Below are positions 1 to 20,000 of a stretch of 20,000 nt of DNA, piece by piece. Position numbers and translations under genes: made by a program. Every line of letters begins with the position of its first letter. Positions within the stretch are counted from its first letter, which is position 1. The stretch is from the IMG/VR virus record IMGVR_UViG_3300015263_001049, one strand, 5' to 3'. The notes beneath the pieces were generated by a model. It was not told the origin of the DNA. It did no database searches and saw only the letters and a program-made list of their open reading frames with translations. The stretch comes from an uncultured virus (IMG/VR IMGVR_UViG_3300015263_001049). Taxonomy: Duplodnaviria; Heunggongvirae; Uroviricota; Caudoviricetes.

Positions 1-358
1 TCGGGTAGCGGTCGTCCCCCCTTATCGGGAACGAGTGAGGAACCGGCTTCGCCGAGAACCCCATCTCCACCTGAGAGGACTCGGGCTCTGGCCGTGACGA
101 CCCTGCTCGCAAACCCTCCACCGTCACGACACCACCGGCTCGCTTCGTCACCCGTGTCCCAGCCTTGATGTCGAGCACCGTGATCTCCAAACCGGGGAAG
201 TGCTCCTCCGCCCACGCGAGACCATAGCCCTTCCGGGCTTCTACCTTCGCCTGCGGCGGATACCCCATCTCCGGAAAGGGTGACTTGGCGTCGAGCTGGA
301 GACACACTTGGTCCGGCCCCGTCAGGTTCGTCAGGATCTCGATGCTCTTGATCTTCAC
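1..358 (-). CDS. hypothetical protein, runs off window edge (MKIKSIEILTNLTGPDQVCLQLDAKSPFPEMGY...)
   Basis: Manually translated. GTG at 358 overlaps the TGA of the upstream gene (GTGA) and the frame is open to position 1. Confidence 0.65.
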   Translation of the reverse strand, partial: MKIKSIEILTNLTGPDQVCLQLDAKSPFPEMGYPPQAKVEARKGYGLAWAEEHFPGLEITVLDIKAGTRVTKRAGGVVTVEGLRAGSSRPEPESSQVEMGFSAKPVPHSFPIRGDDRYP

Positions 359-777
359 GTCCAACGATCCTCGTTGTAGAAGTCCTCTGCGTTCGCCTCG
401 AAACGGTCCGAGCCCGTGGACTCTTCGGTCACCCGGACGTCCACGTCGAGAGACTGACCGTTCTTCGTCGTAAACGGCCACGTCAGCCGCCCCACGTCAA
501 ACGTCTGGGCGTCCTTGCTCACGATGACGTGAACCGATGCCCTCCCGTTCCCGTGCGAGTTGTCCCCCCAGTAGCGACGGAGCCGGACGTACGGAGCATA
601 CCCCTCGGCCTCGTACTTCTTGCAAGAGCGAGCCACCTCCGCTGCGTCGTCCAGCATGAAGTCGTGAACCTGCCCCGTTCGGGCCGTCACCACCACGTGC
701 TGACCCATCCCTCGGACCACCACCACGTTGGGAGAGCTTTGGAAGTACGCCTCGAAATTCGGATCTTTCATCTTCAT
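355..777 (-). CDS. hypothetical protein (MKMKDPNFEAYF...)
   Basis: 3' part of ORF 355..906. ATG at 777 overlaps the stop of the preceding gene (ATGA). Confidence 0.75.
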   Translation of the reverse strand: MKMKDPNFEAYFQSSPNVVVVRGMGQHVVVTARTGQVHDFMLDDAAEVARSCKKYEAEGYAPYVRLRRYWGDNSHGNGRASVHVIVSKDAQTFDVGRLTWPFTTKNGQSLDVDVRVTEESTGSDRFEANAEDFYNEDRWT

Positions 778-971
778 CTTGTCACCATCCTGCAACGCCA
801 ACCTTCTTGTTGGAACCTGTCCTTGTAGGAGTTGCCGTCCACGTCGAGAAGCACCGTCCCATCGGCTCCGCGATAGACATGGACCTCGGCAAAAACCCCC
901 TCCCATGTCCCAACGACAGGACTCTCGGGAGGGTGCTTCTGCAACTCCGCTATCAGCTCGGCCACCGTCAT
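774..971 (-). CDS. small phage protein of the MTVAELIAELQKHPP type
   Basis: ATGA coupling at both ends. N-terminus resembles 12495..12722 (MKVKELIARLSQEDPE). Confidence 0.75.
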   Translation of the reverse strand: MTVAELIAELQKHPPESPVVGTWEGVFAEVHVYRGADGTVLLDVDGNSYKDRFQQEGWRCRMVTR

Positions 972-1162
972 AGCGGCTTCTCCAACCGCCAGATGCTCAT
1001 CGAGCTGAGGTCCGTGTTCTCCAACGTCCCCTCCTCCGTCTCCACCTGATACGTCACCCCATGCGGACCTAGAGCCGCTGTCCGTATCACCCCTCGCTTC
1101 TTCCCGTCCTTCCGGACGACCGGACGCCCCAGCAAACCCGTCTCCAGCTTCGTGTCGCTCAT
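968..1162 (-). CDS. small hypothetical protein, possibly SH3-like beta fold
   Basis: ATGA coupling, upstream AGGAAGGG. Confidence 0.7.
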   Translation of the reverse strand: MSDTKLETGLLGRPVVRKDGKKRGVIRTAALGPHGVTYQVETEEGTLENTDLSSMSIWRLEKPL

Positions 1163-1680
1163 CCCTTCCTCCCGCTCTTGCCAGGGGCCTTCTGCGAACC
1201 CCTCCTAAGCCTCCACGCAGCCCGGTGCCTCCGAATCTCCCGCACCATGGCAAGGACTAGCCTCGGGTTGATAGGAAGCCCCTCCTTCGACTCCCGCAGC
1301 TTCGACACCTCGACCTGCTCGACGAGGGCAAGGTCGTACTCCGTCAGGTCCCTACGGTGAGCATCCGAAGGTCCGGTGAGGTACAGCTCCCCTTTCTCCT
1401 CGATGAGCGAAGAACCAGGCTCCCTCACGTTCAGTCTCCGGGCTTCCTCCCGAAGTCCGCGCAAGAGCTGGGCAGGGTCCTTCCCCTCTCGGAGCACTAG
1501 GAGCCCGCCCGAAGGGCTCAAGAGGGTCGCTCGATAGTCCTCACACCCATACAGCCGCGTCACCTCGATGACCCGGCCGTACGGGTCTCGCCATTCCTTG
1601 CGATCCACCCAGCCTAGCTCCGGCGCAGGCTTCCCTCGCCAGGTTTGCTTCCATCGGTGAGGGTTCTCAAAGCTCGGCAT
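1159..1680 (-). CDS. hypothetical protein, first gene of the operon
   Basis: 173-aa ORF with GGTGTA 9 nt upstream of its ATG. Confidence 0.75.
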   Translation of the reverse strand: MPSFENPHRWKQTWRGKPAPELGWVDRKEWRDPYGRVIEVTRLYGCEDYRATLLSPSGGLLVLREGKDPAQLLRGLREEARRLNVREPGSSLIEEKGELYLTGPSDAHRRDLTEYDLALVEQVEVSKLRESKEGLPINPRLVLAMVREIRRHRAAWRLRRGSQKAPGKSGRKG

Positions 1681-1689
1681 CCCTGTCTC

Positions 1690-1695
1690 TACACC
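1690..1695 (-). promoter_or_regulatory. GGTGTA putative phage promoter element, 9 nt before ATG 1680
   Basis: Same hexamer at the same spacing before starts at 6060, 12078, 16698 and 19063. Confidence 0.7.
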
Positions 1696-1724
1696 AGACG
1701 GGTGGGGTCGGCCGCTCCAAAAGA

Positions 1725-2041
1725 CCAGATTCTAAAGGGAGCCAAGCCATTTTCGACCCCCGGACCCCAAAATTTTCCCGGACCAAAATTTTGACCCCCA
1801 CTTGACCCGAACCCCTTTCCAATTTGGCCTTTCTGAGTACCCCCCCACCCCAAGAATCGGTGCCGTCTCTGCTAGGTGACACGACACCTGGCCTTTCCAG
1901 GGCTTTTTTGACTCCGGGCTCCAAAAATTGACCGGGGCAAAATTCACGAAACCCCAGATTCTAAAGGGAATGGCACCAAAACCTGCCCCGTGTCATGCTG
2001 GAGAGACGTGCCGGTGCTCCGAAAGGCCAGATTTTGAAGGA
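1725..2041 (+). repeat. direct repeat CCAGATTCTAAAGGGA (1725-1740, 1954-1969) with a degenerate copy at 2027-2041, in an A-tract-rich intergenic region
   Basis: Exact 16-mer read twice. AAAATTTT at 1769 and 1785, AAAAATT at 1923, AAAATT at 1939. Confidence 0.85.
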
Positions 2042-2241
2042 AAAGACGACGGCGATGTCCGGGGCGAAGCCCCTGGACCGTGCGGCGGTACGTGGATCGT
2101 GCGTTAACTGGATACGCCCCTCCGACAAATTTTCCGGGTGTCAAGGAAATAATCGAGCGGTTCGGCGATCGAGTTGTGTCAAGCAGATTTTTCCGAGGAA
2201 ATATTTGGACCACCCTCCGGAGAGCCCCCGGATGACAGGGT

Positions 2242-3129
2242 GTGGGAGAAATGGTGCCCGTGAAACCAGGGCACCTCGATCGTCTAGGAGTCATGGCTAC
2301 CTCTGACCTCTCAGGAGTGTGCGACGACCTCTCACTCGTGAGCCAGTGGCTCCGAGGGAGGCCCGACTCCACCAAGCGGGCGTACGAGCCCGTGGCCCTC
2401 GCCTTCGTCAAGGCATGCGGGCCACTCAAGGAGGCCACCGTCGAGCGAGTCACCGCCTACGTGGAGGGGCTCCAGGGGGAGCCAGCGACCAGGGCTCGGC
2501 TGGTATCCACCATCAAAAGTCTTCTCTCGTGGGGGTGGCGTACAGGGTACCTGGCTGCAAACGTGGGGCGTAGTATCAGGTGCGTGAAGGTACCCTCAAA
2601 ACTTCATGGCAAACTTCTTTCCGAGGACGAGGTTCTTTCTCTCGTGCGTGCGGCCCCCCAGGGGGGCCGTGACCACGCCCTCTTGGTCCTCCTGTACGTG
2701 AGCGGCCTGCGTATCAGTGAGGCCATGAGCCTCAACTGGGGCGACCTCCGGGGCAACCACGTCAGCGTCACAGGCAAAGGTACCAAGAGCAGGACCGTTC
2801 TCATCCCTGCGTCTGCGGCCGACCTCCTCCGGAGTCTTCAGGAAGGTGTCCAGCAACCCCGCCAGAAGCCGATCTTCGTCTCCGCCACGACCGGGGACCG
2901 GCTGGGCGTCCGGGCTGCCAGGGAGGCTGTCTACAAGGCCGCCCTTCGGGTGGGCGACCGGCTGCCTCCCCACTGGCTCCGCCACGCTCATGCTTCGCAC
3001 GCCCTGGACAACGGGTGCCCGATCCACATCGTCCAGCAAGGGCTGGGTCACGCGAGCGTCAGCACGACGTCGAAGTACCTCCACGTGAAGCCGGGCGTTG
3101 GGCCTAGCCAGTGGCTCCGTCCGGTGTAG
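2242..3129 (+). CDS. tyrosine recombinase (XerC/D- or resolvase-like)
   Basis: Catalytic motifs SGLRISE (R), GKGTK (K), HWLRH (HxxR), LGHASVSTTSKY (H, Y). Has a core-binding N-domain and no arm-binding domain. Start uncertain (2242, 2251 or 2254). Confidence 0.95.
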   Translation: MGEMVPVKPGHLDRLGVMATSDLSGVCDDLSLVSQWLRGRPDSTKRAYEPVALAFVKACGPLKEATVERVTAYVEGLQGEPATRARLVSTIKSLLSWGWRTGYLAANVGRSIRCVKVPSKLHGKLLSEDEVLSLVRAAPQGGRDHALLVLLYVSGLRISEAMSLNWGDLRGNHVSVTGKGTKSRTVLIPASAADLLRSLQEGVQQPRQKPIFVSATTGDRLGVRAAREAVYKAALRVGDRLPPHWLRHAHASHALDNGCPIHIVQQGLGHASVSTTSKYLHVKPGVGPSQWLRPV

Positions 3130-3138
3130 TATCTGGAG

Positions 3139-3198
3139 ACGCCTCGATCGGGCTCGTGGTCAACCCCCCCTGACCCCCCGATCGAGGCGTTGTTTTTT
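3139..3198 (+). terminator. hairpin with 14-bp perfect arms followed by a T-tract
   Basis: ACGCCTCGATCGGG (3139-3152) pairs with CCCGATCGAGGCGT (3177-3190). Inner stem GGTCA/TGACC, then TGTTTTTT. Confidence 0.65.
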
Positions 3199-3422
3199 CC
3201 GGAAGACCGGGCGTCTCGATCGTCTACCCATTGGACGGAGGAAGGCTCCACGGGGGAGCTTAGCCGGACGGAGTAGGGACGCTTCGGGGAGGTGTACCCA
3301 AAATCCGGGCGTCCCCCGGACGGATCTCCCCGAGGCATGCCCCGGCGCCGGGTCAAGCTCGTCGGTCGAGCCTTCCTCCCGGCACCTAGTAGACGATCGA
3401 CCTCGGCCCGTTTTCGAGAAAA
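3195..3422 (+). ncRNA. long rod-like imperfect hairpin (candidate structured RNA or ssDNA element)
   Basis: Nested pairings 3216-3227/3389-3400, 3237-3248/3368-3379, 3256-3261/3355-3360, 3281-3291/3326-3336, 3304-3309/3315-3320. The structure is seen directly; the RNA call is inference. Confidence 0.55.
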
Positions 3423-3517
3423 GTTCGCACCTACATCCGGGCGTCTGAGCCCGTCCCCACTGGGGGGTCTGAGAACGCCCCCTTGACGCATCGCAGCTAG
3501 AAATGCAGGGCGACCGG

Positions 3518-3544
3518 ACCGGGGCTCTTCGGCCCCGGTTTTGT
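3518..3544 (+). terminator. intrinsic terminator-like hairpin
   Basis: ACCGGGGC-TCTTCG-GCCCCGGT followed by TTTGT. Confidence 0.7.
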
Positions 3545-3545
3545 C

Positions 3546-4103
3546 CTACACGGACTTGAGCTTCCGCCTGTATCGGGAGTCCGACCGACTCTCGTACGCC
3601 TCCAGGGCGGCTCGCAGACCGTCCAGGTTGCCCGTGGTGAGGGCGATACGGGCCGCTCGGGCGAACCCTTCCGCCAGCTCCTTGTTGGCCTTCCCAGGGT
3701 GCTTGTGACCGAGCGTCCTGTAGCGGTGTAGGTGCTGCTCGGAATGCGTCGCCAGCTCCAGGTTGTCGAGCCGGTTGTTGGCGGGGTCTCCGTCCTTGTG
3801 GTTCACGGTCATACGCTCGGGGATGTCCCCATGGGCCATCTGCCACACGAAGCGGGCGACCGAGACGGTCCAGTAGTGACCCTGAGCCCGGATCTTGAAG
3901 CACCGATGTCCGCCCTTGGGGCCGTTGTCGATGCGGCTCGGGGGTCGGAGGATAGACCGAAGCGCATCCATCCTCCGAAGGCGGTACACGGAGCCGTCCG
4001 GGTCGAGGCGTAGGTAGCCCTCACGGGCGAGCCGTGCCGCTTCACGCTCCGGGAAGTTCCTCGAATACGGCCCGCCCTTCCACTGCCCCGGTAGGTGCTC
4101 CAT
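3546..4103 (-). CDS. HNH endonuclease (homing-endonuclease-like)
   Basis: Motif VARFVW...GDIPERMTVNHKDGDPANNRLDNLELATHSEQHLH. Start re-assigned to ATG 4103 from the promoter position. Confidence 0.9.
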   Translation of the reverse strand: MEHLPGQWKGGPYSRNFPEREAARLAREGYLRLDPDGSVYRLRRMDALRSILRPPSRIDNGPKGGHRCFKIRAQGHYWTVSVARFVWQMAHGDIPERMTVNHKDGDPANNRLDNLELATHSEQHLHRYRTLGHKHPGKANKELAEGFARAARIALTTGNLDGLRAALEAYESRSDSRYRRKLKSV

Positions 4104-4109
4104 GACCCC

Positions 4110-4138
4110 ATTGTGAGGGGCGTATGCCGGACAGTCAA
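4110..4138 (-). promoter_or_regulatory. sigma70-like promoter TTGACT-N17-CACAAT, 6 nt before the HNH ATG (leaderless)
   Basis: -35 at 4133-4138, -10 at 4110-4115, exact 17-nt spacer, no SD sequence. Confidence 0.55.
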
Positions 4139-4357
4139 GCTCCGGCCTATGGACCTCAAAACGAGACTTCTCGGATCTACCCCCCGTTTCATCGGGGAAA
4201 CAGGGGCGTCCCGAGAGCCGAGCGACTGGCCGCTTCGCGGCCGGCGCAGGGCTGTCGCTCGATTCCCCCTCGCCCGTCAGGGTTCGAGGCAGCTCCCCCA
4301 CGAGCACGGGTCGGGGCCGTGCGTCATTTTCATGCCCGTTTCATCGGGCACGCCGGG

Positions 4358-4389
4358 AAAATACCATGCCCGAAGAGGCATGGTATTTT
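4358..4389. terminator. perfect 13-6-13 palindrome; bidirectional terminator or recombination site
   Basis: AAAATACCATGCC-CGAAGA-GGCATGGTATTTT. Confidence 0.6.
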
Positions 4390-4522
4390 GGAGGCCGGCT
4401 CGTCAAGCGGCGTACCAATTACCGCCTGTCGTTTGCCGCCGAATGTGTCCGTGAACGCGTTTGGTTTTCGGGGCTCCCTCACCTACCGGACCTACATAGG
4501 CGCCTTCGGCGCTCTTGTCTGT

Positions 4523-4558
4523 CGAGTACGTGAACGAGTACGTGAACGAGTACGTGAA
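4523..4558 (+). repeat. three exact tandem copies of CGAGTACGTGAA, followed by a G/A-rich tract
   Basis: Copies at 4523, 4535 and 4547. Confidence 0.95.
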
Positions 4559-4647
4559 CCGAGAAGGGGGTCCGGGGGGAGGGAGCGTCTGGAGAGGGGG
4601 AGGTCGATTCCGATCAGAATGGGCGACCTGTTGGCGTCCTCTCAGGC

Positions 4648-4956
4648 ATGTCTAGGAAGCTGTCTCGAAAGCGGGTCGAGACTCTGTACCCTTGTGAGCG
4701 TTGCGGGGTGTGTGAGCCTTCTGGGAGGCTTGGGCGAGTCCGCCTTGACGGTGTCGTTCGGACGGTCTGTCAGGTGTGTCGGGAGACGATTCGTCGGTTG
4801 GACCGTGGGCCTTCTCTGGAGGGTGTGGCTCTCGACTCTCTCGACTCTTCGCCTGTGGGACCGTCTGGTTCCGCCTATCCACTGACGGGGGTTGGGCGGC
4901 TCGTTGGGGCGGACGTTTTCATGCGTCTTCGGTGTCCACGTCTTCGGGGCGACTGA
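4648..4956 (+). CDS. possible small Zn-ribbon protein
   Basis: CERC...CQVC pairs. No convincing minus-strand gene in this interval and no clear RBS. Confidence 0.4.
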   Translation: MSRKLSRKRVETLYPCERCGVCEPSGRLGRVRLDGVVRTVCQVCRETIRRLDRGPSLEGVALDSLDSSPVGPSGSAYPLTGVGRLVGADVFMRLRCPRLRGD

Positions 4957-4982
4957 GGGGGTCGGGTCCGCCTGGGAGAAGC

Positions 4983-5072
4983 CTACCTCATGACACGTTG
5001 GGTCGTCCTTTGGGTCTTCAAGTAGTCGTCATAAAAGAGGAAACCTGACGAGTGAGGGATAGGCTGGATCAT
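4983..5072 (-). CDS. possible 29-aa peptide (MIQPIPHSSGFLFYDDYLKTQRTTQRVMR)
   Basis: ATGA overlap with the stop of the upstream gene is the only support. Confidence 0.3.
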   Translation of the reverse strand: MIQPIPHSSGFLFYDDYLKTQRTTQRVMR

Positions 5073-5278
5073 GGGGCACGGAGGCGGGTTTGGGCTTTGG
5101 CTCGGGCGCCCCCTTCGGTGGTTTCGGTGCCCCACCAACCGTCACGGTCGATGTCCAGGTGGGAGGGGCCGAAGAGGACTTCCCAGCGCCAGCAGTCGGG
5201 GGCGACTTGGGTGACGGTCGCCAAGTGGTCTTCGTAACGGGCGAAGCTGTATCCTGGCTCGGGTGTGGTCCAGTTCAT
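5069..5278 (-). CDS. small Trp-rich hypothetical protein (MNWTTPEPG...)
   Basis: ATGA overlap with the stop of the Eco29kI-like gene. Confidence 0.7.
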   Translation of the reverse strand: MNWTTPEPGYSFARYEDHLATVTQVAPDCWRWEVLFGPSHLDIDRDGWWGTETTEGGARAKAQTRLRAP

Positions 5279-6060
5279 GTGTCTACGGGGTTGAGGGCGG
5301 CCATGGTTTGTTGCCAAGCACGGAGGCAGTTTGGGATGAGGCGTTCGACTTCGGCTCTTGCGGCATTGAGGTCCCTTGGGTTCCGACCTGCGCCTGTACG
5401 TCCTGGGTGGAGGGTGTCCCAGAGGGAGGCTCTCTCGTTTCCGTTCCTTCGGTTGTCGAGGTTGTGGTGACGGGAGCCGAAGCCGAAGTGACCTACGTTC
5501 CAGAGGGGGTTGAAGAGGTCGTGGAGAGCCCTCTCGATGTCGAGGAGCGTGTGTGGGAGGATGAGGAATCTGGCGGTGAAGTTCTCTGGGCCTAAGCCAG
5601 TTTGGGTGAGGGATCTTCCGCCGTGTTGGTAGTAGATTCTGTCGTGGAGGGCGTCGGCTCGACCATCGGCTTTACCGATGTAGATGGGGCAAGTGGACCC
5701 TGGTGAGCGGAGGGGCTGATAGAGGTCGAAGTCGCCGTGGTAGAAGAGGGCGTAGACGCCGATTCCTTGGAAGGGGCGTACGGGTGGTTCGTGGAGTGGG
5801 AAGGGTCCGACGTTGAGGAGCCTTCGGGCGTGAGCGAGGATGAGCTTCGTACGGACGACGTCGCCCATGGGGTCGTAGGGGGTAAGGTCGCTCTCTTGGA
5901 AGGCCCTTGTTGGGGCTGGGCATTCGAGCTTTTCGACGACGACCGGGGCGGGTGGGAGGCAATCGAGGGGTGAGTCGTCGCCTTCGGGGGTGATGGGCTT
6001 TGGCTTCGGTTTGGGGAGGAAGTCGAGGGGGTCGTCGTCACCCTCCGGTGGTCTGAGCAT
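5275..6060 (-). CDS. Eco29kI-family GIY-YIG restriction-endonuclease-like protein
   Basis: GVYALFYHG...IYIGKA, IERAL...PLWN..GFG and WDTLHPGR are motifs characteristic of this family. Confidence 0.9.
   Translation of the reverse strand: MLRPPEGDDDPLDFLPKPKPKPITPEGDDSPLDCLPPAPVVVEKLECPAPTRAFQESDLTPYDPMGDVVRTKLILAHARRLLNVGPFPLHEPPVRPFQGIGVYALFYHGDFDLYQPLRSPGSTCPIYIGKADGRADALHDRIYYQHGGRSLTQTGLGPENFTARFLILPHTLLDIERALHDLFNPLWNVGHFGFGSRHHNLDNRRNGNERASLWDTLHPGRTGAGRNPRDLNAARAEVERLIPNCLRAWQQTMAALNPVDT
5953..6054 (-). repeat. internal duplication in the nuclease N-terminus (PEGDDDPLDFLP / PEGDDSPLDCLP)
   Basis: 60-nt period, visible in both DNA and protein. Confidence 0.8.
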
Positions 6061-6069
6061 CCGTGTGGG

Positions 6070-6075
6070 TACACC
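6070..6075 (-). promoter_or_regulatory. GGTGTA element, 9 nt before ATG 6060
   Basis: Recurrent motif at conserved spacing. Confidence 0.7.
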
Positions 6076-6076
6076 G

Positions 6077-6301
6077 TCATGGGATTCGGGCGTTACGGAG
6101 GGTCAGCTCGTGTTCGGCCATGGTTCTCTCTTCGGGTGTGAGGGGGCCGTTTGGTCCGTCGAAGGTTCCGTTGAGGAGGCCGCGAAGGTATTCGGTGGAG
6201 CACTCGTCGGGGGCGAAGACGAAGCGGATGGGGACGGCGAGGACGCCATGGGGCGGGACGTCTTCGTCTTGGGAGGCGTTGGTGAACGGCTTTTTCTTCA
6301 T
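6077..6301 (-). CDS. hypothetical protein
   Basis: ATGA coupling at 6298-6301. Confidence 0.65.
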   Translation of the reverse strand: MKKKPFTNASQDEDVPPHGVLAVPIRFVFAPDECSTEYLRGLLNGTFDGPNGPLTPEERTMAEHELTLRNARIP

Positions 6302-6492
6302 CGACGGCGTTGAGCTTTGCGGGCCTTCCGAGCGGCCTTGGCCTTGGAGCGATCGACGGGCTTACGGGGCTTCCCGTGGGCCTCTTGGTTGGGGAGCTTG
6401 GAGAGGCCGTCGAGGATGATTCGGTCTTCGTTTTCCATGTACTCTTGGTAGAAGCGGGCGCCTGTTGGGTAGGTGACGGGTTGGATTCTCAC
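6298..6492 (-). CDS. small protein with a basic C-terminus (KAKAARKARKAQRRR)
   Basis: Start re-assigned to GTG 6492, which overlaps the upstream TGA. Confidence 0.65.
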   Translation of the reverse strand: MRIQPVTYPTGARFYQEYMENEDRIILDGLSKLPNQEAHGKPRKPVDRSKAKAARKARKAQRRR

Positions 6493-6800
6493 GGGATCCA
6501 CTTGAGGGTAACGTAGGCCGTCGCTTGAGCGAGCGAAGGGAAGGTCCCTTGTGGGGCGCATTCACCGGAGACTTTGAAGCCTTCGGGGGTCAGCTCGATG
6601 AGGAAGCTCCCGTGGACGATGTTGACGAGGGGTTGGACCTCTCGGTGTGTTCCGCCACGGATCAGGTGGGGGTTTTGGCCTCGTGAGCGGGAGTTTTCCC
6701 AATCGAGAGGATGGGAGGCTTTGGCGTAGAGTCCTGCGTGTGTCAGCTCGTCTACGGATTCTTGGACATGTGCGAAGAGAAGAACGTCGTCGGGGGTCAT
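6489..6800 (-). CDS. hypothetical protein
   Basis: ATGA coupling, protein-like composition. Confidence 0.7.
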   Translation of the reverse strand: MTPDDVLLFAHVQESVDELTHAGLYAKASHPLDWENSRSRGQNPHLIRGGTHREVQPLVNIVHGSFLIELTPEGFKVSGECAPQGTFPSLAQATAYVTLKWIP

Positions 6801-7063
6801 ACTTTGCGGGCACGTGGGCCGTACTTCAGAACGGTGAGGGGGTCGAGGAGCGGGGAGCGGTACTTTTGCTCGGAGGGCCGTGACATCTTGTAGATTCGCG
6901 GCTTGTTCCAGTTGGGGCTATGGCATTTGGGGCATTTGCCTGGCTCGGGCCACGGGTCTTCGGGCTTTTTGCCATCGGGCTCGCGTTCGATGCCTTGGGG
7001 TTCCCATTCCCAGCCGCAGCGGATGCAGCGGTAGCCCCACATGGCGATGAGGGTCAGGGGCAT
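6797..7063 (-). CDS. Zn-ribbon protein
   Basis: CIRCGWEW...CPKCHSPNWNKPR. Confidence 0.8.
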   Translation of the reverse strand: MPLTLIAMWGYRCIRCGWEWEPQGIEREPDGKKPEDPWPEPGKCPKCHSPNWNKPRIYKMSRPSEQKYRSPLLDPLTVLKYGPRARKV

Positions 7064-7440
7064 ACGTCCTCACGCTCGAAACGGGTGGGTGCAATCCGGA
7101 GTGTCGCTCTTTGGGGGCATGGGATCCACGTCATCCACAAGGAGTTACGCCTTGAGATCCACCAATGGCTGTGGACCTTCTTGCGGAGGTACTCGGGGGC
7201 GTTAGGGTCGTCGGACTCGATGCTCACGCGGTGGCAGTCCGGGTCTGGGCTCCACTCGGTCTTGACGACACGAGCGGGGTAGACCCCGTGCATATCTGCG
7301 ACCTTGAGCCAATCACCGGGGCTCACGTCGAGGGGGCAATCCCAATCCGTTGTGCATTTAGGGCAACGGCACAAGTGGAAGATGCGGCACGTCCCACCGT
7401 TCGGTGGTGTGTCCCATTCGCCTGGGAAGGTGCAGCTCAT
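7054..7440 (-). CDS. Cys-rich hypothetical protein ending PTRFEREDVCP
   Basis: Start re-assigned to ATG 7440 (ATGA overlap, upstream GAGGAG). Confidence 0.7.
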   Translation of the reverse strand: MSCTFPGEWDTPPNGGTCRIFHLCRCPKCTTDWDCPLDVSPGDWLKVADMHGVYPARVVKTEWSPDPDCHRVSIESDDPNAPEYLRKKVHSHWWISRRNSLWMTWIPCPQRATLRIAPTRFEREDVCP

Positions 7441-7748
7441 GGGCTCCTCACCGCGTGGCACTCGGAGGGCGTGTGCAAGGCTTCCTCCTGGGAGAGCCAG
7501 AAAGTCCCGCAATCGGAGCAAACGTAGCCTTGGTCGTGACGAGGGAGGATCGGTCCCCGATGGGCGTCGCATACCCTCCCTGGCAGCTCCATCAGTTCGG
7601 TCTTCAAGTGCCCCGTGTGGTAGATGGTTTCGCCGTTGGGGCCGACGAACGAGCGATCGTAGGCTCTGACGGTCTCGCGTTCTTGAAACGTGAGCAAGCT
7701 CGGAGCTTGATGCTGAGCGTTGGGGGCGTTGCAGATGATGCAGTTCAC
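7437..7748 (-). CDS. Zn-finger-like protein
   Basis: CIIC, CDAH and CSDC motifs. GTGA coupling. Confidence 0.7.
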   Translation of the reverse strand: MNCIICNAPNAQHQAPSLLTFQERETVRAYDRSFVGPNGETIYHTGHLKTELMELPGRVCDAHRGPILPRHDQGYVCSDCGTFWLSQEEALHTPSECHAVRSP

Positions 7749-7915
7749 GGCTCTTCTTCCCGTTCCCGCTCTTGCTTCTCGCGGATCTCGGAGACCGCAC
7801 GGAGGCCAGCGGCGAAGGCGTTGGCTCCATCGGCGAACTCTTTGGCCTTCTTGGGGTCCTTGAGAAGCTCACGGAGGGCGGGCGTGATGACGAGGGTGCG
7901 GGGCTTGAGGTTCAT
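7745..7915 (-). CDS. small helical protein (MNLKPRTLVIT...)
   Basis: ATGA overlap at 7912-7915. Confidence 0.65.
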   Translation of the reverse strand: MNLKPRTLVITPALRELLKDPKKAKEFADGANAFAAGLRAVSEIREKQEREREEEP

Positions 7916-8325
7916 TCGGTGGGGTACTTGAGGAAGTCTGGGACCGTGAGGGAGATCAGCGGGCCAGTTCCCGGCCACTCCACTTCATGGCAGAGAAACA
8001 AGTTGCCCTTCCGGCGATAGAAGCACAGCACGTACTCGGGCTCACTTTTCCTTGCGGGCGGGTGGTCCCACACGGACAGGTGAAACCAACGGCTTTCGAC
8101 GAAGCCGTCCTTCGTGTTCAGAGGGATGCTCCAACCGCCGCCTTTGATGTTCTCCTTGATGAGCTTGTCTTTGCTCTCGTCGTTGCTGCCGACCATGCCT
8201 CCTTGAAACAAGTGGGCGTAGTAGTCGGGTGGCGACGTGGTGACACGCAGAACACCGGGGCACTCGTTCGGCTCGATGTGGATGGAGTGCTCGTCATCAA
8301 GGGCGGACGCTATGGAGAGGAGCAT
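7912..8325 (-). CDS. hypothetical protein (MLLSIASALDD...)
   Basis: ATG 8325 with upstream AAGGAAG. Confidence 0.7.
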   Translation of the reverse strand: MLLSIASALDDEHSIHIEPNECPGVLRVTTSPPDYYAHLFQGGMVGSNDESKDKLIKENIKGGGWSIPLNTKDGFVESRWFHLSVWDHPPARKSEPEYVLCFYRRKGNLFLCHEVEWPGTGPLISLTVPDFLKYPTE

Positions 8326-8552
8326 GGTTCTTCCTTGGTTAGTTGCCTTCTTACGCTCGCGATGACCTTCTCGAACTTCCGCCCGTGCTCGGGGCACACG
8401 TCCGGGGTGTACCAGTCGATGAAGTCACGGGTGCGGGCTTCGGCGTAGCCGGTGACGAATCCAACGATGAGGATGTCGTCCTTTCCCGAGTGCTTGCAGG
8501 GGCCGGCGATGAGGCGGCAGATGTAGCAATCGGGGGCGAGTACGGTCGTCAT
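8310..8552 (-). CDS. small Cys/His protein (MTTVLAPDCYIC...)
   Basis: ATGA overlap at 8549-8552. Confidence 0.7.
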   Translation of the reverse strand: MTTVLAPDCYICRLIAGPCKHSGKDDILIVGFVTGYAEARTRDFIDWYTPDVCPEHGRKFEKVIASVRRQLTKEEPCSSP

Positions 8553-9433
8553 GGGCTCTCCAACAGGGCACCGTTCTCGGGGAGGATGAGCGTCACGAGG
8601 TAGTCTTTCAGCTCGGAGTCGTCCCGGAATTGCTTGTAGAAACGTGAAGCTCCCCCGGCGTCCCCAAAGCGATGACCCGTGCGGGCGCCTGTATGGAAGC
8701 TCCAATTTTTGCGACCCTCCGTGGTTTGAACGTCTTGCCTCGGCCCGCCAGCCGAGTGCATCCCGCCACCCAAGCTCTGCCTATCCAGCGCAGCGACCGG
8801 GCAGCCTGGGATACAGATCCAGTTGGGGACGGTTTCGGTTCCGTCTTCCCCGACGTGAATCGTAGCGACCTTGCTCTGTCTGGCACCATAAACGCCCGTT
8901 GTGATCGTACCCTCTCGACCTCTACCTACTGCACTAGACCTGTTGGCGCCTTGGACCGTTTTGGTTCCTTCTTGACGGCAACCTTCCCCGTGGACGAAGA
9001 CGAGGTTGGAGGGCCATCGTCCGGTTGAATGGGCGTAGGAGCCGGCTCGCTCTGCATTCGCGAACGACTTACCCTCGAATCCGCCATGGGCGTTCTTTGT
9101 TCCTCGGGCGTTCGCTGCGCTTCGGCCGTAGTCGTCCTCCGATGCCATACCGATACGGCAGGCGTCGATGTTGATCGCCCCCGTTCCGGTCTTCAACAGT
9201 TGATCGGCCACCGTACCTTCGAGGGGCTTACGTAGGAGCACGGCGAAGCTGAGCCCCTTCGGGCTAGCGATGGCGATCGTGTCCCGGACTTCCATCCCAG
9301 CACGACGGGCGTTGACGGAAGAGAGCCAAGGGGATTCCCCAATGAGGATCACGTGAGCCCCTGGAAGGAGGCTCTCCGAAACCTCGGGCCACATGAGGGC
9401 GTCCGAGGCTTTCAGGAAGGCTCCGTGGTTCAT
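8549..9433 (-). CDS. degenerate homologue of phage N6A/N4C DNA methyltransferases, catalytic motifs absent
   Basis: Retains GMEVRDTI, RKPLEGTVA..L..GTGAINIDACRI, GRWPSNL and GGASRFY. Lacks DPPY, HPTVKP and DPFxGSG. Confidence 0.8.
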   Translation of the reverse strand: MNHGAFLKASDALMWPEVSESLLPGAHVILIGESPWLSSVNARRAGMEVRDTIAIASPKGLSFAVLLRKPLEGTVADQLLKTGTGAINIDACRIGMASEDDYGRSAANARGTKNAHGGFEGKSFANAERAGSYAHSTGRWPSNLVFVHGEGCRQEGTKTVQGANRSSAVGRGREGTITTGVYGARQSKVATIHVGEDGTETVPNWICIPGCPVAALDRQSLGGGMHSAGGPRQDVQTTEGRKNWSFHTGARTGHRFGDAGGASRFYKQFRDDSELKDYLVTLILPENGALLESP

Positions 9434-9969
9434 GGGAAGGCTTGACCTACCATCACGGGAAAGCGCTTCCTAAACTCTTGGAGAAGCTCGTTTTTGACCG
9501 GCTCAGCCAGGTGCGTGTGCTCTTGGTCCGTTCCTGGGTGCTTGATGCCCGTGGTCTTGGGCCACGGCTTGCCCGTCAACATGACACTGAGGCTGGGCGT
9601 ACCGAGGGGCTTCACGTAGTGCCAGCCGTGGGGGTGGTTCATTTCGTAGCGTGAGCCGGCCGTGAGGATGAGCGTAGCGACCTCGGCTTCACCGTTTTGG
9701 CCGAACCTTCCGACGCCCATCATGTACTGTCCGGACAAGACTCGGATGGCGCTGGGCCACGGGTGCGGGTGCTTGAGCGGGCGGTCGCACGGGTGAATCC
9801 GGTGGAGCATGAGCCTGTACTCGCCAAGCTGGATCCAGACCCTTTCCACGTGGGGGTCTTCGTAGGTGACGTTGAGGCTCTTCCATGGGGTCGCGGGGTC
9901 AGCGAGGAGGCCGGGCAGCTCACGATGGCAGATGCCGTCGAGCGTTTCGATGAGGGAGCCGGGTTTCAC
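9430..9969 (-). CDS. cupin-like (double-stranded beta-helix) metal-binding protein
   Basis: LHRIH...HPHPW...VLSGQY...WHYV pattern. Confidence 0.7.
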   Translation of the reverse strand: MKPGSLIETLDGICHRELPGLLADPATPWKSLNVTYEDPHVERVWIQLGEYRLMLHRIHPCDRPLKHPHPWPSAIRVLSGQYMMGVGRFGQNGEAEVATLILTAGSRYEMNHPHGWHYVKPLGTPSLSVMLTGKPWPKTTGIKHPGTDQEHTHLAEPVKNELLQEFRKRFPVMVGQAFP

Positions 9970-10154
9970 GTGAGATTCGGGGCGATGTGGGTAACGAGCG
10001 TAGCCGGGTTGATCTCCGCCTTGAACGTGGCGCCTTCGGGGGTCTTGAGCGTCAAGAACGCCTTGTGCGTCCCTTCGACGGGCTTGATCTCGGTAATCTT
10101 GTCGTTCACGGGGTCACGCACTTGCTCGATTTGGCGGGACTCTTCAATCAGCAT
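9966..10154 (-). CDS. hypothetical protein (MLIEESRQ...)
   Basis: In-frame ATG at 10154. Its stop overlaps the next GTG. Confidence 0.65.
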   Translation of the reverse strand: MLIEESRQIEQVRDPVNDKITEIKPVEGTHKAFLTLKTPEGATFKAEINPATLVTHIAPNLT

Positions 10155-10239
10155 TTTTGTGGAGCTTCCAAACGATGTAACCGGAACCAAGGGCGATGGT
10201 AGCCCCGAATACGACAGCGGCGATGGTGAGGCCGGTCAT
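10144..10239 (-). CDS. 31-aa single-pass membrane peptide (MTGLTIAAVVFGATIALGSGYIVWKLHKNAD)
   Basis: Manually translated. TGATG coupling, fills the gap, hydrophobic helix with a basic tail. Confidence 0.65.
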   Translation of the reverse strand: MTGLTIAAVVFGATIALGSGYIVWKLHKNAD

Positions 10240-10424
10240 CACGACAGGGAGCCTCGCTTGGGCGTCCTATCGGAGCCTTCGGAGAAGGGTGTTCGGTAGA
10301 ACCTCGCCAGCTCGGAGTCATCGGGCCGAACTCCGCTTTGGTACAGGGGTTCTAGGCCGAGGAAGTTGCGGAGTGCGTCCGCGAAGATGGAGAGCTTGAG
10401 GTTCTCTTCACGACGGGCGTTCAT
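10239..10424 (-). CDS. hypothetical protein (MNARREENLK...)
   Basis: ORF-track frame; ATG 10424 chosen as start. Confidence 0.6.
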   Translation of the reverse strand: MNARREENLKLSIFADALRNFLGLEPLYQSGVRPDDSELARFYRTPFSEGSDRTPKRGSLS

Positions 10425-10653
10425 ACCCTGGTACCTCAAACGTCATGGCCTTGATGCTCTCCACGGCCTCGGGGAAAGCTCTTTGGGCGAGGACCCACCG
10501 GGCTTCTTCCAGGTTGTGAAGGAGCCAGTGGAGGCGTGTCGTCGCCAGAGCCCGTTTGTCCGGGGGTAGCGACGAGCACACTTGAATTTGGCTCATCGTG
10601 AAGTCGATCTCTTCGTCGATCTTCACGATGCGATCGATAGGCTCATCGGGCAT
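10408..10653 (-). CDS. hypothetical helical protein
   Basis: Starts 4 nt after the upstream stop. Confidence 0.65.
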   Translation of the reverse strand: MPDEPIDRIVKIDEEIDFTMSQIQVCSSLPPDKRALATTRLHWLLHNLEEARWVLAQRAFPEAVESIKAMTFEVPGYERPS

Positions 10654-10657
10654 GAGG

Positions 10658-11089
10658 TCAGCTCGACTTCGGGAGGTACCTTGTCTGGGCTCGTTCGCCG
10701 GTCTTCTCGATGAGCCCTTGCTCCAGGGCGGCCTTGATCAGCTCGGAGAGCTTGGGGCCGGTCGAGGTTCCGAGAGCCTTGGCGACGTCGGAGGCGGCCA
10801 TGGGCGTCGTGACAGCGGCCACGAGCTTGTCCAGCTCCTCCTTGGACGGTCCCGCCTTGGCGGGGGTACCATCGGCGTTCGTCTTGACCGGGAGGAAGTA
10901 GAACGTGTCCCCCTTAGAGACGATGTTGCAGACCTTCCCGCCGATGTCATGCGGACCCTTGCCGTGGGCGTCGCAGATTTGCTTCACAAGGGCGGCCCGA
11001 CGCCCCTTGACGACTTCCAGGGCTTTCTCGACCTTCTCTTGGGTCGCCGTTTGCTCCAGGTAGTTGTTGATCAGAGTCGACTTTTCCAC
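10658..11089 (-). CDS. protein with a C-terminal winged-helix-like DNA-binding domain
   Basis: ASDVAKALG...LIKAALEQGLIEKTGERAQTRY. GAGG SD before the GTG. Confidence 0.75.
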   Translation of the reverse strand: MEKSTLINNYLEQTATQEKVEKALEVVKGRRAALVKQICDAHGKGPHDIGGKVCNIVSKGDTFYFLPVKTNADGTPAKAGPSKEELDKLVAAVTTPMAASDVAKALGTSTGPKLSELIKAALEQGLIEKTGERAQTRYLPKSS

Positions 11090-11123
11090 AAGTAGCCTCG
11101 TTTCCGTTGGGTAGGGGTTGTTC

Positions 11124-11129
11124 TACACC
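11124..11129 (-). promoter_or_regulatory. GGTGTA element upstream of the leadered operon starting at 11089
   Basis: Motif lies in the divergent intergenic gap. Confidence 0.6.
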
Positions 11130-11176
11130 ACCGGGCAATACCCCGCTCGCAGATCGTCTTGTAAAACGAGCGAGGC

Positions 11177-11746
11177 ATGGGCTCGTCGCAGGTGATGGCG
11201 CTTCGGGTGGCAGCTCGGTTCATCCGAGCCAACTCCATGTGGTACCACTTGACGGATCGGGCGAAGTTCAAGCTCGATCCGAAGTTCACGCCAGCGGACA
11301 ACGCCATCGCGATCGAGGATCGTTCGGGGCGACCTGGGATCTACCTTGGGCAGAGCGTCGAGGCGTGGGTCAACGGGTACAACTACTGGCGCCCCTTCGT
11401 GGTGGAGATCAAGGTCGACCCTTCGGTCAAGGACGATCCGGGCGTTCATGGGCGCTACGGCGGCGAAATGTTCGTCCCAGCGACTTCGTTCGACAAGCTC
11501 CATATCCAACGGGTCATCCCGATCGATGCCTATGCTCGCGAGGAGTACGGTGAGCCAGGTTGGGTTGAGAGCGACCTTGGCGTGGAATTTGACACGGGTG
11601 AGCCGATTCCGCAGCGAGGACAGCCGGGTTGGGCGGAGGCGTACAAGAAGTACCGGGGTTACAGGTACCCCGGTCCCGATGTACGGCAGATGCCGGCCGG
11701 GGATGCTGCTCGGTTGAAGAAGGATCTTCGGAAGGCCAAGCGCTAG
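11177..11746 (+). CDS. putative ADP-ribosyltransferase-fold protein
   Basis: WYHLT...GIYL...VVEIKV...EMFV matches the H-Y-E-type strand pattern. Fold assignment is by eye. Confidence 0.55.
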   Translation: MGSSQVMALRVAARFIRANSMWYHLTDRAKFKLDPKFTPADNAIAIEDRSGRPGIYLGQSVEAWVNGYNYWRPFVVEIKVDPSVKDDPGVHGRYGGEMFVPATSFDKLHIQRVIPIDAYAREEYGEPGWVESDLGVEFDTGEPIPQRGQPGWAEAYKKYRGYRYPGPDVRQMPAGDAARLKKDLRKAKR

Positions 11747-12078
11747 GCTCGTAGGAGCTTGATCAGCTCGCTTAGGTCGCCGTGGGTCTTCCTGTAGTGA
11801 GGGTAGCCCTTCGGTACTCTACTGGGCTCCATAGACGAGCAGATGACGATACGCGGCAGGTTCAGGAAGTCCTTGACGGCTTCCAAAAACTCATAGCCTG
11901 TCATCACGGGCATCATCAGATCCAAGGCGATGGAGTCAAACGGCTCGCCTCCGGCCTTCAAGACTTCAAGAGCCTCCCACCCATCCCTTGTGGGCGTTAC
12001 CTTGAACCCTTCTAGGGTCAAGGAGGTCTCGGTCAACTCCCTCAGATCCACGTCATCTTCAACGAGGAGCACCCGCAT
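11743..12078 (-). CDS. stand-alone CheY-like response-regulator receiver
   Basis: MRVLLVEDD, ALDLMMPVMTGYEFL (phosphoacceptor D), ICSS, and K followed by T instead of P. Confidence 0.92.
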   Translation of the reverse strand: MRVLLVEDDVDLRELTETSLTLEGFKVTPTRDGWEALEVLKAGGEPFDSIALDLMMPVMTGYEFLEAVKDFLNLPRIVICSSMEPSRVPKGYPHYRKTHGDLSELIKLLRA

Positions 12079-12088
12079 AACCTTGAGA

Positions 12089-12094
12089 TACACC
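12089..12094 (-). promoter_or_regulatory. GGTGTA element, 10 nt before ATG 12078
   Basis: GGTGTATCTCAAGGTTATG, nearly identical to the 16709 copy. Confidence 0.7.
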
Positions 12095-12174
12095 ATTACA
12101 AACCGGCCATCTCGAAACGCATAATTTGCAGGGGCTTTTCGCCGCAGTCTTGAGGGCGTTCAGAGACCCCCGGA

Positions 12175-12477
12175 TCACTGCTTCTTTTTCCCGTTTCGCT
12201 TTGGGAGCCCCTCCATGGCCAACACTTGCTTGTTGAGAGCGGTGATGAGGTTCTTGACCCCATTCTTGTTGAGCCAGAAGCTCACGACTTCGCTCTCGTC
12301 CACGTCCTCGAATCCCTCGGTGTCGTTCCCGACCCAATGGATGCTGACGCGGAAGGGGTGGGAAGGGCGTTCAGGATCGGTTTCGACTTCGACGGCGAGG
12401 GCCGGTTCGGTGTCCGAAAGCTCTTGCTCCTCTGCGATAGCGAGGACAGGCGGGTTCCCTTTTAGGATGTCGTTCAT
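12175..12477 (-). CDS. acidic hypothetical protein (MNDILKG...)
   Basis: ATG 12477 with the variant GGGGTA 9 nt upstream. Confidence 0.7.
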   Translation of the reverse strand: MNDILKGNPPVLAIAEEQELSDTEPALAVEVETDPERPSHPFRVSIHWVGNDTEGFEDVDESEVVSFWLNKNGVKNLITALNKQVLAMEGLPKRNGKKKQ

Positions 12478-12494
12478 GGGGGTAGTTACCCCGC

Positions 12495-12722
12495 TCAGGC
12501 GATGTAGACCCCGTAGGCGTCCGTGGCGACGACCGAAACCCAACGTTGGTTTGGCTTCGGCCCGTGGTACGTGTGGAAGCGGCCCGTTTCAACGGTGGCT
12601 GTGGGGAGGATGAGGACGCCTTGCTTCGGGTCTTCCCGATTGAGCTTGAGGTTGACGGAGACGAGCATCTCCGCTTCCGGGTCCTCTTGACTGAGGCGGG
12701 CGATCAGCTCTTTGACCTTCAT
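12495..12722 (-). CDS. small phage protein (MKVKELIARLSQEDPE...)
   Basis: ATGA overlap. Resembles 774..971. Confidence 0.75.
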   Translation of the reverse strand: MKVKELIARLSQEDPEAEMLVSVNLKLNREDPKQGVLILPTATVETGRFHTYHGPKPNQRWVSVVATDAYGVYIA

Positions 12723-12910
12723 CGGGGCCTCGTGAGAATCATAGCGACGGTAGACGAGACGAACAGCAAGAGAAACCCTCGAACGTAAGGCCAGATGCGG
12801 GCCTCCGGGACCATGGCGAAGAAGACGAACGCCGTGATCGAGACGATGAAAATGGCGAGGGACATGCGGAAGCCGAGGGCTCGAAGCTCTCGGCGGTCTT
12901 CGGGGGTCAT
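12719..12910 (-). CDS. two-TM membrane protein
   Basis: Two hydrophobic stretches. Start at 12910 or 12949. Confidence 0.7.
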   Translation of the reverse strand: MTPEDRRELRALGFRMSLAIFIVSITAFVFFAMVPEARIWPYVRGFLLLFVSSTVAMILTRPR

Positions 12911-13009
12911 AGGTTTCGCCGGTACCAGTAGCAAGCGATACCAAGGCACACGAGAAGGGCCGGGGCGCCCGCGAGGAGCCCGTAGACGAGCAGGTAGTCC
13001 CTCAGTCGC

Positions 13010-13231
13010 TTACAGCTCACCGGACACCGCTTCTAGCCAGTACGCTTTCATCATCTCACGCTGGGCTTCCATGACGGCATCGAGCTTGCGGCGCAAGTCC
13101 TTTTGGAAGCGGCGTTCGTCAAGGGATAGGTGGGGTCTCCCTTGGAGGAGCTTCATCCGGTCGCGGGTGTCCTTCTCTTGTTGCTTCAGGTCCCGCCACT
13201 CGGCCCGCTCTTCTTCGCTCGGGTCGCGCAT
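13010..13231 (-). CDS. small coiled-coil protein
   Basis: Charged helical sequence, GGGGTA 8 nt upstream of the ATG. Confidence 0.7.
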   Translation of the reverse strand: MRDPSEEERAEWRDLKQQEKDTRDRMKLLQGRPHLSLDERRFQKDLRRKLDAVMEAQREMMKAYWLEAVSGEL

Positions 13232-13452
13232 GCCCCTACTACCCCGATAGGACGTTTACGGCTTGGTACCGACTCCTCCTCGGGTAGAGCGATACGCACA
13301 AGCGCCAAGCACGTAGGGCAGACGTAGTGCCACCCTTCCCCCGCCGCTTGATTTGGGTTTGATACAACGAAACCCTGCGTTGTAGGGTCGTGACAGAAGA
13401 GGCACGAATACGGGAACGGCGACTGCCGTAATTCGATACGAACCTTCGTCAC
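13186..13452 (-). CDS. Zn-finger protein (CLFC...CPTC)
   Basis: GTG 13452 overlaps the upstream TGA. Confidence 0.65.
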   Translation of the reverse strand: MTKVRIELRQSPFPYSCLFCHDPTTQGFVVSNPNQAAGEGWHYVCPTCLALVRIALPEEESVPSRKRPIGVVGACATRAKKSGPSGGT

Positions 13453-13775
13453 GCCGGGGGTCTCCACCCAGCCTTGGTAGCCGTCTCCATCCAAGGAAGC
13501 CAGAGCTTCTTCTTTTCTCGCTCACAACATCGCTCGGCAGCTTTGCAGGCGGAGAGAGCGTCCTTGGCGACCCCTTTCAGGACTTCCCGTCCGTGGTTGA
13601 AGGTTCGTACTTCAACGAGCCATCGGAAGAAGCCTTCGGCCTTGTCCACCTTGGCGACGATGGATGCGGGCCAGTGGTCCCACATGTTGAGCACCCAAGG
13701 CGATGTTTTGAGGGCCTTGTGGTGCCACGTGAACTTCGTCCCTTGCGGCGGGAAGTAGTCGAGGTCGTAGCTCAT
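13449..13775 (-). CDS. hypothetical protein (MSYDLDYF...AGWRPPA)
   Basis: ATGA overlap at 13772-13775. Confidence 0.75.
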   Translation of the reverse strand: MSYDLDYFPPQGTKFTWHHKALKTSPWVLNMWDHWPASIVAKVDKAEGFFRWLVEVRTFNHGREVLKGVAKDALSACKAAERCCEREKKKLWLPWMETATKAGWRPPA

Positions 13776-13996
13776 GGTCTTTCGCGTCGTGAACAGTCGC
13801 AGTCGCACTCCTCGCAGGCTTCTAGGCCGTGAGGTTCGCAGTGCCCGACAGAGACGGGCATCGCAACAGCCTTGAGGTAGAGGCACGTAGCGTCGTGCTT
13901 TTCCTTGGCCGTACAGATGCAGTCGGTCACCGGGGAACCGTCGATGTCCTCCCGGATGATGCCGCACTTGCCGCAGAAACCAGCCTCGTGAGCCAT
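13772..13996 (-). CDS. Cys/His-rich small metal-binding protein
   Basis: CGKC, CIC, HCEPH and CEECDCDC. ATG 4 nt after the upstream stop. Confidence 0.7.
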   Translation of the reverse strand: MAHEAGFCGKCGIIREDIDGSPVTDCICTAKEKHDATCLYLKAVAMPVSVGHCEPHGLEACEECDCDCSRRERP

Positions 13997-14000
13997 TGTC

Positions 14001-14428
14001 TCACTCGAACGGGCGACCGGCTGAGATCCAGCAGTCTTGTGAGCAGAGCGTCTTCTCGTGGTACTCACGGCCGATGTCTCCGATGGTCTTGGTGCATTCA
14101 CGACAGACGAGGTGCCCGCAGACCGAACAGCGCCACGTCACCTTAGTACCGTCGTCGTTGACGGTCTTGCCGCACCGGACACAATCGGTGCGAGGGTAAC
14201 CGAGGTCCCGCCAAGACGACTCGATGGAGCCGTCGTCCTTCGGCGGCTCGGGTGGCCGGTGCTTCGCGTGGCCTTGGCAAGCGTTGATGGCAGCGTCGAG
14301 GTCGCCAAACTCGATGGTCTTGCCGTCCGGCAGATGTGCCGTGAACCAGCGGTCGGTCGTGTTGAAGCCGACGAGCGTGTGGAAGGTCACCTTGAACCCT
14401 TCCGGGATCTTGGTGTCCTCTACGGGCT

Positions 14429-14450
<22 letters not shown>
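14001..14450 (-). CDS. protein with a C-terminal multi-Cys Zn finger
   Basis: CVRC...CSVC...CREC...CSQDC. Confidence 0.75.
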
Positions 14451-15787
<1,337 letters not shown>

Positions 15788-15838
15788 TCAAATATACTCT
15801 AAACGAGGTGGTTTTCGAGGTCGACGGGCTCGACGGTC

Positions 15839-16411
15839 TCACGGTTGGTCATTAATCCGCTCAAACCGAGACCTACCGCGAGACGGGTCGCTCAACCCCC
15901 CATAGTTGAACTCGATCTTACCTAGATCGACAAATCCCTTGGGGTTGTAGTTACCTAGCCGAAGAGTCAGCTTGTTTTTTGTGACCAGCCGCGTGTCTCC
16001 GTTTCGCCGGGTTACGACGTGACTTTGGTGGACAACCGCACACCAATTCTGCTTTAGCTCAAGGCAGAAGAGGTCAACGCAAAGCACCATAGGTGTCCAA
16101 CGGGGCCGCAACCCAGGGACAGGGTTGCGGCCCCCCCAAACTCTCGAATGCCCCTCGATGACCACACGGGCGCCTTCGTCGCCCAAGGTTTCACTCAAGG
16201 CTGCATTGAGAGCGAACAACCTCGCCTTCGGCATAGTTGAATTGGCTTCGCATGTGGGGGCCAGCATGCGCCAATCCTTGGTTTTGATCTCGCGCCCTAT
16301 TTGGAAGGATACCTTCGGAGGCTCTTCGTAGCCGACAACGAACACAAGCCCATCGGGTACTTGGTCGGCGTAAACATCAAGAATCATGTCATTTGTTGTG
16401 TCGATGATCAT
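15839..16411 (-). CDS. hypothetical protein ending RSRFERINDQP
   Basis: 190-aa ORF, ATGA coupling. Confidence 0.75.
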   Translation of the reverse strand: MIIDTTNDMILDVYADQVPDGLVFVVGYEEPPKVSFQIGREIKTKDWRMLAPTCEANSTMPKARLFALNAALSETLGDEGARVVIEGHSRVWGGRNPVPGLRPRWTPMVLCVDLFCLELKQNWCAVVHQSHVVTRRNGDTRLVTKNKLTLRLGNYNPKGFVDLGKIEFNYGGLSDPSRGRSRFERINDQP

Positions 16412-16698
16412 GAACGCCTCGTAGCCCTCCGGGCCTTCTTAGTTCGCTTCGGCTTCTCTTTGAGGACCGTCTCGATGCGAGCGGCGGCGACCTGGCGGGC
16501 GTTCTCCCAGCCTTCGGCGTAGAGAAAGTGTTGAGTACCAGTGGCTTGGTCCCAGAGGGTCCACATGGTCGGGATCATCCCGGCAGCGTTCTGGTAGAGC
16601 ACGAACCGCTCCGGGTGGGCGTCCAAGAGAGCCACCTCTACGGTGACCTTCTTGCGGGTGCCTTGCTGGGGGACTTGCTGGGGTTCGCTCCAGTCCAT
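16408..16698 (-). CDS. hypothetical protein with a basic tail (MDWSEPQQ...)
   Basis: ATG 16698 with GGTGTA 10 nt upstream. Confidence 0.75.
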   Translation of the reverse strand: MDWSEPQQVPQQGTRKKVTVEVALLDAHPERFVLYQNAAGMIPTMWTLWDQATGTQHFLYAEGWENARQVAAARIETVLKEKPKRTKKARRATRRS

Positions 16699-16708
16699 CC
16701 CCTTGGGA

Positions 16709-16714
16709 TACACC
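16709..16714 (-). promoter_or_regulatory. GGTGTA element, 10 nt before ATG 16698
   Basis: GGTGTATCCCAAGGGGATG. Confidence 0.7.
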
Positions 16715-16715
16715 T

Positions 16716-17012
16716 CTAATTGAGCGGCTCCCCTTCGTAAGCCTCGTCACAAGTGTCGCATTCGTAGATTTGGACCGTGCGGCCGGGGATGTCGAGCACG
16801 GGGCCAAGCTCGAAGGGGCCGTTGCACTTGGGACACGTCTTCGCCCCCTTCGGAAGCTCAAGTACGGGCTTGCCAGGAAGCTCGTCGGCGTTCTCGAACA
16901 TCTCCCGGATGTCGTTGGCGAGGGCTTCACGCTCCTCCTCCGGGACGTGCTTGAGGGCCTTGTCCGTGATGACGATCTTCTGCTTCTGTTGCTTCTTCTT
17001 TACGGCACCCAA
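16716..17012 (-). CDS. protein with a C-terminal Zn ribbon (CPKC...CDTC)
   Basis: Probable TTG start at 17012 after GGGAGG; start uncertain. Confidence 0.65.
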   Translation of the reverse strand: MGAVKKKQQKQKIVITDKALKHVPEEEREALANDIREMFENADELPGKPVLELPKGAKTCPKCNGPFELGPVLDIPGRTVQIYECDTCDEAYEGEPLN

Positions 17013-17272
17013 GGTACCTCCCGCATAGCACTCGTGACACAAGCAAAAAGGCCACGGGCGTCCTTGCGGGCAAGGCCGAGGGTCTTGTGGCTGCGGGGGC
17101 CGGCAGCGGGCACCACGGCCCCCGTGTGCTTCTCGCTCGCCTGGACAGCGAAGTCGTTCCATTCCTTCCGAGGCCAGATGCGGACAGTCCACACGGCCGG
17201 GAACGGCACTTGGCCGTCTCGGTAGACGAGGTCGTGTGGGTTCTCCGCCGTCATTTCCTCGGGCGCTTTCAC
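17000..17272 (-). CDS. hypothetical protein
   Basis: GTGA coupling at 17269-17272. Confidence 0.65.
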   Translation of the reverse strand: MKAPEEMTAENPHDLVYRDGQVPFPAVWTVRIWPRKEWNDFAVQASEKHTGAVVPAAGPRSHKTLGLARKDARGLFACVTSAMREVPWVP

Positions 17273-17439
17273 TTGGCGTCGAGCCTCTCTTGTTGGCAGA
17301 CGACGCAGTTACCCCCGATGGCGCCCAGGTGTTGGGTCAGGCCATGCTTCGGGCAGACAGCCATCCACCATGCGTTCTTGGCGACGTTGGCCTCCATGCG
17401 AAGGCAGTGTTCTCGGCGTGCTCGGGTTTCAGCGTTCAT
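17269..17439 (-). CDS. 56-aa Zn-finger-like protein (MNAETRARREHCLRMEA...CPKHG...CVVC)
   Basis: Manually translated. Strong AAAGGAGA SD, stop overlaps the next start. Confidence 0.75.
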   Translation of the reverse strand: MNAETRARREHCLRMEANVAKNAWWMAVCPKHGLTQHLGAIGGNCVVCQQERLDAK

Positions 17440-17454
17440 GGGGGTTCTCCTTTG

Positions 17455-17661
17455 TCAAAACGGAGGTTCATCATCGTCGTCCGGGGGGACGAAAGGTTCG
17501 GCCTTCTTCCGTTGCCTCCGCTTCTTCGGTTCAACAATAGGGAGGGGTTCAGGCGGAGGAAGGCAACCGTAGCACGTGGGAATCGCGTAACAGCGCCGAG
17601 CCTCTTCAACGAGCTTCCCGCATGTGCGGCAGCGGATGGGGAACAGCAGGATATCAGCCAT
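17455..17661 (-). CDS. small Zn-finger protein with an acidic DDDDEPPF C-terminus
   Basis: CRTC...CYGC. ATG 17661 overlaps the end of the upstream gene. Confidence 0.7.
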   Translation of the reverse strand: MADILLFPIRCRTCGKLVEEARRCYAIPTCYGCLPPPEPLPIVEPKKRRQRKKAEPFVPPDDDDEPPF

Positions 17662-18013
17662 TGATCTTCCCCAACAGCTCGTCCAGCAGACTCGCCTCAA
17701 GCTCCTCAAAAGTAGGCTCTTTGGTGACCTCAGCGAGAACTTGATCCACGGTCACGTCCGGGGCCTTGGTCGCGGGTGTGATACCTTGCTCCAACAGCCG
17801 GTCTTCTTGAAGGGCTTGTTCGGCGATTTCCAGCTCCAGGGCGGCGAAGTTGCGGATGTCTCGCCTTTGGCGCTCCGCTTGGTCTCGGATGTAGCTCCCC
17901 AAGTCTCGGTACAATTCGGTGACCCAAGCCCGGTTCACTTGGTGCCCGGCCATGACCATACGTTCGTGCAGCTTGGAAATTTGAAGGTGGGGGTTGTATC
18001 GAACCCTAACCAT
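17654..18013 (-). CDS. hypothetical helical protein
   Basis: 8-nt overlaps with both neighbours. Confidence 0.7.
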   Translation of the reverse strand: MVRVRYNPHLQISKLHERMVMAGHQVNRAWVTELYRDLGSYIRDQAERQRRDIRNFAALELEIAEQALQEDRLLEQGITPATKAPDVTVDQVLAEVTKEPTFEELEASLLDELLGKING

Positions 18014-18836
18014 GGCCCTTGTTATAGCCTTCCTCGAAGGCTATGTCGGCCATTTTGCAGACGAGCCCGATTACAATACCCTCTTGTTCGGGCGTCAAGC
18101 CTAGCTCTCGCAGCTTGCGGGCGGAGCCAGAGAGGGTTGTCGTCACACGAACGCTGGACTCCGCCTTCGGGGGCTCCGAAGGGGTCTCTTTCCTCGGCGG
18201 GTGACACGGGCACTCGCATCGCACGCCGTCACAACGGCCAGCGATGCAACACTCTCCGAGCGGGTAGCCTTTCCAGGCTTCGCGGGGGATCTGGGGCGCG
18301 ACTCCGGTACCTTTGCAGTTGTGGCAAGGGTTCTCGAAGGCTCCCTGGACGACCCCACGGCCACGGCAGATGGGACAGGGCGGGCCTTGTGGCGGGCCGT
18401 CCAAGGCTTCCAACATCTCCCTCCGTTCGTGACCAGGGGCCGAACAAGAGGCGATCAACGTACGTAGCGTTGAGAGGTCGGGAGACTCCTCAAACGCTTC
18501 CAGGGCTTTGAGGAGCTTCGGGATTGCCTCTTCTAGCCGGGTCACAAGGCCGTCGATGGGCATTGTGGGCGCCGGGCCGAGGAGCCAGTCGGTCAGCTCC
18601 GTGAGCCGCTGGTGCAGGTCTTTCTTGCCAGGGGCGTTGCCCATCTCCTCGCGAACCTTTTGGATCAGGTCCACGATCGGCTTCGGGCTCAGGGTGGTTC
18701 CGGTCGGGACTTGGATGCACTTGCGGAGAGTCTGCTCCGCTTGCTCCTCGTCGTAGGTTTCAGGCTTCGGGCGGGGCTCATCCGTGGCGCTCGGGGTTGA
18801 GGACACTTCCACCTTCTTCGGTCGGAGGAGGTTCAT
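18006..18836 (-). CDS. hypothetical protein with DnaJ-type Zn-finger repeats
   Basis: CPICRGRG...CHNCKGTG plus a CC..RC...CECPCH cluster. ATGA coupling. Confidence 0.75.
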   Translation of the reverse strand: MNLLRPKKVEVSSTPSATDEPRPKPETYDEEQAEQTLRKCIQVPTGTTLSPKPIVDLIQKVREEMGNAPGKKDLHQRLTELTDWLLGPAPTMPIDGLVTRLEEAIPKLLKALEAFEESPDLSTLRTLIASCSAPGHERREMLEALDGPPQGPPCPICRGRGVVQGAFENPCHNCKGTGVAPQIPREAWKGYPLGECCIAGRCDGVRCECPCHPPRKETPSEPPKAESSVRVTTTLSGSARKLRELGLTPEQEGIVIGLVCKMADIAFEEGYNKGHG

Positions 18837-19063
18837 GTACCTTTCTTCCTCGGGAGCACGTAGGAGCCTCCCGTGACTTCTACGGCGTCCCTCGGGGCCT
18901 TGGCGTACTCGCCCTTGTAGACGCGGACGTTGTACCCGAGGTTTCGAGCCTTCCGGGTAGCCCGGCGAAAGCTCTTGCTGTAGCAGATGCGCTCTTGGCC
19001 GGGGTATGTAGCAACGTAGAAGATCCCCGACCAGAAGCGGCAGTAAGCCATCTTCGCTCGCAT
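18833..19063 (-). CDS. small basic hypothetical protein (MRAKMAYCRFW...)
   Basis: ATG 19063 with GGTGTA 9 nt upstream. Confidence 0.7.
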   Translation of the reverse strand: MRAKMAYCRFWSGIFYVATYPGQERICYSKSFRRATRKARNLGYNVRVYKGEYAKAPRDAVEVTGGSYVLPRKKGT

Positions 19064-19072
19064 TCCCTGTAA

Positions 19073-19078
19073 TACACC
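19073..19078 (-). promoter_or_regulatory. GGTGTA element, 9 nt before ATG 19063
   Basis: GGTGTATTACAGGGAATG, similar to GGTGTAGAGACAGGGATG at 1695. Confidence 0.7.
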
Positions 19079-19091
19079 GAAGGATCCGCCA

Positions 19092-19586
19092 ATGTGGCTC
19101 GAAATCGTCGCCCGCCGAAATCTCGGGACCAACGCAAAACCCATCATGGGCGTGAAACTTGCGTTGGGTGGTAAGCCGTACGACGTGTCCGATGGTACCT
19201 GGCTAGAGTCACCGATGGGCCGGTGGAAGGCCCGGCGCCGACCAGAACATGGGGATTGGGTGGAGCTTCGAGGGAAGGGGTCTCCGATGAGCGACATGAT
19301 CGAGGTCGCCAAGGACCAGAAGGCGGTCGAGGAGGACGCCAACTGGCTCGAAACCGAGCTACAGAAGCTCGATCTCGACGGTCGGGACGACTTCTACACG
19401 CACTTGATCACGCAGGAGATCCCCATGTGGCTCTCCAAGATCCGAGCCGGGGGATCGGTCGAGGACAAGGAGGTCTACTGGCTCATCAAGCGGCGGGGCT
19501 TCAACGAGCAGGAGGCCGAGAAGTTCAAGCACCTCGCCAAGTGGCTCAATGCTCGGGCGAAGGAGATCAGGCGCCGGGGAGCTTAG
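19092..19586 (+). CDS. hypothetical protein, opposite strand to its neighbours
   Basis: 164-aa ORF with GC3-rich codons, filling the gap between minus-strand operons. Confidence 0.75.
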   Translation: MWLEIVARRNLGTNAKPIMGVKLALGGKPYDVSDGTWLESPMGRWKARRRPEHGDWVELRGKGSPMSDMIEVAKDQKAVEEDANWLETELQKLDLDGRDDFYTHLITQEIPMWLSKIRAGGSVEDKEVYWLIKRRGFNEQEAEKFKHLAKWLNARAKEIRRRGA

Positions 19587-19854
19587 GCCCACTCTTCCGT
19601 GGGTACTTGGCCTCGATGATAGCTAGACGGGGCTTCGTCCAGAGGGCGAACAGGAGGTAGTTGGCGCCCCAACGGGCGCCGGTTAGGGTCGTTGCGATGA
19701 CGACCAGGGTGCGAGCGTCAAGGGAGCCCCACGTAGCGGCGAGTGCCCCCGTAGCCAGAAAGAACGTCGTGATCGTGAATCCAGTCTTGAATTTCCGCTC
19801 TTTTCGGATGGCTTCCAAGAGGGCTTTTGTTCGCTGACGGGAAGTCTCTTCCAT
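19567..19854 (-). CDS. membrane protein (MEETSRQ...)
   Basis: Hydrophobic segments, AAGGGGG upstream of ATG 19854. Confidence 0.65.
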   Translation of the reverse strand: MEETSRQRTKALLEAIRKERKFKTGFTITTFFLATGALAATWGSLDARTLVVIATTLTGARWGANYLLFALWTKPRLAIIEAKYPRKSGPKLPGA

Positions 19855-19891
19855 CGAAGGCCCCCTTTCAATCCATGTAGTCCTCGCTTGG

Positions 19892-20000
19892 TTAGAGGGT
19901 CTTATGAGTGAATCCGGCACCGTAGGGAGGCCGGGTGGCATGACACTCAACCTCATCCGGATCCCCCTCGTGGAAGCATCCACAATGGGTCACGGTCAGG
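19892..20000 (-). CDS. probable 3' end of a gene entering from the right (...HCGCFHEGDPDEVECH...KTL)
   Basis: Open frame to TAA at 19892; partial. Confidence 0.35.
   Translation of the reverse strand, partial: LTVTHCGCFHEGDPDEVECHATRPPYGAGFTHKTL

What the first reader, a model, noticed from the sequence alone, without database searches (positions are those of the whole stretch)
1681..4620. Non-coding island where GC skew flips without a change in gene orientation: candidate replication origin plus resolution locus
Seen: genes on both flanks are on the minus strand, yet the + strand is strongly C-rich on the left (1021-1080: 28 C, 11 G) and strongly G-rich on the right (5761-5820: 29 G, 8 C). 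Between them lie the only long intergenic stretches of the window, a tyrosine recombinase, repeats and palindromes. Established: skew inversions mark bidirectional origins, and plasmid-prophages such as P1 (Cre/loxP) carry a dimer-resolving recombinase. Inference: an origin and maintenance hub of a phage-plasmid, or a junction of genome ends.
Basis: partly seen in the sequence, partly recalled or inferred. Interest (0 to 1): 0.7.

Follow-up and report, generated by a model that had tools for sequence, protein, structure and literature searches.

The report
Candidate replication origin, jumbo phage
In an uncultured giant bacterial virus, the DNA strand bias switches at a short non-coding motif that several relatives share, which probably marks a start point of DNA copying, while the neighbouring recombinase is an optional passenger.

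Summary
The skew flip is real and independent of gene direction. Fourfold sites on the coding strand are G152:C68 in the five left genes and G30:C227 in the first six right genes. The island is 47% coding (recombinase, HNH nuclease), with a flat floor between change points near 1990 and 4520.

The window belongs, by synteny, to a large family of uncultured jumbo phages. The sharp right-hand switch coincides with a non-coding motif, TTTGGTWTNCGGGG (4460-4473), followed by tandem repeats and G-runs. This motif occurs once, in the same orientation, in 4 of 13 relatives. In three it lies within 0.5 kb of the genome's largest G+T jump; the fourth, a held-out case, shows no jump. The bias fades with a length of about 2.3 kb, as expected where a displaced strand stays single-stranded.

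The 'resolution hub' is not supported: the recombinase is absent from all 5 complete relatives picked by capsid protein and usually lies 40-80 kb from the switch. No ParA or protelomerase was found.

Best reading: replication origin (0.55). The edge of a terminal repeat and strong transcription remain open.

The parts
1..1680 (-). Left arm: five small minus-strand genes, plus strand C-rich (skew -0.20), coding strand G- and T-rich at fourfold sites
   Evidence: the 173-aa gene 1159-1680 has an orthologue next to the recombinase in G001
1720..2042 (+). A-tract-rich gap with three boxes CCAGATTYTRAAGG (1725, 1954, 2027) and a degenerate inverted copy (1814-1841); holds the left change point (about 1990). 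Candidate protein-binding boxes or second, leftward start site (inferred)
   Evidence: G001 has its own different box, 7 copies in one family plus inverted copies, around the same genes
1915..1935 (+). Conserved non-coding element A (20 of 21 bases identical in G001)
2145..2162 (+). Conserved non-coding element B upstream of the recombinase (17 of 18 identical in G001); probably regulatory (inferred)
2293..3129 (+). Tyrosine recombinase, 278 aa, XerC/D/XerA-like, no arm-binding domain; R140, K162, H227, R230, H253 and Y262 match the R-K-H-R-H-Y set; accessory in the family
   Evidence: PF00589 E 1.4e-29; below the XerC and XerD cut-offs; alignment; PDB XerA/XerD best hits; presence tally
3216..3400 (.). 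Long imperfect inverted repeat behind the recombinase; 3264-3291 (28 bp) is identical in G001. Possible recombinase site or RNA hairpin, untested
   Evidence: folding z -4.95 here and -6.97 in G001; alignments; no Rfam match near a gathering score; not found beside the recombinase in G002, G003, G011
3546..4103 (-). HNH (HNH_3) endonuclease with its own sigma70-like promoter (4138-4110); absent at this place in G001, so a local insertion or replacement
4358..4389 (.). Perfect 13-6-13 palindrome; its CATGCC lies at -95 from the motif, exactly as a CATGCC in G004, which has no recombinase
4460..4473 (+). Core motif D, TTTGGTWTNCGGGG, at the right change point: candidate origin core
   Evidence: single copy in window, G001, G004, G005, G013; G+T change point within -93 to +122 of it
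4523..4559 (+). Three tandem 12-bp repeats (iteron-like). Relatives carry their own direct repeats just behind motif D
4566..4600 (+). Runs of 5-6 G on the motif strand; G-runs and no C-runs follow the motif in all four genomes checked
4648..7063 (.). Right arm: plus strand G- and T-rich (GC skew +0.27, AT skew -0.25), decay length about 2.3 kb; includes an Eco29kI-like nuclease (5275-6060, minus strand)
10658..11089 (-). 143-aa coiled-coil protein with a predicted winged-helix C-terminus; orthologues lie 0.2-6 kb from the motif or switch in G001, G004, G005 and G007. Candidate site-binding protein (inferred)
   Evidence: fold hits to winged-helix proteins only at E >= 0.0065; the winged helix is missing from three orthologues

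Best explanation
The window is part of the variable small-gene region of an uncultured jumbo phage, and the DNA around 4360-4600 is a replication start site. Shown: a strand-bound G+T excess begins at motif D, whatever the direction of the genes, fades over 2-3 kb, and a mirrored bias lies on the left. Inferred: leading-strand synthesis starts near motif D and runs rightward, possibly primed by a transcript held on the G-runs as an R-loop. The parental plus strand stays displaced and single-stranded until helicase and primase load, so it accumulates C-to-T and A-to-G changes. A leftward fork starts at or near the boxes around 1720-2040. The recombinase and the HNH gene are accessory genes lying between the two edges, not part of the origin.
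For: Skew at fourfold sites and change points. Motif D coincides with the best G+T change point: window +106, G001 0, G004 -7, G005 +483. That jump is the largest in the whole record for G001, G004 and G005. About 0.01 exact motif copies are expected per genome by chance. The extended motif hits 4 contigs in the viral collection, all family members. 58 chance matches of the short motif in unrelated contigs have jumps of 0.003 +/- 0.023, maximum 0.059, against 0.118 here, 0.180 in G004 and 0.093 in G001. Natural experiment: the 88-aa gene is C-biased here, downstream of D (G6:C30), and unbiased in G001, upstream of D (G12:C12), Fisher p 0.009. The motif lies 138-163 kb upstream of the capsid gene in all four carriers. 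G001 encodes a family-A polymerase, DnaB, clamp-loader subunits and RNase HII. In T4 in vitro, R-loop-primed leading-strand synthesis without helicase stops after about 2.5 kb (PMC3016281, passages).
Against: The held-out carrier G013 shows no jump (p 0.47), and G005, its near twin at this locus, only a weak one (0.041 at the motif, no GC difference). The motif is absent from 9 of 13 relatives, among them G002, G003, G007 and G011, which have clear switches. The window ranks only fourth when held out from the motif matrix. No easily melted stretch lies upstream of D in the window (20.8th percentile for 60-mers), although relatives have one (0.2-1.6 percentile). In G001 the bias turns C-rich again 4 kb past D. 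The T7 origin region shows almost no jump (0.015; origin position recalled). There is no direct evidence of replication or of a primer RNA.
Confidence: 0.55

Rival explanations
1. The switch marks the physical end of the packaged genome, the edge of a long direct terminal repeat collapsed by assembly. Strand displacement during end duplication, or replication from the ends, makes the bias.
For: Switches come in pairs 6-9 kb apart in G003, G007 and G011, 17 kb apart in G002 and 2.5 kb apart here. The region is rich in small genes with repeated promoter-like cassettes, as in the SPO1 terminal redundancy. An earlier scan note raised the same rival (e1-5783042).
Against: The edges of the SPO1 terminal repeat show no such switch. 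The strongest arms here and in G007 point outward from the pair, which duplication inside a repeat does not explain (inference). G001 and G004 have one dominant jump, not two. An end and an origin may also coincide.
Confidence: 0.2
2. Motif D is part of a very strong promoter. Transcription alone exposes the non-template plus strand, and the bias fades as transcripts terminate; no replication starts here.
For: A plus-strand ORF begins at 4648 and is G- and T-rich at fourfold sites (G28:C11, T29:A5). In G004, G005 and G013 the downstream genes lie on the motif strand. The motif resembles the GGTGTA-GGGG element seen before many genes of the family (resemblance by eye).
Against: Here and in G001 the biased genes are transcribed the other way, so long antisense read-through is needed. 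Many promoter cassettes in these genomes have no such jump. The sigma70 scan finds no promoter at D. G005 and G013, with co-oriented genes, have the weakest bias.
Confidence: 0.15
3. One reading: a P1-like phage-plasmid origin with a linked dimer-resolving recombinase acting on the 13-6-13 palindrome or the hairpin behind the gene.
For: The recombinase is intact and Xer-like. It lies 2 kb from D in G001, and a second, divergent copy lies 5 kb from the switch in G011. G003's third-ranked jump (0.070) is beside its recombinase. A 14-6-14 palindrome sits at the G011 switch.
Against: Absent from 9 of 10 capsid-picked relatives and 5 of 5 complete ones. It lies about 80 kb (G003), 41-58 kb (G002) and 52 kb (G011, first copy) from the main switch. 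The palindrome is not kept in G001, and such palindromes number 3-29 per genome. No ParA and no protelomerase. dif sites lie at the terminus, not the origin (PMC5357621, passages).
Confidence: 0.05
4. Artefact or foreign DNA: an assembly chimera, or a recently acquired or inverted C-ending gene block on the right.
For: The variable region is rearranged between the window and G001 (two genes moved across D, two inverted). No laid contig bridges 2917-6588, so that junction is unchecked.
Against: G001 has the same order: 173-aa gene, A, B, recombinase, hairpin, D, Eco29kI remnant. The same kind of fading switch occurs in six other relatives. The bias starts in non-coding DNA and decays smoothly across unrelated genes.
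Confidence: 0.05

Closest known systems
GC-skew switches of huge phages read as bidirectional replication (Al-Shayeb et al. 2020, PMC7162821, passages; Chen et al. 2020, PMC7111523, passages)
   Same: Cumulative-skew minimum in an intergenic region with a small repeat array; about 30% of huge phages were reported to show a bidirectional pattern.
   Different: Here the bias is strongest at the switch and fades within a few kb, often comes as a pair, and is tied to a named motif in part of one family.
T4 R-loop origins oriF/oriG (PMC3016281, passages); ColE1 and mitochondrial RNA-primed origins (same passages)
   Same: One-directional start with an exposed non-template strand; about 2.5 kb of uncoupled synthesis in vitro without helicase; the nearest relative encodes RNase H and a clamp loader.
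   Different: The family has a family-A polymerase, not T4's family B (T4's family recalled). No promoter, primer RNA or unwinding element is shown here, and there is no sequence homology.
Iteron origins of plasmids and lambdoid phages (own knowledge)
   Same: Short direct repeats that differ between phages, beside a conserved core; a winged-helix gene nearby.
   Different: Only 2-3 repeats, no AT-rich melt region in the window, and no Rep-family match for the neighbouring protein.
XerC/XerD/XerA single-site tyrosine recombinases; P1 Cre-loxP (PMC5357621, passages; Cre recalled)
   Same: About 280 aa with the R-K-H-R-H-Y set and no arm-binding domain.
   Different: Below the XerC and XerD cut-offs, sporadic in the family, no conserved adjacent site, and near a skew minimum rather than a terminus.
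Uncultured phage LR745208.1 (485 kb), Tunturiibacter phage Tunturi 5, Bacillus phage G
   Same: Capsid protein 84%, 48% and 38% identical to that of the nearest relative G001.
   Different: The window holds no capsid gene; the family link is through synteny with G001. I did not analyse these records' skew.

Membership tests
Bidirectional replication origin (skew-defined) | C-rich to G-rich switch independent of gene direction | tested here: met
Bidirectional replication origin (skew-defined) | Switch is the main one of the whole genome | tested here: inconclusive
   No own genome. The homologous site is the largest G+T jump in G001, G004 and G005, with no jump in G013.
Bidirectional replication origin (skew-defined) | DNA synthesis starts here | not testable with these tools
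   needs nascent-strand or copy-number data
DnaA-dependent oriC-type origin | Cluster of DnaA boxes | tested here: not met
   none within one mismatch in 1681-4650 (consensus recalled)
Iteron origin | Direct repeats beside the start site | tested here: met
   3 x 12 bp here; 2-4 repeats in four relatives
Iteron origin | AT-rich unwinding element | tested here: inconclusive
   not in the window (20.8th percentile); present in G001, G004, G005 (0.2-1.6 percentile)
Iteron origin | Cognate Rep initiator | tested here: inconclusive
   winged-helix-like neighbour, no significant family or fold match
T4-type R-loop origin | Promoter upstream of an unwinding element, with a persistent RNA-DNA hybrid | not testable with these tools
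   no sigma70-type promoter at D; the phage's own promoters are not covered by that scan
P1-type phage-plasmid | ParA/ParB partition system | tested here: not met
   PF01656 0 of 3, PF02195 1 of 5 relatives; the window's own genome is not held
P1-type phage-plasmid | Resolvase as a constant gene with its own site | tested here: not met
   0 of 5 complete capsid-picked relatives; site not conserved
N15-type linear phage-plasmid | Protelomerase | tested here: not met
   PF16684 0 of 5 relatives
Tyrosine recombinase superfamily | R-K-H-R-H/W-Y catalytic set and integrase domain | tested here: met
XerC/XerD equivalogs | Score above the curated cut-off | tested here: not met
   142.8 vs 335 and 124.3 vs 330 bits
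Long direct terminal repeat edge | Coverage step and read-start pile-up | not testable with these tools
   only assembled contigs were available

The most novel reading that the evidence does not exclude
This jumbo-phage family starts replication at one or two one-directional, RNA-primed sites where its family-A polymerase runs 2-3 kb ahead of helicase and primase loading. The fading G+T footprint, together with motif D, would then map origins and the length of the uncoupled phase from sequence alone across a family with hundreds of uncultured members.
Probability: 0.3. Interest if true: 0.6.

Novelty: new member of a known kind. Interest (0 to 1): 0.38.

Why it matters
Origins of uncultured jumbo phages are mostly guessed from skew plots. 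Here the guess narrows to about 250 bp with a conserved core, in a family with 582 capsid loci in the viral collection. That gives a defined fragment for binding and minireplicon tests. It also warns that a Xer-like recombinase beside a skew switch is not evidence of a phage-plasmid lifestyle.

Tried and rejected
The 16-mer box gave 11 viral hits with no similarity to the window, and the 16-mer of the hairpin gave two unrelated contigs besides G001: chance. The single-protein locus search found nothing; an alignment was needed. None of the metagenome or genome loci came close to the phage clade (best 45%). No tRNA or tmRNA was found and no Rfam family. No DnaE in 3 of 3 relatives. No similar DNA among cultured phages apart from 43 bp of an HNH gene.

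Sequencing runs: no RNA holder listed. Run X1 may be the source. One of its contigs spans 1-2916, and nothing covered 2917-6588 in the 44% read. Contig depths of 20.4, 14.2 and 12.5 cannot be used as a gradient or step.

Controls with T7 and SPO1 showed neither pattern and so do not separate origin from end. The strand-corrected fourfold scan ranked the site first in G003, G004 and G007, second in G001, third in G005, and missed it in G011; its automatic gene calls include shadow ORFs. G003's exact short-motif match lies inside the terminase gene and was treated as chance. Of 80 listed loci in that control, 15 lacked 1 kb of flank and were dropped; of the other 65, 58 had no family hit. The skew of G006, G008, G009, G010 and G012 was not computed, and G013 was seen only over 16 kb.

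Literature searches returned no paper on this family's origin. No supplements were read; those of PMC7162821 may bear on the family's name and replication mode.
Full report
Observation. Cumulative GC skew falls to -251 by base 2000, stays flat to about 4400 (minimum at 3695) and then climbs. Over 1-7100 one change point gains 65.7 log-likelihood units, against a maximum of 8.1 in 200 shuffles. Two change points fall at 1992 (range 1808-2075) and 4517 (range 4441-4577), with G shares of G+C of 0.40, 0.50 and 0.63. The flip is not an effect of protein composition. At fourfold-degenerate sites the five left minus-strand genes have G152:C68 and the first six right minus-strand genes G30:C227. T over A follows the same strand rule. 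The right-hand bias is local: the C share is 0.92 in the first 2 kb, 0.78 in the third and about 0.61 beyond 5 kb, and an exponential fit gives 2.3 kb (1384 sites, gain 37 units). The island is not non-coding: a tyrosine recombinase (2293-3129, plus strand) and an HNH nuclease (3546-4103, minus strand) fill 1395 of 2940 bases.

What the DNA is. No genome is held for the window. An alignment of 16 recombinase homologues found three large viral contigs: G001 (286 kb, 65% identity), G002 (452 kb) and G003 (437 kb, complete). Eight of 44 window ORFs hit G001. G001 encodes a capsid protein, portal, terminase, baseplate wedge, family-A DNA polymerase, DnaB, clamp-loader subunits, RecA and RNase HII. 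No DnaE was found. Its capsid protein is 92-98% identical in six other records and has 582 relatives in the viral collection. The nearest GenBank records are uncultured phage LR745208.1 (84%), Tunturi 5 (48%) and phage G (38%). The window itself has no capsid gene, so membership rests on synteny. G001 keeps the order 173-aa gene, elements A and B, recombinase, hairpin, motif D, Eco29kI remnant, which makes a chimera unlikely.

The switch and motif D. Aligning the gaps of the window and G001 showed a shared non-coding motif at 4460-4473. A genome-wide scan found the exact 14-mer once in G001 and once in G004 (about 0.01 expected per genome) and with one change in G005. An extended pattern hit four contigs in the whole viral collection: these three and a new family member, G013. 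In every carrier the motif has the same orientation relative to the core genes, lies 138-163 kb upstream of the capsid gene and is followed by phage-specific direct repeats. G-runs follow it in the four genomes checked. The best G+T change point lies at +106 (window), 0 (G001), -7 (G004) and +483 (G005) from the motif, and it is the largest such jump in each of those three records. Chance matches of a short form in 58 unrelated contigs show no jump (mean 0.003, sd 0.023, maximum 0.059). The downstream genes oppose the motif strand in the window and G001 but follow it in G004, so the bias belongs to the strand. The 88-aa gene sits downstream of D here (G6:C30) and upstream in G001 (G12:C12; p 0.009); the 143-aa gene shifts the same way (p 0.07).

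Results against. I first noticed the motif in G004 by looking at its switch, so G013 is the only fully held-out carrier, and it shows no jump (p 0.47). G005, nearly identical to G013 at this locus, has a weak one. The motif is missing from G002, G003, G007 and G011, which have strong fading switches of their own, paired 6-9 kb apart in three and 17 kb apart in G002. It has no exact match in G006, G008, G009, G010 or G012. With the window held out, the motif matrix ranks its site only fourth. The window lacks the easily melted stretch that G001, G004 and G005 have upstream. In G001 the bias reverses 4 kb past D, where genes are inverted relative to the window. T7's origin region (position recalled) and SPO1's terminal-repeat edges both lack such a jump, so these controls decide nothing.

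The recombinase. It has the full catalytic set and is most like XerA/XerD, but it scores far below the XerC and XerD cut-offs. Among ten relatives picked by capsid protein only G011 has it, and all five complete ones lack it by two searches. It lies about 80 kb from the main switch in G003, 41-58 kb in G002 and 52 kb in G011, though 2 kb in G001. A divergent second copy is 5 kb from the switch in G011, and G003's third-ranked jump is beside its copy. In G002 and G011 it is packed between genes with no flanking hairpin, and in G003 it follows the repeated promoter-like cassette. The 28-bp element behind it is shared only with G001. The 13-6-13 palindrome at 4358-4389 has the shape of a recombinase core site. 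However, G001 lacks it, 3-29 such palindromes occur per genome, and its CATGCC recurs at the same -95 position in recombinase-free G004. ParA was found in 0 of 3 genomes, ParB in 1 of 5 and protelomerase in 0 of 5. The gene may still resolve or invert DNA in this phage, but it is an accessory gene.

Mechanism. Cytosine deamination acts mainly on single-stranded DNA and leaves G+T excess on the strand with leading-strand sequence (PMC10030826, passages). A C-rich to G-rich switch is the sign expected at an origin (PMC7111523, passages). About 30% of huge phages show bidirectional skew (PMC7162821, passages). A constant replisome would give a constant skew, so the fade suggests a start-up phase in which the displaced strand is exposed for longer. 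T4 origins prime from R-loops, and without helicase synthesis runs about 2.5 kb with no lagging strand (PMC3016281, passages). I infer the same kind of start at D with the family-A polymerase, and a leftward start near the boxes at 1720-2040. The primer RNA, the initiator and the role of the 143-aa winged-helix-like protein are not shown. Rivals are a terminal-repeat edge (0.2), transcription alone (0.15), the P1-like hub (0.05) and an artefact (0.05).

Papers also seen: PMC5357621 (passages), PMC11924767 (passages, nothing on termini), bioRxiv 10.64898/2026.10.21.760668 (abstract and outline, not used). No supplements were read. Seven searches found no description of this family's origin. Earlier scan notes report similar fading or paired switches in other jumbo phages; they are leads, not support.

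Verdict. A real feature and probably a replication origin of a known kind in an uncultured jumbo-phage family, now narrowed to about 250 bp. The resolution-hub and phage-plasmid parts are not supported. Interest 0.38.

Noticed in passing
window 1639-1645: One contig of run X1 differs at four of seven bases inside the 173-aa gene and nowhere else over 2916 bases; possible allele or patch exchange.
   Followed up: no
window 2262-2286, 3202-3226, 3389-3400: A TCGATCGTCTA word lies just before the recombinase start, behind the gene and inverted in the hairpin; possible autoregulatory or binding sites.
   Followed up: partly
window 5275-6060; L012 13325-13870: Eco29kI-like nuclease, whole here and in G002, decayed in G001.
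   Followed up: partly
window 14429-15787: 452-aa sigma70-like protein with a Glu-Pro repeat and a long C-terminal extension.
   Followed up: no
window 8549-9433: ORF without a Pfam hit that matches part of the N6/N4 methyltransferases of five relatives; perhaps a split or truncated gene.
   Followed up: no
window 11743-12096: Stand-alone response-regulator receiver domain.
   Followed up: no
L257 4209-5246 (G001): Actin-like protein of the Volactin family, about 60% identical in G002 and G003; one literature search found no phage paper on it.
   Followed up: partly
L258 10804-11673 (G001): The capsid protein is 92-98% identical across genomes whose polymerases are only 43-69% identical.
   Followed up: no
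L276 16680-19900 (G003): Cluster of small genes each behind a near-identical promoter-like cassette, lying between the two skew switches; the same cassette precedes the G003 recombinase.
   Followed up: partly
G007 116.4 and 124.2 kb; G011 296.1 and 305.0 kb; G003 195.6 and 201.5 kb: Paired fading switches without motif D; G011 has a 14-6-14 palindrome at its main switch.
   Followed up: partly
L513 4001-4016: A 59-kb contig without family hits has the short motif in a G-rich context and the highest jump among the controls (0.059); possibly a missed relative.
   Followed up: no
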